This document shows, piece after piece, positions 1 through 64,000 of a stretch of DNA of 64,000 nt. The DNA comes from a virus (taxonomy: Duplodnaviria; Caudoviricetes): the IMG/VR virus record IMGVR_UViG_3300035109_000103, positions 4,800 through 68,799 of that record; one strand, given 5' to 3'. Below the pieces are notes generated by a model. That model was given only the letters and a program-made list of their open reading frames with translations, was not told where the DNA came from and did no database searches. Position numbers and translations under genes: made by a program. The number at the start of each line of letters is the position of its first letter. The first letter of the stretch is position 1.

Positions 1-2492
1 CCGTAGGCGGCCGTGTTCGTGCGCATGTCCGTATTGACGGCGTTGCGGATCACATTGAACGCGGTCAGGCCATCGCCGGGCAGCAATGTGCAAATGACCG
101 GAATCCATCCGAGCGCTCTTTGCGCGACGCAATGAGCTTTCAGCGCTGCGACGAAAGTGGGAGCGTCAGGATAGGCCGGATCGACGTTCGTTCCGATCGG
201 GATCACATAGATGAATTTCCGACCGGCTCTATTCGTCGGAATGCCTTTATTGATCTGAACCGAGCGCGTGACCGCATGGTTGAATTGCGATCCGAAGAAT
301 GACCAGACCGAGCCCCACACCGCCGGATTGTCGTGTGATGCATAGAGGAAAGGCCATGTCGTCGCGCCGTTGCCGCCGCTGATCGAATCTCCATTGACCA
401 CCATGACGCGGTCAACCGTCTGGTCGAGCATCTGGCCATTCACCAGGGCGTGATACTTTTGCACCCAAAACGATTTCTCGATTTCAGCCTGCGAAAGCGC
501 ACGATCCCAAAACGCGAGGGCTCCGGAATAGCTCCAATTTCCGGTGCTCATTCCAGAGTTTAGCGCGGTGCAATTAAAGCCGAAATCACGAAGAGAGGGC
601 GTCGTGAATGCCCATTCGTCGTGAAACAACATGAAGTCGTCCACCCAAATCTCGCGCGTCGTCCCGTCATATTTGACCGTGAGGAGATGATAGCCGCGGC
701 CGACCATATCGACGAAATTATCGTATTGGTAAATTCCTGAGTATGGATTTGCCGCGTATGCTCTGTCGATCGCAACCGTTCCGTCGACCCAGCGAGGCAA
801 TCCCGCATTGATTTGATCGACCGTGAAAGCAGCGTAGCTCTGCGCCTTCGTCAGGATCGGGTTTGACCCATTGATGATGGCCCCGGGAAGCTTGATGAGC
901 GCTTGAATGGTCCAGGTCGCTGGCGTGATCGCGGTGGGACGCTGAATGATTCCATATTTTCCCGCGAGAGCCAGCTCGCCGGCCGCATAGGCCGTGACGC
1001 TGTTGAGCGTGCTGAGGATGAGGTGGTCGCACGGCCGCGACGGCCCGAGATCGGCGGCGCCACGGAACAAGTCGAACGATAGCGCGCCGATCTTCGCAGG
1101 CGTCGAGCCATCTATCGCGCATATTCCGAGAGCAAGAGATGTCGAAGAGGCAATCGTGAAAGTATAGGCAGGCCGCGTCCCGATCGTATTGAGCCACGTA
1201 TTCGACACCGTGAAAGGTGATGATTTGGTGACGGCGCCATCCTTCGTGAGGCAGAATTGTTGATCGGTCGCATCGTTGCGAATGCAGCTCAAGGCGAGCG
1301 TATAAGTGCCCGCCGGAAGCGTAATCGCCGGGTTGCGCTCGATGAATCCTCCAGCCGAGATATTGAGATAAGAGGCTTCCGTTCCGCCATAAGGATCGGT
1401 CAGCGCATCATCCGTCGCCGTCGCCAGATATTTGTAGAAGAGCGCGGACGAGAACATGCGGCTAGCCGGCGTCAGGATTCCGGCAGGCGGGGGCGTACGA
1501 TTGAGGATATTCGGAATATGCGCCACGGGCTCGCTCTGGATGCGATCGAACGGCCACATTCCGATCGCGCCGGGCGGCATGGAGTCGAGAAGCTGCTTGT
1601 CGGCCGCGGTAGCTCCCGCCGTGGCGACGAGTGAAGTGACGCTCGCCGAGAGCGCAGTGACGGATGACGAAAGAGCATCGACGGAAGCGCTCAAAATATT
1701 GATCTTGACGTTCAGCGCGGTGACGTCGATATCGCCCTTCCACACCCATCCGCCCGATCCATTCGACGCATAGGCGCCGTTGCGATCCGCCTGACCGGCG
1801 GTGTCCGGCGTCGTCAACTCGTTCGCGCCCGTGCTCGGATAGGTGTATGTCGTCGGGTTCGTGACCGTCACCGTCACCTGATTTGCGTCATATCCCGCGA
1901 TCGAAAGACCGCGCACATTGATCTTTTGCCCTGTGGTGAGGCTATGCGCCGCCTGCATGACGATCGTGGCGACATTCGATGCCCTGGCGCGGCTCGCCGT
2001 CTTACCGATGACGTCGGACACGACATGCGCTTCGAGATTGGCCGGCGCGCCGGTCACCCCGTTCATTTCGGCGACGGTCGCGAAGAGGAACGCCGCCGTG
2101 TCGATAACGGTCCATTTCGACGCCGTCGCGTCCCAAAAATAGTCGGCCTTCTCGTCGATCAAGAATGCGCGATATCCGCTCGACGGCGCGACGAAGCTCC
2201 ATCCGTCTGCCGTTTTCTCCGCGACATTATTGTCCTTTCCGGCAAATGCGCCGGTCCCGGTCGGCTTGACGATATAGCGATCACCGATCGCCTCGCCGCC
2301 GGGAGGCGCGGATAGCGTCTTGGTGATGACGGCGACGACGGCCGAGTTGAACTGGATGAGCGTCCGGAGCTGCGCGGCGGCTGCCGCCGCGCTCACCCGA
2401 ACAGTCTCCGAGCCCGCGCCGGAGTCCTTATTGCCGATAAAGTCGTCCAGCGTCGTTTTTTCTTGGAGATCAGGTGTGCGAATGCCAGCCAT
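1..2492 (-). CDS. Tail fibre / receptor-binding protein, truncated by window edge (>=830 aa): DUF2793-like N-terminus, beta domains, LamG-like domain, SGNH/GDSL esterase
   Basis: Manual translation from ATG 2492 (GGAGG RBS) is open to base 1. Motifs: GDRYIVKPTGTGAFAGKDNN..GWSFVAP (DUF2793-like), AFWDRALSQAEI (LamG-like), VNGDSIS and IGTN (SGNH blocks I and III). Absent from the ORF track because no stop lies in the window. Confidence 0.85.
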   Translation of the reverse strand, partial: MAGIRTPDLQEKTTLDDFIGNKDSGAGSETVRVSAAAAAAQLRTLIQFNSAVVAVITKTLSAPPGGEAIGDRYIVKPTGTGAFAGKDNNVAEKTADGWSFVAPSSGYRAFLIDEKADYFWDATASKWTVIDTAAFLFATVAEMNGVTGAPANLEAHVVSDVIGKTASRARASNVATIVMQAAHSLTTGQKINVRGLSIAGYDANQVTVTVTNPTTYTYPSTGANELTTPDTAGQADRNGAYASNGSGGWVWKGDIDVTALNVKINILSASVDALSSSVTALSASVTSLVATAGATAADKQLLDSMPPGAIGMWPFDRIQSEPVAHIPNILNRTPPPAGILTPASRMFSSALFYKYLATATDDALTDPYGGTEASYLNISAGGFIERNPAITLPAGTYTLALSCIRNDATDQQFCLTKDGAVTKSSPFTVSNTWLNTIGTRPAYTFTIASSTSLALGICAIDGSTPAKIGALSFDLFRGAADLGPSRPCDHLILSTLNSVTAYAAGELALAGKYGIIQRPTAITPATWTIQALIKLPGAIINGSNPILTKAQSYAAFTVDQINAGLPRWVDGTVAIDRAYAANPYSGIYQYDNFVDMVGRGYHLLTVKYDGTTREIWVDDFMLFHDEWAFTTPSLRDFGFNCTALNSGMSTGNWSYSGALAFWDRALSQAEIEKSFWVQKYHALVNGQMLDQTVDRVMVVNGDSISGGNGATTWPFLYASHDNPAVWGSVWSFFGSQFNHAVTRSVQINKGIPTNRAGRKFIYVIPIGTNVDPAYPDAPTFVAALKAHCVAQRALGWIPVICTLLPGDGLTAFNVIRNAVNTDMRTNTAAY

Positions 2493-2553
2493 ATGTCGCC
2501 CTCCAGGCGGTCCAGACTTCAGAGCATTGGTGATTTTTAGGCGGTGGTAAGCG

Positions 2554-5500
2554 TTAAGCCGTCGTCACATGGACGATGATCGGCGTGCCGCTTTCCTGCC
2601 CGCTCGAATTGATGGCGACGGCGCCGAATGAATATTCGGTCGCGGTGACAATCGCCGGTGTCGCGGAATCATAGGGGCTCGACGTGATGACGCCCGAAAA
2701 CTGCGAGGTCAGATCGGCCCAAGCGGTATAGTGGCCGGTGCGATATTTGATCCGCACGCCGGTACCGACCGGCTGCGCGTCCAGCGCGAATGTATATTCC
2801 CATGTCGTCGTATTGAGCTGCGCCACTGCGAAGCTCGTCACATGCATCGGCGTCGGATCGGTCCCGGCGACCGTATGCGTCGTCGTCGCGGAATAGGCCG
2901 ACGTTCCGCCGGGGCCGATCGCGCGGGCGCGCAGCTCGACAATATCCTGCCCGACGTAGCTGTCGATGATCGTCGACGTCGAGCCCGCGCCGAGCGAGAG
3001 CGTCGTCCAGGAGCCCGCGCCCTGCAAACGATGGTCGAGCTCGAAATGATCGACCGTGCCGCCGCCGGCGCCGAAGGCGAGTTGCACGAACAGCAATGAC
3101 GTCCCGCTCTGCGGAGAGATCGCCGTCGACCACACCGTCGCGATCGTCGGGACAGAGGGCGCGACCGTATCCGCGGGCGCGGTCTCGATATCCTCGCCGA
3201 CCGCGCCATTCCAACCGGGGACCTCGATGCTGTCGGCGGTCTCGAATATCTGCGGGGCGTAATCGACGAAGGTCAGATTGCGCTCCATCCCGTCGCCGCG
3301 CGTGATCTCCTTCACAACCGCATCGATCGCGACCAGGGACGCCGGCCCGAAGATCGCGAGATCGCCCGGCTCGGGCAGAGCGCCGTCATCGTCGAGCAGC
3401 AAGGTCATCGACTGGCCCGCGACAGTGACCACCGCGCGCTCCAGCCCCACATCCGGCTCATCCTCGGTCGCCGGCGGGCGGCGGAAGATCACGATATAGA
3501 TCACGCCGTCTTCCATCTCGACGAAATCGTCCAGCGTCACGACGCTGCCGATCGCGGTCATGACGCGCGCCTGTTTCTGCGCCGCATTGAAGATGTAATG
3601 CGAGAGCTGGACGCGATCGAGCCGCTCGGCCGTCAGCACCTCATAGCTCTGCGAGGCGGCATATTCGACACGGCGATATTCGATTTCGAGAAGTCGCTTC
3701 GTGCCTTCGATATAGATCGCTGTCGGATCGGTGTAGCCCGGCAGCGACAGCTCCTCGATCTCGATTGGATCGCCGACGAGGCCGGGGCGCGGGACCAGCC
3801 GCTCCGCATCCTCGTAATTATTGGTGCGGTCCTTGAACGTGATCCGAAACGCGTCAGGCGGGCGGACGAAGGTTTGCTTGGACGAAAAATTGCGCGAATT
3901 GCGCGGGCCGATCCAGGCCGTGACCGGCTTGCCGATCTCATCGATCGCGACCGAGAATTTCCCGGCGCGGCGGATCGGCTTGGCGCGCCCGGCCGCGGCG
4001 ATATCGGCCAGCACCTCGCTCAGAGGCGAGATGAAATCATGATAGCGATCATAGGTGAGCCCGAGAGCGACGCATCTGCCATGCCAATATTGCAGCCGCT
4101 CGAGATCGATCTTCGCATCCGCGACGCGCCGCACGAAGGCGTTGTGCTGGAGCACGTAGCGAAACAGCGAGGCGGGATTGCGCGTCTCGCGCGTAATCCA
4201 TGTCTGCGTCGCCTGATCCCAATCCGGGCAGACGCAGTAGCCGACGATGCTGAAATCTTCGATCGAGCCGTTGAGCTGTTCGGTCGCCCGCGCGTCGATC
4301 GCCGCCTGCGCCAGCGGATACGGAAAATGGACGGGAACCTCGGGCCGAAAGCTGCGGATCGCGGTCCATTGCGAGATCGAGATGATTTTCCATGTATAGG
4401 GCGACTGATCGACGCGATCCCAATCGAGGTCGTTTCGTCGCAGCCGAATTTCATAGCGGCCTCGCGTCGGCGGCGTCCAGTCATAGGTTCCGACCAGTGT
4501 GCGCTGCTGCATCCCCGAGACCGTCCATGTCCCGAGCGCGGTCCATGTGCCGCTGCTTTCGAGGCGGGCCTCGAGCCCGAAGGTCACGCCCCATGCGCCT
4601 TGGGACGATACGGTCGTTTCGCCGACTTGCTGCTCGGAATAGGCGATGAGGCCGCCCGGAAAGGTCACATCGAGTTGGACCTTGCTCGCCGCCGCCGCCG
4701 AATATCGGGAATCCGCCCCGAAATTGTCGGCGTGGCCCTGTGTCAGTTCGACGGAAACATTTTCCTCGAGGACCTGCGTCGGATAGATCGTGATCGGAGC
4801 GTCGGCCGGATAGCCTTCCCGCAGCTCTAGCGTGATCTCCTTATATTTTTCGAGCGGGGTGGAGCCGATGCGCGGCTCCGAGAGCGTGAGTGGCGCGTAG
4901 CCGGCCACATAACGCGAAATCCCATGGTTTTCGCCGTTGACCACCTTGCGATAGGGCAGGGCGATATGCGGCAGCGCGACCCGGATTTGCCCGAGCAGCA
5001 TCGGAAAGGGCGATTTGTCCGACGGGACCGGATTGCCCCATCCCGAGATCGCATAGGTCGGGCTGTTCGCGGCGCCCGAGTTCGACTGTGTCGGGCGCGT
5101 CGGGACGAGCGCGTTAACCAGAAAGCTCGCGCCGGTTGTCAGCGCCAGCGTCGCGCCGGCTTGCAGCGCCCGCAGGCCGAGGCTTCCCGCGGCGAGGCCG
5201 GTGAGCTCCGGAGTGAGGTAGAATTGCCCGGCGGCCGTCGCCGCGATCGTCGCCGACAGCAACAGCACCGATCGAAGCAGCGACGGCTTGCCGGGAATGA
5301 CGCGGATCGTCACCGCTCCCGGCGCCGGCTGGAAGCTCTCCCATTCCTCGATCGGGACGAGGTGGCCGGCGGCAATGACGCGGATCGAGCCCCGTTCGGC
5401 GACGAGCAGCTCCGCCGGGATCATCTCCGCGATCATCTGCCCGACCGTGACGCCCTGCGGATAGACGCGCGTCTCGCGACGCTCGTAATCGACCCAGGGC

Positions 5501-5571
5501 ATGGCGATGGCTATGACGCCGGACGGCGCCGGCTCGCCTATGCGCGCGATCGGGTGCGAAGCAGCCTCCAT
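2554..5571 (-). CDS. Tail tip / host-specificity protein (lambda gpI-like N-terminus fused to gpJ-like body, C-terminal FN3-like domains)
   Basis: ORF 2554-5598; position after NlpC/P60; TRNPASLFRYVL, WHGRC and FN3-like YQVR/FELDHR segments; start chosen at ATG 5571. Confidence 0.85.
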   Translation of the reverse strand: MEAASHPIARIGEPAPSGVIAIAMPWVDYERRETRVYPQGVTVGQMIAEMIPAELLVAERGSIRVIAAGHLVPIEEWESFQPAPGAVTIRVIPGKPSLLRSVLLLSATIAATAAGQFYLTPELTGLAAGSLGLRALQAGATLALTTGASFLVNALVPTRPTQSNSGAANSPTYAISGWGNPVPSDKSPFPMLLGQIRVALPHIALPYRKVVNGENHGISRYVAGYAPLTLSEPRIGSTPLEKYKEITLELREGYPADAPITIYPTQVLEENVSVELTQGHADNFGADSRYSAAAASKVQLDVTFPGGLIAYSEQQVGETTVSSQGAWGVTFGLEARLESSGTWTALGTWTVSGMQQRTLVGTYDWTPPTRGRYEIRLRRNDLDWDRVDQSPYTWKIISISQWTAIRSFRPEVPVHFPYPLAQAAIDARATEQLNGSIEDFSIVGYCVCPDWDQATQTWITRETRNPASLFRYVLQHNAFVRRVADAKIDLERLQYWHGRCVALGLTYDRYHDFISPLSEVLADIAAAGRAKPIRRAGKFSVAIDEIGKPVTAWIGPRNSRNFSSKQTFVRPPDAFRITFKDRTNNYEDAERLVPRPGLVGDPIEIEELSLPGYTDPTAIYIEGTKRLLEIEYRRVEYAASQSYEVLTAERLDRVQLSHYIFNAAQKQARVMTAIGSVVTLDDFVEMEDGVIYIVIFRRPPATEDEPDVGLERAVVTVAGQSMTLLLDDDGALPEPGDLAIFGPASLVAIDAVVKEITRGDGMERNLTFVDYAPQIFETADSIEVPGWNGAVGEDIETAPADTVAPSVPTIATVWSTAISPQSGTSLLFVQLAFGAGGGTVDHFELDHRLQGAGSWTTLSLGAGSTSTIIDSYVGQDIVELRARAIGPGGTSAYSATTTHTVAGTDPTPMHVTSFAVAQLNTTTWEYTFALDAQPVGTGVRIKYRTGHYTAWADLTSQFSGVITSSPYDSATPAIVTATEYSFGAVAINSSGQESGTPIIVHVTTA

Positions 5572-5575
5572 AGCG

Positions 5576-6004
5576 TCAATCTCGCCGCAGCGCTGCATGG
5601 CGCTGGAAACCGATGAGACGGTGTTTCCAGTGACCCTCGCGATAGGAGGTCAGGGCCGAGCGTCCGCCGAGCATCTGGTGCAGGACGGTTCCGGGCGCGG
5701 TCACGATTCCCACATGGCTGGCGAGCCGCGAGGCGCCGCGAAACAGCGCGACGTCATAGACGCCCTCGCATCCCGGCTCGATGGGGGCCCATGGCCCGAC
5801 GTCGCGCGCGCCGGCGATGAGCGCGGCGATCTCCGCGGTCTCCTCCGCCGTCGCATAGTTCTCGGCATAGGAGGGCAGGGCCAGCCCGAGGCATTCGCGA
5901 TAGACCAGGCGTACGAGCCCCCAGCAATCGGCGGAGGCGATCGTCGAGCCCTGCGGCGCGTAGGGGATGCCGATATAGGCGTCGGTCCAATGCGAGGCGA
6001 TCAT
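5576..6004 (-). CDS. NlpC/P60 family tail assembly protein (gpK-like)
   Basis: YIGIPY..G...DCWGLV...HVGI motifs. Confidence 0.9.
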   Translation of the reverse strand: MIASHWTDAYIGIPYAPQGSTIASADCWGLVRLVYRECLGLALPSYAENYATAEETAEIAALIAGARDVGPWAPIEPGCEGVYDVALFRGASRLASHVGIVTAPGTVLHQMLGGRSALTSYREGHWKHRLIGFQRHAALRRD

Positions 6005-6504
6005 TTGTAGAGCCCCGGCGCGTAGCGACGGCTGATCCGATGCGCCGGGATCGGCTCGTCATAGTCGATCGCCTGCAATTCGAGGGTCAGCGCGCCGCCC
6101 TCCCATGTCGCCGAAGCCACCTCGATCTCATCGGTAAACGCGTCTTCGACGAGGTCGGGCGTCGAGGCGAGCACGATCTCGAAATCGATCGTCGGATAGG
6201 CGATCAGTAGGAGCGCGCTGCGCGCGAGGTCTCCGTTGATATCGGCGAGCACGATCTGCCCGCTCGGCGCGCCAGTCTCCGGGTCATCCGGCAGCGCATA
6301 GCTCTTGACGAGGTGGAGATAGTCGACGCCACGGCTGCGCACGCCCATCACGAAGGGATCGATCGACAGCGTCGTCAGCCCATGGCTCGACAGATGGATC
6401 GGCTCGGCGAGATCGGGGTGCGTAATCGTCGCCAGTAGCACGGCGGCCTCGTCGGTCGCCTCCGCCTGCAAGGCCTCGCGCATCGGGAATGTGAGATAGC
6501 GCAT
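6001..6504 (-). CDS. Tail tip protein (DUF1833 / gpL-like)
   Basis: LLATITHPDLAEPI...ALPDD motif and synteny between distal tail and NlpC genes. Confidence 0.75.
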   Translation of the reverse strand: MRYLTFPMREALQAEATDEAAVLLATITHPDLAEPIHLSSHGLTTLSIDPFVMGVRSRGVDYLHLVKSYALPDDPETGAPSGQIVLADINGDLARSALLLIAYPTIDFEIVLASTPDLVEDAFTDEIEVASATWEGGALTLELQAIDYDEPIPAHRISRRYAPGLYK

Positions 6505-6510
6505 GTCGAC

Positions 6511-6939
6511 TTATCCCAGCGGCAAGATTTCGAGCTGCATGGAGATTTGAAAGCGGACCCCGTGCGGCTCGATGCGAGGCGCCTGATCGGGCGCGAAGCG
6601 GGCCAGCCATTTGGCGACGACCAGCAAAGGCGCGTCGTCTATGAGGATCGGCTCGCCGGACGCGTCGAGGATCATCTTCCCATCGAGCAGCTGATCGGAG
6701 ACGACGAAGGGCCGCGTTCCTTTTTTGGTCTCCACTTTCCAGAACCGCTTGAAGCGCGGGACGCGTTCTTGCGGGACATAAATGCTCGCGGCAACCTGCT
6801 CGAAGCCCGGAGACTCCAGTCGCAGGAAATCGAAGCCGGAGTCCGTTTCGATCTTCTTGCGGCCATCGTCGAGCGTCTCGGCATAGCCGTCGCGCAGGAC
6901 AAAGGGCGGCAAGTCGGACGGCCATATCAGGACAGCCAT
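6511..6939 (-). CDS. Distal tail protein (gpM-like)
   Basis: WPSDLP...GYAET..D...IETDSG motif; directly follows tape measure. Confidence 0.75.
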   Translation of the reverse strand: MAVLIWPSDLPPFVLRDGYAETLDDGRKKIETDSGFDFLRLESPGFEQVAASIYVPQERVPRFKRFWKVETKKGTRPFVVSDQLLDGKMILDASGEPILIDDAPLLVVAKWLARFAPDQAPRIEPHGVRFQISMQLEILPLG

Positions 6940-6945
6940 TCTCCG

Positions 6946-9900
6946 TTACCGCGCCTTCATCGGCCGGCGGACGCCGAAGCCTTCGAGCGCGCCATTTGCG
7001 GCGGCTTTTTTGAGCATTTTGTCGAAGGTCACCTCGAGCGAGACGCCGCCATCCGAGCGGCGCTTCTCTTTGACGTCGACGCTGGCGCCGCTCGGCGCAT
7101 TGACGAAAGACACCTGCGTCGGCGGATGCGAGCCGAGCGCCGACTGGCTGGACCCTGCGCCGCCGGCGGACGAGGCGAAGCGGGCCATGTTGCGGGCGTA
7201 ATCGACCGAGGCGGCGTTCGTCATGACCTTGGAGCCGCGCGGAAGATTGCGCAGCTCGGGGCCATTCTCGCCGACCCACGACCAGCCGCCGGGCCAGTTG
7301 TCGGTTCCGCCGGCATTGTGGCCGGGGTTGAAGAGACTGCCAAGCCAGCTGACGGCGCTGCCGATCAGTCCACCGCCGCCAGCTCCGGCCCCCGCGCCCA
7401 TTCCGCCGTTGACGGTGACGACGCCCGCCTGGACATTCATGTTCGCCGTCGTCTGATTGCCGCCGAGGCCGAGCGACTTGAAAAGGCCGCCGAGCAGCCC
7501 GCCCTCGCTCGTCCCGGTCTGCCCGAGCAGGCCCTCACTGAGCCGCGACACCTGCATGTCGATCATGCGATCCATGGCCGATGACATCGATTTTTCGAGA
7601 GCGGCGCCGACATCCTGGCCATGCGCGAGCGCTTTCAATCCGCCGCCCAGGGAATCGGTGAAAGTTCCGCGAATGGCGTCCCGATCTTCGATCGAGCGCT
7701 TCTGCGCCCGATCGGCGTCGCGCACCTTCTGCTGATAATCGGCCCAGGCTGCCGCATTCGCCTCGATCCATTTTTGCTGTTCCGGCAGAATGTTTCCGGT
7801 CTGCCGGATCGCGTCGTTCATGAGTTCCTGGCGTTTCGTCGATTCGTCGATCGCGCGCTGATCCATGCCGAGCGTATCGATACGCACGCGCAGCGCATCA
7901 TTTCCAGCAATGATCGATTTTGCGAAATCCTCTTGCGGCTTGATGCGCGCTTCATATTGCGCCGCCTCTCGCTGATCGCCGAATGCGCCGCTGGCGCGCG
8001 TCGATAGATTATCGTTCGCCGTTCCCGAACGATTGATTCCCTGCCATTCACCGATGCCGACGCGCTGCGCGCCATGCCAGGGCCCCCAACCGCGCTGCGC
8101 GGCGATCTTCAGCGCATAATCGATCGTGGCGCGCTCGTTCGCCGGATCGCTCGGGTCCAGGCCGGTCGCCCGGCGAAACTCATCTCCGACGCCGCCGCCG
8201 ATGTGGAGCTGCATCGCGCCGAACGATGTATTGTTGTCGCCGTAGAAATTCCCCAACCCTTCCGATCGCGCGACGCGCAGCGCCGTGTCCGGATCTATCC
8301 CATAGGCTCCGGCGCGCTCGCGGATATAGCCGGACATCCCGCGCGGATCGGCGGCGCTCAGGTTGCCGCGTGGCGTGAAATTCACGACATTCGAACCATT
8401 GGCCGAGCCGGCTGCTCCACTGACCTTTGCCGCGAGACTATCGAATGCGCTGGTCAGGTTGCGCGCCGACATAGCCGTGGTGTCGAATTCTCGCGTCATC
8501 GGGGCCGCGGCCGCGTTCGGCAGGTTCTCGCGGTTGAAATCGCGTTGCTGGATGTCGATTTCCTTCAGACGCCGCTCGAGCGGGTTCGACGAGTAGGCGA
8601 GCGAAAGATTGTCGCGTGATGACCGTGCCAGATCCTCGACCTTTTTCGTCGACTCCGCGATCATGCGCGCGCGCTCGGCTTCCGCCGCGACCGCGGCCCG
8701 CGAGGCGTCGCCGGTCTCCCGCAACACATTGATGCGCGCGCGCTCCATTGCGACTGCCTCGCGCTGCGCATAGGTCTGCGCCGTGATCTCGCGGACCTGG
8801 AGCGCTGAGTCCTCGCGCATACGATCCGTCGCGCTGCGCCATGTTGCGATCTGATTTTCGAGATTGGCGAGGGTGTGGCGCGCTTCATCGGCCCGATTGC
8901 CGAGCTTGGCGAGACCATCATCCGAGCCGAGCAGCTTTTGCAGCGCATCGCGGGATTCCCGCAGGCCGCGCAGCTGACCGATATCCGGAGACGCCGCATC
9001 GATGATGGAGCCGGCGCGATCAGAGAGCCGATTCAGTTCGAGGTCGCGGCGCTCCCGCGCCGGCCGCGCGCGATCTTCCTGGAGCTGCTGCTCCAATTGG
9101 CGGACGCGCTGTTCCGCCGCCGCCTCGCCGGGATAGGAAGAGGCGTCCCCGCGCCGTTGGGCGCGCAGATTGAAATATTCACCGCGGGCGGCCGCGAGCT
9201 GTTGCTCGATGGACGGTCCATGGATCGCTGCATTGATCTTCCCGCCGAGGCCGAACATGGGCGTCGTCGCCCATCTGACGACGCCTTCCCAAGCCTTCGA
9301 CAACTCCGATGCCGTATCTTTGGCCTTTCTCGTTTCGTCGTCGAGCATGCGCGTCTTCAGCGCCGTCGCTTCGGCGTAGCGGCCGCTCGCCTCGAGAGAT
9401 CGGACCATTTCCTTGGCGCCGAATGAAATCGGGCCGAAGCGCTTCTCCATCGCGCCGAGGCCTTCGCCGCCGACGATCTGAGTGATTTCGTCCTGCGCAC
9501 CCTGCAGGTCAGTTCCGAACGCATGTGCGAAGCGCTGTGCGCTCGACAAAAGTGTCGGGATATTCTCAGCTCCGATCCCGGCGCCAGCGAATTGCGCCGC
9601 AGCGCCGGCGGCCTGTCCGTATGAGAGGCCGCCGCCGCGCGCCGACGCCATTGCCGCAGCGCTCAGATCGGCCGCAGTCGCGCCGGAGAGCCGCCCGACA
9701 CCGTTCAGGGACCGTTCCAGCGCGGTTTGCTGTTGGGCGAACTGATAGGCAGCGAGCGCAGCTGCTCCGAGCCCGACGGTCAGCAGCGTAATGGGGCTCG
9801 TCGCGATGCGCAGCGCCGTCGCACCAAAATCGCGCAGCGCAGCCCCGGCGCCGCTGCTGCTCGACGAGAACACATCGGCGATCTGCGAGCCCTGCTCGGC

Positions 9901-10569
9901 AAGAATCAGGAGAGGAGATTGCCCGCCGGCGAGCTGGACGCCGACGTCCTGGAATTGCCGGCTCAGATTGATCCATTCATAACGGGCGAGGCCGACGGCC
10001 TTGGCGTTGTCGTTGGCGCCGTCCGTCGAAGGCTTCAGCGGATTGCCGCGGCCGCCGCCGGTCGCTGCGCCGATCGCGTCCCCAAGCGCGCCGCCGGCGC
10101 CGGCGGCATAGCGCCCGAGCTCATCGCGCTGCTTCCCGATCGCGGCGCCCACGTGGGCCGTAGCCGCCTCCGTCGCCCTTGCCGCGCCGGTGATGTCGAT
10201 GCCGACCTGGCCCGCAGCATCGCTGAGCGCAGAGACCGCCGCCGTCGACTCGCGCGCGCCCTTCGAAAGAGCCGATCCGAGCTTGGCGCCGGCCTTTTCA
10301 GTCTCGGCCGCTGCGGAGGATGCTTTCTTGCCGGCGTCGTCGAGCGCATCGCCGAGCTTCTCGGTGTCCTTCTCCGCTTTCTTCGCACCGTCGCTGATTT
10401 TCGATGTCGCGTCGGCCGCCTGCTTTCCCGCCGTGGCGACAGCCGCGCCCATTTGGCCCGCCGACTGCTCCACCTTCTTGGCGGACGCCGCCAACTTGTC
10501 GAGCGCGAGCGTTCCTTGCTCGGCCTGCGACGAGTCGATAGCGAGCCCGAGATGGGCGAGGTCGGTCAT
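6946..10569 (-). CDS. Tape measure protein, lambda-type, with lysozyme/lytic transglycosylase-like domain (~8070-8350)
   Basis: 1207 aa Ala-rich; NLSRQFQDVGVQLAGGQSPLLILAEQGSQI motif; GIDPDTALRVARSEG..GAMQL..GWGPW segment. Confidence 0.92.
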   Translation of the reverse strand: MTDLAHLGLAIDSSQAEQGTLALDKLAASAKKVEQSAGQMGAAVATAGKQAADATSKISDGAKKAEKDTEKLGDALDDAGKKASSAAAETEKAGAKLGSALSKGARESTAAVSALSDAAGQVGIDITGAARATEAATAHVGAAIGKQRDELGRYAAGAGGALGDAIGAATGGGRGNPLKPSTDGANDNAKAVGLARYEWINLSRQFQDVGVQLAGGQSPLLILAEQGSQIADVFSSSSSGAGAALRDFGATALRIATSPITLLTVGLGAAALAAYQFAQQQTALERSLNGVGRLSGATAADLSAAAMASARGGGLSYGQAAGAAAQFAGAGIGAENIPTLLSSAQRFAHAFGTDLQGAQDEITQIVGGEGLGAMEKRFGPISFGAKEMVRSLEASGRYAEATALKTRMLDDETRKAKDTASELSKAWEGVVRWATTPMFGLGGKINAAIHGPSIEQQLAAARGEYFNLRAQRRGDASSYPGEAAAEQRVRQLEQQLQEDRARPARERRDLELNRLSDRAGSIIDAASPDIGQLRGLRESRDALQKLLGSDDGLAKLGNRADEARHTLANLENQIATWRSATDRMREDSALQVREITAQTYAQREAVAMERARINVLRETGDASRAAVAAEAERARMIAESTKKVEDLARSSRDNLSLAYSSNPLERRLKEIDIQQRDFNRENLPNAAAAPMTREFDTTAMSARNLTSAFDSLAAKVSGAAGSANGSNVVNFTPRGNLSAADPRGMSGYIRERAGAYGIDPDTALRVARSEGLGNFYGDNNTSFGAMQLHIGGGVGDEFRRATGLDPSDPANERATIDYALKIAAQRGWGPWHGAQRVGIGEWQGINRSGTANDNLSTRASGAFGDQREAAQYEARIKPQEDFAKSIIAGNDALRVRIDTLGMDQRAIDESTKRQELMNDAIRQTGNILPEQQKWIEANAAAWADYQQKVRDADRAQKRSIEDRDAIRGTFTDSLGGGLKALAHGQDVGAALEKSMSSAMDRMIDMQVSRLSEGLLGQTGTSEGGLLGGLFKSLGLGGNQTTANMNVQAGVVTVNGGMGAGAGAGGGGLIGSAVSWLGSLFNPGHNAGGTDNWPGGWSWVGENGPELRNLPRGSKVMTNAASVDYARNMARFASSAGGAGSSQSALGSHPPTQVSFVNAPSGASVDVKEKRRSDGGVSLEVTFDKMLKKAAANGALEGFGVRRPMKAR

Positions 10570-10958
10570 CCGTCATCACCTTCCTGTTTGGCGCCGCGTG
10601 CGATCTGCGCGGCGCGCTCTTCGGAAAACGCCTCGACAAACGCAGCGTCGATCTTTCGAAGGATCATGAGTTCGTCGCGGGTTACGACGAATCCCGTTAG
10701 CGCCGCCCATGCCGCCCATTCGACAGGAGTCAATCGCTGCGGGGAACCCTGCTCGCATCGCCGTGTATCGGACGCATCCCAAAACCATTCGAGGATATGC
10801 GCCCCACGCTGCGGAGCCGATATTTCGGGATTTGCCTCGGCCATGTCGAAGCGTTCATTGCGCTTCCGGCGCGTTTCCCCATTGCCGTCGGGCGTCTCAT
10901 AGCGGACGACGAGAGCGACGAAGCCGACGAGTTCCTTCGTCAGCCCGCGGTAAAATTT
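10566..10958 (-). CDS. Tail assembly chaperone C-terminal extension (gpT-like), reached by -1 frameshift
   Basis: Open -1 frame after slippery AAATTTT (10958-10952); ILEWFWD..R...QRLTPVEWAAW motif; precedes tape measure. Confidence 0.75.
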   Translation of the reverse strand, partial: KFYRGLTKELVGFVALVVRYETPDGNGETRRKRNERFDMAEANPEISAPQRGAHILEWFWDASDTRRCEQGSPQRLTPVEWAAWAALTGFVVTRDELMILRKIDAAFVEAFSEERAAQIARGAKQEGDDG

Positions 10959-11326
10959 CCGATCTTGCCCTTCGCCTTCGCGACCTGATCGTAAATCCAG
11001 CTCTCGGAAAGCAAGATTTCCGCGACCTTTTCCGGCGAGAATTCCGGCACACTGCCATGGAACGTGTGGCCGCCCCAATCCCAGCTGGCAACATGCGCCG
11101 CCAAGATCGCCGCATTGCGCTTTTCCAACGTGGCCACCTTCAGCGGCGTGGCGGTAATGACCGCCTGTTCGGTCTCATCGTCGAGCAGTTTCCGGACGGC
11201 TGCCTTCACCGACTCGGAGTGCGGCGACTTGATCCGCCATGTCACTCCCGTCAGCTCTCCGGACAGCGGATGACGTAGCTCGAGCGGATATGTCGTTTCA
11301 TGGTTGAAGATCGTTCCGAGATCCAT
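10940..11326 (-). CDS. Tail assembly chaperone (gpG-like)
   Basis: Between tail tube and tape measure; LELRHP...W.WGG...WIYDQV motifs. Confidence 0.8.
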   Translation of the reverse strand: MDLGTIFNHETTYPLELRHPLSGELTGVTWRIKSPHSESVKAAVRKLLDDETEQAVITATPLKVATLEKRNAAILAAHVASWDWGGHTFHGSVPEFSPEKVAEILLSESWIYDQVAKAKGKIGNFTAG

Positions 11327-11367
11327 GTATTTTCCTTTCGAGGAATCGCCTTAGGACGACGCCGGCA

Positions 11368-11850
11368 TCAGAGCGTCGGCAGAACTTGAATATTCAGCTG
11401 GTTCATCCCGAGCGAAAACGTCTCGAGAATGAAGTCTTCGACGCCGGAGCCAGGACGCTCCGGTCCAGTGACAATCCCCTTGTTGTAAATGATCGTGTTC
11501 GAATAGCCGGCGCTCGGGGCGTCCGCGTATTCGAGCTTGAACGCATATTCCTGTTTGTTTTGCGGGACGGCCGCCGCGCGCAGCGCGACCTGACCGGCAT
11601 CGTCATAGATGTAAGCGAGCTCCAGGCTCCAATCGCCGCCGTTCGTAATGCCCTTGTCCTTCTGCGACACGTCGGTATCGAGCGTGTCGTATTTGACGAC
11701 GTTCGTCGTCGTCGAGACGCCGCCGACCTTTCCGACCTTGTGGATTTGCACCCAGGTCAGCGCGACGAAGGCGGATTGGTCGAGCGTTCCGCTCTGAGGG
11801 GTGGCGCAGATATAGAGCTTCGCGCCCTTCATGGTTTCGGGCTTCGACAT
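11368..11850 (-). CDS. Major tail (tube) protein
   Basis: Position after terminator; K.KGITNGGD...D.GQVALRAA motif. Confidence 0.85.
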   Translation of the reverse strand: MSKPETMKGAKLYICATPQSGTLDQSAFVALTWVQIHKVGKVGGVSTTTNVVKYDTLDTDVSQKDKGITNGGDWSLELAYIYDDAGQVALRAAAVPQNKQEYAFKLEYADAPSAGYSNTIIYNKGIVTGPERPGSGVEDFILETFSLGMNQLNIQVLPTL

Positions 11851-11874
11851 ATCGCTTTCCTTTTCGTTGCAGAG

Positions 11875-12300
11875 TTAGACGAATGCCCGCCACGCGACCG
11901 TCACGGGCGTTCGGGTCCACTTTTCCTCTTGGATCGGTCCGCCGATTCTCGGGCGCGCGTCGATCTTCAGAGCGAAGCTTTGATCGTCGGGCCGGAGCGT
12001 TGTTCCGGCGTCGAAGTGATCCGCGATGGCGGCGGCGATGCGCGCCGCGCTGATAGCGCCAGAGCCGCGCGGCGTCACGACAGCGACCTGCAACAGGCCG
12101 TGGTAGAGCGTGCCATCATCAAATGCGAGGAACGGGTCCGTGCTGCGGTTCGGGAGATAGTCGACCGCGAGAAACGCCTCCCCGATCGTCGGCGCGAAAG
12201 GCACGTCCGGCCATGCGATCGGCAGCGTAGGCGCGAGCGAAAGCGCGGATAAGTGGCTGAAAAGCAATGCAGGGATGGCGGCTTCCGGCGCGTCGGTCAT
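11875..12300 (-). CDS. Tail terminator-like protein
   Basis: IAWPDVPF.P...YHGLLQVAV..P.GSG...PVTVAW motif; synteny. Confidence 0.8.
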   Translation of the reverse strand: MTDAPEAAIPALLFSHLSALSLAPTLPIAWPDVPFAPTIGEAFLAVDYLPNRSTDPFLAFDDGTLYHGLLQVAVVTPRGSGAISAARIAAAIADHFDAGTTLRPDDQSFALKIDARPRIGGPIQEEKWTRTPVTVAWRAFV

Positions 12301-12317
12301 TCTGCTACCCTACGTCC

Positions 12318-12539
12318 ATGCAGCATGACGATGACTTGCCCCCGATGAGCGACGGCGAAATCCACGCGATCTTCGTCCGACTGCTCGAGAAGATCGGCGA
12401 CCGGCGAGGAAAGACGGAACTCGGTGAGAAGACGTTGCGCGCCGTCGAGCTATTCGTCGGCGGCTGCATGTTGGTAATGTTCAAGGAGATTGATCGCGGC
12501 GCTCATTCGACAGAACCGCCGCCTTCGCGCGAGCCGTAG
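12318..12539 (+). CDS. Small hypothetical protein, antisense moron (73 aa)
   Basis: ATG 12318; helical protein-like sequence; opposite strand to late operon, overlaps 3' end of gp10-like gene. Confidence 0.5.
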   Translation: MQHDDDLPPMSDGEIHAIFVRLLEKIGDRRGKTELGEKTLRAVELFVGGCMLVMFKEIDRGAHSTEPPPSREP

Positions 12540-12960
12540 CTTCGGCGACGATCCACGGCCAGTTCTGCGCGGCGAGGCGGACCATGCCGACGCCGGACTG
12601 ATTGTAGTTTCGGCCAAGCGAATCCTGCCCGACGAAGCCATATTCGAGGCGGAGCGCATAAGCGGCGACGAAACCGAGATAGATCGTCTCTCCGAGCGGG
12701 ACGTTCGAAATGACGAGATTTATCGGTCCGGAGTCGACCGCGTATTTCGCGCCTTCAGCCGGCTTCGCATCGGCGCGGATCACTGGCATCTGCGAGCCGC
12801 TGGCCTGGAAGCTGTGCCGAAGAAAGCCCGTGTCGACGGGCGATTTCGCGACAACTTCCTCGGCGAGGTCTTCGGCAGCTATATGAAAGACCGCCTCAAT
12901 GCGCTCCTTGGTCTCGCGGACCCATGCTTCCACTTCGGCGGCGAATGTCTTCTCGGCCAT
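12481..12960 (-). CDS. HK97 gp10-like tail completion protein
   Basis: SPVDTGFLRHSF...YALRLEYG motifs; start ATG 12960 coupled to upstream stop. Confidence 0.85.
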   Translation of the reverse strand: MAEKTFAAEVEAWVRETKERIEAVFHIAAEDLAEEVVAKSPVDTGFLRHSFQASGSQMPVIRADAKPAEGAKYAVDSGPINLVISNVPLGETIYLGFVAAYALRLEYGFVGQDSLGRNYNQSGVGMVRLAAQNWPWIVAEATARAKAAVLSNERRDQSP

Positions 12961-13982
12961 CAGCGCAGCCCCCGCGTATAGTTGATCTTCACCTCTTCGC
13001 GGCAGCGGCATTGCGGCTCGTCGTACGGCGCGTGCATCTGTGAAGCCATGCCGGCAGGAACCTGATAAGGCTGGCGCCAGGGGACGCCTTTGCGGTTCAT
13101 CTGCTCGACTTCGCGGTGCGTTTCCCGGACACGCTCGTCATGAGCCGAAATCGGGAATTTGAGCAGGTCCTGTTCCTTGACCTGTCCCTTGTCGATCGCC
13201 TGCTCATAGGCTTCGGACTTCGCCGCCCCGAGCGCGCGGATGGTCTCGGTTCGCGAGATCGTGTCGGCGCGATATTTCAGAGAGCGATTCCGGTACGCGG
13301 TGAGCATCTTCGCTCGGGTCTCGGCCGGGATCGGCTTTCCGTCTTTGATCGCGCGCAGCACGGCGGCGTCGAAGCGCTTGTCGCGGAGCCCGCGCCCGAG
13401 CGCCTTGCGCAGCTCGGCGGGATCGGTTGAGGCCAGCTCGGCGGCGTAGCGGCGCTGCCAGGCGTCTTGCCCGCTGGTGAGCCCGATGACACCGCCGCTG
13501 CGCTTGCCTGTTCGCGCATCGATCCTGCCGACGACATCGAGCGCGGTCTCGCGCGGGTTGCGGCCCGACTCGAGACCGGCGCGCATGTTCTCCCGGATCA
13601 TGTTCCGCTGATCGTCGACAATCTCGGTGACGAGTCCCGACGACTTGTCCCGCGCCCATACCTCGGCGCGCGGCGAGCGGATGTCGAAGAGCACCTTGAT
13701 GAGCGCGCCGTCGCTCCCGCGCGCTGCTGGAATCGTCTCCGTAACCGCTGCGCCGCCGGCGCCATAGGCGTCGACAATCGCATTGCGGAGCCCTGAGAAA
13801 TCGTTCGGATCGAGACCGATGGCCCGGATCGCCCCTTCGATATCGTCGGCGCGCAGCCTGTCCTCGAGCGCTTTGATCGACACTTTATCGGCGATGCGCG
13901 CGATGGCGTCGAGAAACGCCTGGCGGACGCGCGGCTCGAATTTCTCGAGCAGCGCCTCGATCAAATCGCGGTTTGTCGCCAT
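12960..13982 (-). CDS. Head morphogenesis protein (Mu gpF / SPP1 gp7-like)
   Basis: RADTISRTET...HDERVRETH...P.CRC motifs. Confidence 0.85.
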   Translation of the reverse strand: MATNRDLIEALLEKFEPRVRQAFLDAIARIADKVSIKALEDRLRADDIEGAIRAIGLDPNDFSGLRNAIVDAYGAGGAAVTETIPAARGSDGALIKVLFDIRSPRAEVWARDKSSGLVTEIVDDQRNMIRENMRAGLESGRNPRETALDVVGRIDARTGKRSGGVIGLTSGQDAWQRRYAAELASTDPAELRKALGRGLRDKRFDAAVLRAIKDGKPIPAETRAKMLTAYRNRSLKYRADTISRTETIRALGAAKSEAYEQAIDKGQVKEQDLLKFPISAHDERVRETHREVEQMNRKGVPWRQPYQVPAGMASQMHAPYDEPQCRCREEVKINYTRGLR

Positions 13983-14003
13983 TGGATCGCGGTGGCTCGC
14001 CTA

Positions 14004-14609
14004 TTAGCTGCTTCTACCGAGCAAAACGATTTGATATTTCGCTTGCGCGCCGGCGGAATTGGCGATGCGCAGAATGTCGCCAGTATTGGCGGTCACCGTC
14101 GCGAGGCCGGCAATGGCCGGCGAAACTATCTTGAAGATGCCGCCCGGCCCGATCGGCCAAAGCGCGCTCGAGAACCCAGGAATCGTGTTCGTGCCGCCGC
14201 CGGGCGTGAGATTCGTCGTGTTCGGTGTTCCATCGCGTTGCTTGTTGATGATGAGCAGGGCGACCAGCTTCGCCATCGTGACCGGATTCCCGAATACGTC
14301 GGTCAGCACGCCGGAGAGGTCGATATCGTCATTGGTCGCGCTCGCGACCGTGCGCTCAGCGGCATAGCCGACGTCCACTTGGCCCGTGCTATTGCCGGCG
14401 GTCAGATTGATGATCTGCTCGAACGAGCCGCTCCATACAGGCGCGGCGCCGAGCACCGCCGGCACCCATTGAGACATGGATAGAGACGTGCGAAATTGTG
14501 CGTTCATCGTCATGATAGACACCCATTCTGGAGCGACCAAGAAGTCGTCGGTTGACGCGAGGAGAGTATTTTGGGCGTTGTCTAGGAGATATTTGTTGAT
14601 TATCGGCAC
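14004..14609 (-). CDS. Hypothetical virion-associated protein
   Basis: Beta-rich ORF in head-tail module; GTG start with AGGGG RBS inferred. Confidence 0.55.
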   Translation of the reverse strand: MPIINKYLLDNAQNTLLASTDDFLVAPEWVSIMTMNAQFRTSLSMSQWVPAVLGAAPVWSGSFEQIINLTAGNSTGQVDVGYAAERTVASATNDDIDLSGVLTDVFGNPVTMAKLVALLIINKQRDGTPNTTNLTPGGGTNTIPGFSSALWPIGPGGIFKIVSPAIAGLATVTANTGDILRIANSAGAQAKYQIVLLGRSS

Positions 14610-14620
14610 TCGACAATCCC

Positions 14621-15040
14621 CTACTTCTTCGCCAATCGCGCCCACTTCGGGCCGCGTGACTGCACATAGGCGGCGCCGAGCTGCAGAATGATGTCCTGCA
14701 GGGCGTAAGCTTCGAATTCCGGCGATGGGGTTTCCTCGCCCATTTCCTTGCGGATTTCTTGCCAGACATGGGCAGCTTCGTGCGCGATCATCGCCATGAT
14801 CGCCACAGCGGACATTGCATCATGTCGCTCGGCGATGCAGACAATGACCGCGACATCTCTGGATTTCTTATTACGACAGGTGGTCGCACTCGCATCGAGA
14901 ATCGGATAGGGCTCGCCTCTGCCGCCGAGGCGCGTCATCTCGCGTTTCCATGCCGATTCTGACGGGCAGAAACCGTAGTGGACGGGGAAGAAACCGCGAT
15001 CGCACCAGATCACGCGATCGGCGTCGTCGCGCTTCTTCAT
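14621..15040 (-). CDS. Small zincin-like protein (HExxH + downstream Glu)
   Basis: IAHEAAHVWQE...EFEAYALQ; translationally coupled to upstream gene. Confidence 0.6.
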   Translation of the reverse strand: MKKRDDADRVIWCDRGFFPVHYGFCPSESAWKREMTRLGGRGEPYPILDASATTCRNKKSRDVAVIVCIAERHDAMSAVAIMAMIAHEAAHVWQEIRKEMGEETPSPEFEAYALQDIILQLGAAYVQSRGPKWARLAKK

Positions 15041-15393
15041 CGGCGCGCCTGGACCTCATAGAACACGACGACGCCAGCCGGCGACAGCGGCTTCACGTCC
15101 ACGATTTCATGCGTGACGCCGCCGATGACGAGCGCGTCGGACTCCGAGGGCTCGATCGTCATGTCTTCGGTCGAGAGGTAGACGAGCTTGTCGCTCGCCT
15201 TAATGCGGGTCCCATCGATCTGCTTATCCTCGTACGACAGAACGACAATTCGGCAGGCGTGATCGGCGGTGCTCACAATTGGATCGAACTCCGGACCCGA
15301 GCTTGTCGATCGGCGCAGTTGCGCCCTCTGTCCGTAGCGCTTGATGAGCCGCTCGGCCGTGGCGCGTGGGCGCGAATAGTCGAAGGCGCTCAT
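15037..15393 (-). CDS. Head-tail joining / closure protein
   Basis: MSAFDYSRPRATAERLIKRYG...PAGVVVFYEVQAR; ATGA-coupled to adaptor gene. Confidence 0.8.
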   Translation of the reverse strand: MSAFDYSRPRATAERLIKRYGQRAQLRRSTSSGPEFDPIVSTADHACRIVVLSYEDKQIDGTRIKASDKLVYLSTEDMTIEPSESDALVIGGVTHEIVDVKPLSPAGVVVFYEVQARR

Positions 15394-15914
15394 ACGCGAT
15401 ACGAGGTTCCGACGATCGGCGAACCGCCGCCCCGGCAGACAAACGGCGCGATGAGATCGCGGACCATTGCCGATACGGCGCGATGCTCCTCGGCCCCGGC
15501 TAGCGGGTTTGCGTATTCGGTCTCGATCTGCCCGATAACCTCGCGCTTGATCGCTTCCGACGGGACGATCACCGGAGCGAGCGCATTCGGCGTCTCGAGT
15601 TCGATGAGCGCGAGCTCCGCGCATGCGCTCACGATCTCGATCGGGATTTCGTCGCTCCTGATCCCATAGCCCTCGAGATCGGTGCAACTGGCACGGGGCC
15701 ACGCGAGCGCCTGAGCGCGCCCATGGGTCCGGAGGCCCGCCCATGTCACCGAGCGCGACAAATACGCTGTAGCGCGCCGGATCGCGGCCTCTTTGTCGGC
15801 ATCCGCGCCGGTCCAGGCGGCATTCCCACGCGCCGCGTGATAGGCATCGCAATTGGCGACCGAGGCGAGAGCATCGGCGCCGGGCAGACCGGAGCCGGTT
15901 TCAACGGTCAGCAT
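15390..15914 (-). CDS. Head-tail adaptor (DnaT-like ssDNA-binding family as annotated in phages)
   Basis: MLTVETGSG...W.G....KEAAIRRATAYL...QALAWPR motif. Confidence 0.8.
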   Translation of the reverse strand: MLTVETGSGLPGADALASVANCDAYHAARGNAAWTGADADKEAAIRRATAYLSRSVTWAGLRTHGRAQALAWPRASCTDLEGYGIRSDEIPIEIVSACAELALIELETPNALAPVIVPSEAIKREVIGQIETEYANPLAGAEEHRAVSAMVRDLIAPFVCRGGGSPIVGTSYRV

Positions 15915-15917
15915 TGG

Positions 15918-16208
15918 TCAATCCGCCCAGTTGCTCGAGATGACGCCGCAGCGCCGGCACTGCGCGCCCTTCGGCGTCAGCCAGAACAGGAACTCGCCGC
16001 ATCGGCAGCGCCAATGCATTTCGGGTTCTATGGCGTGCTTCGGAGCGCCCCAATCGCGCCCGCATTTCGGACATTCCATATGTGTCGTGCCCACCGGAGC
16101 GACGCCCACCCATTCATGCTCGCAAGCGCCGCAAACGAACGTCCCGGCCAGATGCGGGCCGTCGATTTCCTCGCACTTCTCCGGTCGAAGATCTATGACG
16201 TTGCCCAT
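15918..16208 (-). CDS. Cys-rich zinc-ribbon hypothetical protein
   Basis: CGAC, CPKC, CRC, CRRC pairs in 96 aa. Confidence 0.6.
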   Translation of the reverse strand: MGNVIDLRPEKCEEIDGPHLAGTFVCGACEHEWVGVAPVGTTHMECPKCGRDWGAPKHAIEPEMHWRCRCGEFLFWLTPKGAQCRRCGVISSNWAD

Positions 16209-16226
16209 GGCACTCAGTGTTGCCTC

Positions 16227-16952
16227 CTACAGGCTAAGGCCGGCCGCCCTGCCGAGCCATTTGTTTACCGGCGAGCGGTTTGCGCCGAACGAACCTGCTT
16301 TGAAAATCCCGCCGAAGAATTTCATGCCGGTTGCCTGGACGGGGTTGAAGCCGCCGAGGTGAGCTGGTGATTGACCATTTGTCGCGGAATAGGAGCCATC
16401 CGCGACGTCGTTCCGATAGAACGCGCCGCTCGCGGCTCCGTCCATCATGAGCACGCATCGATCGGCGACAGAGAGCGCGGACCCAGCAGGCGCGTCGACC
16501 ACGCCGGTATGGGTCCCCCATTTCCCGCCTGATCCCGCCCCCGTCTTGGCCAGCATCATCATCGCGCCAGTTGCAAAGAGGCCGGTATAGCTGGACTTGA
16601 GCGACGCGATTTCGACCGCTGCGGCGAATGCGCCGGCCACGGCGATCGAATGAAGAAGCTGGTCGTCGACGCCATCGTAGGCGAGCCAGAAGAGGCCCCC
16701 GGCGGTGTGGAAGGTCGGCCGCGAGGCCGCTGTGGTTTGGTAGAGATAGTTGCCAGAGCCGGAGAGATCATCGACGCGGCCGACCGGATCGCTATCGGCC
16801 GTCACCGGGATCGTCCCGGCTGCATCCTGCCATAAGGACGAGAGGACGCGGATATCCCACACGGCTATCGGCGTAGCCGTTAGCGGGTCGAACGCCGCAT
16901 TCCCTTTCTTAGATAGGTTTGCGGAGGAAATATTCATCCCGATCCCGAGCAT
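16227..16952 (-). CDS. LamG/concanavalin-like virion protein
   Basis: MLGIGMNI start; WQDAAGT.PV...PVGRVDDLSGSG..Q.TAASRP...DGVDD motif typical of phage lectin-like decoration proteins. Confidence 0.65.
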   Translation of the reverse strand: MLGIGMNISSANLSKKGNAAFDPLTATPIAVWDIRVLSSLWQDAAGTIPVTADSDPVGRVDDLSGSGNYLYQTTAASRPTFHTAGGLFWLAYDGVDDQLLHSIAVAGAFAAAVEIASLKSSYTGLFATGAMMMLAKTGAGSGGKWGTHTGVVDAPAGSALSVADRCVLMMDGAASGAFYRNDVADGSYSATNGQSPAHLGGFNPVQATGMKFFGGIFKAGSFGANRSPVNKWLGRAAGLSL

Positions 16953-16963
16953 CTTCGGCTGTC

Positions 16964-17275
16964 TTACGAGATCGACTTCGCGTTGATTTTGTCGCCGACC
17001 TTGCCGACGATCGGAAGCCAACCGCCCGCGGCAATGACGACGCCTGCCGTGGTGGCAGCGCTCGCGGCCGTCGCAGCAGCATCCGGCGTTGTCCCGAAGG
17101 CGATAGCGACAGCAGTCGACTCGCCATTGACCACGATCGCGACCTCACCATTTGCGAAAGTGGCCGTGGTGGAAGCCGGGATAGTCAGCGATTCGCGAGC
17201 CCTGACCTGACCAATGCCCGGCGCATGGATAGAACCCATTCCGCGGGGCTCTGCGAAGCTGATGAAAACGGTCAC
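16964..17275 (-). CDS. Small hypothetical head-associated protein
   Basis: 103 aa beta-rich ORF after capsid-associated gene. Confidence 0.55.
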   Translation of the reverse strand: MTVFISFAEPRGMGSIHAPGIGQVRARESLTIPASTTATFANGEVAIVVNGESTAVAIAFGTTPDAAATAASAATTAGVVIAAGGWLPIVGKVGDKINAKSIS

Positions 17276-17796
17276 TGCGCGCCTCCACTGGAGAGTTCGG
17301 CGACCGCGGCCGCAGCTTCTTCCTCGGTTGGGAATCCCTTCGAGACGATCGTATCGCCGGCCTTCAGGAAAAAGAGACCGCGGGGGCCTTTGGCGACGGT
17401 GAGATCAGGCGTGCCAGGCTCTGGAGCCGATGCAGGGGCCGTTTCCGTCCCGGCGATCGGCTGTTCCGGAGCGGTCGTCGTTTCGACGGCCACGGGTCCC
17501 GTGCTCTGCTCCTGCGCTGGAGCGGCCTGAGCGCCGATGTCGAGAGCCTGTTGCGCGACGAGTGCGGCTATGGACGCCGCCTGACGAGCGACTTCTTCCT
17601 CGGCGGCCTTGCGCTGCGCTTCCTCTTCCGTAGCCAGGCGCTCGGCCTCGGCGCGAGCCTTCTCGACCGCCTGCACGGCAGCGCTGGCCTCGTCGACATA
17701 AAGCTCGTGCCGCTGCGGATCGAAATCCTCCTCATTGAGGACCACGAACAGCCCCTGATCCTTCGACCAAGGCTTCACGCGAATTGTGGGAATCAT
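17272..17796 (-). CDS. Hypothetical capsid-adjacent protein
   Basis: MIPTIRVKPW...LNEEDFDP..HELY N-terminal motif; coiled-coil/low-complexity middle. Confidence 0.6.
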   Translation of the reverse strand: MIPTIRVKPWSKDQGLFVVLNEEDFDPQRHELYVDEASAAVQAVEKARAEAERLATEEEAQRKAAEEEVARQAASIAALVAQQALDIGAQAAPAQEQSTGPVAVETTTAPEQPIAGTETAPASAPEPGTPDLTVAKGPRGLFFLKAGDTIVSKGFPTEEEAAAAVAELSSGGAQ

Positions 17797-17813
17797 GTGA
17801 GCTCCTCGAAATC

Positions 17814-17840
17814 GGCCGACGGCGCCAAGCGCCATCGGCC
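17814..17840 (-). terminator. 12-bp hairpin after major capsid gene (stabiliser or terminator)
   Basis: Minus strand GGCCGATGGCGC-TTG-GCGCCGTCGGCC; U.G pair works only on the minus strand; weak U tract. Confidence 0.5.
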
Positions 17841-17851
17841 ATGTCCCGGCC

Positions 17852-19024
17852 TTACGCGCCGATCAGCACGCCGGAGTGGCGAGGCGCGACCATCTTCACG
17901 CCCCAGGCCAGATTGACCTCGAAGCGCTGCTGGCGCTTCTGTTTGTAGACCGCGAACTCGTAGGCGATGCCCGAAACGGGATCGGTCATCGTCATCACGT
18001 CCTCGGCCGCGTCTCCACCATCGGGCATCGCCGGCGCGCGAGTCGCGAGCTGGATCGCCGAGCGATGGAAGAACATATTGCGGGTGGTCGCGCCGATCGT
18101 GGTGATGACGGTGGCCGCGGCCGGGATCGCCTGCTGGAGACCCGGTTCGGCGATGGTGATCGAGCCGCCATTCGACACATCGGTGTCGCCGGAAACGACC
18201 AAATATTTGTTGGTGTCCCCGGCGAAGCCGATGATATCGCCACCGATGAACGTGCCGGTGCCGGCCGCGGCGAGACCGATCGCCGTCGCCCCGACGGCAT
18301 AGCCCGCCGTATCGGTCGTCGCCGCGCCATTGTTCGTGCCCGCGGTGACTGCCTTTTTCACCTTTCCCGAGTTGTGGAGCGCGAAGCCCTCCACATCGCC
18401 GAGCACGCCGAAGCGCAGAAGCTGATCCGTGCCGGCTTCGTTGACCTTGAAGAGGCCGGACTGTTTGCCGCGGATATTGGCGACGGCGGTGGAGCCGAGC
18501 ACCATATGCAGGTCGCTCTGCGGGACGCCGTTATCGTCGAGAATGCGCCTCGACTGCGCGAAGTCGGAGAGGTCGCCCGCCGTGCCGAACGGGGTCGAAT
18601 TATAGGTGCCATAGGCGCGGCTGGCATAGACGTGCAGCGCCGCGATGTCGTTCTCGACCTCATTGGTGAGCGTGCGCAGCGCCTGCGCGATTCGATCCTG
18701 AGTGATCGTCCCGATGGTGCCGGAATTTTGCAGGCCACGGGTCTCCTCACCCGTGATTCCGAACGGAACCGAACGGGATTTAGTGATCGTCATCTGCACA
18801 TTGCCGATGGTCTGGTTCGGCGTATCCGCCGCATAGGCGGCGGGGGTCAGATCCTCAGCGGCCATCGCGCCGACGACCGGCGACGTGACCATCTGGCCGA
18901 CTGCCGCGCGCTCCGCAGACGAGTCTCGGGAAACGGCGGGAATGAAGCCGACCAGCTCGCGAGAGACAACGTCCATCGCGTTCATGATCGGAGTGATGAG
19001 ATTGGTGAGGGTAAGCGTCCCCAT
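17852..19024 (-). CDS. Major capsid protein (P22 coat-like, HK97 fold)
   Basis: MDVVSRELVGFIPAV...YKQKRQQRFEVNLAWGVK; follows scaffold. Confidence 0.92.
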   Translation of the reverse strand: MGTLTLTNLITPIMNAMDVVSRELVGFIPAVSRDSSAERAAVGQMVTSPVVGAMAAEDLTPAAYAADTPNQTIGNVQMTITKSRSVPFGITGEETRGLQNSGTIGTITQDRIAQALRTLTNEVENDIAALHVYASRAYGTYNSTPFGTAGDLSDFAQSRRILDDNGVPQSDLHMVLGSTAVANIRGKQSGLFKVNEAGTDQLLRFGVLGDVEGFALHNSGKVKKAVTAGTNNGAATTDTAGYAVGATAIGLAAAGTGTFIGGDIIGFAGDTNKYLVVSGDTDVSNGGSITIAEPGLQQAIPAAATVITTIGATTRNMFFHRSAIQLATRAPAMPDGGDAAEDVMTMTDPVSGIAYEFAVYKQKRQQRFEVNLAWGVKMVAPRHSGVLIGA

Positions 19025-19078
19025 ATCAGGACTCCTTTAGAGTTTGGATCAGCCGGCGGATGGCCCGCCATTCGAGGT

Positions 19079-19115
19079 GAGCCATCCGGCCCGAACGCCT
19101 TCCCTCATCCGAGAG
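19079..19115 (-). promoter_or_regulatory. Two C-GGAU-G loop hairpins in the capsid leader
   Basis: CTCTC-GGAT-GAGGG (19115-19102) and GGGCC-GGAT-GGCTC (19092-19079). Confidence 0.6.
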
Positions 19116-19126
19116 TCGGCTCGAAT

Positions 19127-19927
19127 TCATTCATCGACGACGGTGTGCCCGCTCTTGATCTTCGAGGCTTGGTCGGCGGGCGAGAGTGCGAAGAATTCGG
19201 CGCGCCGTATCGTCTTCGCGCCATTGCCGCCGTTGCCGGCGCTCTGGCGCGCTCCCGTGCCGCTGGCTCCGGAGCCCTTGAGGATGTGATCCTTCTGCGG
19301 GTAGGAGCCGACGATTGAGGAAAGCGCCTCGTCGAAGTCGGCCAGCTGCCCGGGGCGCGCGGGAGAATAGATCTGCTGCCCCGCGTCATCGTAGGCGATG
19401 ACCTTTCCATCCTCGAGCTTGAAGTTCTTCCCGAATCGGGCCTGAACCAAGTCGGGTGGAATGACGAGCTTGTCCTTGATGAACTGTGAGCGCGCGAAGG
19501 CGCCGCCGATCTTTTCCGCATGTAAGGAGGATTCGAGCTTTTCGCTCTTCGCGCGCTCCTCGGCGATCGTCTGCTCATATGCCTTTTTCGCCTCGGCCAT
19601 CTTGCCCTCGAGGGCTCGCGAAATGCCCTCCTTGACCTTCTCGACCTCGCCGGCGTCGATGAGCTTTTTCGCGTCGATGTTCGCGAGCTTGTCGAGCGCG
19701 TCGCGCGCGGCGGCGGGGTCGATCCCTTCGAACGCTTTCAGCTTCTCGAGCGCGGATTCCTTCGCCTCGCGATGAGTCTTCGCCTCGCCGTTGAGGCGCG
19801 AGATCGTCGCCGCGGTGCCCGGGAGATCGACGGCGGCTTCGGAGCCATCGTCGTTCACATAGACCGGCTTTCCCTCCTTGACCTCCGCATAGGTCACGCC
19901 GTCTTTCTCGATCGTTTTGAGCTTCAT
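19127..19927 (-). CDS. Capsid scaffolding protein
   Basis: GKPVY..DDG...ISRLNGEAK.HRE...FARSQFI..KL...ADFDEAL...ILK.SG.SG.G motifs; between portal and coat. Confidence 0.85.
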   Translation of the reverse strand: MKLKTIEKDGVTYAEVKEGKPVYVNDDGSEAAVDLPGTAATISRLNGEAKTHREAKESALEKLKAFEGIDPAAARDALDKLANIDAKKLIDAGEVEKVKEGISRALEGKMAEAKKAYEQTIAEERAKSEKLESSLHAEKIGGAFARSQFIKDKLVIPPDLVQARFGKNFKLEDGKVIAYDDAGQQIYSPARPGQLADFDEALSSIVGSYPQKDHILKGSGASGTGARQSAGNGGNGAKTIRRAEFFALSPADQASKIKSGHTVVDE

Positions 19928-19938
19928 GTGCTACCTCT

Positions 19939-19952
19939 GGCCCATCCGAGCC
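19939..19952 (-). promoter_or_regulatory. C-GGAU-G loop hairpin immediately 5' of the scaffold RBS
   Basis: GGCTC-GGAT-GGGCC then AGAGGT and ATG 19927. Confidence 0.6.
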
Positions 19953-19955
19953 GTT

Positions 19956-21509
19956 CTATGGCGCATCCGCGCCGGGCGCCGGCGGCGATCCGCTGCTGGC
20001 CGGGATTGCGGGGCCAGGATTGTTTCCGGCCGCCGCATCTGCTTCCGCCGCTGTCGGATCGCCAGGAGCTTCGTCGAGAAGGAGTTGGCGCTCCTTTTCC
20101 GCGTCGAAATTCGAGGAGAGCTTTCCGCGACGCTTGAACTCGCTCCATAGCGTCTCTTGGGAGAGGTCGTTGTTCTTGCGCATCTCGACGAGATCGGCGC
20201 TGCCATCATCAGCGCGAAGATCGAGCGAGTCGTCCGACGACATCTCGACTTCGATCGAGTCCGTCTCGCCTACCCACTTCGCGGTCAAAGCGAGCGCGTT
20301 TTCGAGCGCGTTCTTGAAGTTCAGTTTCAGCGCTTCGATGACGCTGATCGCCTTGTCTCCGGCAAAGGCAGCCGTCACCACCGTGATGTTGCCGCTCTGC
20401 GCCGTGAGAGGCTGGCGCCCGAGCTCCCGGAGCGCTTCTTCCGTTGCCTTCACTTCGTCGGCGAGAAATCGCAGCGACTCGGCGCTTGGCTCGATGAACT
20501 TCCACTCACCGTGGTTGCCATCGGAATCCATCGGCGCGTAGAGGACTGTCTTCGGCCCAACCGGAACCGGCTTCGGATTTCCAGTCGCGTCCTCGGCCGG
20601 CGTCACTCCGTTGCCCGCGAGCATCGGAAAAGCAGTTACCTCGCGCGCATATTTGAGGGCGCTCTCTTGCTGGAAATGCTCGATTTGCAGTTCCGCTGCG
20701 TCTTTCAGAACGGGCTTGAGGCGCCAGGAAGAGCCGATGCGGCGCCCCGCGATGAAAGGGACGATCGGGATAACGCCGATGCTGATCGAGCCGCGGTCGC
20801 GGCGCACCCATGTTTCTTTGTCCTGCCCGTTCTGCGGCTCGATCTCCTCCCAAAGCTCCCATATCGCCGGCGCGGCGGATATCGCGTTGTCGAGGTCATC
20901 GCGCGTGACCTTACGGTCCAGGACACGGACAAACTCGCGCTTCTTCTCTCCCCAGCCGTCGCGCTGAATGGAACATTCCGCGATGCGCGCATGAACGATC
21001 GTCTCTACGCCGCCGATCATTTCGGAATAGACGGCAATCATTTGTTGCGCCGGGATGTGCACCCAATAGGGGCGCGCGCCGAGCGCGGCCTCTTGCGCTA
21101 CCGTGGCGCCCGGCGGAACATTCTTGGTGTAGTCGACGAAAATCCAGTCCAGCGCATAGGCGAGACCGGCATAGAACGACTGCGCCGCGAATTGATGCAG
21201 ATGCGAGCCGTGCCCGTCAATATCCTCGACGAATGACTCGACGCGCGCGCTGGCGCCGGTGATAGTGATCTCTGTTCCGAACGGCTTCGAAGCCAGCGTC
21301 TCGACGATATCGCCGAAGATGTTGGTGAATTTCGCATTGGAAAGACGGAACTTGTAATCTGCGTCGGTCTCGTTCGGGAACTTCGGCAGATAAGCGCTGG
21401 CTTTGCGCATTGCGTCGGCGCCGCCCAAGAGCGCGTCGACCTTGCGCCAGTAGCACTGCATCTCTTCGAAATCCGAAGAGCGAGAGTCCGGTTCTTTGTC
21501 GTCGCTCAA
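19956..21509 (-). CDS. Portal protein (DUF4055-like)
   Basis: YLPKFPNET..DYKFRL..A.F.NIF motif; TTG start overlapping terminase stop (TTGA). Confidence 0.88.
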   Translation of the reverse strand: MSDDKEPDSRSSDFEEMQCYWRKVDALLGGADAMRKASAYLPKFPNETDADYKFRLSNAKFTNIFGDIVETLASKPFGTEITITGASARVESFVEDIDGHGSHLHQFAAQSFYAGLAYALDWIFVDYTKNVPPGATVAQEAALGARPYWVHIPAQQMIAVYSEMIGGVETIVHARIAECSIQRDGWGEKKREFVRVLDRKVTRDDLDNAISAAPAIWELWEEIEPQNGQDKETWVRRDRGSISIGVIPIVPFIAGRRIGSSWRLKPVLKDAAELQIEHFQQESALKYAREVTAFPMLAGNGVTPAEDATGNPKPVPVGPKTVLYAPMDSDGNHGEWKFIEPSAESLRFLADEVKATEEALRELGRQPLTAQSGNITVVTAAFAGDKAISVIEALKLNFKNALENALALTAKWVGETDSIEVEMSSDDSLDLRADDGSADLVEMRKNNDLSQETLWSEFKRRGKLSSNFDAEKERQLLLDEAPGDPTAAEADAAAGNNPGPAIPASSGSPPAPGADAP

Positions 21510-23041
21510 CCTTGACTCCCGTATGTTCCGAACACGGCAGGGGGCCCCTTTGCCGGCTTCACCAAGCGCCCGAATGCCCCCGACGAAGCGTCGACCTGAT
21601 CCTTGAACGAGCCGCCTGGAAACAGGCATAGCTCGTCGAGATAATCGTCGTTCCAGGCGCCGCGGACGAGATAGACGTTCCCGGCTTCGCACTGCGCCGA
21701 GAACGGCGTGGCGCGCGTCTCCTTGTCGCCGGTCTCTGGCTCGGCCCGAACATCCCAGCCGGCGAGCTGCGCAACGAAATCCGACTTCTGGACCTTGCCG
21801 GCTTGGCCAGGATCCTGCGGCAAGCTGATCATCACGCCCTTTCCGTCGATTTCCGCCGTCGCCTTGATGAGCTTGCGTACGGCATTCCCTTCGTCTTGCG
21901 TCATGGCGACATGGCCGACGACATAGCGGCCGTCAGGAGTTTTCCCCAGCTTCACGCCGGCGGTGCGCGCCGACGTCTTCTTCTTCGTTGCCGCAAGGTC
22001 CCAATGTCGGACCCAGACGGTTCGCTCCGGCGCCGCGCCGATGATCTTTCCATCGAACCATGCGCGCTTGAACAACCCGCCTTCGCGTGGGGTCGGCCGC
22101 TGCTGATACTGCCCAGCATAGGAATAGGACCCCATCTCGCGTTGGAGCTTCTCGACTTCCTCACGAGGGAAACGGACCGGATCGAGGAGGTCGCCATCAT
22201 TCGTGCGCGGGTCCTCGAACCCGATGCAGGTCCGGCACCGCCTCTCTTTCTCGAACTCCATCGGCAGGCAAAGATGGACATATTCCATCCCGAGCTTCAG
22301 AATCGTGCCGGAGATGTCATCGGAATGCAGGCGCTGCATCACGACGACGATCGCCGAGCGCTTCTGATCGTTGAGGCGATTGAGCGCGCCCTCACGAAAT
22401 TTGCGCGTCGTCGCTGTCCGTTCGGCATCGCTTTCGACTTTGGTCGTCGAATGCGGATCGTCGATGATCAGACGATCACCGCGCTGCGATGTCAGCGAAC
22501 CGAAGGCGACGCCCTCGCGCGTTCCGGTGCTCGAATTCGCGAACGACATTTCGCCGGCGCGAACGAGATCGACCTCGGGCCAGAGACTGCGATACCACTC
22601 CGACAGGATCAGATCACGGCACTTGCGCGAGTCGCGTTTGACCGGGACGTCGTTATGAGCGGTGGTCAGGAAGCGCATCGAGCGCTTCCCGATCGGGCCC
22701 CATTCCCAGGCCTGCCATAACACCGAAACGATCAGCGATTTCGACGAGCCCGGCGGAACGTTTGTAAGCAGACGCGTGATCTGCCCGAATGTGATCGCCT
22801 CTAAATGCTCACAGATCGCGTCGAGGTGCCAGTTCCAGACCAGCGGTGTGTTCGGCTCGAGGATCGGCCATGCCTCGCGGACGAAGCCGGCGAGCGATTG
22901 ACACCGCGCCCGGATCGCGTCAGCGTTGCGCGCTATCCTTTCCCTTTCTCTTTGCGCCTCCCTACGCGCTCTCTCCGCCCGGATCGCTTCCAGGCTGGGC
23001 AATCTTGGCGCGGAGCTTTTCGAGCAAGTCGAGCTCTTCAT
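21506..23041 (-). CDS. terL: Terminase large subunit
   Basis: Walker A-like NVPPGSSKS, Walker B LIIDDP, VMQRLH, YAGQYQQRP, C-terminal FP.G..KDQVD nuclease motif; possible TTG start at 23002. Confidence 0.93.
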   Translation of the reverse strand: MKSSTCSKSSAPRLPSLEAIRAERARREAQRERERIARNADAIRARCQSLAGFVREAWPILEPNTPLVWNWHLDAICEHLEAITFGQITRLLTNVPPGSSKSLIVSVLWQAWEWGPIGKRSMRFLTTAHNDVPVKRDSRKCRDLILSEWYRSLWPEVDLVRAGEMSFANSSTGTREGVAFGSLTSQRGDRLIIDDPHSTTKVESDAERTATTRKFREGALNRLNDQKRSAIVVVMQRLHSDDISGTILKLGMEYVHLCLPMEFEKERRCRTCIGFEDPRTNDGDLLDPVRFPREEVEKLQREMGSYSYAGQYQQRPTPREGGLFKRAWFDGKIIGAAPERTVWVRHWDLAATKKKTSARTAGVKLGKTPDGRYVVGHVAMTQDEGNAVRKLIKATAEIDGKGVMISLPQDPGQAGKVQKSDFVAQLAGWDVRAEPETGDKETRATPFSAQCEAGNVYLVRGAWNDDYLDELCLFPGGSFKDQVDASSGAFGRLVKPAKGPPAVFGTYGSQG

Positions 23042-23420
23042 CGCTCAGCGCCGACAAATCGCAATATTCAATCGGGCCGCCGTTCTTGCCGCCGTGTTCA
23101 TGAATGGTGGTCTCTTTCCACCCAGCGCGCACCTTCAGCCAGAAGATCGCGGCGGTGACCGACGGGCCGGTGATCCCTTTCGATGTCGCCTTGGCGAAGA
23201 GGCTCTGCGCGACCATAGCGTTCGCCTTGATCGCGGCAGTCTCGAGTTCCAGGCCGTAATGCTTTCGCAGCGTCTTCGGATCGATTCCGATAACCGTTCC
23301 GATTTCGATGTGCGGAATTCCATAGGACGCCAGCGCTTCGACCATTTTGCGAGACTTGGCGTCAGGCGTATGCCTTGGACGACCTGGCTTTCTAGGTCGT
23401 CGTGGTTTGCGTGCAGCCAT
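22962..23420 (-). CDS. terS: Terminase small subunit
   Basis: GRPRHTP...GIPHIEIG..IGID.KTLRKHY..EL...AAIFWLK.RAGWKE motif. Confidence 0.88.
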   Translation of the reverse strand: MAARKPRRPRKPGRPRHTPDAKSRKMVEALASYGIPHIEIGTVIGIDPKTLRKHYGLELETAAIKANAMVAQSLFAKATSKGITGPSVTAAIFWLKVRAGWKETTIHEHGGKNGGPIEYCDLSALSDEELDLLEKLRAKIAQPGSDPGGESA

Positions 23421-23518
23421 CGATGAGTTTCTTTTGATGTCGCATTAGACCGGAGTTGCTCCTGCATTCGTTCTGCGCTGTCCTGCGTTCATCAGAACTT
23501 CAGCAAAGGAGAGCAGCT

Positions 23519-24187
23519 ATGAATGCCAACGACCTTTCCAAGCCTTTCACCGATCGCTCGAACTGCCGCCGCGCCGCTAAGCGTGAATGCGGCGACGCTT
23601 TCGAGATCGAACGCGTCGAAGGCGGCTTCGCGTTTCGTCGGCCGCCTGAGACTCGTTTCCCCGGCGCCGCGAAGGCGATCGCAGAAGAGACCCCCGGCCT
23701 GAAGCGCCTCCGCGCATCTTCCGTCGCGATCGCCCTTCGCGTATCCGCGATCGCCGATCAGACAAAGGAAATGACGCGCCAAGCCGAGAAGATGGCCTCC
23801 GTCAATATTGAAAACCTCACCCCCGCTTCACATCCGATTGCGGCGGCGAACGCGGAGAGCTGGCCGAAAGGCAAAGCGACAGCCAAGGCGGCGAACCTTG
23901 CCAAAATCGACAAGCCCGCAACGGCGAAGGAACTCGGCAAGCGCGCGGCCATTCTCGCAGCCGCGCAGGCCGGCGCGCTTCCGACGCCGCCCGATTTCAG
24001 CGCGGCGACGCACGCCCGGTTTCGTGGGAAGCTCGCCGAACTGACGAAGCTCGCGGAGGCCGGCGATATCGAAGGCCTCAAGGCTTACGCCATCAAGCCG
24101 GTTTCGAGCAGCCCCAAGGCGCTCGATCGATATCGGAATCTCTGCGTCCTCGCGCTCGAGGCGCGCATGACGGCAGCGGCCGCCTAA
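23519..24187 (+). CDS. Hypothetical Ala/Lys-rich protein, antisense moron (222 aa)
   Basis: AAAGGAG RBS before ATG 23519; helical C-terminal domain PTPPDFSAATHARFR.KL...KALDRYRNLCVLALEAR. Confidence 0.8.
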   Translation: MNANDLSKPFTDRSNCRRAAKRECGDAFEIERVEGGFAFRRPPETRFPGAAKAIAEETPGLKRLRASSVAIALRVSAIADQTKEMTRQAEKMASVNIENLTPASHPIAAANAESWPKGKATAKAANLAKIDKPATAKELGKRAAILAAAQAGALPTPPDFSAATHARFRGKLAELTKLAEAGDIEGLKAYAIKPVSSSPKALDRYRNLCVLALEARMTAAAA

Positions 24188-24900
24188 TCGATGGTTGCCG
24201 GCGAGGTCACATTCCAGAACAGCACGAGCCCGGCCCCGCGCCGGGCTTTGCATATCTCCCACGCCTTGGCGTCGTAATGCGGGTCGCTCGGGAATGGCAC
24301 AGCGGCCTTGCTGGCCTTCTCGAATTTCTGCTGGGCCACATGAATGGTCGCGCCGGCGACGTCATTGGCCTCGAGCTTCTTTCCCACTTGCACGACATGC
24401 CGGCGAGCGTTCGGCCATGCGGCGGCGAGGCCGCGGGCGAGCGTTCCAGATCCTGCGGCGCACCAGACCTCATCCGGCTGCACGCCCGAGGCGCGCGCGG
24501 CCGCGGCGATCGTCTGAATCGTCTCCGGGAGATCGACACCGAATGGAGCCAGCAGTGAACCTGTCTTCTCGGCATAGGCGCGGGCTCGCGCCGAGACGAC
24601 GCTCAGATAACCGGGGCTCACCTGATAGACCTTCGCCCCGTGGCGCTTCGCCATCAGCGCCCTGGCGTGCGGCTGGGCGCGCTTGGCGACGAAGATCGTC
24701 GCACGCTTGCCGAGGCGCCGCGCCGTGATTGCGAGCGCCGTTTGCGCCGCGCCTTCGGCCGGGCTCGCGTAGACGATCTCATCCGCGTCGTGAAAGAGCG
24801 CCGGCAGATAGCGCGCCTTCGTGCCGCCCGAGAACAGATCGTCGCGGACGACGGCAATCCCCTCGTGCTCGCGAATGATTGGCCGTTCACTGGCATTCAT
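24184..24900 (-). CDS. PLP-dependent fold-type II enzyme (TrpB / cysteine synthase / ACC-deaminase superfamily), compact
   Basis: VVRDDLFSGGTK (Schiff-base Lys28), GAAQTALA, MAKRHGAKV, phosphate loop CAAGSGTLARGL, DPHYDAKAW, LFWNV. Confidence 0.8.
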   Translation of the reverse strand: MNASERPIIREHEGIAVVRDDLFSGGTKARYLPALFHDADEIVYASPAEGAAQTALAITARRLGKRATIFVAKRAQPHARALMAKRHGAKVYQVSPGYLSVVSARARAYAEKTGSLLAPFGVDLPETIQTIAAAARASGVQPDEVWCAAGSGTLARGLAAAWPNARRHVVQVGKKLEANDVAGATIHVAQQKFEKASKAAVPFPSDPHYDAKAWEICKARRGAGLVLFWNVTSPATID

Positions 24901-24919
24901 TGGCGTTCACTACCATTCA

Positions 24920-25810
24920 TTAGAGCAGCTCGCCGAACTCGTCGGCGGCGGAGGCATGCGGCGTCTCGCCGCCGACTCCTCCTTCGCCGAATGCAACTTC
25001 CCCAACGGCCTCGGTCGCCTTGCGCGGGTCGCCCTTGCAGAAGACCAGGACATTTTGGTGAGTCTTGCCGAGCTTCCGTGTCGCGGCGAATTGCTTGCCG
25101 GCGCGGATCGGAAGGGAGCCGATCGCGGTGACCAGAACGGCTTCATTGTAGAGACCGGCGCCGGCGGCGCGAAAGGCGCGGATCGTCTCGCCCGGAAAAT
25201 CCCGATAGAAGCCGTCCGGCCCGCGGAAATCGCCGACGACGAAGCAGGCGAACCGATCCGGCTTGAGAAGCCGAACCGACGACGCGATGATATCGCGATA
25301 GGCCTCGCAAAAGGCCTCATGTTTCATCGTCGACAGGTCGGCCGCGAGGTCCGAATAGACCTCGAGGTCGCCATAGGGCGGGCATGAGAACACGAAGTCC
25401 GCTTCGACCTCGAGGCCCGGGAGGACCGCTCGGCTATCGCCGGCGATCCACTCCGGAGTCGGAAAGCCATTGCAGATCACCGCGGCCTGCGCGCGATTGG
25501 CGATGAGCTGCTCCGGCCTGAGATCGACGCCGATATATCGCCGGCCGAGCCGGCTGGCGACAATGCCGCGCACCGAGCCCCCGGCGAAGGGATCGAGCAC
25601 GAGGCCGCCCGGCGGGCAGAACCAGCGATAGGCGAGCTCGCACAGGACAGGATCGAAAATCGATGTCCCGGTGATCGTGCGCCCGGCGCCGTCGAAGTTC
25701 TCGATCTCGCCAAAGACGAGACCCGCGGGGAGCGATGATCTCTTCTCTCCGACCTCATGCTCCCCGCGCGTCAGTTCCGGGGCGAAGCATCTGGCTTTTC
25801 CCTTCGCCAT
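24920..25810 (-). CDS. SAM-dependent DNA amino-methyltransferase-fold protein
   Basis: GTSIFDPVLCE, motif I VLDPFAGGSVRG, motif IV-like FSCPPYGDLEVYS, HQNVLVF.KG. Confidence 0.85.
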   Translation of the reverse strand: MAKGKARCFAPELTRGEHEVGEKRSSLPAGLVFGEIENFDGAGRTITGTSIFDPVLCELAYRWFCPPGGLVLDPFAGGSVRGIVASRLGRRYIGVDLRPEQLIANRAQAAVICNGFPTPEWIAGDSRAVLPGLEVEADFVFSCPPYGDLEVYSDLAADLSTMKHEAFCEAYRDIIASSVRLLKPDRFACFVVGDFRGPDGFYRDFPGETIRAFRAAGAGLYNEAVLVTAIGSLPIRAGKQFAATRKLGKTHQNVLVFCKGDPRKATEAVGEVAFGEGGVGGETPHASAADEFGELL

Positions 25811-26577
25811 CAGTCCTCGCTCTTTCTGTCACGGAGCTTGGCGCGATTTGCCGCCATCTTCTCGTTCATCGCTTTCCACCCGCCACCGCCGCCGCCGGCG
25901 GGCTCAGCATTGGGCTTGCGTCTGCCGCGCGATTGCTTGGGCGCCATGAATTCGTTGGCTGTATCCGACATCCTGAGCAAGTTCTCGCCGCGCCCGACCT
26001 CGCTTTCGATGCCGAGCGCCAACCAGGCGCGCTTTCGATCCTGCCACCATCCCTCCCGCGCCGTCAGCACGGAGAACGGCGGAATTCCGAAGCGCTCGAT
26101 CAAATTGCCGAGCCGCGGCGGCGCGCGCTCGGGCGTCGCGCCGATCGCGTCGCCGTCCCCTCCGATCCCGAAAGGCAGGGCGACGATCTCGTCGAGCGAG
26201 AAGCCGGTCAGCGCAATATCGAAGTCGAGCTCCTGCAGCGCGCCGATCTCGGCGGCGAGGATATCGAAGTCCCAGCCCGCGTTCAGCGCGAGCTTATTAT
26301 CCGCGATGACATAAGCGCGGACTTTCTCCGGCGACCAATCCGCCCCGACGACGAGAGTCGGGACCTCTGTCATTCCGAGCGACTGCGCGGCCTGGAGACG
26401 TCCATGCCCGGCCCTGATCTCTCCATCACGGGAAATCAGGATCGGCGCCGTGAAGCCGAACTCGCGAATGGCCGCGGCGAGCTGCTCGACCTGCTCCTTG
26501 CTATGAGTCCGGGCATTTCTGGGGAAAGGCTTGAGAAGCGCGACCGCGCGCATCTCCACTGCATTGATCTTCGGCAT
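25810..26577 (-). CDS. ParB/Srx-like N-terminal domain protein (N-terminal partner of the MTase)
   Basis: RNARTHS..Q...IREFGFT.PILI....AGHGRL.AA...ADNK; then PPFSVL..R.GWWQDRKRAW; TGATG coupling to MTase. Confidence 0.88.
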   Translation of the reverse strand: MPKINAVEMRAVALLKPFPRNARTHSKEQVEQLAAAIREFGFTAPILISRDGEIRAGHGRLQAAQSLGMTEVPTLVVGADWSPEKVRAYVIADNKLALNAGWDFDILAAEIGALQELDFDIALTGFSLDEIVALPFGIGGDGDAIGATPERAPPRLGNLIERFGIPPFSVLTAREGWWQDRKRAWLALGIESEVGRGENLLRMSDTANEFMAPKQSRGRRKPNAEPAGGGGGGWKAMNEKMAANRAKLRDRKSED

Positions 26578-26589
26578 GGCGCAAGACAC

Positions 26590-26788
26590 CCTTGCCCCGC
26601 CGCAGCGCGCGGTGCGGGGTGGCCGGAATCGGCCGGTTCTTGGTCATGCGAGGTCAGCTCTCGCGGCGGGGAGCGCTGGAACGCTCCTCGCCCCCGCTTT
26701 CTCCGGTTCGGAGATCATGGGGGCGTCACGAGGCCTTGGGAGGCCGTGTTCGATGGAGCCGCCGGCGCTGTGGCGTCGGCGGTTTTAT
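26590..26788 (+). ncRNA. Candidate antisense sRNA in late-operon leader
   Basis: Hairpins at 26594-26620, 26665-26692, 26701-26713 and 26758-26783; G.U pairs in three of them form only on the plus strand; the last is followed by TTTAT. Confidence 0.35.
26758..26788 (+). terminator. Intrinsic terminator-like hairpin, plus strand
   Basis: GCCGCCGGCGC-TGTG-GCGTCGGCGGT followed by TTTAT. Confidence 0.55.
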
Positions 26789-26882
26789 GAGGGGGAAATT
26801 CGACTTTCGTTCTTGGACCAGCTGGACGCTCGCGCCGACGGTGATCGGAGCGCCAGACTGCTTCGGCAGCATCCTTGTAATT

Positions 26883-26920
26883 GTCTCACAACAGTCTCAC
26901 AACAGTCTCACAACAGTCTC
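26883..26920 (+). repeat. 11-bp tandem repeat GTCTCACAACA x3 plus partial copy
   Basis: Perfect units at 26883, 26894 and 26905; partial at 26916. Confidence 0.95.
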
Positions 26921-26931
26921 ATAATGATCTC

Positions 26932-27351
26932 ATGGCTATCAAATTCGCGCCTGACCGAGCGAAAGGCACCACATGTTCATCCGATGCGTCTGCCACGCCT
27001 GCGGATACGATGTCTTCTCCCAAACATTCCCGCATTTCGGACGCTAGGACAGAGCTCATGCCCGAGCATTCCGCGTCGACGGGGTCTGCTCAGAGCGCGA
27101 ACGAGCCGAGAAGACGCGGGAGGCCGAGGCTGGAAAGGCGGGGCCAGTCGCTTACAGCATTGAACATGCCCGAGCATTCCGCGTCGACGGGGTCTGCTCA
27201 GAGTGCGAACGAGCCGAGAAGACGCGGGAGGCCGAAGCTGGAAAGGCGGGGCCAGTCGCTTACAGCAATGAAACCGTGGGAATCAGCGGGGATGAGTCGG
27301 GCGACTTGGTATAGGAGACAGGCCGAGGAAGCCGCGAAGGGCGCGCAATAG
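26932..27351 (+). CDS. Small DNA-binding protein with C-terminal HTH-like motif (KPWESAGMSRATWYRRQ)
   Basis: RRGRPRLE AT-hook-like segments and PW.A.GMSRATWYRR motif; contains internal 36-aa duplication; start uncertain. Confidence 0.55.
   Translation: MAIKFAPDRAKGTTCSSDASATPADTMSSPKHSRISDARTELMPEHSASTGSAQSANEPRRRGRPRLERRGQSLTALNMPEHSASTGSAQSANEPRRRGRPKLERRGQSLTAMKPWESAGMSRATWYRRQAEEAAKGAQ
27057..27267 (+). repeat. Tandem duplication, 103-bp copies with 108-bp period
   Basis: Copies 27057-27159 and 27165-27267 differ at two positions. Confidence 0.95.
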
Positions 27352-27848
27352 GCGCGCCATCTCTGCGGCGTGATGGAAGTAATCGGCCGACGCGATAGCC
27401 CTCTCGCCGGGCCACGCTCACCGTGATGAGGCGCGCCTTACACTCCCCAGCCGATATCGGAGCCCATCGGGCGAATTCTCGCGCTTCTGGCCTCCTATGG
27501 GAGCGCCGTCGCGCGTCGGTTCTTGGGTTCGGCAGCTCGCTGAACACCGAAAAACAGCGAGGTCCTAGGGGACGGCTTTACGCCCCTGGCTAAACGTGCG
27601 CGCTGCGCGCGCCGCCCGCCCGGTCCTACATCAGAGCCCCGCGCATCGAGCGAGAGGGTTCGGGCCGGGCAGGCGAGGGGGACGAGCGCGCCGGACGATC
27701 GCTTCCGGACCCTACGCGTCCAGCTTCGGAACCGTGACGCCTGCTGGGGCGCTCGAAACTCTCCGCGGGGGCGCTCCGCGCCCGCCGTGGTCGGTCATAT
27801 CCAGCTATGTCAGTCGTCAAACACAGCAGTGACCGTATCTCGGACGCG

Positions 27849-27878
27849 AGAATTGCGGGTTTTGTGCAATCCCGTCAA
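27849..27878 (-). promoter_or_regulatory. Putative late promoter (pR'-like)
   Basis: TTGACG (27878-27873), 18-nt spacer, AATTCT; ATTGC-N9-GCAAT inverted repeat in spacer; downstream of Q-like gene. Confidence 0.4.
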
Positions 27879-28105
27879 TGAGTTTTGGAGCGGCCTGCGT
27901 TCGTGCGGGCGCGCCCTCGAACCGCGGGATGCTAGAGTTCACTGGGGTTTGGCCGCTATCCTTTGGCCTTCGATAATTCCGCTTTTTTCCCGCGGCAGAT
28001 TTCGAAATTATGGCGCTCTAAACGCGGTGACGAACATGACAAGAGCGAATGACTGTGGTGACAGGACGTGAGTCAGAACGGAATTTGCGCCGCGGGAATG
28101 CTCGG

Positions 28106-28402
28106 TTAATCCTTTCCGATCGAAACCATCGCCCGGCTCGGGTCGTAGTCCATGACGCGATCGGGGATGCGATAGGCGGCGGCAAACGCGCCGGAGCGCC
28201 AGAATGTCACCGTGCGCAGCTCGGGCGACCAACGCGCTTCGAATGCGCCGGCGTCGAGCGGAAGCGCCCCGCGCTTTTGGAGGATGGCTGCAGCATATTG
28301 GCAGGCCCGAAGCGCCATGAGGTCGCCGCCGGCGACGCGGGGATCCCCGCGCATTCGTTCGTCGAGGCGGGCCTCTCGGACGATGGCGGCGCGAGCGTTC
28401 AC
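28106..28402 (-). CDS. Hypothetical protein
   Basis: GTGA-coupled to upstream gene; 98 aa. Confidence 0.55.
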   Translation of the reverse strand: MNARAAIVREARLDERMRGDPRVAGGDLMALRACQYAAAILQKRGALPLDAGAFEARWSPELRTVTFWRSGAFAAAYRIPDRVMDYDPSRAMVSIGKD

Positions 28403-29049
28403 GGTCGCACCCCGTCCCTGATCACGCACTCGAGAATGATGCGCATCGCGGCGTCGACCCGGTAATTCGCCATCCGGCGCGAGCAGCTGAGCGTCAGACA
28501 TTCGCGGCTGAAAGAGAGATTGCGCGCCTCGCAGAGGTTCCAGAGCGCTAACGCCTTGCGCGGCAGCTCATGCTCGGACGCGCCGAGATAGCGCATTGGC
28601 CAATAGATCGCCTCTTCGATGCGGGAGATTTCTCGGTCCGACCCGGCGCCCATGTGCGAGAGCGGAGCCGCTCCGCTCCCGCGCGGCCGCGTCTTGTTCG
28701 CAGCCTGAAGCGCCGTCACCTGATCCGAGAATTCGACCTCTGTCGCAAAGAGCGCTGGATCAGGCCAGAAGCTCTTCATCGCCGCCGGCCCGACGCGGCG
28801 GACCAGGCGCTCGCATCCCCTGGCGGCCTCCCGGAGCCTGATCCTGACATGCTCGACTGTCCATTGGAGCTCCGCGGTGCGAATGACCGAAGAGGCGAGC
28901 AGGCGCGCCGATCGCGCATCAGAAAAGCGCCCGTTCACGTCTTCGTCAAAATGACGGGCGCTCTCGGATTCTGACATTTTCACCGTGTCAGATGACAGCG
29001 GCGCCAACGCGTCAAAACCGCGCAACGCTGATTTCCCTTTTCTAGCCAT
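28399..29049 (-). CDS. Putative late-gene regulator / Q-like antiterminator (DUF6362-like)
   Basis: WTVEHVRIRLREAAR...EEAIYWPMRYL...C-terminal HTH; last gene before late promoter region. Confidence 0.55.
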   Translation of the reverse strand: MARKGKSALRGFDALAPLSSDTVKMSESESARHFDEDVNGRFSDARSARLLASSVIRTAELQWTVEHVRIRLREAARGCERLVRRVGPAAMKSFWPDPALFATEVEFSDQVTALQAANKTRPRGSGAAPLSHMGAGSDREISRIEEAIYWPMRYLGASEHELPRKALALWNLCEARNLSFSRECLTLSCSRRMANYRVDAAMRIILECVIRDGVRP

Positions 29050-29104
29050 TGCTTAGCCTGCCCGCATCAAATCTGCGAAAATGACAGCCGATAAAATCGG
29101 GCTG

Positions 29105-30427
29105 TCAGAACATGGGCTCATCGGTCGCTACGGGCGGCGGTGGGTCTTCCCGTCGCTCGCCTCGCGTATTGCCGGCGCTGTCCGATCGGCGCGCGAAGCC
29201 GCGCACCTTTTTTCCAGTGAGCCATACAAAGGGATTCTCCCGCATGATGATATTGAGCTGCATCAGCCGTTCCCCGTGCCGCTTCATCGCTTGGCTCAGC
29301 GCGTTAGCGCGCTTCTTCGGGTCGTCTTCGTCGGCGCCGTCGAATGCCATTCCGGCGAAGACCTCGCCGAGCTGCTTCCACCGGACGACGTGTGTCCCCG
29401 CGGGCAAGTCGAGCGCGGCCGGCGCTTCCTCGCCGTGCTCTGAGAGCGCCTTGTAGATCGCCCGGAGGAAGACCTCACACTGTGGCGTCAGCCTCTGGCC
29501 GGCATCGGTGGGCTTTGAAGTTTCGCCTGGCTCCCCTTCGATATTTGGCAAGCGGACGACGCAGCTCGTGAGCGCTTCGCCTTCGGCGTCCTTGCCGATC
29601 TCGACCGCGGGCAGCACGAAGCGCCATTTCCGACCGCTCTCGCCGTCTTTCTGCTTTGCCAGCTCGATCTCACGAATCGCGCGACGGTCGACGTCCATCT
29701 CTTCGAGCTTCTCGACCTTCAGGACCGAGTCGAGGTTGGCGAGGATCGAGGTATGGCCGCGGGGCTTCTGGCCGCCCGAGTTCATATGATGGACGAGCAT
29801 GACGGCGCAGGCGCATTCCTGGGCGATGCGCTCGCAGCGCGCGAGCACGGGCCCGACGTCCTTGCTCGAGTTTTCGTCGGCGCCCGGGGTCGCCGTTGAG
29901 AGGGTATCGATGACGACGAGCTCCAGTGGGCAATCGAATGTCGCGCCCCAATGCTTGGTCTCAGCGATCAGAGCGTTCGTCGCATCGTCGCCGGCATAGA
30001 GGTCGACCTGTGCCGGAAGAAGAACGAAAGGGAGCTCGGCGTTGGTTTCGAGATCATGTTCGAGACGGTAGGCCCTGAGACGCTTTTTGATCCCGCGGCC
30101 GCCCTCTCCAGCCTGATAGACGACACCGCCGCGACGCACCTTCGCGCCAAACCAGGAAACGCCTCGAACGATCGACATCGCGAGATCGATCGCGAGAAAG
30201 CTCTTCCCGGACTGCGAGGCGCCGACCATCATGGTCCGCTCGCCGCGCGTGATGACGCCCTTGACGAGCCATTCGTGTTCCGGGCCCGGCAGGTCGAGCT
30301 CCGTCCAGCGAACCGCCTTGAACTTCGAGACGTACGGCGGCGGCGCGAGATAAGGCGCGCTCTCGCGGATGAAATCCTCGAGCGAAAGAGGCTGCGGCAG
30401 GACGTCAAATGGTGGCGCGATCGTCAT
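29105..30427 (-). CDS. Replicative AAA helicase (AAA_25 / RepA-like)
   Basis: Walker A GASQSGKS, YQAGEG, VVIDTL, LVHH...RGHTS. Confidence 0.9.
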   Translation of the reverse strand: MTIAPPFDVLPQPLSLEDFIRESAPYLAPPPYVSKFKAVRWTELDLPGPEHEWLVKGVITRGERTMMVGASQSGKSFLAIDLAMSIVRGVSWFGAKVRRGGVVYQAGEGGRGIKKRLRAYRLEHDLETNAELPFVLLPAQVDLYAGDDATNALIAETKHWGATFDCPLELVVIDTLSTATPGADENSSKDVGPVLARCERIAQECACAVMLVHHMNSGGQKPRGHTSILANLDSVLKVEKLEEMDVDRRAIREIELAKQKDGESGRKWRFVLPAVEIGKDAEGEALTSCVVRLPNIEGEPGETSKPTDAGQRLTPQCEVFLRAIYKALSEHGEEAPAALDLPAGTHVVRWKQLGEVFAGMAFDGADEDDPKKRANALSQAMKRHGERLMQLNIIMRENPFVWLTGKKVRGFARRSDSAGNTRGERREDPPPPVATDEPMF

Positions 30428-30639
30428 TCTGCCGCCGCCTCGTCTCGCTCGGCGAGCATCTGCAGTCGCACTTGGACAGAGCTTTTGGGGCGTCCGAGCT
30501 TTTTTGCGATCACGCCGAGGCCACCTGGTCTTTGCGCGAGCGGGCCGCGGCGGACCCCGCAATGCTCCAGACGCAGCGCGATAAGCTGAGCGTTTTCTTC
30601 AGGCGTGAAGCGACGGTTCTTCTGGCCTTTCTTGCTCAT
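30424..30639 (-). CDS. Small HTH / Myb-like protein
   Basis: RFTPEENAQL...IAKKLGRPKSSVQVRL. Confidence 0.65.
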   Translation of the reverse strand: MSKKGQKNRRFTPEENAQLIALRLEHCGVRRGPLAQRPGGLGVIAKKLGRPKSSVQVRLQMLAERDEAAAE

Positions 30640-30803
30640 TCTGCCACTGCCTTCGATCGCCGCGCTGCCTTCGCGCGCGCTCTGGCGCGCTTGATCATTC
30701 CAGATGGACGCCGGATCACGACGGCAGAGCGCTCGACAGACCTGCGCGTGCTCTTATTCCAGAGGTCGAATTTGATCGTTTCGGGAGGCCTGAACCACAT
30801 CAT
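30636..30803 (-). CDS. Small basic hypothetical protein (55 aa)
   Basis: Fills gap with ATGA coupling at both ends; translated manually. Confidence 0.5.
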   Translation of the reverse strand: MMWFRPPETIKFDLWNKSTRRSVERSAVVIRRPSGMIKRARARAKAARRSKAVAE

Positions 30804-31489
30804 GCGGCGCGGCTCCGGAGAAGCGCAGCGCGCGCGGCGAGCCCCACGTATTCGGCGTAGGCTGGCGGAATTGATTCAGACAGCTCGGTCAGGCTCATCC
30901 AATCGATCCCCATGGCGCTATAGCCCTCGGCGATGCTGAAATCCGCGACGCCGCGCGCGTGCGAGCCTTCACGACGCTTTCGATTTCGGACATGGCCGCC
31001 GTAGAGGCCGATCGTCGCGGGCTGGAGTCCATGACGGCATTCGAGCCGAGGAACCGTGAAGTTCGCCTCGAGGCCGCGATGCCGCCGCAGCTCGGCGCCT
31101 GGCACGCCGAGCCCGAACATCGTCCCGCAGAGCGTCACAGGATCTTCGAGTGGAGCTCCTGGGACGTTCTCGATCACATAGAGCGCGCCGCTGGCGCGCA
31201 GCATCGCACGCGTCGCCGGAATGAGGTCTTCATGCGGCTTCGCATTGTGCATGCTCTTCATCGCTGTATGCGCTTGGCACGGCGGCGACGCCCATATAAG
31301 AGCGAATTTGCGCAGATGGTCAGGGTCGATCGTGAGGGCGTCGCGTTGGACAAACCAAATTCCGCGGCAAATGGGATAGTTCGGCTGCGGATTGATATCG
31401 ACCCCCTCGACGTCGAACCCGGCGCGGTAGAGCCCCGCTGCCGCGCCGCCGGCCCCACAATAGAGATCGAGCGCAAGTGGGCGCGTCAT
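30800..31489 (-). CDS. Compact C5-cytosine DNA methyltransferase-like protein
   Basis: Motif I DLYCGAGG, catalytic ASPPCQ, ENV, RRHR, SIPPAY. Confidence 0.85.
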   Translation of the reverse strand: MTRPLALDLYCGAGGAAAGLYRAGFDVEGVDINPQPNYPICRGIWFVQRDALTIDPDHLRKFALIWASPPCQAHTAMKSMHNAKPHEDLIPATRAMLRASGALYVIENVPGAPLEDPVTLCGTMFGLGVPGAELRRHRGLEANFTVPRLECRHGLQPATIGLYGGHVRNRKRREGSHARGVADFSIAEGYSAMGIDWMSLTELSESIPPAYAEYVGLAARAALLRSRAA

Positions 31490-31743
31490 GGCGCTTCCCC
31501 GAATTTCAACTGAAACCCGCGTGGTTCTTCGATGATCGCACCGGCGTCCTGCAGGCGCTCGAGCGCGGCGAGCACGTCAGCGCGCGACAGCTCCGTGACA
31601 ACAACCAATCGACCGATCAATGTGCGTGAGCGCGGGACGAGTCCAAAGGCATCCGCCTCATTCGCCAGCGCGAGCAAGACGATCTTGGACATCGGGCCCC
31701 CGACCGAGCGTGAATAGGCCCAGGAAAGCACATGCAGGCTCAA
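31486..31743 (-). CDS. Truncated replication-initiator-like winged-HTH protein
   Basis: MSLHVLSWAY...KIVLLALANEAD..G...LSRADV..AL.RL...G resembles the N-terminus of phage replication initiators; only 85 aa. Confidence 0.6.
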   Translation of the reverse strand: MSLHVLSWAYSRSVGGPMSKIVLLALANEADAFGLVPRSRTLIGRLVVVTELSRADVLAALERLQDAGAIIEEPRGFQLKFGEAP

Positions 31744-33296
31744 GACATCCTCCTCCGCATCGTCACGACGACGGTGTTGACATTCGTCCCGCTCTCTCGA
31801 AACGAGCCGGGCGGAAGATCGCGGAACGAACCGCCGTTGCGCTCGACAAGCGCGCGGAACGCGACAGCCTTCCTGGTCTCACGGAACTCAGTTCCTGCCG
31901 AAATGATCGCGAAGAGTTGGCCTCCCGGTTTCAGGAAGCCAAGCGCGTGGGTGACGTGGTCGAGGTCCCTTTCTCTATCGAATGGGGGATTCATCACGAC
32001 GAGATCGTAGGGCTCGAACGCGTTCGGCCGCAGCGAGAGGAAGTCGGCGCGGATGACGCGATTGTAGATCCCCTCGGCCTCGAGGCCTGCGGCGAGCTCC
32101 GGCTGGATTTCGACGCAGTCGACAAGATTGTCGAAGCGGTATTCGTCGACGTAGTTCCGCCCGCGATTTGACCATTCGGCCATCACTGCAGCCGAGTGGA
32201 CGCACCGGCGCGCGAGGTTGCCGGTCCCGGCCGATGGCTCCAGGATGCGGAGTCGAGACTCTTCTCTGCGTCGCAGAATCGGAATGCCGGAGACGCATCC
32301 GCGACCGCGGAAAAACTCGTCCACCGCCTCTGGTGGCGTCGGGAAAAAACCGAAGTGCCGCGCCGGCGTCAGCTTGCGGTTCTGTAGCGGGTCCTCTTCC
32401 TTGGTCGCGCCGTCCGCAATGACCTCGCCATAATATTCGGCGAGCAGCTTATTGACCTTCTCGACGAGGTCATGGCGAGAAAGCCACAAATGCGCGTTGC
32501 CGTTTTTGAACGCGCGGATTTTAAAGTAGGGCGTCTCGTGCTCGCTCTGCGATGCTTCGCGCACGCGGCGCCCGACAAGCGCATCGATCGCCGATTGAAA
32601 CGAGCCTTCAGGATGGCCGTCAAGCACGGCGAACACGCGCTCGACGTCGATAAGCTTGTCCCGGATCGAACCGGAATTGAGATGGCCCCACGAGTCGAAC
32701 GCGTAAGTCAGAATGATGCGGCCGCCGACCTTGAAGCCGTCGTGCGACTTGAACCTGCGATCCAGCGCAGAAAAGACGTTGGCGATTCCGCGGCAGAAAA
32801 TCATTCCCGCATCGCCTCGGAATTTCTCAAGCGTCGCGTAAACATTCTCGACCGTGATAGGTGGAAGGCCTTTGTCCATTTCGGCTTGATTGATGATCTG
32901 GCCATGAAAGCCGACCTTATCGGGGACGTAAGCCATTTGCTGGCGAAGCTCTTCCTTCGCCTTCGCGTCCATAAGGCGCTCGAGTTCCGTCATCTTGATG
33001 AGGTTCGCCCATGTCCCGTTCGCGAGCAGCTTGCGCGCCGTGCGCAGATATCGACCGCGTTCCGGGAGAGCGAGGGCGGCATAGAAGTCCTTGGCCTCTT
33101 CGACCTGCGACGACCCGCCGAATATGCGCAATTGGCCGGCGGTCGCCTCTCGTTCCCTGAGGTTCGCGGCCTTCAATGCTTCCTGTGCGATTTCCATCGC
33201 ATCGAAGGCGCGCTCATAGAGCGCCAGCGCTTCGTCATGCGCCCGCACGATATCCTCGATCGTCTGGCGAGGGACCGGGAGGGCTGTCGCGCTCAT
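31740..33296 (-). CDS. DUF4942-like domain + N6-adenine methyltransferase
   Basis: FKNGNAH motif; GFFPTP, LEPSAGTG, VMNPPF, GTNVNT. Confidence 0.85.
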   Translation of the reverse strand: MSATALPVPRQTIEDIVRAHDEALALYERAFDAMEIAQEALKAANLREREATAGQLRIFGGSSQVEEAKDFYAALALPERGRYLRTARKLLANGTWANLIKMTELERLMDAKAKEELRQQMAYVPDKVGFHGQIINQAEMDKGLPPITVENVYATLEKFRGDAGMIFCRGIANVFSALDRRFKSHDGFKVGGRIILTYAFDSWGHLNSGSIRDKLIDVERVFAVLDGHPEGSFQSAIDALVGRRVREASQSEHETPYFKIRAFKNGNAHLWLSRHDLVEKVNKLLAEYYGEVIADGATKEEDPLQNRKLTPARHFGFFPTPPEAVDEFFRGRGCVSGIPILRRREESRLRILEPSAGTGNLARRCVHSAAVMAEWSNRGRNYVDEYRFDNLVDCVEIQPELAAGLEAEGIYNRVIRADFLSLRPNAFEPYDLVVMNPPFDRERDLDHVTHALGFLKPGGQLFAIISAGTEFRETRKAVAFRALVERNGGSFRDLPPGSFRESGTNVNTVVVTMRRRMS

Positions 33297-33490
33297 CGCG
33301 CCTTCCTCCATTCCGAGGCGCCCACCTTCCGCCACCCCTTCGTCGGATGAAGCGAATAAGCGACGTGCCTCACTTCGATCCATTCGACGCGGCCACGCCA
33401 ATCGAGGAACTTGCGGAGCCCGCGGACGACGCGCGTTGCGACGCTCTTCCTGCCTTTGATCGGGGAAATGCCGGGAGGATGCGTGATCAT
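33293..33490 (-). CDS. Small hypothetical protein
   Basis: 65 aa, ATGA-coupled on both sides. Confidence 0.55.
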   Translation of the reverse strand: MITHPPGISPIKGRKSVATRVVRGLRKFLDWRGRVEWIEVRHVAYSLHPTKGWRKVGASEWRKAR

Positions 33491-34767
33491 GCCGCGACCT
33501 TCTCCCGTTCCAACAGAAGATCATTCCAATCAATCGAGCGCCCGTCTCCCCAGGCATGCGGCGCCTTCGGAACCGAAACGACGACGTCAACGCCGCCGCG
33601 CCTATAGCGCTCGGCTCCGGTGCGGAGAGTCGCCGCCATCTTCGCTGCATCCGCGTCTGCGTCTCCGATTAGGACGAGGCGGCGCACCTCCGGCGGGAGC
33701 CAGATCGCCGCGGACCCCATATCCGGCTCCCCGTTCATGATCGTAGCGTTCGGCCGGCCGCGCGGAGGATTCGGATGTGGGCGCGTCCCCGTCGCGCTCC
33801 CGCACAGGTTCCCGAGGCTATAGGCCGCTGTGAGCGAAGCGCCTGCGAATTCGTCACCGAGCAAGCCTTCATCGGCTTTCGCTTTCCAAGACATCGCATT
33901 TTCGATCCCCTCGGCGCAGGCCATCGTTTCGTGGAAGGGGAGGGGGCCGAGCAGGATCAGCCCGCCACCAGCGTGAAAGACGGCTTTCTTCGCCGAGTTC
34001 CGTTTCCGATCGCCTGGCGGCCTCAGCTTGATCGGCTCTCCGCTGGGGCGGTAGGCGTCGCATCCCCGCCCGGCGTCCAAATAGATGCGGTGGACACCTT
34101 GGATGCGGCCCGTGCGATCGCGCAGCGCTGCGATGACGCAGTGATAGGAGCCGAGGTCGACTTCCTCTTCAGCATCCCGATCGGAGAATCCGCGATAGGG
34201 CAGGTTCGGGATAAAGCGCAAATCACTCGCCGCCAGAATGATCCGCCGCGGGATTCCGCGGGCGTCGAAATAATCCTCGCCGAGGGTTCCCTCGAGCGGG
34301 CGGACATCGAACTGCTGGCCGAATAGTTCCCCGCGCTCGAACAGCGCGGTCGCGTTCTCGATCGCACGAAGCAGAGACGCCGCCTCTTTCCGTTCCTCGA
34401 CAATTGCCGCATCTCTCCGCTCGTCCCGGCGCTCTTTGTCGATCAAAGGATCTGGCTCACGGTGGGGCTCGGATTGCCCCGGCGCATCTTCGTCGAGGAC
34501 GTATTCGCAGACGCGAATGAAGTCGGCTTTCGGATCGAACCCCTTGATATGCGCCGCCATGGCGATGACGTCGCCGCCGCCGAAGCCCCTGCAATTGAAA
34601 ACCCGTTCTTTGATGTTGACGCTGAATCGGTCTGTTCCGCCGCATGACGGGCACGGCCCGGCCCATTCTGCGGCGCCGGCCTTCTTCAATTGCGCGCCAA
34701 GTCGCTGCGCGACCGGGAGAGGATCGGCGCTCTTCGCGCGCTCGACAAAATCGTCGCGGTCGGTCAT
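33487..34767 (-). CDS. DNA primase (CHC2 Zn finger + Toprim-like)
   Basis: GPCPSCGGTDRF...FNCRG.GGGDVI; GVHRIYL; AEGIENA; LIGDAD. Confidence 0.88.
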   Translation of the reverse strand: MTDRDDFVERAKSADPLPVAQRLGAQLKKAGAAEWAGPCPSCGGTDRFSVNIKERVFNCRGFGGGDVIAMAAHIKGFDPKADFIRVCEYVLDEDAPGQSEPHREPDPLIDKERRDERRDAAIVEERKEAASLLRAIENATALFERGELFGQQFDVRPLEGTLGEDYFDARGIPRRIILAASDLRFIPNLPYRGFSDRDAEEEVDLGSYHCVIAALRDRTGRIQGVHRIYLDAGRGCDAYRPSGEPIKLRPPGDRKRNSAKKAVFHAGGGLILLGPLPFHETMACAEGIENAMSWKAKADEGLLGDEFAGASLTAAYSLGNLCGSATGTRPHPNPPRGRPNATIMNGEPDMGSAAIWLPPEVRRLVLIGDADADAAKMAATLRTGAERYRRGGVDVVVSVPKAPHAWGDGRSIDWNDLLLEREKVAA

Positions 34768-35636
34768 AGGCGCACCTCCGGGAATTCTCTGACGAGCAAA
34801 TCCTCTGGGAGAGGTCTCTTCCCGACGTTCTGCTTGCCGAAGAAGGCGACGCCAGCCTCCCGACATTGCGCGAGCAAGCTACGGGCGTTCGCTTCGTAAC
34901 CATTATCCCGCGCGCCGGGGCCACTCTCTCCGCCGGCAATGACGAGGTCGAGTCCAGGTCCGCCCCCTTTGCGCCAAGCTGGCCGCAGAGCCGGCAATAA
35001 TTCATGACCTTCCCCGCCATATTCTGGAATATTGCATGGCGACCAAAATTTGATTGTCGTCAAATCGATCGGCCCGAGCAGCGGCTCCGCTGAGAAGCCG
35101 ACAATCGGAATCTCGAACTTCATTTTCAGTTGCAATAGCCTGTGTGCTTCCCGTTCCGCGCTCGCTTGATCGTGAACGCTCGTCAGAAGCCATGCGTGCT
35201 TCGGCCAGCCTTCGAACCCGGCTTCCGAAAGGCGCTTCTCGATCATCGAAAGGCGCTTTGTCACGATGATGATATCGACGCGGTTACAGGTGACGATAGT
35301 GCGCCATGCCTCTACAAACCATTCGAGTGGTGCCTCTTTGTCGAAGAGGTCTCCCATCGACATGCAGAACACGCGACGGCGAATGCCGCTCAACGGCGGA
35401 AGCAGACCGCATTCATGGTCTGCCGCCCATTCGGCATAATCATTGTCGAGACGATGCAACAGCGCGCGAGCGCCTTTGATCTTTCTGCGCGGCGCCCCGA
35501 CGCCCCAAAGTTCCCCGCCGAACCGCTTCGCCCATGTCTCGGCGTAGCAATGGTCGCACGCGGCGCTGACCTTCGTGCAACCCCACCAGAAATTCACGGT
35601 CGCATCACACCATTCAATTTTGCTGTTCTCGCTCAT
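34764..35636 (-). CDS. Phage Gp37/Gp68 (DUF5131) family, radical-SAM-like
   Basis: SKIEWCD..N.W.GCTKVSAACDHCYAE; FCMSMGDLF; SAEPLLGP; IAGGESG. Confidence 0.9.
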   Translation of the reverse strand: MSENSKIEWCDATVNFWWGCTKVSAACDHCYAETWAKRFGGELWGVGAPRRKIKGARALLHRLDNDYAEWAADHECGLLPPLSGIRRRVFCMSMGDLFDKEAPLEWFVEAWRTIVTCNRVDIIIVTKRLSMIEKRLSEAGFEGWPKHAWLLTSVHDQASAEREAHRLLQLKMKFEIPIVGFSAEPLLGPIDLTTIKFWSPCNIPEYGGEGHELLPALRPAWRKGGGPGLDLVIAGGESGPGARDNGYEANARSLLAQCREAGVAFFGKQNVGKRPLPEDLLVREFPEVRL

Positions 35637-35848
35637 CTCCCCGCGGCCTCCCACCCGTTATAGGAGCGGCGCGAGAGCGGGACGATCTCGAGCTGCTGTT
35701 CCGACCGTACGGCGCGCCAGTCGCGCAATAGCTTCCCGGCTTCCGACCAGGACGCGCGCTCAGCTCGGTCGTTTCGATTATCGAATACGACCGTCGAGAG
35801 CAGGGACCGACCGCCCGCGATAATTCCGAGATGCGTAATGTTGCTCAT
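35633..35848 (-). CDS. Small hypothetical protein
   Basis: ATGA-coupled; 71 aa. Confidence 0.5.
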   Translation of the reverse strand: MSNITHLGIIAGGRSLLSTVVFDNRNDRAERASWSEAGKLLRDWRAVRSEQQLEIVPLSRRSYNGWEAAGR

Positions 35849-36192
35849 GGCTCGGCGTTCTCCTTCACGATCTCGCTCAAAATCACGCTTTCTCTGGCGG
35901 CTCGCTCCAGCAAACGCGCGGCGACAAAATGAGGATCGGCGCCGAATGGTTCTGCGATGCGCTCGATCTCCGTCATGGCCTCCCGAGACACCACCGCGAC
36001 AAAAGCCGTTTGCGTGCTCATCTTCGGGGCCAATCGCAATCCATGACGGAATAGCAAGCCGCGGACTCCGTTTGCCGTGAGATTGTGTCTGAGGGATTCG
36101 GCGATTTCCGGCGCCGAGGCGCCTGATCCGGCGAGATAGGCTGCGCGGATGATGTCGCTGAATGAATAGCGGTGGCGTCTTGGACGCTTCAA
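35845..36192 (-). CDS. HTH-containing hypothetical protein
   Basis: GASAPEIAESL...TANGVRGLL. Confidence 0.6.
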   Translation of the reverse strand: MKRPRRHRYSFSDIIRAAYLAGSGASAPEIAESLRHNLTANGVRGLLFRHGLRLAPKMSTQTAFVAVVSREAMTEIERIAEPFGADPHFVAARLLERAARESVILSEIVKENAEP

Positions 36193-36410
36193 TGGCGGCC
36201 TCCATCGAGCTTCTTCATGGCGTCACGAAACGCAGGAATGATTTTGTCTTTGCCGATGTCCATTAGGATCACCAGTCGATCGATTACATCGATCCGATTG
36301 CTGCGATCCTGACCGAGGCGATAGACGCAATTCTGCGCGTCATCCGCGACGCGCATCAGCTCGTCGATGAAATCGTCGTAGGCATAGAGCTTCGGCTTGC
36401 TATCGCTCAT
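36189..36410 (-). CDS. Small hypothetical protein
   Basis: Coupled ORF, 73 aa. Confidence 0.55.
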   Translation of the reverse strand: MSDSKPKLYAYDDFIDELMRVADDAQNCVYRLGQDRSNRIDVIDRLVILMDIGKDKIIPAFRDAMKKLDGGRH

Positions 36411-36840
36411 CGGAAGCCTCGCTGCGCTCCATCAATTCGCGCAGACGCGCCGCGCTTTCTGCGGGGAGGCGATAGCCCTCGAAGCGGCGAGACTCGATCA
36501 CGACACCGAGCCGTCGCAAGGCTTTCCGCAGATGGTAGATTTGTGGCTCCATGACGCTTCCGGACACAGCGTCGGGCTCGTCCCAACACGCCGTTAGAAG
36601 CCGGCTCTTCGTCACGAAGTTTGGAGATCGACGAAGCAGAAACGCGAGAACCCGCCGCTGCTTGGCCTGCAAAGGAAGGCTCGGGAGAACTGTGGCTTCC
36701 TCGTCGTTGCCGCCACGCGCTCCCGACAGCTCGCATTCGAGCTTATCGACCTTCGCGCGCAGGCTCTCATTTTCGGCGAGGAGCGATTTCACGCGCCAGT
36801 TCAGGACGAGCGGATCGTTGGCGGCGCCTTGCGCGGTCAT
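36400..36840 (-). CDS. OmpR-type winged-helix protein lacking receiver domain
   Basis: VLAFLL...VTKSRL...W......IYHLRKAL...IES.RFEGYRL. Confidence 0.75.
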   Translation of the reverse strand: MTAQGAANDPLVLNWRVKSLLAENESLRAKVDKLECELSGARGGNDEEATVLPSLPLQAKQRRVLAFLLRRSPNFVTKSRLLTACWDEPDAVSGSVMEPQIYHLRKALRRLGVVIESRRFEGYRLPAESAARLRELMERSEASDER

Positions 36841-37451
36841 GCAGCCTGACCTCCGTCGAACTTGTCCGCCTCTTTCCCCCAGGTCGCCCAGCCGGGGCGG
36901 GATTGCCGCGAAAAAACATCCAACCGGCGCGCATCCGGCGAAAGCGCTTCGACCATCTGATAGAATTCCTCGGGCTTGCGCGAATGCTCCCTCGCAAGAC
37001 CATCGATCGAGCCGTGTTCATGGAGGCTTTCGACGAGATTGATCGTCCGCGGAGATCCGGGCATGTCGGCGCCTGGAAGGCGTCCGACGAAGTAGGGCTC
37101 GCAGACGGATCGAAGGACGTAGCCCGGGCCCCAGCGAAGTTTGCCGGTGGCGGTTCTCTTCACCCAGGCGCCTCCGGTAACGGGCGGAACTCCGTAGCGG
37201 GTCATCGCCTCGACATGGAATCCCTTTGCCGCCAATGGCCATGTCGTCCAGAAAATCAGAACGCCTCCTGGCGCGAGCAGATCGCCGACCGGCATGGCGC
37301 AAATTTCCCCGAGCGTCATGCAGTCGTATTGCGCTTGGGGAGACTTTTCTTGCCCCTTCGCCGATCGTGTCTCGAATGGAGTTGGCGCGTCCATGACCAC
37401 GACGTCCCATTGAAACGGCATTATGTCGTCGCCGAATGGCCATTCGCTCAT
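36837..37451 (-). CDS. MT-A70 family methyltransferase with non-canonical DAPT motif
   Basis: YDCMTL.EI..MPV..L...LIFW.T...WVK.T..GK...GPGY.LR...E...REHSRKP; motif IV reads DAPT rather than DPPW. Confidence 0.8.
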   Translation of the reverse strand: MSEWPFGDDIMPFQWDVVVMDAPTPFETRSAKGQEKSPQAQYDCMTLGEICAMPVGDLLAPGGVLIFWTTWPLAAKGFHVEAMTRYGVPPVTGGAWVKRTATGKLRWGPGYVLRSVCEPYFVGRLPGADMPGSPRTINLVESLHEHGSIDGLAREHSRKPEEFYQMVEALSPDARRLDVFSRQSRPGWATWGKEADKFDGGQAA

Positions 37452-37918
37452 CTCGACCTCGCGAGATTGAGACGCTGTGCGATCACTGGGGCGATGAATT
37501 CGAATTTGCAGGCTCGCCGGAGAACGTCGTCGACACGGGAACGGTTGCAGTTCCGCCGAGCGCATATTTCGTCCGGGCAGAGCCCTTCGCGCGCATCGAT
37601 GATGATCAGATTATTGAGCGATGGCTGGACGAAGCCTGGACCCACCAAGGGCGACTGCTGTCTGACGGCTGGCATGGACTCCGGCGCGACAGGCTCAACA
37701 GCACGCGGCTGCGCCTCTCTATCCTGCCCGCGACCATGCGGAGCTGCGGGGTTGCGGCGCGGAGCAATCCTGTGGCCATTGAATGCTCGGCCGATGGAAT
37801 AGATAGTCGACCAGGACACGCCGAACTTGCGTGCGAGCTCGCGCGCGTCCACGCCGCCCGCAAGCTCGGTAGCTACCTGACGGCGTTGTTCGGGAGAAAG
37901 GCGAGGTGGCGCATTCAT
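37448..37918 (-). CDS. HTH hypothetical protein
   Basis: LSPEQRRQV...RELARKFGVSWSTIY. Confidence 0.65.
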   Translation of the reverse strand: MNAPPRLSPEQRRQVATELAGGVDARELARKFGVSWSTIYSIGRAFNGHRIAPRRNPAAPHGRGQDREAQPRAVEPVAPESMPAVRQQSPLVGPGFVQPSLNNLIIIDAREGLCPDEICARRNCNRSRVDDVLRRACKFEFIAPVIAQRLNLARSR

Positions 37919-38484
37919 CCTTGCACCCCTTCGCCGAAGAGGTGGAGGTCTGCCGGCGCCGCTCCGCAATGCGTCGCGCAGCCATAGTCCCAGAGCGCCA
38001 GCGCGTCACCGATATTGTGGTTTTTGTTCTCACGCGGCAAATATCCGAGCGCGTGACAGCGATCTAGGACGGCATTCTTCGGGTCTTGCGGGCGTGCGGC
38101 GCCCAAAAAATGCTTCCTGACCGACTGCACGTTCGCCTGGACGCAGCGGATACCGTAGCAGCCGCCGCAGATCGAATGGACGATCGCGACTAGGCCATGC
38201 AGCATCGAGATCGTCTCGGACGACGTCTTGAAGCGAGCGCCCTTTGGCGCTTGATCATCGCGCTCCAGGAAGGCTCCGATGTTCACCGGCGCTTCGATGA
38301 AGACGATCTCAGGGCGCTCGAGGACCATTTCATCGCGAAGGAATTGCCCAAGCTTTCGATATGCTCGCGCCGCCTCGTCACCGGGACGTTTCAGCTTCCA
38401 GGAGCCGCAACGCGGGTTGCGCTCGCCGGCGATGGCGTTGACGAATCCTGTCTCCGTCGCGAGGTCGAGGGCGAGCGCGCGCAT
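37915..38484 (-). CDS. RuvC-like Holliday junction resolvase
   Basis: LALDLATETG, VFIEAP, VRKHFLG, N..DALAL. Confidence 0.8.
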   Translation of the reverse strand: MRALALDLATETGFVNAIAGERNPRCGSWKLKRPGDEAARAYRKLGQFLRDEMVLERPEIVFIEAPVNIGAFLERDDQAPKGARFKTSSETISMLHGLVAIVHSICGGCYGIRCVQANVQSVRKHFLGAARPQDPKNAVLDRCHALGYLPRENKNHNIGDALALWDYGCATHCGAAPADLHLFGEGVQG

Positions 38485-38486
38485 CG

Positions 38487-38702
38487 TCAGGCCACCTTCA
38501 CCACAATTACGAGCTGCTGGGGATGGAACGCTGCGCTTTGCAGCGTATCGCTGTCGTCGAACCAGATGCACTCGATCGCGCCGGCCGGGTTCTCCGGGTC
38601 GATCTTGTCGACGGACAGACGCAGCGTCGAGCAGTTGAGCCGGACGATATCGCCGATGCCGAAATCATCCAGCTCCGCGCTCGTCGTCGTTTGCTTCGCC
38701 AT
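38487..38702 (-). CDS. DUF2158 / YodC-like small protein
   Basis: FGIGDIVRL....L.V......C.WFD....AF....L. Confidence 0.7.
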   Translation of the reverse strand: MAKQTTTSAELDDFGIGDIVRLNCSTLRLSVDKIDPENPAGAIECIWFDDSDTLQSAAFHPQQLVIVVKVA

Positions 38703-38706
38703 GCGC

Positions 38707-38832
38707 TCAGCCTCCAATGATCGTGATAACGGGAATGTCGGAACGTAGATTGTGGGAGGCCGCCGCGGCGCCGACGCAGAGGACGACGAGGATCGCCCAA
38801 TCGAGCCAATCTTCAGGCTGAAACCACTTCAT
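38707..38832 (-). CDS. Small membrane peptide (41 aa)
   Basis: Manual translation MKWFQPEDWLDWAILVVLCVGAAAA...; one hydrophobic helix. Confidence 0.4.
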   Translation of the reverse strand: MKWFQPEDWLDWAILVVLCVGAAAASHNLRSDIPVITIIGG

Positions 38833-38845
38833 GAGCGCGGCTCCC

Positions 38846-39352
38846 TCAGGCTTCCGTGGCGTCGGCGCCGGGCAGGCCAATAACAGCGGCCTTCTCGTCC
38901 AGCTTCTTGATCCCCATCATCACGCGCTCGCCGTTCTCGCGAAGGCGCTCGGCTTCCTGGTCACGCAAATGGCGGGGTCGGAGGTCGGTCTCATCGTCGC
39001 CGGTCGGCGCATTGGCTTTCACGGCCGCGTCGAAGAGGTCGCCTTCATTGGCGATGGCGCGCATCTGCTCCCATGCCTCGACGTCTTCGTCGTCCTCAGG
39101 CGTTGCGTTCTCGACCGCGCGGTCATAGGTCCGCTTCGCCAGTTCCGATTTTATCAGGGAGTTGAACGCCGCCTTCGGCAGCCCGGCGTTTTTCGCCGCC
39201 TTCTTGATGTCTTTGAGCGGCGCGCGGATTTGGCGGCACTCGTTCATGTTCGCGATCTTCTGCGCGTCTAACTTTTCGTAGACGCGCATCGCCTCACCGA
39301 GGAAGCGCTTCACGGTTGTTGGATCGATGGAATTTTGTCCCGCTGTCGCCAT
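38846..39352 (-). CDS. GapR (DUF2312)-like nucleoid-associated protein, divergent
   Basis: Helical N-terminus VKRFL...LKDIKKAAKNAGLPKAAFNSLIK resembles the GapR pattern; acidic C-terminal extension. Confidence 0.45.
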   Translation of the reverse strand: MATAGQNSIDPTTVKRFLGEAMRVYEKLDAQKIANMNECRQIRAPLKDIKKAAKNAGLPKAAFNSLIKSELAKRTYDRAVENATPEDDEDVEAWEQMRAIANEGDLFDAAVKANAPTGDDETDLRPRHLRDQEAERLRENGERVMMGIKKLDEKAAVIGLPGADATEA

Positions 39353-39520
39353 GCTCGGCCTTCCCGAAAAGGCCCCGACGCCGCGATGGCGCCGGGGAAG
39401 TGCCTACATCGAACGGATCGCCGCGCTTGCCCCGCGGCTCGGGCAGTCCCCTGGGAGGGAATTGGAAGCGATGCGCCGGGACGCTGGACCTGATCCGGCG
39501 CATCGCCGCGCTGCGGAGCG

Positions 39521-39892
39521 TCAACTGCAGCCAGTCGTCGCGCCGCATGTCTCGCATTTCAAACAGGTCCCGTTCCGAACCATCGTCATGGCGCCGCAGT
39601 CCGGGCAGGGGTCGCCTTCGTAACCTTTGAGCTTCGCTTCCCGGCGCGACTCCGCAGCGCTCAATCGCGGTGCGACGGCCGGCGCTGTGGTAATTGCGCT
39701 TTCCGGTTGCGCCGCGCCGATCTCGATTGCCAACACCTCAGCGAACGCAACCAGCACGCACACGGCGCCCTCAGAACGGCGGGTCTCGGCAGCATTGGCC
39801 ATACGCTCTGCGGCATTGCCAGCAATGCCGATCGCGAGGCGGAGACCCGCGGCAAAGCCGGCCTGATATTCAGAGCTGAATTTCGCCATCAC
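39521..39892 (-). CDS. Small protein ending in an NrdJ-like Zn-ribbon/Cys tail
   Basis: C-terminus REAKLKGYEGDPCPDCGAMTMVRNGTCLKCETCGATTGCS. Confidence 0.75.
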   Translation of the reverse strand: MMAKFSSEYQAGFAAGLRLAIGIAGNAAERMANAAETRRSEGAVCVLVAFAEVLAIEIGAAQPESAITTAPAVAPRLSAAESRREAKLKGYEGDPCPDCGAMTMVRNGTCLKCETCGATTGCS

Positions 39893-40053
39893 GGGAACGC
39901 CTTTCGGCTCGCATAGCCGGCAGCGACGCGCAGACGCTGCGCCGCCCAGGTCATCACCCCAGCCGGATAGACCAACGCTAGCGAAAGGTTATCCAACACC
40001 CACGAAACGACCGCCCACGCGATTCTCGAATTGCCGTCGCGTTCCATTGTCAT
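39889..40053 (-). CDS. Small hydrophobic hypothetical protein
   Basis: 54 aa, coupled on both sides. Confidence 0.45.
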   Translation of the reverse strand: MTMERDGNSRIAWAVVSWVLDNLSLALVYPAGVMTWAAQRLRVAAGYASRKAFP

Positions 40054-40499
40054 CGCCCTTCGATTGCGCCTCGGCGCGCCTGTGATTTCAGGTCGTCGAT
40101 TTCGCGCTCTCGCTGCGCGATTTCTGAATCTATGCGAGCCCCACGCTCGGCGACGCAGGCAGCGACGATCCATGCCGGCGGCGCCTCAAACATCGCAGCG
40201 AGAAATTCGGGGCCGTAAGCCGCGATGAGACGCATCATCGCGACGCAGTTCGGCAGAGTCCCGGCCTCGAGCCATTTCTCGACCTGCGCAGCGCTGCATC
40301 CGGTATCCGCCGCGACATTCATCGCCGTCTTGCTCGGATGGAGCCGGCGCAGGAACGCCTTCAGGCGATCTCCGAGAACGGTCTGTGCGACGACCGAAGA
40401 CTTTCGGATGACGCCAGACGAAGATGATCTCGTCATCACCGCCGACGCAGGGTGGTCATGAAAGGAGTAGGCGAAAACAGAATCATGAAACGATTTCAC
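40050..40499 (-). CDS. CII-like HTH regulator
   Basis: GGAGG RBS before GTG 40499; VAADTGCS..QVEKWLE.GTLP...LIAAYGPEFLAAM. Confidence 0.65.
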   Translation of the reverse strand: MKSFHDSVFAYSFHDHPASAVMTRSSSSGVIRKSSVVAQTVLGDRLKAFLRRLHPSKTAMNVAADTGCSAAQVEKWLEAGTLPNCVAMMRLIAAYGPEFLAAMFEAPPAWIVAACVAERGARIDSEIAQREREIDDLKSQARRGAIEGR

Positions 40500-40640
40500 G
40501 TCGATACCTCCATCACTGAATTGCACTAGACGAAGATACGCAGAACACAGGACGCTACTGGAAAAGCCCTGCGGCAGACGCCGCATAGAATGCACGCGCG
40601 AGTGCAGCGCAGATGATGATTGCGGGGAAGAACAGCATGT

Positions 40641-41327
40641 TCATGTCGGAGCCCTCCAGAACAGCGCCGCGAGATAGACAACAACGATGGAGTCGAGAGC
40701 GACGACAATCCAAAGCATGCCAGCGTCACGCACTTCCGCGCGTTGGATCGACTCGATCTCATCGTCGGCGGCGGTCGCGACAATGAGATCAGAGATGAAT
40801 GCGGGCCAGGCGCTCTTGCAGACACGCCCGGCCCGCTTCACCATCGCGGTTGCCACACTCACGAGGGATTCCAGGAAATGTCGAAACCCACGAAGAACAC
40901 GACGGGCCATCTCGACCCGCTCGCCGTGGAGCTCGCCGGAACGCGGCTCCTGTTGCGGGCGCTGCTCGGATATCTGCTCGTCGACGACCTCGACGAGGCC
41001 GACCACGCCGTCTCCGCCCTGATCGTCAAGATCGACAGAATGTCCGCGGCGGCTGTCATCACTGGCGACCCGAGTGGAGAAGCCAGAAAGGCCATCCGTG
41101 ATAGCGCCGTCACGCTGATCGCCGATTTGGGGCAGGCCAGAGGCCCGGTCCAATGACGTGAGGCGGACGTCCGTCGAGAGGAGTTGGAACGGCTTCTCCA
41201 ACGTGACCGGCGCCCACCGCAGGCGGCCGAGCAAGTACCGGGCGCTTGGGCGCTGTTCCGGCGCCATGCTTGCCGCAGCGAGCGCGACAGGTGCGAACAA
41301 CACGGATCGGCGGGAGAGGCCGGTCAT
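40641..41327 (-). CDS. Hypothetical ORF after cro (Tat-like N-terminus, hydrophobic C-terminus)
   Basis: ATGA-coupled to cro; SRRSVLFAPVALAAA; its middle is antisense to 40878-41156, so the true extent is uncertain. Confidence 0.35.
   Translation of the reverse strand: MTGLSRRSVLFAPVALAAASMAPEQRPSARYLLGRLRWAPVTLEKPFQLLSTDVRLTSLDRASGLPQIGDQRDGAITDGLSGFSTRVASDDSRRGHSVDLDDQGGDGVVGLVEVVDEQISEQRPQQEPRSGELHGERVEMARRVLRGFRHFLESLVSVATAMVKRAGRVCKSAWPAFISDLIVATAADDEIESIQRAEVRDAGMLWIVVALDSIVVVYLAALFWRAPT
40878..41156 (+). CDS. Small helical protein, antisense moron
   Basis: AGGA RBS; 92 aa protein-like sequence opposite to the cro operon. Confidence 0.55.
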   Translation: MSKPTKNTTGHLDPLAVELAGTRLLLRALLGYLLVDDLDEADHAVSALIVKIDRMSAAAVITGDPSGEARKAIRDSAVTLIADLGQARGPVQ

Positions 41328-41548
41328 TGGGCGACCTCCGAACTAGAACTTTTCGGAGCAAAAGCATTCAGGGGTACGACGCCCTTAGTGGCCTCGGATA
41401 GCTTCGCGGCGAGCGACATCGAAGGAATCTGCTTTCGGCTTTCGATCTTGCTCAAAAAGCCTTTCGAGGCCCCGACCATCTCCCCGAGCTGGTCGAGCGT
41501 GATGTCGTGCTGTCGGCGGTAAGCGCGAAGCGGATGTTCCTGGTTCAT
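41324..41548 (-). CDS. cro: Cro-like XRE repressor
   Basis: LRAYR...TLDQLGEMVGASKGFLSKIE...PS; divergent from cI; probably leaderless. Confidence 0.85.
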   Translation of the reverse strand: MNQEHPLRAYRRQHDITLDQLGEMVGASKGFLSKIESRKQIPSMSLAAKLSEATKGVVPLNAFAPKSSSSEVAQ

Positions 41549-41555
41549 GGGCGGC

Positions 41556-41584
41556 ATGGTTGCCTAATACGCAACAACAGTCAA
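41556..41584 (-). promoter_or_regulatory. PR promoter with 17-bp operator in spacer
   Basis: TTGACT-N17-AACCAT; operator GTTGCCTAATACGCAAC at 41559-41575; partial GTTTCCTAT sites at 41592 and 41625. Confidence 0.7.
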
Positions 41585-41643
41585 GGAAAAAGTTTCCTAT
41601 TGGCTTAACGACGCCCGGCCTGAGGTTTCCTATGATCGGTAAC

Positions 41644-42060
41644 ATGGGAAATATGGTTACAATTCACGCAGATAAGGCCGGGCCTCGCGTCCACTTCATC
41701 GCGGAGTGGCTGGAGCATCGTGGGCTATCGCAAGCCGAAATCGTGCGCGAGCTCGGCGTGAACAAAGGGACGGTTTCGAAATGGTGCAGCGGAGCTCTAC
41801 CGGCAGAGGACAATCTCCGCGCGTTGGCAGCCTTTCTCGAGCTCGAGCCCGTAGAACTCTTTCGTCATCCCCAGGACGACTGGCTTACTCGGTTTTTCAT
41901 GAACCGGAGCACAGAACAGCTCAAGCAAATGGTTGCGACTCTGAACGCAGCCTTTCCCCGCAAAGACGACGAGCGCGTGAGGCCGAGCGTTGACCAGGAG
42001 GCGCCGTCGGAAAGCCGAGAAAAGCCGCAGACAAAAAACCGCCCTAGAAAGCGGCGGTGA
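41644..42060 (+). CDS. cI: CI-like XRE repressor without S24 peptidase domain
   Basis: IAEWLEHRGLSQAEI..ELGVNKGTVSKW; basic C-terminal tail; alternative start 41632. Confidence 0.8.
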   Translation: MGNMVTIHADKAGPRVHFIAEWLEHRGLSQAEIVRELGVNKGTVSKWCSGALPAEDNLRALAAFLELEPVELFRHPQDDWLTRFFMNRSTEQLKQMVATLNAAFPRKDDERVRPSVDQEAPSESREKPQTKNRPRKRR

Positions 42061-42112
42061 GTAAGCGCTAAGCCCGCCGACTTTTACAAGCTCAGACGAT
42101 TCGAGATGCTAA

Positions 42113-42358
42113 TTACCTGAAAATAGGGCGATGCTTAGCATTTTGCCTGGTTGGTTTCCGGCCTCGATCCAGTGCGCGCTTGCCGGCGCAATGCCGCCGC
42201 TGCCCGGCGTGTCGGACGAGTTGAGACGGGAGCGCGGGATATTGCCGCAAGTCGTGGAAGCACCGGCACGCAAGGCCCCCAGAGTAAAATAGGAACGCGC
42301 GGCATTCATTCATGGCCGTCTCGTAATCTGCGGCTTGATCCGCGACATTTTTGATCAC
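42113..42358 (-). CDS. Possible small gene in rex-like position between cI and PL
   Basis: GAGGG RBS before GTG; leftward TTGACA at 42593-42588; alternative frames equally plausible. Confidence 0.25.
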   Translation of the reverse strand: MIKNVADQAADYETAMNECRAFLFYSGGLACRCFHDLRQYPALPSQLVRHAGQRRHCAGKRALDRGRKPTRQNAKHRPIFR

Positions 42359-42453
42359 GCACCCTCATCAAGATTACGCGCGCGCCTGCATGCGTCTATA
42401 AACTCCAGAGATCTCTGAATCTGAATCATACCAGCCCGTTGGCAATTACCAGG

Positions 42454-42474
42454 GGGGCGCGCTAAACGCGCCCC
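42454..42474. terminator. Hairpin GGGGCGCG-CTAAA-CGCGCCCC
   Basis: Perfect 8-bp stem; same stem sequence as the hairpin at 43948. Confidence 0.4.
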
Positions 42475-42598
42475 GCCCTGTACCTATCCTTGCCTACAAT
42501 CTTGGTACTGATAACCGAATCTCTCAGCTCCACGACTCCTGTAACCCCGCCGGCGCGAATTCAGATGTACGCGCGCAGGGGACGGCTTGTCAAGAAAA

Positions 42599-42651
42599 GT
42601 TTCGTAATATGCAACTCAGCGCTTGACGTTCGTTTCCTATTGCGCAACACT
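42599..42651 (+). promoter_or_regulatory. PL promoter with two 17-bp operators
   Basis: Operators GTTTCGTAATATGCAAC (42599-42615) and GTTTCCTATTGCGCAAC (42632-42648); TTGACG-N17-AACACT. Confidence 0.75.
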
Positions 42652-42743
42652 CCCCTCCATCGGCCGAACGCGAGCAAGCCTCGCCGGCGATCCGCCTTCC
42701 CCGGAACCAATCCCGGATCGGCGCGAATTTTTGGAGGATCGAT

Positions 42744-43940
42744 ATGCAAGCCCAAGCGATTACCAAGAGCCAGGCCGCGGCCCCCTACAAAGTCGGCAAT
42801 TTCGACAAGGGCGCGCTTCGCGGCGACGTTTCCAAGCAGTGGATTTCGCGCCCCGCCGATCAGCGGTTTCTTTCGCTCGGCGAGCTGAAGGACGCGATGG
42901 CCGAGAAGCGCGACACGAGCCACGAGTACCGCGTCGATACCCGCAAGATCGAATTCATCGCGCCGGAGCCCAAACGCCTCGAAGATACCCACGCCCTGAC
43001 GGTCGGCCTTCCCGACGGCACTGAGATCGCGCCGAACCATTGGAGCTTCGGCCAGCTCTGCAATCTCGCCCAGGCGCCTTCCAGCTACCTTCGCCGGCTT
43101 CCGTCGCAGATCGTCGCCGACGCGTTGTCCTACGGTATGCGCTACAGCCGCGATAGCGACGAGATCAAGGCTTATGCGAGCGGCGACTCGCTGCTCGCGG
43201 CCACCGGCCCGGACTATGGCCGCATCTTCGATTGCGAGGTCGTCGAGGCCGTCATGCAGATCGCCGGCAACGGGATCGGCGACATGCGCTGGAAAGTTCC
43301 TGGCGTCCTGGATTGGCAGACAATGCTCTACAATCCTGACGCGCCGGTCACCATCGACTCGACGACGCTCTACGCGAGCGACCGCGACGTTTTCATTTTC
43401 TTGGTCGACGACCGGAATCCGATCGAGGTCGGGAAGCTGCCGAGCGGCGACCCGGACCTGATCTTCCGCGGCTTCTATGTCACAAATTCCGAAGTCGGCT
43501 CCGGCTCGCTCCGCCTCGCGGCATTCTACCTCCGCGGGGTCTGTATGAACCGCAATCTCTGGGGCGTCGAAAATTTCCAAGAGCTGACAATGCGCCACAG
43601 CAAGTATGCGCCGGCGCGCTTCATCGAAGAGTCCAGGCCTGCGCTCGCTTCCTTCGCGAATGGCTCGACGAAATCCTTGGTCGAGGCAGTCGCGGCGGCG
43701 AAATCGACGAAGCTCGCATCGGACCAGGACGAGGCGCTGGCCTTCCTGCAGGCCCGCAGCATCAGCCGTAAGCGCGCGCTGTTGATCCTCGAACAGGGCG
43801 AGCGCGAGGAGCAGCGCCCGGTGCGCAGCGCTTGGGATTTCGCGCAGGCGTTGACCGCCAACGCTCGAAGCGAGCCGAATACGGACTCGCGCATCGAGAT
43901 CGAAACCGTCGCGAAGAAAATCCTCGACAAGGTCGCGTGA
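42744..43940 (+). CDS. DUF932-like protein
   Basis: HWSFGQL, YGRIFD.EVV, LYASDRDVF.FL, NSEVG.GSL...C.N; GGAGG RBS. Confidence 0.75.
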   Translation: MQAQAITKSQAAAPYKVGNFDKGALRGDVSKQWISRPADQRFLSLGELKDAMAEKRDTSHEYRVDTRKIEFIAPEPKRLEDTHALTVGLPDGTEIAPNHWSFGQLCNLAQAPSSYLRRLPSQIVADALSYGMRYSRDSDEIKAYASGDSLLAATGPDYGRIFDCEVVEAVMQIAGNGIGDMRWKVPGVLDWQTMLYNPDAPVTIDSTTLYASDRDVFIFLVDDRNPIEVGKLPSGDPDLIFRGFYVTNSEVGSGSLRLAAFYLRGVCMNRNLWGVENFQELTMRHSKYAPARFIEESRPALASFANGSTKSLVEAVAAAKSTKLASDQDEALAFLQARSISRKRALLILEQGEREEQRPVRSAWDFAQALTANARSEPNTDSRIEIETVAKKILDKVA

Positions 43941-43947
43941 ACCGGAC

Positions 43948-43980
43948 GGGGCGCGGCATCCGCGCCCCCATCCCATTTTC
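43948..43980 (+). terminator. tL1-like hairpin
   Basis: GGGGCGCGG-CAT-CCGCGCCCC with downstream ATTTTC. Confidence 0.5.
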
Positions 43981-43995
43981 ATTCGGGAGGCAAAG

Positions 43996-44202
43996 ATGCC
44001 GCAATTCGAGGTCCGCGCCCCCTTCGCCGGCTATGTCCGCGTGAAGATCGAAGACGAGGACGAGGCCAGCGCGATCGAGAAGGTTCTCGGTGATGAGTTT
44101 GTTCTCGCAGAATGCATCGACGAATGGCGCGTTGTCCGCAATCTCGGCAAAGGCTACGCGACCGTGACGCCGATCAATGACTCCGCCGAAGAGGAGCGGT
44201 GA
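43996..44202 (+). CDS. Small hypothetical protein
   Basis: GGAGG RBS; 68 aa acidic. Confidence 0.65.
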   Translation: MPQFEVRAPFAGYVRVKIEDEDEASAIEKVLGDEFVLAECIDEWRVVRNLGKGYATVTPINDSAEEER

Positions 44203-44205
44203 GCC

Positions 44206-44409
44206 ATGATCCGCAGCACCAACATCGCTCCGTCGCGAGCCATCGATCCGATCGTCCGAGGCTTCGGTGCCCGCGTCGATACGGAGCTCGCCAGACAGGC
44301 TGTCGTGAGAGCGCGCAAGGACGCTCGTCTCGACGCCTTCCTCGGCGCCCACAACGCCACCTTCATCAGCGCCGAGCGCGACGAGCGCGGCGTCTACCGG
44401 GTGAGGTGA
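44206..44409 (+). CDS. Small hypothetical protein
   Basis: Operon spacing; 67 aa. Confidence 0.6.
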   Translation: MIRSTNIAPSRAIDPIVRGFGARVDTELARQAVVRARKDARLDAFLGAHNATFISAERDERGVYRVR

Positions 44410-44412
44410 TCC

Positions 44413-44610
44413 ATGGTCACGCTGCTCAACGACGAGGCGACGATCTCAGCAATGGCGCGCGAACTGCGCGCGCTCCAGTCATTCGACATCCGCGGCGTCG
44501 CAAAGTTCGCCGCAGTTCTCGCCGGATTTACGACGACCGAGATCGGGCGGTTTCTCGATCGCGCGATCGAATACGAGCGGGGGCGTCGAAAGGCGCTCTC
44601 GTCCAGGTAG
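44413..44610 (+). CDS. Small hypothetical protein
   Basis: GAGGTG RBS; 65 aa. Confidence 0.6.
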   Translation: MVTLLNDEATISAMARELRALQSFDIRGVAKFAAVLAGFTTTEIGRFLDRAIEYERGRRKALSSR

Positions 44611-44641
44611 TCCAGACGATTTTACCAGAAAGGATTTGGCA

Positions 44642-45061
44642 ATGACCGCTGCTGACACGACGGCCACGGATATCCCCGACGATTCCGAAAAGACGATCAA
44701 AGATCTGCGCGAGACGATCGCCGGCTATATCGCGGCTCGCGATGACCTCATGAACGAGATCAACGGCCTGCGCCAGCGCAACGCCGCCTTCGCGGCCGAA
44801 GTCCAGAAGCTCCAGCATGAACGCGATGTCACGAAGCGCGAGTCCGCCGAGCACGCGAATATCGAACAATCGCTGCGGGCCGAGATCACCGCAGTCGCTG
44901 CCGACTATCGCGAGGCACGAGACGAAGCGGCGACGCTCCGCGGCGACTTGTCCGACGCCCGCTTCGCTCTCGCCGAAATGGCGCAGGCATTCGCCGAAGC
45001 CCGCAGCGACGCCCGCCTGTCGTCGGGGCGCGTCGAGGTCCGCATCCCGGCCTGTCTATAG
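44642..45061 (+). CDS. Coiled-coil hypothetical protein
   Basis: AAGGA RBS; heptad-like helical sequence. Confidence 0.65.
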   Translation: MTAADTTATDIPDDSEKTIKDLRETIAGYIAARDDLMNEINGLRQRNAAFAAEVQKLQHERDVTKRESAEHANIEQSLRAEITAVAADYREARDEAATLRGDLSDARFALAEMAQAFAEARSDARLSSGRVEVRIPACL

Positions 45062-45071
45062 GAGCGCCCCG

Positions 45072-45191
45072 ATGTCAGAACAGCAACTCGCCCCTCTGAT
45101 CGCCGCATCGCCGTTTCTGGCGATCGCCGCGATCTGGATCCCCGCCTTGGCTATCCAGGCGATCTGGGGAGACGACGACTATGTCGATTGA
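45072..45191 (+). CDS. Small membrane peptide (39 aa)
   Basis: GGAG RBS; LIAASPFLAIAAIWIPALAIQAIW. Confidence 0.5.
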   Translation: MSEQQLAPLIAASPFLAIAAIWIPALAIQAIWGDDDYVD

Positions 45192-45321
45192 CGCGATCAT
45201 TCGTCGAGCGACCCGCCTGTTCGTCGTCGTCATCGGAATCATCGTCCTCACCGAGGCGATCAGCTTCGACGATTTCGACGACCCCGAAGATTGCGCGGCC
45301 TTCGCGCAGCTGGAGAACTGA
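45181..45321 (+). CDS. Small membrane peptide (46 aa)
   Basis: Manual translation; LFVVVIGIIVLTEAI followed by acidic tail. Confidence 0.45.
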   Translation: MSIDAIIRRATRLFVVVIGIIVLTEAISFDDFDDPEDCAAFAQLEN

Positions 45322-45323
45322 CG

Positions 45324-45602
45324 ATGCCATTCGGCCCCCTCACTCCCGGTGTCTATCTGAGCGGCGTGGATCAATTCCTCGCTGCCGAGGAGCAGCCGGA
45401 AAAGCGCTGCGCTTTCCTGGAGAGGCAGCTCCGCGTCATCGACTCGCACAACTGCGCGCTCGAGCGCTGGACGCATAACGGCGGCCGCGGCAACCCGCCG
45501 AGCCCCTTCACGGCTTTCGAGCTGGCGCAGATCACGCTCGAGTTGAGCAAGCGTCTCGCCAATGAACGCGAGGCCGCGCGCCGGACGATCGCTGCGGAAT
45601 AG
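45324..45602 (+). CDS. Hypothetical protein
   Basis: GGAG RBS; 92 aa. Confidence 0.6.
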   Translation: MPFGPLTPGVYLSGVDQFLAAEEQPEKRCAFLERQLRVIDSHNCALERWTHNGGRGNPPSPFTAFELAQITLELSKRLANEREAARRTIAAE

Positions 45603-45611
45603 GAGGACGTC

Positions 45612-45968
45612 ATGGCAATCCACGTCAGATCGACGCCGGCGCAGCGGTCCTCAGACCGCAGGATGTTCGACAGCATCTTTCCGGGCTTCAATCGAACCGT
45701 CGACGAATGCGCGGAAAAGATCGAGGAGGCCGGGCGCGACCTCCGCTCGGATGCGATCGGATTTCGTCGGCTCATCATCGGAAGCCCTTACGAGCGCCTG
45801 ACACTCGCTGGCCAGCTCATCGATATGTGCGAGGAAGATGCCGCCGAGCTGCTCAATCGCGAGATCGATCCACTGACTTTCGACGACGTGCTGGCCTCGA
45901 TCGCGGCGCTCGCCGCGAAGGTCCGCGCTTTGAAGGATCGCTCTGAACTTCTGAAAGCGGCGGAGTGA
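45612..45968 (+). CDS. Hypothetical protein
   Basis: GGAGGA RBS; 118 aa helical. Confidence 0.65.
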   Translation: MAIHVRSTPAQRSSDRRMFDSIFPGFNRTVDECAEKIEEAGRDLRSDAIGFRRLIIGSPYERLTLAGQLIDMCEEDAAELLNREIDPLTFDDVLASIAALAAKVRALKDRSELLKAAE

Positions 45969-46270
45969 CGGCTATGGGAACTATCATCGCCTTTCCGCGT
46001 CGGAGCGCCGGCATGCTTCCCGGTGAGATCGAAGCGCGCGCCTATTACCGGCTCTGCCGCTTCCTGTTCGACCGCGCGCTCGCGGAAGGCGATGCGCGGG
46101 AGGTGATGACGCAGCTTGAAGACGTTCTCGCCTATCCGCTCCCGTTGTTCGGCGATGAGCGGTTGCGAAAGGAGCGCGACGACCTCGCCATGGTGATGGT
46201 CGGGATGGCGTTCGCGCGGTTCGTCGACGATGAGCGCAGAGCGCGCCCTGTCGCGGGGGAATGCAGATGA
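45965..46270 (+). CDS. Hypothetical protein
   Basis: Coupled; IIAFPRR N-terminal motif. Confidence 0.6.
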   Translation: MTAMGTIIAFPRRSAGMLPGEIEARAYYRLCRFLFDRALAEGDAREVMTQLEDVLAYPLPLFGDERLRKERDDLAMVMVGMAFARFVDDERRARPVAGECR

Positions 46271-46506
46271 AACAGGCATGCAACAATTGCCGCTTTTGGT
46301 CCGCGCTCGCCGTCGAGCAAGTCGGCTTTCACGAAGAGGAGTCGACCTGCCTGAACGCGAAGAGCGCCGACTCCGGCGACATAACGCAAGGGCTCGACGT
46401 GTGCGAGCTCTGGGCTGGCGGCGACCTCGGTTCGATCGACGATCCCTGCTGGGGCGTTGAGGATGCGCGCGCGGCTTACGCGAAGTTCGATGGAGATGCG
46501 CTGTGA
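46267..46506 (+). CDS. Cys-containing hypothetical protein
   Basis: CNNCRFW...C...C..W motif typical of small phage metal-binding proteins. Confidence 0.6.
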   Translation: MKQACNNCRFWSALAVEQVGFHEEESTCLNAKSADSGDITQGLDVCELWAGGDLGSIDDPCWGVEDARAAYAKFDGDAL

Positions 46507-46829
46507 TCGTCGGACTCACCATCATGGGCTTCGATTTCGTCGCCGACATCACCTACCGCGTGACGAGCTGGGGCTGCGATGCTCACTACGGATCGTCGAC
46601 CTATCCCGGCCATCCGGCCGAGCCGCCGTCGTTCGAAATCGATCGTATCCGACTCTATCGCGACGTTCCGCTGACCGCCGAAGAGCATCGGCGCAAGGTC
46701 ATCAAGACGCCGATCTTCGAGGCGACCGGCGCGCTGTTCGACGTGCTCTCGGAATTGCCCGACATCAAGGATGCGATCCCGATGGATGCTTTGGAACATG
46801 CAGATACACCTGACCACGACGAATATTGA
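46503..46829 (+). CDS. Hypothetical protein
   Basis: Coupled; PAEPPSFEI motif. Confidence 0.6.
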   Translation: MIVGLTIMGFDFVADITYRVTSWGCDAHYGSSTYPGHPAEPPSFEIDRIRLYRDVPLTAEEHRRKVIKTPIFEATGALFDVLSELPDIKDAIPMDALEHADTPDHDEY

Positions 46830-46841
46830 GAGGGCCGAGCA

Positions 46842-47096
46842 ATGACCACGAACGAAATCATTGAGGCGCAGGCGAACGAACGCGCCCGCCTCGCTGCCGA
46901 AATACGTGCCGAACTGAGCGCGACCGATGACGTCGGAATCCGCGCCGGTCTCGCTATCGCCGAAAGCATCGTGCGCCGCGGGCGCCGGCTGACCGAGACC
47001 GAGAAGTTCAAGAACCTCTGCGACGCGCTCGCCGAGATACCGGAGCTGCCCGTCGATTTGGCTGCGCTGCTCAACGATGTCGGAGGTGGGCCGTGA
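46842..47096 (+). CDS. Hypothetical protein
   Basis: GAGG RBS; 84 aa. Confidence 0.6.
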   Translation: MTTNEIIEAQANERARLAAEIRAELSATDDVGIRAGLAIAESIVRRGRRLTETEKFKNLCDALAEIPELPVDLAALLNDVGGGP

Positions 47097-47308
47097 CGAC
47101 GAAGATCAAAGCCGTCTGGGGACCGGCAATGCCGGATGGGGATCGAACGTGCGGCGCGACGATCGATTTCGATGGAGTGACGGAGATCCTCCAGCGGGTC
47201 GAATTTGGCATTTTGTGGTTCGACATAATCACCGGCGACAAGCTTTCGCGCTCCATCAATGCGCGGCACGTCGCGGAAGTCCTTTACTACGAAAGTGACG
47301 AACTATGA
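47093..47308 (+). CDS. Hypothetical protein
   Basis: Coupled; 71 aa beta-rich. Confidence 0.6.
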   Translation: MTTKIKAVWGPAMPDGDRTCGATIDFDGVTEILQRVEFGILWFDIITGDKLSRSINARHVAEVLYYESDEL

Positions 47309-47658
47309 GCATCTTCACGATCATCGCGATCGACGAGAGCATGGCGACGCAGGAGTATGTTCTCCCGCCGCGCCCTGGCTATGACGCGCTCAAACGCGTG
47401 CTCGGCCCGATCTTCGAAGAGCAGCGCAAGGGCGCGCATTTCGAGCATGTCGCTGTGCTCGGGGACGATGGGCGGCCCACCGATATGTTCGTCGACGACA
47501 CGGGCGCTCTCCTTGGGCATCCCATCAATCTCGCTGCCACGCGCGTCTACCATCGGGCCAGCATCGCGCGCGGCGAGCACCATGAACGCGGGATCATCCC
47601 CGGCGCGCCGATGATTTATGGACTCGTCGTCGTCTTCGATCGCCGCGTTTGGTTTTAG
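47305..47658 (+). CDS. Hypothetical protein (DUF3846-like)
   Basis: MFVDDTG.L...PIN..AT..Y...IYG.VVV pattern. Confidence 0.55.
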   Translation: MSIFTIIAIDESMATQEYVLPPRPGYDALKRVLGPIFEEQRKGAHFEHVAVLGDDGRPTDMFVDDTGALLGHPINLAATRVYHRASIARGEHHERGIIPGAPMIYGLVVVFDRRVWF

Positions 47659-47689
47659 GGCTCGCGTCGCAACTCTTTTGAAATAGGAG

Positions 47690-48127
47690 ATGACAATGAA
47701 CTACACGACTGCCGTATTTCTGATCAACAAGAACGTGCGCGCGATCAGAGCGATTTACGAAGCCGACGAAGGCGGGAAGAAAGCCCCGCGCGAGACCTTC
47801 AAGACGCTCGACCAAGATATCGTGGTCGGCGATTTCGTGATCGTCGAGTCCGGCACCAGGCACAACATGACTCTGGTGAAGGTCGTCGAGGTCGACGTGG
47901 ATGTCGACTTCGACTCGGTATTGCCGATGAAATGGGTGGTCGATGTCGTCGACGCGACCGGTCACGCGGGCGTGCTCGCCAAGGAAGAGCAAGCCATACA
48001 GGCGATCAAATCGGCGGAGCTGCGGAAGAAGCGCGATGACCTGAGAGCCGCGCTCATTCTCGACCAGGAAGCGCTAACTGCGCTCCCGCTAGCAGCGATC
48101 GGCAACGCCGAACCGCCAACGGAATAA
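47690..48127 (+). CDS. Hypothetical protein (SH3-like N-terminus)
   Basis: AGGAG RBS; FKT.D..I.VGDFVIV...V.VVEV...KWVVD.VD. Confidence 0.65.
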   Translation: MTMNYTTAVFLINKNVRAIRAIYEADEGGKKAPRETFKTLDQDIVVGDFVIVESGTRHNMTLVKVVEVDVDVDFDSVLPMKWVVDVVDATGHAGVLAKEEQAIQAIKSAELRKKRDDLRAALILDQEALTALPLAAIGNAEPPTE

Positions 48128-48286
48128 TGAGCTTATGTCCCCCGCCTATGACTCCACACCACACAGGGGGACAAAGCAGCAGCGCATGCGCGCTGCTGGT
48201 CTGCTGCGCAGACAAGCCGTGAGAGGGAATGGGCCGTGTGGTGGAAAGTCCGGGGTTCATTCCCTCAATCGGCGCGGAGAGAAGTC

Positions 48287-48445
48287 ATGGCGTCATGCGC
48301 GAAGTGCGGACGGGTGAAAATCCGCAGAGACAAATTGGGGCGCCGCAAGTGCAAGCGCTGCGGCTTTCTCAGATCGAACAGATTTCTTGACCAGGGCGGC
48401 AATCCGCAGCCGCCGATCGCCTGCGAAGAGGTGTCGCTGTCATGA
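48287..48445 (+). CDS. Small zinc-ribbon protein
   Basis: CAKCG...CKRCG; GGAG RBS. Confidence 0.5.
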   Translation: MASCAKCGRVKIRRDKLGRRKCKRCGFLRSNRFLDQGGNPQPPIACEEVSLS

Positions 48446-48678
48446 ACATCATAGCGTTCCTCAAAACCATTCTCGGCGCGGCGGCTACGCCAGCCGTCGA
48501 AGGCCGGCGGGTAGCTCGCGGCCATTCATGTCTCGACGCGATGCACCTATCCGACGAAGACCGTGCGGCCGTGCTCGCGACTCTGAAAGAGCAAGGCGGT
48601 GATGAGCGCAGCGCGCGGAATATCGCGTCTGCCGTTGGCGAGTTCAATCGGCACCGTGTCTCTGAAGTCAGCGCATAA
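48442..48678 (+). CDS. Hypothetical protein
   Basis: Coupled; 78 aa. Confidence 0.55.
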   Translation: MNIIAFLKTILGAAATPAVEGRRVARGHSCLDAMHLSDEDRAAVLATLKEQGGDERSARNIASAVGEFNRHRVSEVSA

Positions 48679-48690
48679 AGGATTGTCCTT

Positions 48691-49719
48691 ATGACCATCG
48701 AAACATTTCAGACAACAACGCTCGGCGCCGCGGCAGCGGCCGTCGTCGAAGGATTGACGCCGAAGCGCGAGCCGTTCGCGCCCGGTATCTATTTCGGCCT
48801 CGACGAAGAGGTCTATCACGCGGACGAGGCTCTTGGTTCGACGGACATGCGCCTACTCGCTCGCAATGCGCGCGAGTTTTGGTGGAAATCGAAGTTCAAT
48901 CCGATCCGGGATGATGAAGACGAGGAAGAGACGGCCCAGTCGAAGGAAACGAAGATCGTCGGGAGGGCCATGCACGCGGCGGTCCTCGAGGGGCACGAAG
49001 CGCTCAAGGACAGATATGCGCCGACGTTCCACAAGGGCAACGTCAAGGCCGGCATAGCCGAGCGGGCGGCGATAGTTTCCGCCGGAAAGGAGCCGATCAA
49101 GTTCAAGCGCTGGCGGCGTATCTTGTTGGCGAGCTCCCTGATCCGAAATGACCCGGAGTGCGGTAGCGCTTTCTCGAATCCTATTGCGACCGAGCTTTCC
49201 GTTTTCTGGATTTGCGGGCGCTCCGGGATGCGAAAGAAGATGCGCCTCGATGCTATCAAGCCGAAGTCGCTCGTCGATTTCAAGACGATCGTGAACCGGG
49301 ACGACGTTCCTTTCGAACAACTCTGCCTGACGCATATCGGGCGCTACGGCTATTACGCGCAGGCCGAGTGCTATCGCGACGGCTGGGCGGAAGTGCCGGC
49401 GCTGATCGCATCCGGCGCCGTCTTCGGCGCCCCATCGACGGAGGCGGTCGACCGTCTTCGCCAAGCCGCGGAGCGCGACCTCACGGCATTCACTTTCGTT
49501 TTCCTGCAAAAGACCGGCGCGCCTGCCGTGTTCGGCACGACGATCAGTCCCGGCAACGGAATTGCGGACAATGGGCGCGCGATCGTCGCCCAGGCGGAAG
49601 CGAACTGGAAAGAATTCAACGAGCGGTTCGGCGGGACGGAAACTCCTTGGATGGTTCCGCAGCCTCTTCGTGAACTCGATATCAATGACATCCCGCCTTA
49701 CGCATTCCGCAGATATTGA
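48691..49719 (+). CDS. RecE / exonuclease VIII-like PD-(D/E)xK nuclease (DUF3799-like)
   Basis: YHAD.ALGST, GRAMHAAVLE, K.RLD......VDFKT, YGY.AQA..Y. Confidence 0.85.
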   Translation: MTIETFQTTTLGAAAAAVVEGLTPKREPFAPGIYFGLDEEVYHADEALGSTDMRLLARNAREFWWKSKFNPIRDDEDEEETAQSKETKIVGRAMHAAVLEGHEALKDRYAPTFHKGNVKAGIAERAAIVSAGKEPIKFKRWRRILLASSLIRNDPECGSAFSNPIATELSVFWICGRSGMRKKMRLDAIKPKSLVDFKTIVNRDDVPFEQLCLTHIGRYGYYAQAECYRDGWAEVPALIASGAVFGAPSTEAVDRLRQAAERDLTAFTFVFLQKTGAPAVFGTTISPGNGIADNGRAIVAQAEANWKEFNERFGGTETPWMVPQPLRELDINDIPPYAFRRY

Positions 49720-49732
49720 AAGGACGATCGTG

Positions 49733-50887
49733 ATGGACACCGTCGCCGCCGAAGTCGAAATCCTTCTCCCGACCGAATACGTCCGGTTCGAAGACGGCAG
49801 CGCTCTGGCGCTGACCGTCCAGGAGAGCAAGGCGCTCGCATTCTTCACGACAGAGGGCGCCGTTGACCCTGTGCTCACCGCGATCCGGCAGGAGATCGAA
49901 GGCTTCTCCGCCGACGTCAGCACGGTGAAGGGGCGCAAGGCGATTGCCGCGATGGCGCGCCGGGTGGCGTCTTCGAAGTCCTATCTCGAGGAGGTCGGCA
50001 AGGAGCTCGCGGCGGCGCAGAAGGAAATCCCGAAAAAGATCGACGCCAGCAGGAAGAAGATCAGGGACACGCTGGACGCATGGCGCGATGAGGTCCGGGC
50101 GCCGTTGACGAAGTGGGAACAGGTGGAGGACGCGCGGATCACGAAGCATCGCGACGCCATCGCGGCGCTGGACGCGGCCGGCCGCGAGCCTGGCGATTGC
50201 TCGTCGGCCGTCCTTCGGGCCGCCCTTGCCAGCGCCACGCAAGCGATCATCGGGCCGCACCTTGAAGAGTTCGCGGCCGAATATGCGACCGCAAAGGACG
50301 GCGCGGTCTCCCGCCTGACGGCCGCCATCGTCGCCGCTGAGAAGCGCGAGGCCGAGCAAGCCGAGCTGGCGCGCCTGCGCGAGGAAGCCACTGCTCGCGA
50401 AGCCCGCGAGCGCGACGCGCGTATCGCCAGCGAGGCGGCGGAACGCGCCCGGCTGGAAGAGCAGCGCAAGGCGTTGGAGGATATCGCGCGCCGGGAGGCC
50501 GCGGCGAAGGCCGAGCGAGACGCGATCGAGGCCAAGGCCCGCGCCGAGCGCGAAGAGGCCGCGCGCCGCGAACGGGAGGCCGCGCTCAGAGCCGACGAGG
50601 AGCGCCTCGCCGGCGAGCGCCGGGAGATCGAACTGCGCCGCCAGGCCGAGGAGGCGGAACAGCGCGCGAGGGCCGCCGGGCTGCTCGCCAAGCAAGAATT
50701 CGAAGCGAAGCGCGCCCAGGAAGCCGCCGAGGCGGCAGTGCGCGAAGCCGACCGTGAGCACAGGTCAGCGATAAATCGCATCGCACTGGACGCCTTCGTC
50801 GAATTTGGGCTCGCACCCGAGGTCGCGAAACAGGTCATTACGCTGATCGCGCAGCGCGTCATCCCGAACGTCACCATCAGCTACTGA
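49733..50887 (+). CDS. Coiled-coil phage protein linked to recombination genes
   Basis: DVSTVKGRKAIA..AR.VA.SK...IDA.RK..RD.LD...DEVR.PLT.WE; C-terminal EHR..IN. Confidence 0.8.
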   Translation: MDTVAAEVEILLPTEYVRFEDGSALALTVQESKALAFFTTEGAVDPVLTAIRQEIEGFSADVSTVKGRKAIAAMARRVASSKSYLEEVGKELAAAQKEIPKKIDASRKKIRDTLDAWRDEVRAPLTKWEQVEDARITKHRDAIAALDAAGREPGDCSSAVLRAALASATQAIIGPHLEEFAAEYATAKDGAVSRLTAAIVAAEKREAEQAELARLREEATAREARERDARIASEAAERARLEEQRKALEDIARREAAAKAERDAIEAKARAEREEAARREREAALRADEERLAGERREIELRRQAEEAEQRARAAGLLAKQEFEAKRAQEAAEAAVREADREHRSAINRIALDAFVEFGLAPEVAKQVITLIAQRVIPNVTISY

Positions 50888-50906
50888 GGCCGGAAGGAAT
50901 TACAAC

Positions 50907-52091
50907 ATGGCGGAAGCGCCTCAAACCAGAGACCTTGTGACTGCGTTCAAGACGCAGATGACAAATAACGAGCGCGAATTTCAGATGGCGCTCCCCGTGC
51001 ATATTCCGGTCGAGCGATTTGTCAGAGTCGTTCTGACGGCAGTGAACGCGAACCCGAAACTGCTTACCGCCGATCGCCGGTCTCTCTTCGAAGCGGCAAT
51101 GAAGGCCGCTCAGGACGGCCTTCTACCCGACGGCCGAGAAGGCGCGTTCTCGACGTTCAGCACGAAGGTGAAGGGTGACGACGGCCGCGACATATGGATC
51201 GACAAAGTTACATGGATGCCGATGATTGCCGGCATCCGAAAGAAGGTCCGCAATTCCGATACGATCGAGACATGGGATGTCCAGGCGGTTCACGACAAAG
51301 ACGAGTTCGACTATGAACTCGGCGACACCCCCTTCATCAGGCATAAACCGCTCATTCGCGGTGATCGCGGGCCTATCATTGCCTTCTACTCTATCGCGAC
51401 ACTCAAGAGCGGCGAAAAAAGCCGCGATGTGATGTCGGCTCATGAGGTCGAATATGTGCGCAATACATATTCGAAGAAGGACCGCGAAGGGAACTTCTCG
51501 CCGGCATGGACGAAATCATTCGGTGAAATGGGGAAGAAGACGCTGGCGCGCCGGCACGCGAAAGTGCTGCCGATGTCGACTGACCTCGACGATCTGCTTC
51601 GACGAGACGACGACCTTTACGACCTGAAGGGCGGCGACGCCGAAGCGCAGGCGGCGAGGCTCTTCAAGCCGGTCGTGAACCCCCTCGCAGACGAATCCGA
51701 CGAAGGCGCTTCCGGCGAGTCCCATACCGAGGAGCAGAACGCGTCACAAGAACCCGCTGCCGAAGGTGAGGGCCACGCGGCAACGGAGGCCGCGGGAGAG
51801 GTAGGAAACGCTACAGGCTTGGGCGCTTCCTTGGGGAACTCTCCCGCGGCTACCGGAACGCACAGCGGCGCCAACGCCGATGGTCCCGCCGCCGACGAGG
51901 CCGGGAAGAATGCGGAAGTCCATGCCGACCCTCTCGCCGCGAACCCCTGGTTCCAGATCGGTGCGAAGGCGGCGCGGGACGGCATGTCGCGCCGTGGGTT
52001 GCCGCCGGAGCTCCGCACGGCTGACCGCGCCGATGATGCCGACGCTTGGTTCACTGGGTTCGATTCCGTGAAGAACGGTGGAGTGTCGTGA
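50907..52091 (+). CDS. recT: RecT family single-strand annealing protein
   Basis: AAQDGLLPDG.E, MPMIAG, WTKSFGEMGKKTLARR..K.LP.S. Confidence 0.9.
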   Translation: MAEAPQTRDLVTAFKTQMTNNEREFQMALPVHIPVERFVRVVLTAVNANPKLLTADRRSLFEAAMKAAQDGLLPDGREGAFSTFSTKVKGDDGRDIWIDKVTWMPMIAGIRKKVRNSDTIETWDVQAVHDKDEFDYELGDTPFIRHKPLIRGDRGPIIAFYSIATLKSGEKSRDVMSAHEVEYVRNTYSKKDREGNFSPAWTKSFGEMGKKTLARRHAKVLPMSTDLDDLLRRDDDLYDLKGGDAEAQAARLFKPVVNPLADESDEGASGESHTEEQNASQEPAAEGEGHAATEAAGEVGNATGLGASLGNSPAATGTHSGANADGPAADEAGKNAEVHADPLAANPWFQIGAKAARDGMSRRGLPPELRTADRADDADAWFTGFDSVKNGGVS

Positions 52092-52345
52092 GCGCCGCCG
52101 AACGCGCCAATGAGGAGGAAGATCTGGCGAGCGCCGAGCGCGCGGCCATCGCCGATCTGCTCGAGAAGGGGTTTCTCCATGTCAAGACGTTCACGGGAAG
52201 TGATGGCGGGGAACGGTTGGCTTGGGCTGGGCGCCTCGAAAAGGAGCTGAGTGTCGAGGGGTGCAAGGTGACGATCCTGCATCGCGCGAGGGTTACGCGC
52301 GTCTATGCGACCCGGCCGAAGCGAGTGGAAAGGTATCCGGCATGA
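52088..52345 (+). CDS. Hypothetical protein
   Basis: GTGA-coupled; 85 aa. Confidence 0.55.
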   Translation: MSAAERANEEEDLASAERAAIADLLEKGFLHVKTFTGSDGGERLAWAGRLEKELSVEGCKVTILHRARVTRVYATRPKRVERYPA

Positions 52346-53466
52346 CGACGTGGTCACCCCAGCAGGACTCGGCGCTCACAGCCGTCTCTCGATGGCTGAA
52401 GACCGGCCCCGGCGCGCCGCAGGTCTTCCGGCTATTCGGCTATGCCGGAACCGGGAAGACAACTCTGGCGCGTGAGTTCGCGGCCGACGTCGACGGCGAG
52501 GTCCTGTTCGGGGCGTTCACCGGCAAAGCGGCGCACGTCATGCATCGAAAAGGATGCTCGGGCGCCAGAACGATTCATTCGCTAATCTATACTGTCAATG
52601 AAGCCGATCAGATGCATGAAGAGCCGAGCTTCATTCGTAACCCAGATTCGCCGGTAAAGGATGCCGCGCTCGTCATTATTGATGAATGCTCGATGGTCGA
52701 CGAAGCGCTTGGGCGTGACCTGCTCTCGTTCGGCACCCCGATTCTGGTCCTTGGCGATCCTGCGCAGTTGCCGCCGGTGAGGGGCGCCGGCTTTTTCACC
52801 GAAGCGCGCCCGGACGTAATGCTGACCGAAGTCCATCGGCAGGCCGCAGAGTCGCCGATCATCACACTCGCAACGAGAGTCCGCATGGGCGAGCGACTTC
52901 AGGTCGGGGAATTCGGCGATGCGCGCGTCATCACGCGCGCTGACGTAACGCAGGAAGCTGTTCTTGGCGCCGACCAGGTGCTCGTCGGTTTGAACAAGAC
53001 CCGCACAGCCTACAATGCTCGCATCCGCATCCTGAAGGGGATCAACGCGGCGGCGCCGACGCCGGGAGAGAAGCTGGTCTGCCTGCGCAATGCGAAGGAA
53101 AAGCGGCTGCTCAACGGATCGCTATGGACCGTCGTCGACACCAAAAAGCAAACGAGCCGGACGAAGGCGCTGGGCGTGACGAAGCTGAAAATCGCGCCCG
53201 ATGATGATGGCGCGCAGGAGCGCCGCGTCGACGTGACGGTGAAGAACGAATTTTGGTCCGGTCACGAGGGGGAGCTCGAGTGGCAGGACAAAAAGGGGAC
53301 CGAGGAATTCTGCTTCGGGTATGCGCTGACGTGCCACAAAGCGCAGGGCTCCCAATGGGACGAGGTGATCGTCTTCGACGAGTCGAGCACATTCCGCGAA
53401 GACAAAAATCGCTGGCTCTATACCGCTGCGACCAGAGCCGCCGAGCGGCTGACAATCGTAATTTGA
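52342..53466 (+). CDS. RecD/Dda-like SF1B helicase
   Basis: GYAGTGKTT, IIDECSMV, LGDPAQLPPV, YALTCHKAQGSQW, YTAATRA. Confidence 0.93.
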   Translation: MTTWSPQQDSALTAVSRWLKTGPGAPQVFRLFGYAGTGKTTLAREFAADVDGEVLFGAFTGKAAHVMHRKGCSGARTIHSLIYTVNEADQMHEEPSFIRNPDSPVKDAALVIIDECSMVDEALGRDLLSFGTPILVLGDPAQLPPVRGAGFFTEARPDVMLTEVHRQAAESPIITLATRVRMGERLQVGEFGDARVITRADVTQEAVLGADQVLVGLNKTRTAYNARIRILKGINAAAPTPGEKLVCLRNAKEKRLLNGSLWTVVDTKKQTSRTKALGVTKLKIAPDDDGAQERRVDVTVKNEFWSGHEGELEWQDKKGTEEFCFGYALTCHKAQGSQWDEVIVFDESSTFREDKNRWLYTAATRAAERLTIVI

Positions 53467-53476
53467 GGGAGGACTC

Positions 53477-53659
53477 ATGAACCCTATCAGGAAGCCCAGT
53501 GCGGAGGAGATCGCCGCGATCTACGGCGCCATCGAAGACATCGATCCGGACATATCGACCGAGACGCTGTTCGCCCGGGTCCGCGATCACTTCGGCGGGC
53601 GGATCAATGACGGCGATATCGCGGCCGCTCTGAAACTGTCCGCCAATTGTTCGGATTGA
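53477..53659 (+). CDS. Small hypothetical protein
   Basis: GGAGG RBS; 60 aa. Confidence 0.6.
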   Translation: MNPIRKPSAEEIAAIYGAIEDIDPDISTETLFARVRDHFGGRINDGDIAAALKLSANCSD

Positions 53660-53666
53660 GATCGAG

Positions 53667-54098
53667 ATGACCAAGATCGCGAAGCCACAAGGTCGCAGTG
53701 TCGAGGAGTGGATCGGCAAGACGCCGGACTCCAAAATCCCCGATCGCGTGAAGCTGCGCATTTGGCGTCGCGAGAATGGCCGTTGCTATCTCACCGGCAA
53801 GAAGATCATGCCGTACGACAGCTTCGAATACGAGCACAAGAAGCGAGTCGAAGACGGCGGGGAAAATCGCGAGAGCAATATCTTCCTCGCGCTGACGACG
53901 CCGCATAAGCGCAAGAGTGCCGAGGAACGCGCGGCGGCCAAGAAAGCCGACGATATCGCGAAGCGGCATATCGGGATCACCGAGCCGAAGCAGAAACTTA
54001 AATCGCGCAGATTTGCCAGGAAGAGGACGATGCCGGCGATCGACAAGAGCGCGCTCGCGCCGCTGCCCAGGCGCATTTTCGGAATCGTGGTGGAATAG
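53667..54098 (+). CDS. HNH endonuclease-like protein
   Basis: GRCYLTG...EYEH......GGENRESN......H..K. Confidence 0.8.
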   Translation: MTKIAKPQGRSVEEWIGKTPDSKIPDRVKLRIWRRENGRCYLTGKKIMPYDSFEYEHKKRVEDGGENRESNIFLALTTPHKRKSAEERAAAKKADDIAKRHIGITEPKQKLKSRRFARKRTMPAIDKSALAPLPRRIFGIVVE

Positions 54099-54114
54099 GA
54101 AGGGGAGCGGTCTG

Positions 54115-54294
54115 ATGCAAAGCGTTCTCGACAATGACCCGCGCATCACGGTGGCCGAAGAAGCAATTCAGAAAATCCTTCTCGAGCTCGAGGAGGAGAT
54201 CGGCGCTAGCGTCGAGTTCGTCGACGTAGACACCCACAATTTTTGCGCGCTGCGGACAAGCGTCTTTCTGACCTCTGAAAGAAAGAGGATGTGA
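54115..54294 (+). CDS. Small hypothetical protein
   Basis: GGGGAG RBS; 59 aa. Confidence 0.5.
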   Translation: MQSVLDNDPRITVAEEAIQKILLELEEEIGASVEFVDVDTHNFCALRTSVFLTSERKRM

Positions 54295-54524
54295 TGGCAC
54301 TCTCGATTCCTCCCCGCCATGTCGTTGACCCGGGCGCTTTGACGCCGGCCGAGGCCGAATTCGTTTGCGCACTTCAGAGCGGAGCGCGTGGTCTAAAGGA
54401 CGCCGCGGAGCGGCTGGGGATCAGTCTGAGATCGGCGCAGCGGCGCTCTGGTGTGATCTGCCAAAAGCTCGGCGCTGCGAACTGGCGCGAGGCGGTCGCG
54501 ATGTGGCGGGAGCGAGCGGCATGA
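54294..54524 (+). CDS. LuxR-type HTH protein
   Basis: LTPAE..F...L..G...KDAAERLGIS.RS.......I.QKLG. Confidence 0.75.
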   Translation: MALSIPPRHVVDPGALTPAEAEFVCALQSGARGLKDAAERLGISLRSAQRRSGVICQKLGAANWREAVAMWRERAA

Positions 54525-55102
54525 CGATCGCTCCTTATCCCCTGCAGTGGCCCGACGGCGTTCCCCGCATCTCCGCGGGACACCGCATCATCAGCTCTCC
54601 ATTCAGGACGGCCTACGACAAGGCTGTCGAAAACGTCGCTCATTCTCTCGCGGGGTTTCAAAAGGACTCCGGCGTAAAGATCGAGCATGTCGTGCTTTCC
54701 TCGAACGTCGACCTGATCAATCGGGCGCCCGCAGATCCGGGCGCCGCAGCTTGGTTCCTGATGGACGGGCAATGGGTCGCTTTCGGAGTCGATCGCTATT
54801 GCAAGGTCGAAGCGAACGTCCAGGCGATTCATCACATCATCGAAGCTCGCCGGGTCGAGCTTCGCTACGGCGGCCTCGCGATCGTGCGGCAGACATTTCG
54901 AGCGTTCATCGCGCTGCCGGCTCCGAGGCGCACGCATTGGACGGAAGTCCTTCATGTTCCGGCGGACGCGACCGCAGAACAAATCGAGCGCGCTTTCCGG
55001 CACGAGGCAAAGACAAGCCACCCCGACGTCGGCGGCTCTGAAGCAGCGATGGCGGAACTCAATCGAGCACGTGAAGAAGCTTTGAAGGAACGAAGATCAT
55101 GA
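54521..55102 (+). CDS. J-domain (DnaJ-like) protein
   Basis: C-terminal VLHV..DAT..QI..AFR..AKTSHPDVGGS..AMAELNRA; N-terminal YPLQWP.G.PR domain. Confidence 0.85.
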   Translation: MTIAPYPLQWPDGVPRISAGHRIISSPFRTAYDKAVENVAHSLAGFQKDSGVKIEHVVLSSNVDLINRAPADPGAAAWFLMDGQWVAFGVDRYCKVEANVQAIHHIIEARRVELRYGGLAIVRQTFRAFIALPAPRRTHWTEVLHVPADATAEQIERAFRHEAKTSHPDVGGSEAAMAELNRAREEALKERRS

Positions 55103-56922
55103 CGACGACTGTTCCATTGACCCGGCTTGTGATGAGCCTCCACAACGTCCGTAAGACGGAGAAGGCGGCGAACACTCCGGCGCTCGCTGCCTCGATCCTG
55201 GCGAAGGGGCTGTGGCAGCCCTTGGCGGTGCGCCAGCATCCTGACGACGAAAGCTTTGTCGAGATCGTCGACGGCGATCGGCGGTTCCTGGCCTTCAAGC
55301 TGCTCGTCGAGCAAGGCCACTTCGAGGCCGATGTCGCGGTGCCGGTGTATTTTGCGACCGATGGCGTCATATCCGACGAACTAATGCGCGAAGCCTCTCT
55401 CGCGGCAAACATCGAGCGGGAACCGCTCCACCCTGTCGACGAGTTCGAGAGGTTCTCCGATCTCGCCAAGACGAAGACGCCGGCGGAGATCGCGGAACGG
55501 TTCGGGATCACCAAGCGAACCGTCGAGCAGCGCATCGCGCTCGGCGCATTGCATCCGGAGATCCGCGAGGCATGGCGAAGCGGCGATGTCAGAGACGATG
55601 CCGCGAAGGCATTCACGCTCGCGCTGGACCAGGACCGGCAGCTGAAGGTCTTCAAGGAGCTCCAGAAGAAGCAGTGGCTCTATCCGCACCAAATCAAGTC
55701 CGCGCTCGGCGTCAATGAAAATGTCACCCAAGCGCTGAAGGTCATCGGCATCGACGCCTATCGAGCGGCCGGCGGCGAAGTCGCCGAGGATTTGTTTGGC
55801 GCCGATTCTGTCGTCAGTGATCCGGAGCTCGCGAAGACGCTGCTCGCCGATCGGCTAAAGCAGGAATGCGAGCGCCTGACCGCGGACGGATGGGCCTTCG
55901 CCCTCTTGGCCGATTCCATTTCGAACCATTGGAACTGGCCGCGTCTGACGCCCAGCGGCAAGGCAAAGGCGACCAATGAGGAAACAGAGCGCCTCACGAC
56001 GTTGGAAAATGAAATCGGGGAGATCGAAGGGCGGGGCGACGAGGACGACGGCCTGTCGGAAGAGGAGGAGGAGCAGCTCGAGCTGCTCAACGCCGAGCGC
56101 GGCAAGATCAAGGCTTCGATCGAACTGCGTCGCTGGGGGCCGCGCCAGAAGAAGACGGCGGGCTGTTTGGTCGGCGTCTCCTATGACGGCGACATCGAGA
56201 TCACCTATGGCGTCCAGAACCCCAAGGAAGTCGCGAAGAAGGAGAAGGAAAGGACCGCAGCCGCTGGGGGCGCGAACGCGTCCGCTGGTGAAGCAGAGAA
56301 TCCGGCGATCAGCGACAAGCTCGCCCTGGCGCTGTCCGAGCAGCTGACAATCGCGGCCGCGAAGACACTGAGGACCGAGCCGGCGCTCGCGCTGCGCGCC
56401 CTCGTCGCCACGCTGGAAGGGCCGCGGTTAGATGTCGGGCCGCTGAAGGTGCGAGGCGCCGGTTATGAGGCAATCCCAGATGCCGACGAGACGGGGGAGG
56501 GGGCCGAGGATGCTGGCCACCGTCTCAGTGTCGAGGCGGTTTTCGCGGAACTCCAAGCGCAGAACCAGGATGCTGTTCTCGTGCGCCTCGCCATCGCAGT
56601 GTCGAAGACGCTCGATCTCCGCCGGCAATCGGCGAGGCAGTCGCTTGGGAAGGGGACGGCCGCGCTGTTGAGCGCGCTTCCCGCCGACATGTTCGACATA
56701 TCCGCGCGCGAGGTCTTCGACCCCGGGGTCTATTTCAAAGGCGTCAGCGCCGCCCTCTGCAATTCCGCGCTCGACGAGATGGGCTGGGCGATGGCCGGCG
56801 GCCGCCCGAAGAAGAAGGGCGAGCTGGCAGCGATGTGCGTCGAGGCGGCGCGGACACTGTTCTGGCTTCCGAGGGAGTTGCGGCGGCCAGCAGCCGATGC
56901 GCAACGAGACGGCGAGGAGTGA
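55099..56922 (+). CDS. ParB/RepB/Spo0J family protein
   Basis: GLWQPLAVR, VDGDRRF.A, SLAANIEREPLHPVDE, IAERFG....V.QR.AL..L. Confidence 0.88.
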   Translation: MTTTVPLTRLVMSLHNVRKTEKAANTPALAASILAKGLWQPLAVRQHPDDESFVEIVDGDRRFLAFKLLVEQGHFEADVAVPVYFATDGVISDELMREASLAANIEREPLHPVDEFERFSDLAKTKTPAEIAERFGITKRTVEQRIALGALHPEIREAWRSGDVRDDAAKAFTLALDQDRQLKVFKELQKKQWLYPHQIKSALGVNENVTQALKVIGIDAYRAAGGEVAEDLFGADSVVSDPELAKTLLADRLKQECERLTADGWAFALLADSISNHWNWPRLTPSGKAKATNEETERLTTLENEIGEIEGRGDEDDGLSEEEEEQLELLNAERGKIKASIELRRWGPRQKKTAGCLVGVSYDGDIEITYGVQNPKEVAKKEKERTAAAGGANASAGEAENPAISDKLALALSEQLTIAAAKTLRTEPALALRALVATLEGPRLDVGPLKVRGAGYEAIPDADETGEGAEDAGHRLSVEAVFAELQAQNQDAVLVRLAIAVSKTLDLRRQSARQSLGKGTAALLSALPADMFDISAREVFDPGVYFKGVSAALCNSALDEMGWAMAGGRPKKKGELAAMCVEAARTLFWLPRELRRPAADAQRDGEE

Positions 56923-56927
56923 CAACC

Positions 56928-57299
56928 ATGGACGCTCAATCTGCAACAGAGAGCACCGATTCTGGAAACGACGACGGCTTCGAATGGGCTGTCGTCGAAA
57001 TCTTCGGCCGTCGCCACCATGCCGGCCGAACGCGAGAAGAAGAGCGGTTCGGCGCCAAGATGCTGCGCGTCGACGTTCCGAAATTGGAATGGGTCGAAGA
57101 GGACGGGGAGCGGCGCGTTGTCGTGACCGGCTGGGCCACGCATTTTTACGGCGGCGGGGCGATCTTCTCCTTTTCGCTCACGGACGAAGCGAGCGTGATG
57201 AAGTCGAACCGGCCCTACGATCCGCCTTCGCGCTTGACCTATCGGCCTGCCGAGGAAGACGAGGACGCTCGGGACGGGGGCGAAGCCGATGGTTTCTGA
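56928..57299 (+). CDS. Hypothetical protein
   Basis: EWAVVEIFG.RHHAG...E.FGAKMLRVDVP...FYGG.AIFS. Confidence 0.7.
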   Translation: MDAQSATESTDSGNDDGFEWAVVEIFGRRHHAGRTREEERFGAKMLRVDVPKLEWVEEDGERRVVVTGWATHFYGGGAIFSFSLTDEASVMKSNRPYDPPSRLTYRPAEEDEDARDGGEADGF

Positions 57300-57618
57300 A
57301 GACCGCTCGATCGGCGACCTGCTCGGCGAGGCTTTGCGCCGTCATCGTCACGGGTTGATCCGTCCACTTTGGGCGGACATGCCCAAAAGCGAGCAGAAGG
57401 CGGCCTGGCGCCGCCTCGGGCTGCGATGGCTCGAAGATGCGGCGGGCGCACGCAATGCCGCGTTGGAGGCGGCCGCCCATATCGTCGATGAGGCCGCTGT
57501 TGCTCTGGGCGGCGGCACGCCCGCGGCGCCCGGTGTAGCCGAGCTGCACGACGCGAGCGCGAAAATCCGCGCGCTCATCAGCGATCCTGTTCCTCTGATG
57601 TCGCAGGAAGAGAGATGA
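57289..57618 (+). CDS. Hypothetical protein
   Basis: Coupled; RNAALEAAA motif. Confidence 0.6.
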   Translation: MVSEDRSIGDLLGEALRRHRHGLIRPLWADMPKSEQKAAWRRLGLRWLEDAAGARNAALEAAAHIVDEAAVALGGGTPAAPGVAELHDASAKIRALISDPVPLMSQEER

Positions 57619-57803
57619 CAATGCGTCTGGACCCGCGCGCCGAAGCCGACTTCGCGGCCGCCATGTCGGTCGAAATGGGAGCTCCCGCCGCCAAGCCTGC
57701 GCAGGCGGCGCAGCGGCCGCACTGCCTGCAAATGCCGCATCTGCGCGCCGGCGGCGTCTCGATCGAGCACATCGTCTTCGAGGAGGCGCGCGAGAATGGC
57801 TGA
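57615..57803 (+). CDS. Small hypothetical protein
   Basis: Coupled; 62 aa. Confidence 0.45.
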   Translation: MTMRLDPRAEADFAAAMSVEMGAPAAKPAQAAQRPHCLQMPHLRAGGVSIEHIVFEEARENG

Positions 57804-58302
57804 AACGGCGATCCCCTACGGCCTCAAGGCGCTCTCGGTTCGCCAACCCTGGGCCTGGGCCATCTTCAACGGCAAGGATGTCGAGAACCGCTCGCAGGCG
57901 AGCCTGCGGTACATGAACTTCGCCGGCGTCGAGCGCATCGCGATTCATGCGGCGAAGGGGATGACGCAAGACGAATATGACGATGCGGCGAGCTTCATGC
58001 GCGGGATCGGTGTTGCCTGTCCGCCGGCGATCGGACTGGCGCGGGCCGGCATTATCGGCACAGCGCGCGTCGTCGGGATTGCAAGGGAGAGCAAATCGCC
58101 CTGGTTCTTTGGACCTCGGGCGATCGTTCTTGCTGACCCGGAGCCCTGCGAATTCATTCCCGTGGTCGGGCAGCTCGGCCTATTCGATTGGACGCCGGCG
58201 GGGCCGGCGATCGTCCCGCCGGCGGCGCGCTGGATGCTCGCCGGGCGGCAGTCCAAATCCGCCATGGAACAGGCCGCGAAAGAGCCGGGGTTGCCGCTGT
58301 GA
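57796..58302 (+). CDS. ASCH domain protein
   Basis: ALSVRQPWAWAI..GKDVENR...IAIHAAK...G.IIG. Confidence 0.85.
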   Translation: MAETAIPYGLKALSVRQPWAWAIFNGKDVENRSQASLRYMNFAGVERIAIHAAKGMTQDEYDDAASFMRGIGVACPPAIGLARAGIIGTARVVGIARESKSPWFFGPRAIVLADPEPCEFIPVVGQLGLFDWTPAGPAIVPPAARWMLAGRQSKSAMEQAAKEPGLPL

Positions 58303-58628
58303 GCCGCTCGCCGATCGACATCCTCTTCGACCGCGCCGACATGCGCTGCACGATCTGTAATGCGCTAGCCGGCACCTGCTCGTGCTGGACGCGCTGCTCC
58401 TGCGGGTGGAGCTATGAGACCGGGAAAGCATGCCGGAACCCGAATTGCACGGTATCGCCGCGGGTGACGATCGAATGCCCGATCTGCGGAGCGAAGAAGC
58501 GCACGCTGCCCGATCCATCGGACCCGCCGGCGACGGCGCGCATCCGCCTTGCCTGTTCGAAGTGCATCCGCGGCCAGACGACGACGATCGAATATTTCGA
58601 TGCGGAGGGGAACGAGATCGATGGGTGA
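58299..58628 (+). CDS. Cys-rich zinc-finger protein
   Basis: Multiple CxxC/CxC pairs (CTIC, CSC, CRNPNC, CPIC, CSKC). Confidence 0.6.
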   Translation: MSRSPIDILFDRADMRCTICNALAGTCSCWTRCSCGWSYETGKACRNPNCTVSPRVTIECPICGAKKRTLPDPSDPPATARIRLACSKCIRGQTTTIEYFDAEGNEIDG

Positions 58629-58971
58629 ATCGAAGCGAAAATCGGAGCGCTTGTCTCCGGTCGATCAAGCCGCGCTCGATTTGACGCGCAAGCTCGCGAA
58701 TGATGGCAAAATCCTTGAGGGCGGTTTCGCAGCTTATGTCGTAACGAGCAAAATCGGCATTGACGACCCGGCGCTCTGGCGGCTCCGAGACGCCTACATG
58801 GCTGCCGCCGAGCATCTGTGGTCGAGCATCATGGCGACGCTCGATCCGGGCGAGATAGAGACGCCCGCCGACATGAGGAGAATGGACGCCATCCAGGCCG
58901 AACTCGACGCCTGGCGCGCGCAAAAGATGGCGGCGCTGGCCCAATCCATGCCGACGAAAGGGAGCGCATAA
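58621..58971 (+). CDS. Hypothetical protein
   Basis: Helical; AYMAAAEHLWSSIM..LDPG motif. Confidence 0.65.
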   Translation: MGESKRKSERLSPVDQAALDLTRKLANDGKILEGGFAAYVVTSKIGIDDPALWRLRDAYMAAAEHLWSSIMATLDPGEIETPADMRRMDAIQAELDAWRAQKMAALAQSMPTKGSA

Positions 58972-58973
58972 CG

Positions 58974-59378
58974 ATGGCTGGTCAAGTTGGAATTCTCAAT
59001 GTCGGCGCCGGCGATACGAAGCTCGTCTTTGATCCGAGCAATCCGGCCGACTGCATTCGCGCGGCGCGCGTCGTCAAGGACATGATCCGCCGCGGCTATG
59101 CTCTGCTCGTCGACACCGGAAAGCGCGACGCGGGAGATCGCCCGATCTATGCGCGCGCCAAAGATTTCGACGAGACCAAATTCGAATACATCATCGCCGA
59201 TTTCGATCCGTTGATTGCGGCCGAGGAAGATGCAAATGCAGAAGATGAATCGACAGCAGCGCAGAGCGATGGAGCGCCTGGAGAAAAAGCGAAAGTGCGC
59301 AAGCCCCGCAGCGTCCGAAAGGCTATCCCGGCCGAGAGCGTCAACGCCATCGCCGTCGCGCGAACGGCGGGAGGCTAA
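58974..59378 (+). CDS. Hypothetical protein ending in diglycine (AVARTAGG-stop)
   Basis: GGGAG RBS; GILNVGAGDTKLVFD...DMIRRGYALLV; terminal GG at 59370-59375. Confidence 0.75.
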   Translation: MAGQVGILNVGAGDTKLVFDPSNPADCIRAARVVKDMIRRGYALLVDTGKRDAGDRPIYARAKDFDETKFEYIIADFDPLIAAEEDANAEDESTAAQSDGAPGEKAKVRKPRSVRKAIPAESVNAIAVARTAGG

Positions 59379-60084
59379 CGGCAGGGCGCTTTTGAAGGCG
59401 CTCGACGGATTTTCCGGGCTCCGCGACGGTCTGCGCGAGATTGCCGATATGCGCAACGAGTGGGCTGGAATCCCGATGCCTCTCGACGGAATTCCGCTCG
59501 TCATCGAGCCGACCTATCGGGACGCGAAAGGGCTCGCGTCGATCGGCAGAGGAAAGCCGGAGGCCGCCAGCGAGTTCGATAATGTCGAGATCATCAATCG
59601 GTTTTTCTCGACGCGAAAAGGACGAGACATCGTCATCTGGCGGCAGAATGGGAAGATCGACTGGGGCACATGCGGCCATGTCCACGGCGCCGACTTCGCG
59701 CTTCAAACGCTCGGCGCGTCCGACGCGTGGGGGATTGAGCAAGAAGCGAACGCGATTAATACGCTCGGCGGGATGCTTTCGCACCGGGCGTTCAAGCAAT
59801 ATATGCTGACGGGCTGCTTTCTCGAAACGAGCAGACGCAGCGGCGTGGTCTATTTATTCCGCCGGCTTCGGCCGACAATCGCAATCTCGCTGCGGAGTGG
59901 CAGTTCCCGAATTCTTGCCGCGCTGTGTATGCACCCGATCGGCTATTATGAAGGATCGTGGGCGGGAGCAATGTGTCCGACAGACGACGTCATCGCGCAT
60001 CTTGCGTTGATGCGCGGCGACGAGGCGATGCTCTGGCGCCGTTGCAACCAACATGCGCCTTATCGCCCGGAAGCGGGGTTGTGA
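59236..60084 (+). CDS. Cys/His-containing hypothetical protein
   Basis: LCMHPIGYY..SWAGAMCPTDD..AHL.LMRGDE...NQH; start uncertain (ATG 59236 overlapping upstream gene, or TTG ~59393). Confidence 0.7.
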   Translation: MQKMNRQQRRAMERLEKKRKCASPAASERLSRPRASTPSPSRERREANGRALLKALDGFSGLRDGLREIADMRNEWAGIPMPLDGIPLVIEPTYRDAKGLASIGRGKPEAASEFDNVEIINRFFSTRKGRDIVIWRQNGKIDWGTCGHVHGADFALQTLGASDAWGIEQEANAINTLGGMLSHRAFKQYMLTGCFLETSRRSGVVYLFRRLRPTIAISLRSGSSRILAALCMHPIGYYEGSWAGAMCPTDDVIAHLALMRGDEAMLWRRCNQHAPYRPEAGL

Positions 60085-60086
60085 TC

Positions 60087-60581
60087 ATGAGCAAGAAACG
60101 CCCTCACGATACGGCGGCCGAGCGCGGTGATCCATTTCCCTATAAGGGGCCGCTCCGTCGAGTCGACGGTCGAGCGCCCTTCAATCACTATCTCTGGCCC
60201 CTCGGTGATGATTGGTTCTGGGCCTACAACGATTTAGGTCGGCGGTTCTCCAGCACGTGGAACTTTTCCGCCGTCGCTCTTGCCGATGGCCGCTGGATTG
60301 TCGAGGGGTTCGTCAAAGACGACGAATTCGCGATGGAATTTTTTCCATCCCGCGAAACGGCATTGCGGACGGCTGCGGCGCGCCTGATCCGAATGATCCG
60401 TCGCGCGCGGCGCTGGACAGGGCACGATCACGTCTCGGCGGAGGACTATCCTATCCTCATCGCTTGGACGCTTGAAACAATCGGAAGGCCTGCGCGGGAG
60501 GTTTTTGTCGCTCCGCCGCCTCCACCTCCACCACCCGCTCCGCCCACGACGTTGCTCGAGATCATGGAGCGGGTGCCATGA
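60087..60581 (+). CDS. Trp-rich hypothetical protein
   Basis: Operon spacing; 164 aa with poly-Pro tail. Confidence 0.6.
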   Translation: MSKKRPHDTAAERGDPFPYKGPLRRVDGRAPFNHYLWPLGDDWFWAYNDLGRRFSSTWNFSAVALADGRWIVEGFVKDDEFAMEFFPSRETALRTAAARLIRMIRRARRWTGHDHVSAEDYPILIAWTLETIGRPAREVFVAPPPPPPPPAPPTTLLEIMERVP

Positions 60582-60892
60582 CCGCGCGCCTTCAGTGCTG
60601 CGTCCCGTTCTGCCAGCGAACAATCGGCGCCGACAAGGGCTATTCGGAATGGATCTGTCCGAAGCACTGGCGGCAGGTCCCGCGGGAGGCGCGCGCCGCC
60701 TACGCGCTCGCCAGACGCCGCGCCCGGCGCATCCTCGCCCGCAAGCCGATCTACCGAGAATATTGGAGGCTGCTTCCCGGCTCGCCGGCGCGGCTTTCTG
60801 CCGTCGCGATGTGGCGGCGGGTCGACTCGGCGTGGGAGCGCTGCAAGCGCGAGGCGATCGAGCGGGCGCTTGGGGGAGGGGATGGGCGATGA
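60578..60892 (+). CDS. Zn-finger hypothetical protein
   Basis: CCVPFC...CPKHW motif. Confidence 0.65.
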   Translation: MTARLQCCVPFCQRTIGADKGYSEWICPKHWRQVPREARAAYALARRRARRILARKPIYREYWRLLPGSPARLSAVAMWRRVDSAWERCKREAIERALGGGDGR

Positions 60893-61227
60893 ATTTCGCC
60901 TCGGACAGAGAAGAGCGCGAGCGCATCCTCGAGCTGTTCGCCGCCGGCCGCGAGCCCGCAGAGATCGCGGAACGGCTCGGCCTGGACGCGCGTGACGTCG
61001 AGAGGGCCATCGCCTCGGCCGAGAGCGCACCGGCGAATTTTTACGAAGCGCAGCTCGTCGCTGGGGGGCGCGCGCTGAGGCGGCGCGCAGGGACGGCCGC
61101 GAACGGCAAGCGCATGTCGCGCCGGCGGAAGGCCGCGGCGCTCAGGGCAGGCGGAGTCGCCCCTGTGATGATCGGGGATATCAGCGTGGGTAGCGTGAAC
61201 AGCGTGGGGGATAGTCATGATGCATGA
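60889..61227 (+). CDS. HTH hypothetical protein
   Basis: ILELFAAG...AEIAERLGL...VERAI. Confidence 0.6.
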   Translation: MNFASDREERERILELFAAGREPAEIAERLGLDARDVERAIASAESAPANFYEAQLVAGGRALRRRAGTAANGKRMSRRRKAAALRAGGVAPVMIGDISVGSVNSVGDSHDA

Positions 61228-61579
61228 GGTAGGGTCGCCCGGCGCTCTCGTCTCTGCCGCCCAGGCGGCGGGGCGGCTCGGTGTATCGGAGCGCCAGTTG
61301 CGGGAGCTGATCCGGGACGGGAAACTCCCCTATGTCAACGTCGGGCTGGGAGTGCGCCCGGCATATCGGCTGCGCCCGGCCGATCTCGAGGCCTTCATCC
61401 TGCAGCGGACGGCGATATGTCAAAAGTTAGAGGCATCTACCAGCGGGGGGGCTCCGGCGAATGGCTCTACGACCTCCAAATCAGAGGTCATCGATTTTGC
61501 GGCTCGACGGGCACAACGAATAAGCGCGAGGCCGAACGGTGGATCGCCACGTTCCGGACGAAAAAGAAGGCCGAAGTAG
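61217..61579 (+). CDS. xis: Excisionase (MerR-like HTH) overlapping integrase
   Basis: AAQAA.RLGVS.RQLRELIRDGKLPYV..G...YR.RP.DL..FI. Confidence 0.8.
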   Translation: MMHEVGSPGALVSAAQAAGRLGVSERQLRELIRDGKLPYVNVGLGVRPAYRLRPADLEAFILQRTAICQKLEASTSGGAPANGSTTSKSEVIDFAARRAQRISARPNGGSPRSGRKRRPK

Positions 61580-62553
61580 CGGAGTTCTCCGGCTCCGCCC
61601 CAATGACCTTCGGTGTCGCGTCGACGCGGTGGTGGGAAGAACGGGGGCAGCATCGCAAGGATTCGCGGGATATCGAGCGTTTCCTGGGATGGCTACAGGC
61701 GCAAATCGGGAAAAAGACGGCGGTCGCGGCGATTGACAACAACATGGTGGCGCGCCTGGTCGCCACCCGTCGCGCCGAGGATGTCTCGCCTGCGACGGTG
61801 AACCGATCCGTCACCGAGCCGCTCCGGGCCATATTGACGCGCGCCGGCGATATGTGGGGCCAGCAGGTCCAGAAGATCCACTGGGGCGGCCACAAGCTCG
61901 CGGAACCGCAACAGCGTGTGAGGGAGGCGAGCGCCGCCGAGGAAGCAAAGCTCTTCGCCGCTCTGCGCCCGGATTTCCATCCGATCGCGAGATTCCTGCT
62001 CATCACCGGCATGAGGCGGGCCGAGGCCTGCGGCTTGCGCTGGGCCGTCGTCGATATGGACGGCGGCAGGATTACCGTCCATGGGAAGGGGGATAGGGTC
62101 GATACGCTGCCGCTGACGGGGGCCGCTATGGCCATTCTCCGAGGCGAGCAAGGGCGAAGCGCCGAATTCGTCTTCACCTATCAGGTCCGGCACAAATGGG
62201 GCGGGAAACTCGGCTCGCGCGTTCCGATCGCTCCCGACACACTCGGCACCGCGTTCTGGCGCGCCCGGCGCGCTGCGGGGCTCGCGGACGCCGATCTCCG
62301 ACTGCACGATATCCGGCACACCGCCGCGACGCGCCTGGTGCGCGCGACCGGCAATCTAGGGGCGGCCCAGAAAATGCTCCGCCATAGCCGGATCACGACG
62401 ACGATGCGCTATGCCCACGTCACAGACGATGACCTCAGGGCGGCGATGGAAAAGGCGGCTCCGGTCGCGGCAATTGTCGAGACGCCCGCCGCCGAGAAAC
62501 AAGGGCAAGCCGCCGAGCCTGTGGCGGATCCCGCGAAGAAGAACGCCGGGTGA
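61417..62553 (+). CDS. int: Tyrosine integrase
   Basis: TGMRRAEACGL, GKG, HDIRH, LRHS.ITTT.RY catalytic residues. Confidence 0.95.
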   Translation: MSKVRGIYQRGGSGEWLYDLQIRGHRFCGSTGTTNKREAERWIATFRTKKKAEVAEFSGSAPMTFGVASTRWWEERGQHRKDSRDIERFLGWLQAQIGKKTAVAAIDNNMVARLVATRRAEDVSPATVNRSVTEPLRAILTRAGDMWGQQVQKIHWGGHKLAEPQQRVREASAAEEAKLFAALRPDFHPIARFLLITGMRRAEACGLRWAVVDMDGGRITVHGKGDRVDTLPLTGAAMAILRGEQGRSAEFVFTYQVRHKWGGKLGSRVPIAPDTLGTAFWRARRAAGLADADLRLHDIRHTAATRLVRATGNLGAAQKMLRHSRITTTMRYAHVTDDDLRAAMEKAAPVAAIVETPAAEKQGQAAEPVADPAKKNAG

Positions 62554-62577
62554 ACGGGGCACGGGACTTTCACGGGA
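62553..62577 (+). repeat. Arm-type-like direct repeats CACGGGA
   Basis: CACGGGA at 62560 and 62571 (11-bp period), degenerate AACGGGG at 62553, just after the int stop. Confidence 0.45.
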
Positions 62578-62637
62578 TTCTCGGTTCCGAAAAGCTCCGT
62601 TTGTTTCCATTTCCTGCCGATCCGGCCTTTTGGCGGC

Positions 62638-62666
62638 TTGCTCGGAGAAGCGAAAAACCCTATAGG
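62638..62666 (+). promoter_or_regulatory. Putative tRNA promoter
   Basis: TTGCTC-N17-TATAGG about 22 nt before the tRNA. Confidence 0.45.
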
Positions 62667-62688
62667 ATTAGCAATCTTGAGGCGGTTC

Positions 62689-62763
62689 GCGGGCGTAGTT
62701 CAGTGGCAGAACGACAGCTTCCCAAGCTGTATGTCGTGGGTTCGATTCCCATCGCCCGCTCCA
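62689..62763 (+). tRNA. tRNA-Gly(CCC)
   Basis: Acceptor GCGGGCG/CGCCCGC, anticodon stem ACAGC/GCTGT with loop TTCCCAA, GGTTCGATTCC T-arm, encoded CCA. Confidence 0.96.
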
Positions 62764-62872
62764 TTTCGCGCAGGTCGTTTCAACAGCGCTTTCTTTTCGA
62801 CCGCCTCGCTCGAATACGTCGCTTGTTTTCGCGGTGGAGACGGTCGGAAAGTTTCATCCGGATCGTGTGACT

Positions 62873-64000
62873 ATGGCGGATTGTCTCCCGACGTTGCTGC
62901 TGATGCACTCCTGCATGTTCGCGATTCTCGGCGCCTTTCTCTATCTCGTCTGGCGCGAAGATCGGGAGGCCGCGGAATATCGCTGGTGGTGCGCGGCCCA
63001 GCTCGCGATCAGCGCCGGCGTCGGTCTGCTGTCGTTGCGCGGCTCCTACCCGCTTCTGGCGATCGGACTGGGCAATGCGCTCACCCTTTGGGGCATCGGG
63101 CTCGTCTGGGGCGGGGCGCGCGTGTTCAGCGGCCGGCCCGTGGATATGCGGCTGGTGCTGGCGGGCGGCGTGATCTGGCTTTTGTTCTTCTCCTCGAGCG
63201 TCGATTCCGTCCGCATCGTCGATCGCTGCGCGATGTCGGCGGTCTACGCTTTCCTGCTCGCCGACGAGTTCGCCTCGTTGCGCCGGCGCCGGACCTGGAC
63301 CCAGCAGGCGACGATCACGCTCGCCGCCGCGCATGCTGTTTTCGGGGCCTTTATCGCGGCTCTCGTGGTGCTGTCGATGGCGCGCGGCGGCGCGTTCGAT
63401 CCGCGGCCCTTCGTCTTCGCGGTCTCGCTGGAGGGGCTGGGCTACGGCGTGCTGCTCGGCTTCGCGCTGCTGGCGGTGACGAAAGAGAGCGCCGTGGAGC
63501 GGCAGAAGTCCATGGCGGCGACCGACCCTCTGACCGGCCTCTCCAACCGGCGCAGCTTCGATCAAAACGCCGATAGCGTGATTCGCAATTCGCGCGACCA
63601 AGGCGATTCCGCTCTGCTCATCTTCGATCTCGATCGGTTGAAGGCGATCAACGACAGCTTCGGCCATTCGATGGGCGATCGCGCCCTGACGACCTTCGGC
63701 GAGGTGGCGGCCAAGAGCATTCGCAACGAGGATTTTCTGGCGCGCATCGGCGGCGACGAATTCGCGCTTCTGCTGACGCGCGTCGACAGCGTGCGGGCGG
63801 TCGCTGTGGCCGAGCGCATTCGTTCCGCCTATGGCGCGGCGGCCGCAGCGCTCGGCGACGGACTCGCGTCCGTCAGCGTCGGCATCGCGCTCTCTGGACA
63901 TGAGACGCCCGATCTCTCCGCGCTGAAGGAGGAGGCCGACAAGGCGCTCTATGTCGCCAAATCCGGCGGCCGCAATCAGGTTTTCGTCGCCCAGCGATAA
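62873..64000 (+). CDS. Host membrane-bound diguanylate cyclase (GGDEF)
   Basis: Multiple TM helices; DPLTGLSNRR, DLDRLKAINDSFGH..GD, RIGGDEF. Confidence 0.93.
   Translation: MADCLPTLLLMHSCMFAILGAFLYLVWREDREAAEYRWWCAAQLAISAGVGLLSLRGSYPLLAIGLGNALTLWGIGLVWGGARVFSGRPVDMRLVLAGGVIWLLFFSSSVDSVRIVDRCAMSAVYAFLLADEFASLRRRRTWTQQATITLAAAHAVFGAFIAALVVLSMARGGAFDPRPFVFAVSLEGLGYGVLLGFALLAVTKESAVERQKSMAATDPLTGLSNRRSFDQNADSVIRNSRDQGDSALLIFDLDRLKAINDSFGHSMGDRALTTFGEVAAKSIRNEDFLARIGGDEFALLLTRVDSVRAVAVAERIRSAYGAAAAALGDGLASVSVGIALSGHETPDLSALKEEADKALYVAKSGGRNQVFVAQR

Follow-up and report, generated by a model that had tools for sequence, protein, structure and literature searches.

What do genes for a ParB-domain protein, an enzyme with a SAM-dependent methylase fold and a compact PLP enzyme do side by side next to the packaging genes of a soil prophage? 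The trio was found in a 64,000-nucleotide stretch of DNA (the window) from a temperate phage of the Caudoviricetes. The original prediction held that the SAM-dependent enzyme installs a group on DNA which the PLP enzyme then converts. The conservation and fusion of the three genes point to an undescribed DNA modification route, and a literature search returned no paper describing a module of ParB, methylase and PLP genes.

Gene layout upstream of the terminase genes

The ORFs were located as predicted, as three tightly spaced, co-oriented genes upstream of terS. They run head to tail on the minus strand in the order ParB, methylase-fold, PLP, ahead of terS and terL. The features of the locus are:

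25810-26589, minus strand: ParB/Srx N-terminal-domain protein, 259 aa (PF02195, phrog_15396)
24920-25810, minus strand: SAM-dependent methylase-fold enzyme, 296 aa (PF01555, phrog_12517, phrog_498)
24897..24920, minus strand: mini-ORF of seven codons, MNGSERQ followed by a stop, read directly from the sequence
24184-24900, minus strand: compact fold-type II PLP enzyme, 238 aa, assigned by sequence to the M6 gp52 family (PF00291, phrog_7093)
23456-24187, plus strand: convergent neighbour ORF, 243 aa, candidate member of the module (phrog_24512, 1.9e-08)
22962-23420, minus strand: terS, packaging gene flanking the module (phrog_309, 8.2e-19)
21506-23041, minus strand: terL, packaging gene flanking the module (phrog_38, 2.2e-80; PF17289)

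One base is common to the ParB stop and the methylase start (TGATG), and 19 nt lie between the methylase stop and the PLP start. The ParB ORF starts with GTG and extends to 26589; the previously given end at 26577 is an ATG four codons inside it. The mini-ORF arose when 20 nt at the start of the PLP gene were duplicated in tandem (copies 24901-24920 and 24881-24900, 16 of 20 bases identical). It overlaps its neighbours at both ends, its ATG sharing bases with the methylase stop (TAATG) and its own stop with the PLP ATG (ATGA). Exactly 20 nt are missing at 24894 in related-strain contigs from two runs.

Downstream on the same strand follow terS, terL and then the portal gene. The trio thus adjoins the packaging genes, but with the convergent plus-strand ORF between the PLP gene and terS, its earlier description as the head of their operon is not exact. 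A Pfam search matched no family to this ORF. Its residues ~155-240 (the last ~80) gave tblastn matches in 46 of 57 viral and 36 of 42 genomic loci. The provirus also has additional methylase-like genes and many unannotated ORFs.

The ParB/Srx assignment was upheld by a Pfam match above the cut-off (ParB_N, PF02195, 29.6 bits against 26.3) and by the presence of the ParB/Srx motif AGHGR at residues 60-64 (GxxR-type; GHGR). The protein matches phrog_15396 at 5.7e-63, matches phrog_498, a fusion of ParB and methylase, over the N-terminal part of the latter, and aligns with residues 1-221 of a single fused protein of phage ZS04. According to the conservation profile, a PPF(S/T)...GWWQxRKxAW...GRGE segment is kept in its C-terminal third.

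Family and fold of the two enzymes

The PLP enzyme matches PALP (PF00291) with 47 bits against a cut-off of 35, and its model (pLDDT 96.9) has the complete two-domain fold-II architecture. The original fold-II assignment, based on Lys28 in GGTK and a GSGT loop, agrees with the invariance of K28, G26 and G152 in 88 diverse relatives (about 40-60% identity). The Schiff base is predicted to form on K28; GSGT, the predicted phosphate loop, lines up with GTGGT in cysteine synthase. The invariance of the cofactor lysine and the phosphate loop implies that PLP chemistry was kept.

The closest structural neighbours were D-cysteine desulfhydrase (4d9f; Z 23.8, rmsd 2.5, 236 of 238 residues aligned) and 1j0a (Z 23.6). 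D-cysteine desulfhydrase and ACC deaminase share the RDD...GGxK lysine context with the PLP enzyme, but the latter is ~90 residues shorter and only 17-20% identical to them. An identity as either enzyme was rejected, the resemblance being structural with no equivalog-level sequence match: no NCBIfam model of either matched, and the best NCBIfam match was to a dehydratase subfamily (40 bits against a cut-off of 331). The C-terminal 60 residues gave no sequence match to any solved fold-II enzyme.

By sequence the PLP enzyme groups with gp52 of phage M6. The window protein matches phrog_7093 at 2.4e-54 and the type member M6 gp52 matches it at 2.2e-159. Profile alignment with hhalign (probability 98.8%, E 1.2e-16, 219 columns) placed K28 opposite gp52 K36 (the K of FSKIR). 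The C-terminal signature of the PLP enzyme, PFPSxPxYDAKAW ... FWNV, was aligned as well, with PFPSDPHYDAKAW/FWNV opposite PFPCNPFYDLKAW/FWNI. The two proteins are only ~25% identical and the substrate loop (residues 48-54) is unlike that of gp52. As a tblastn query, gp52 recovered the PLP gene in 158 fetched loci. By sequence comparison, true homology links the PLP protein to M6 gp52, a DNA-adduct decarboxylase. The original analogy with PLP tailoring in ViI- and M6-type phages becomes much stronger because of this homology, which had not been claimed.

Both gp52 of Pseudomonas phage M6 and gp226 of Salmonella phage ViI resemble the window protein in phrog_7093 membership, the aligned lysine, the PFPxxPxYDxKAW...FWN signature and a compact fold-II structure near 1j0a (Lee et al. 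2021, PMC8989533). In vitro, gp52 decarboxylates C-alpha-glycinyl-thymidine in DNA and gp226 likewise decarboxylates O-seryl-thymidine in DNA; the only characterised activity of the PLP family is on DNA-bound adducts and not on free metabolites (PMC8989533). In M6 and ViI the decarboxylase is partnered by a 5-hmdU DNA kinase and an amino acid:DNA transferase working on 5-hydroxymethyl-dU, to which M6 adds a radical-SAM isomerase (PMC8989533). In those phages, as in the window, the PLP enzyme is phage-encoded beside DNA-modification genes. Here, unlike in M6 and ViI, the phages are temperate and the PLP enzyme is paired with a SAM-dependent methylase fold that is linked to ParB and often forms one polypeptide with it. 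To our knowledge, all established PLP-dependent phage DNA tailoring begins with 5-hydroxymethyl-dU and a dedicated amino acid:DNA transferase.

Searches of the window and all fetched loci (~250) with M6 gp51, gp53, gp54 and gp58 (tblastn, E 0.01) gave no match, in line with the earlier remark that no thymidine-pathway partner is recognisable. Neither the window nor any of these loci contained the M6 kinase, the transferase or the radical-SAM enzyme, or a homologue of a dUMP hydroxymethylase-type enzyme. A thymidine hypermodification cluster, with 5-HMUDK, aGPT-Pplase/AADT and dUMP hydroxymethylase-type genes nearby, is therefore not what surrounds the PLP gene.

The methylase-fold enzyme matches phrog_12517 (1.3e-97), phrog_498 (4.3e-74) and N6_N4_Mtase (PF01555, 43.7 bits against a cut-off of 26.7), the last over the motif I part alone. 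The DPFAGG and SCPPY motifs that had been reported were found and are nearly invariant in 42 relatives, in which D73, G77, G78 and C143-P144-P145-Y146 are invariant. The beta-class enzymes TTHA0409 (2zie), CcrM, M.MboIIA and M.PvuII can be aligned with the window enzyme at motif I (DPFxGxG) and at motif IV (xPPY and the L..Y that comes next). Unlike these, the window enzyme has motif I (56-103) before motif IV (120-206), whereas in TTHA0409 IV is at 24-114 and I at 224-271; it also has no separate target-recognition domain, and in its branch Cys replaces Asp/Asn/Ser before PPY. Judged from motif order, it is a circular permutation of the beta-class DNA amino-methylases, with DPFAGG (I) preceding SCPPY (IV). 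At the place of the catalytic (D/N/S)PP(Y/F), CPPY is invariant in this branch and SPPY occurs in sister branches that are also PLP-paired. A literature search found no paper describing a variant with Cys at the first position of motif IV.

The nearest solved relatives are TTHA0409 (2zie, best by sequence), CcrM, M.MboIIA, N4-cytosine methylases and M.PvuII. A fold search with the model (pLDDT 75, core >90; the conserved loop 229-248 is predicted to be disordered) returned generic class I methylases. No sequence relation to known aminocarboxypropyl transferases was detected; the one hint, in the fused relative P0215, was a TRM5-TYW2 match that stayed below threshold (17.8 against 28 bits).

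Co-inheritance and fusion of the three genes

Co-occurrence of the PLP and methylase genes was the point on which the original prediction had staked itself, and it was seen almost without exception. Of 99 loci with a complete PLP gene and 2.2 kb or more of sequence ahead of it, 95 have the methylase directly upstream on the same strand. Since this arrangement is kept in 55 of 57 viral and 40 of 42 genomic loci, it is not due to chance. The PLP family comprises >1,600 clusters at 90% identity, and the about 250 linked loci fetched come from alphaproteobacterial prophages, cyanophages and uncultured phages. The module is present in four phages that are in culture, R6L, ZS04, Mae-JY30 and Pam4. 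The pairing occurs in three deeply diverged lineages: prophages with CPPY, a phage with SPPY (L229) and PolB phages of low GC, in which the methylase is again a phrog_12517 match. A giant-virus contig encodes a 31%-identical PLP homologue with no methylase nearby.

At least four fusion topologies were found (ParB-MTn-PLP-MTc, MTn-PLP-MTc, ParB-MT-PLP, MT-PLP and PLP-ParB-MT), and gene order also varies, with ParB-PLP-MT in one locus (L147). In Erythrobacter phages R6L and ZS04 and Pseudanabaena phage Pam4 the PLP domain is nested within the methylase fold. It enters at the loop before methylase strand 3, which by textbook Rossmann topology would face away from the SAM site. The ParB, methylase-fold and PLP proteins are inherited together, often as one polypeptide. 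Some relatives have YunG domains fused to the PLP domain, and in L229 a 2OG-oxygenase-like gene adjoins YunG-PLP, ParB and methylase. In the low-GC lineage a SAM-lyase-family gene (PF23780, 47.6 bits) lies two genes from the PLP gene, with the methylase near.

Complex prediction for the methylase and PLP proteins gave a median ipSAE of 0.41 (best control 0.00), with contacts agreeing between runs by at least 17% and partner pLDDT of at least 87. Of 80 solved complexes 58 reached the mark used, against 2 of 110 mismatched pairs; among values up to 0.60 the passes comprised only 7 of the 80 solved complexes, together with both mismatches. The prediction lends weak support to a contact between the two proteins.

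The module resembles the phage ParB-terminase (ParB-Tls) fusions in its ParB domain, methylase family and site upstream of the terminase (PMC6536676; PMC4738411; phrog_498). Unlike in those fusions, ParB and methylase are here two translationally coupled genes, and a PLP gene is added. The ParB-methylase literature searched makes no mention of a PLP component.

Possible chemistry of the module

We infer that the three genes encode one DNA-modifying machine beside the packaging genes. Our leading reading, held tentatively and at less than even chance, is a two-step reaction in which the aminocarboxypropyl group of SAM is attached to a base by the methylase-fold enzyme and the adduct is then decarboxylated by the PLP enzyme. 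With the complex kept on phage DNA by the ParB domain, a base would be flipped out by the methylase-fold enzyme and receive the 3-amino-3-carboxypropyl group of SAM instead of its methyl; SAM would be the sole amino-acid-bearing substrate that this fold binds. An exocyclic or ring nitrogen would be alkylated and methylthioadenosine released. The PLP enzyme would then form a Schiff base with the alpha-amino group of the side chain and remove CO2, leaving a 3-aminopropyl group whose positive charge may shield packaged DNA from host nucleases. In phages that have the methylase-fold enzyme but lack the PLP gene, the adduct would keep its carboxyl group.

SAM aminocarboxypropyl transferases are known for RNA (Tyw2, Tsr3 and the DTW-domain acp3U enzymes), Tyw2 being a precedent for a methylase-type fold that uses the amino-acid arm of SAM. 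Phage Mu Mom is a precedent for a phage-made non-methyl group on adenine N6. We know of none among Tyw2, Tsr3, the DTW enzymes and Mom that acts on DNA with a PLP partner, and of no report of aminocarboxypropyl transfer by the present methylase family. The original modification reading is supported in part. The co-occurrence of PLP and methylase, their repeated fusion, including nesting, the gp52 homology and the absence of thymidine-pathway partners speak for it; the non-methyl transfer is opposed by motifs (DPFxGG, (S/C)PPY) and solved relatives that are those of ordinary N4/N6 DNA amino-methylases. Also counting against the leading reading are the methylases that occur with no PLP gene, a substrate loop unlike the one in gp52, a nested PLP domain that would face away from SAM, and the giant-virus PLP homologue that lacks a methylase neighbour. 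The full version, with transfer to an adenine or cytosine nitrogen in dsDNA and decarboxylation by a gp52-family enzyme to 3-aminopropyl as the first SAM-derived polyamine-like base, we consider rather unlikely.

The same canonical motifs and relatives fit an ordinary packaging-linked N4-cytosine or N6-adenine methylase with an optional PLP helper that acts on free SAM or S-adenosylhomocysteine and makes no new base. The helper might decarboxylate or destroy S-adenosylhomocysteine, easing product inhibition in bulk methylation, or might make decarboxylated SAM for polyamines used in packaging. The methylase stands alone in about half of its loci: the PLP gene is absent from 36 of 73 methylase-seeded viral loci, a PLP-free methylase can be up to 96% identical to a PLP-linked copy, and PLP-free members also occur in Firmicute, mycobacterial and haloarchaeal phages. 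On the methylase tree PLP presence switches at least 12 times, a gain and loss typical of an accessory gene. No alignment column separates PLP-linked from PLP-free methylases, so the methylase shows no residue shift alongside the PLP gene, and aminocarboxypropyl transfer should be a property of all members of the family or of none. The SAM-lyase-family gene of the low-GC lineage also fits a helper, and SAM and S-adenosylhomocysteine would, like the gp52 substrate, be alpha-amino acids tethered to a nucleoside. However, the sole characterised PLP-family activity is on DNA-bound adducts, nested insertion and five fusion topologies exceed what a helper for a diffusible metabolite needs, and the YunG fusions and 2OG-oxygenase-like neighbour resemble tailoring steps. 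We know of no PLP-dependent enzyme acting in this way on SAM or S-adenosylhomocysteine, and regard this explanation, the main rival to the leading reading, as unlikely.

Alternatively, another, unrecognised phage or host enzyme attaches the amino acid and the ParB-methylase is just a frequent neighbour of the PLP gene. The ParB-terminase locus is a described hot spot that collects DNA-modification genes (PMC6536676; PMC4738411), and the extra methylase-like genes and unannotated ORFs of the provirus, as well as the conserved ORF adjoining the PLP gene in most loci, are in keeping with this. This is improbable, given that homologues of known installers were absent from the window and about 250 loci, that nested single polypeptides are not expected of hot-spot neighbours, and that the pairing persists in lineages with nothing else nearby in common.

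Fold-II PLP enzymes are usually dimers, and the methylase has no recognition domain of its own; a PLP fold serving it as dimerising or DNA-recognition scaffold, or independent counter-defence activities joined as in polyvalent phage proteins, where ParB and methylase domains are often strung with unrelated enzymes (PMC5512222), is nevertheless the least probable explanation, given the invariant cofactor lysine and phosphate loop across 88 sequences, an insertion inside another fold that differs from beads-on-a-string polyvalency, and a PLP gene that is almost never without the methylase.

Whichever chemistry applies, the pairing is new in that it ties the gp52-type decarboxylase family to a SAM-dependent methylase fold, even nested inside it. 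If aminocarboxypropyl transfer and decarboxylation do take place, the route would need no 5-hydroxymethyl pyrimidine, kinase or free amino acid, and the large ParB-linked (S/C)PPY 'methylase' family would at least partly not be methylases. Even with methyl as the sole product, the PLP partner would amount to an undescribed kind of helper enzyme for DNA methylation. If the product is a new base, the module would provide a second entry route to DNA hypermodification and a new chemistry for nuclease-resistant DNA, and a large 'methylase' family would need re-annotation.

Gene layout of the module and its neighborhood

The window comes from a 68.8-kb provirus record of a soil metagenome (ca. 63% G+C). 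The three genes of the module lie on the minus strand, together with the genes for terS, terL and portal.

Genes of the module and its surroundings (window coordinates)
25810-26589, minus: ParB-domain protein, 259 aa
24920-25810, minus: methylase-fold enzyme, 296 aa
24184-24900, minus: fold-type II PLP enzyme, 238 aa
23456-24187, plus: convergent ORF between the PLP gene and terS, 243 aa
22962-23420, minus: terS
21506-23041, minus: terL
19956-21692, minus: portal

The ParB and methylase genes overlap by one base, shared between stop and start, and 19 nt separate the methylase and PLP genes. Within this gap (24881-24920, minus strand) the start of the PLP gene is tandemly duplicated over 20 nt, with 16 of the 20 bases alike. 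The duplication creates a seven-codon bridging ORF of which the ATG overlaps the methylase stop and the stop overlaps the PLP ATG. Related strains, represented by contigs in two runs, lack one copy, and a single copy would yield a direct TAATG stop-start overlap between the methylase and PLP genes. In one wood-decay metatranscriptome, short contigs of relatives covered parts of the ParB, methylase, PLP and terL genes, although contigs from an RNA library do not demonstrate transcription.

The starts of the convergent ORF and of terS, on opposite strands, are 36 bp apart. In most related loci a counterpart of the last ca. 80 residues of this ORF, 60-75% conserved, lies next to the module, with the distance varying from locus to locus. 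The ORF belongs to no Pfam family and matched only phrog_24512, of unknown function; it is unrelated to DUF3102 and to the N-terminal domains that some PLP proteins carry elsewhere. Three further ORFs of the window were recorded: a 156-aa ORF (26881-27351, plus) with an internal tandem repeat of ca. 33 residues (MPEHSASTGSAQSANEPRRRGRP.LERRGQSLTA, twice) and neither a Pfam nor a PHROG match, a short C5-cytosine-methylase-like protein (30800-31489, minus) scoring just under the Pfam threshold (21.6 versus 22 bits), and a 636-aa DUF4942 protein with an NPPF methylase domain (31740-33650, minus) of the same provirus.

Linkage and fusion of the three parts

Relatives of the PLP protein numbered more than 1,600 among 90%-identity clusters, nearly all of ca. 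234 aa, and 1,275 among 50%-identity representatives. Of the loci collected with the PLP protein, 55 of 57 viral and 40 of 42 genomic ones had a methylase gene immediately upstream of the PLP gene and on its strand, and ParB preceded the methylase in 55 and 36 of these, respectively. Hosts named in the records were mainly Hyphomicrobiales and Rhodobacterales. Cultured phages carrying the module are Microcystis phage Mae-JY30, Erythrobacter phages R6L and ZS04, and Pseudanabaena phage Pam4. In ZS04 and R6L a single protein of 812-830 aa holds all three parts, the PLP domain being nested within the methylase.

Parts of the fused ZS04/R6L protein (residues)
1-221: ParB
241-389: methylase half with motif I
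400-621: whole PLP domain
636-791: methylase half with motif IV

This arrangement occurred in eight representatives and, without ParB, in three. Other fusions joined ParB, methylase and PLP (two), methylase and PLP (three) or PLP, ParB and methylase (one), and the gene order ParB-PLP-methylase was also seen. For two fused representatives (P0225 and P0223) no related loci were found in viral contigs, and one metagenome locus was. The fusions and the upstream-methylase counts led us to reject the PLP gene as a chance neighbor: the trio is one evolutionary unit. For the separate methylase and PLP proteins the predicted complex scored a median ipSAE of 0.41 against 0.00 for the best control; this is weak support. 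In the calibration, 58 of 80 solved complexes and 2 of 110 mismatched pairs reached the mark; with scores of 0.60 or lower, only 7 of the 80 solved complexes did so, along with both mismatched pairs.

The pairing of methylase and PLP recurs in two distant lineages, in which SPPY replaces CPPY while the ExY motif after it and the PHROG are shared. Some relatives have the PLP domain fused to YunG (PF24585) or DUF3102 domains. One locus (L229, 5868-9833) places a YunG-PLP fusion between a 2OG-oxygenase-like gene (Asp_Arg_Hydrox) on one side and ParB with an SPPY methylase on the other, all of them contiguous. In the YunG domain, which has no relative in the PDB or PHROG, a Cys...His...Asp pattern was noted by eye; it may represent the triad of a thiol hydrolase or transferase. 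In low-GC (33%) phages (L239, 6947-10735; also L233-L250 and L253) the genes for PLP, dUTPase, a SAM-lyase-family protein (PF23780), an SPPY methylase and PolB stand in a row; these phages are all close relatives and thus count as one lineage. A 31%-identical homolog (L152, 6935-7729) is located on a 154-kb giant-virus-like contig that also encodes F-box/ankyrin, Rpb1-like RNA polymerase and PolX proteins; no methylase was present within 5 kb of it.

The dependence is one-sided. Of 73 new viral loci collected with the methylase, 36 lacked a PLP gene, and in several of these terS follows the methylase directly. One PLP-free methylase was 96% identical to a PLP-linked copy, the methylase tree shows at least 12 changes in PLP presence, and no residues or columns in the alignment separate methylases with and without a PLP gene. 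Together with the near-constant linkage seen from the PLP side, the PLP-free methylases indicate that the PLP enzyme requires the methylase fold and not the reverse.

Our literature searches returned nothing on a ParB-methylase-PLP module, on CPPY methylases or on any PLP component of ParB-methylase loci. The R6L paper names ORF1 a CcrM-like methylase; we found no paper mentioning a PLP domain inside this protein or Pam4 gp70.

Relationships of the PLP and methylase-fold proteins

The motifs named in the original prediction (DPFAGG and SCPPY in the methylase, K28 in GGTK and the GSGT loop in the PLP protein) were all recovered and are kept in relatives. The retention of K28 and GSGT argues against an inactive PLP domain, which we rejected. 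The PLP protein was modeled with a pLDDT of 96.9 as a complete but trimmed fold-II enzyme. The model aligned over 236 of 238 residues with D-cysteine desulfhydrase (Z 23.8, rmsd 2.5) and scored similarly with the ACC-deaminase homolog 1j0a (Z 23.6). By sequence the single protein gave only noise against the PDB, and profiles reached solved fold-II enzymes weakly, over the first 170-180 residues.

The decisive relationship is that to phage M6: the PLP protein matched phrog_7093 (2.4e-54), of which M6 gp52 is the full-length type (2.2e-159). A profile of 88 relatives matched gp52 with 98.8% probability over 219 columns, placing K28 on gp52 K36 and GSGT on SSGT. The C-terminal signature PFPxxPxYDxKAW...FWN is common to both, and gp52 as query found the PLP gene in 158 fetched loci. 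Purified gp52 decarboxylates C-alpha-glycinyl-thymidine in DNA, and ViI gp226, which was modeled on 1j0a, decarboxylates O-seryl-thymidine in DNA (Lee et al., PMC8989533). The substrate of the nearest characterized relative is thus an alpha-amino acid attached to a base within polymeric DNA.

The partners of gp52 were not found. Neither the window nor ca. 250 loci contained a match to the M6 amino acid:DNA transferase gp51, radical-SAM isomerase gp53, 5-hmdU DNA kinase gp54 or thymidylate-synthase-like gp58, which indicates that the decarboxylase family has switched partners. The experimentally defined kinase gp54 (16686-17249 in the M6 locus L254) is labeled 'terminase small subunit' in RefSeq and PHROGs, an annotation trap when scanning for hypermodification clusters.

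The methylase profile was closest to TTHA0409 (2zie), CcrM, M.MboIIA, N4-cytosine methylases and M.PvuII, and the reversed order of its halves makes it a circularly permuted beta-class enzyme. CPPY is invariant in this branch; Enterococcus and Listeria phages without a PLP gene also have it in their ParB-methylases. Since the permuted order conceals the DNA methylases from Foldseek, its matches were generic class I methylases (NmbA, TrmN, NNMT), which say nothing on substrate. In the model the Rossmann core is minimal and a recognition domain is absent. Residues 229-248 (GSLPIRAGKQF..RKLGKTHQ), which rank with the best-conserved stretches of the family, are predicted to be disordered (pLDDT <50) and form a candidate DNA-contact or partner-contact loop.

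Possible reactions of the module

We tentatively favor a joint DNA-modifying enzyme whose PLP part removes the carboxyl group from an amino acid bound to DNA. This reading is suggested by the gp52 homology, the absence of another installer, the repeated fusions and the tailoring-type neighbors. A methylase fold has just one amino-acid-bearing group to give, the aminocarboxypropyl arm of SAM; the methylase-fold enzyme would transfer this arm to the base, and decarboxylation by the PLP part would leave an aminopropyl base. In essence, this matches the second option of the original prediction, which had a methyl or aminocarboxypropyl group installed on DNA and converted by the PLP enzyme. Against it stands that the transferase, in each respect that can be recognized, is a DNA amino-methylase, and that many phages use it alone, with pairing bringing no sequence shift.

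The main rival, which we consider somewhat less likely, combines an ordinary methylase with a PLP enzyme whose substrate would be free SAM or S-adenosylhomocysteine, both likewise nucleoside-tethered amino acids. SAM lyase, YunG, DUF3102, AdoHcyase and MTA/SAH nucleosidase families were all absent from the 68.8-kb record, which covers the provirus and not the S-adenosylhomocysteine pathway of the host. The remaining weight is divided among an unrecognized installer, a scaffold role and functions independent of one another.

With respect to the favored joint enzyme, the kind of system is known, namely phage DNA hypermodification with PLP tailoring. What would be new is that the installing enzymes are a different set and that the phages are temperate.
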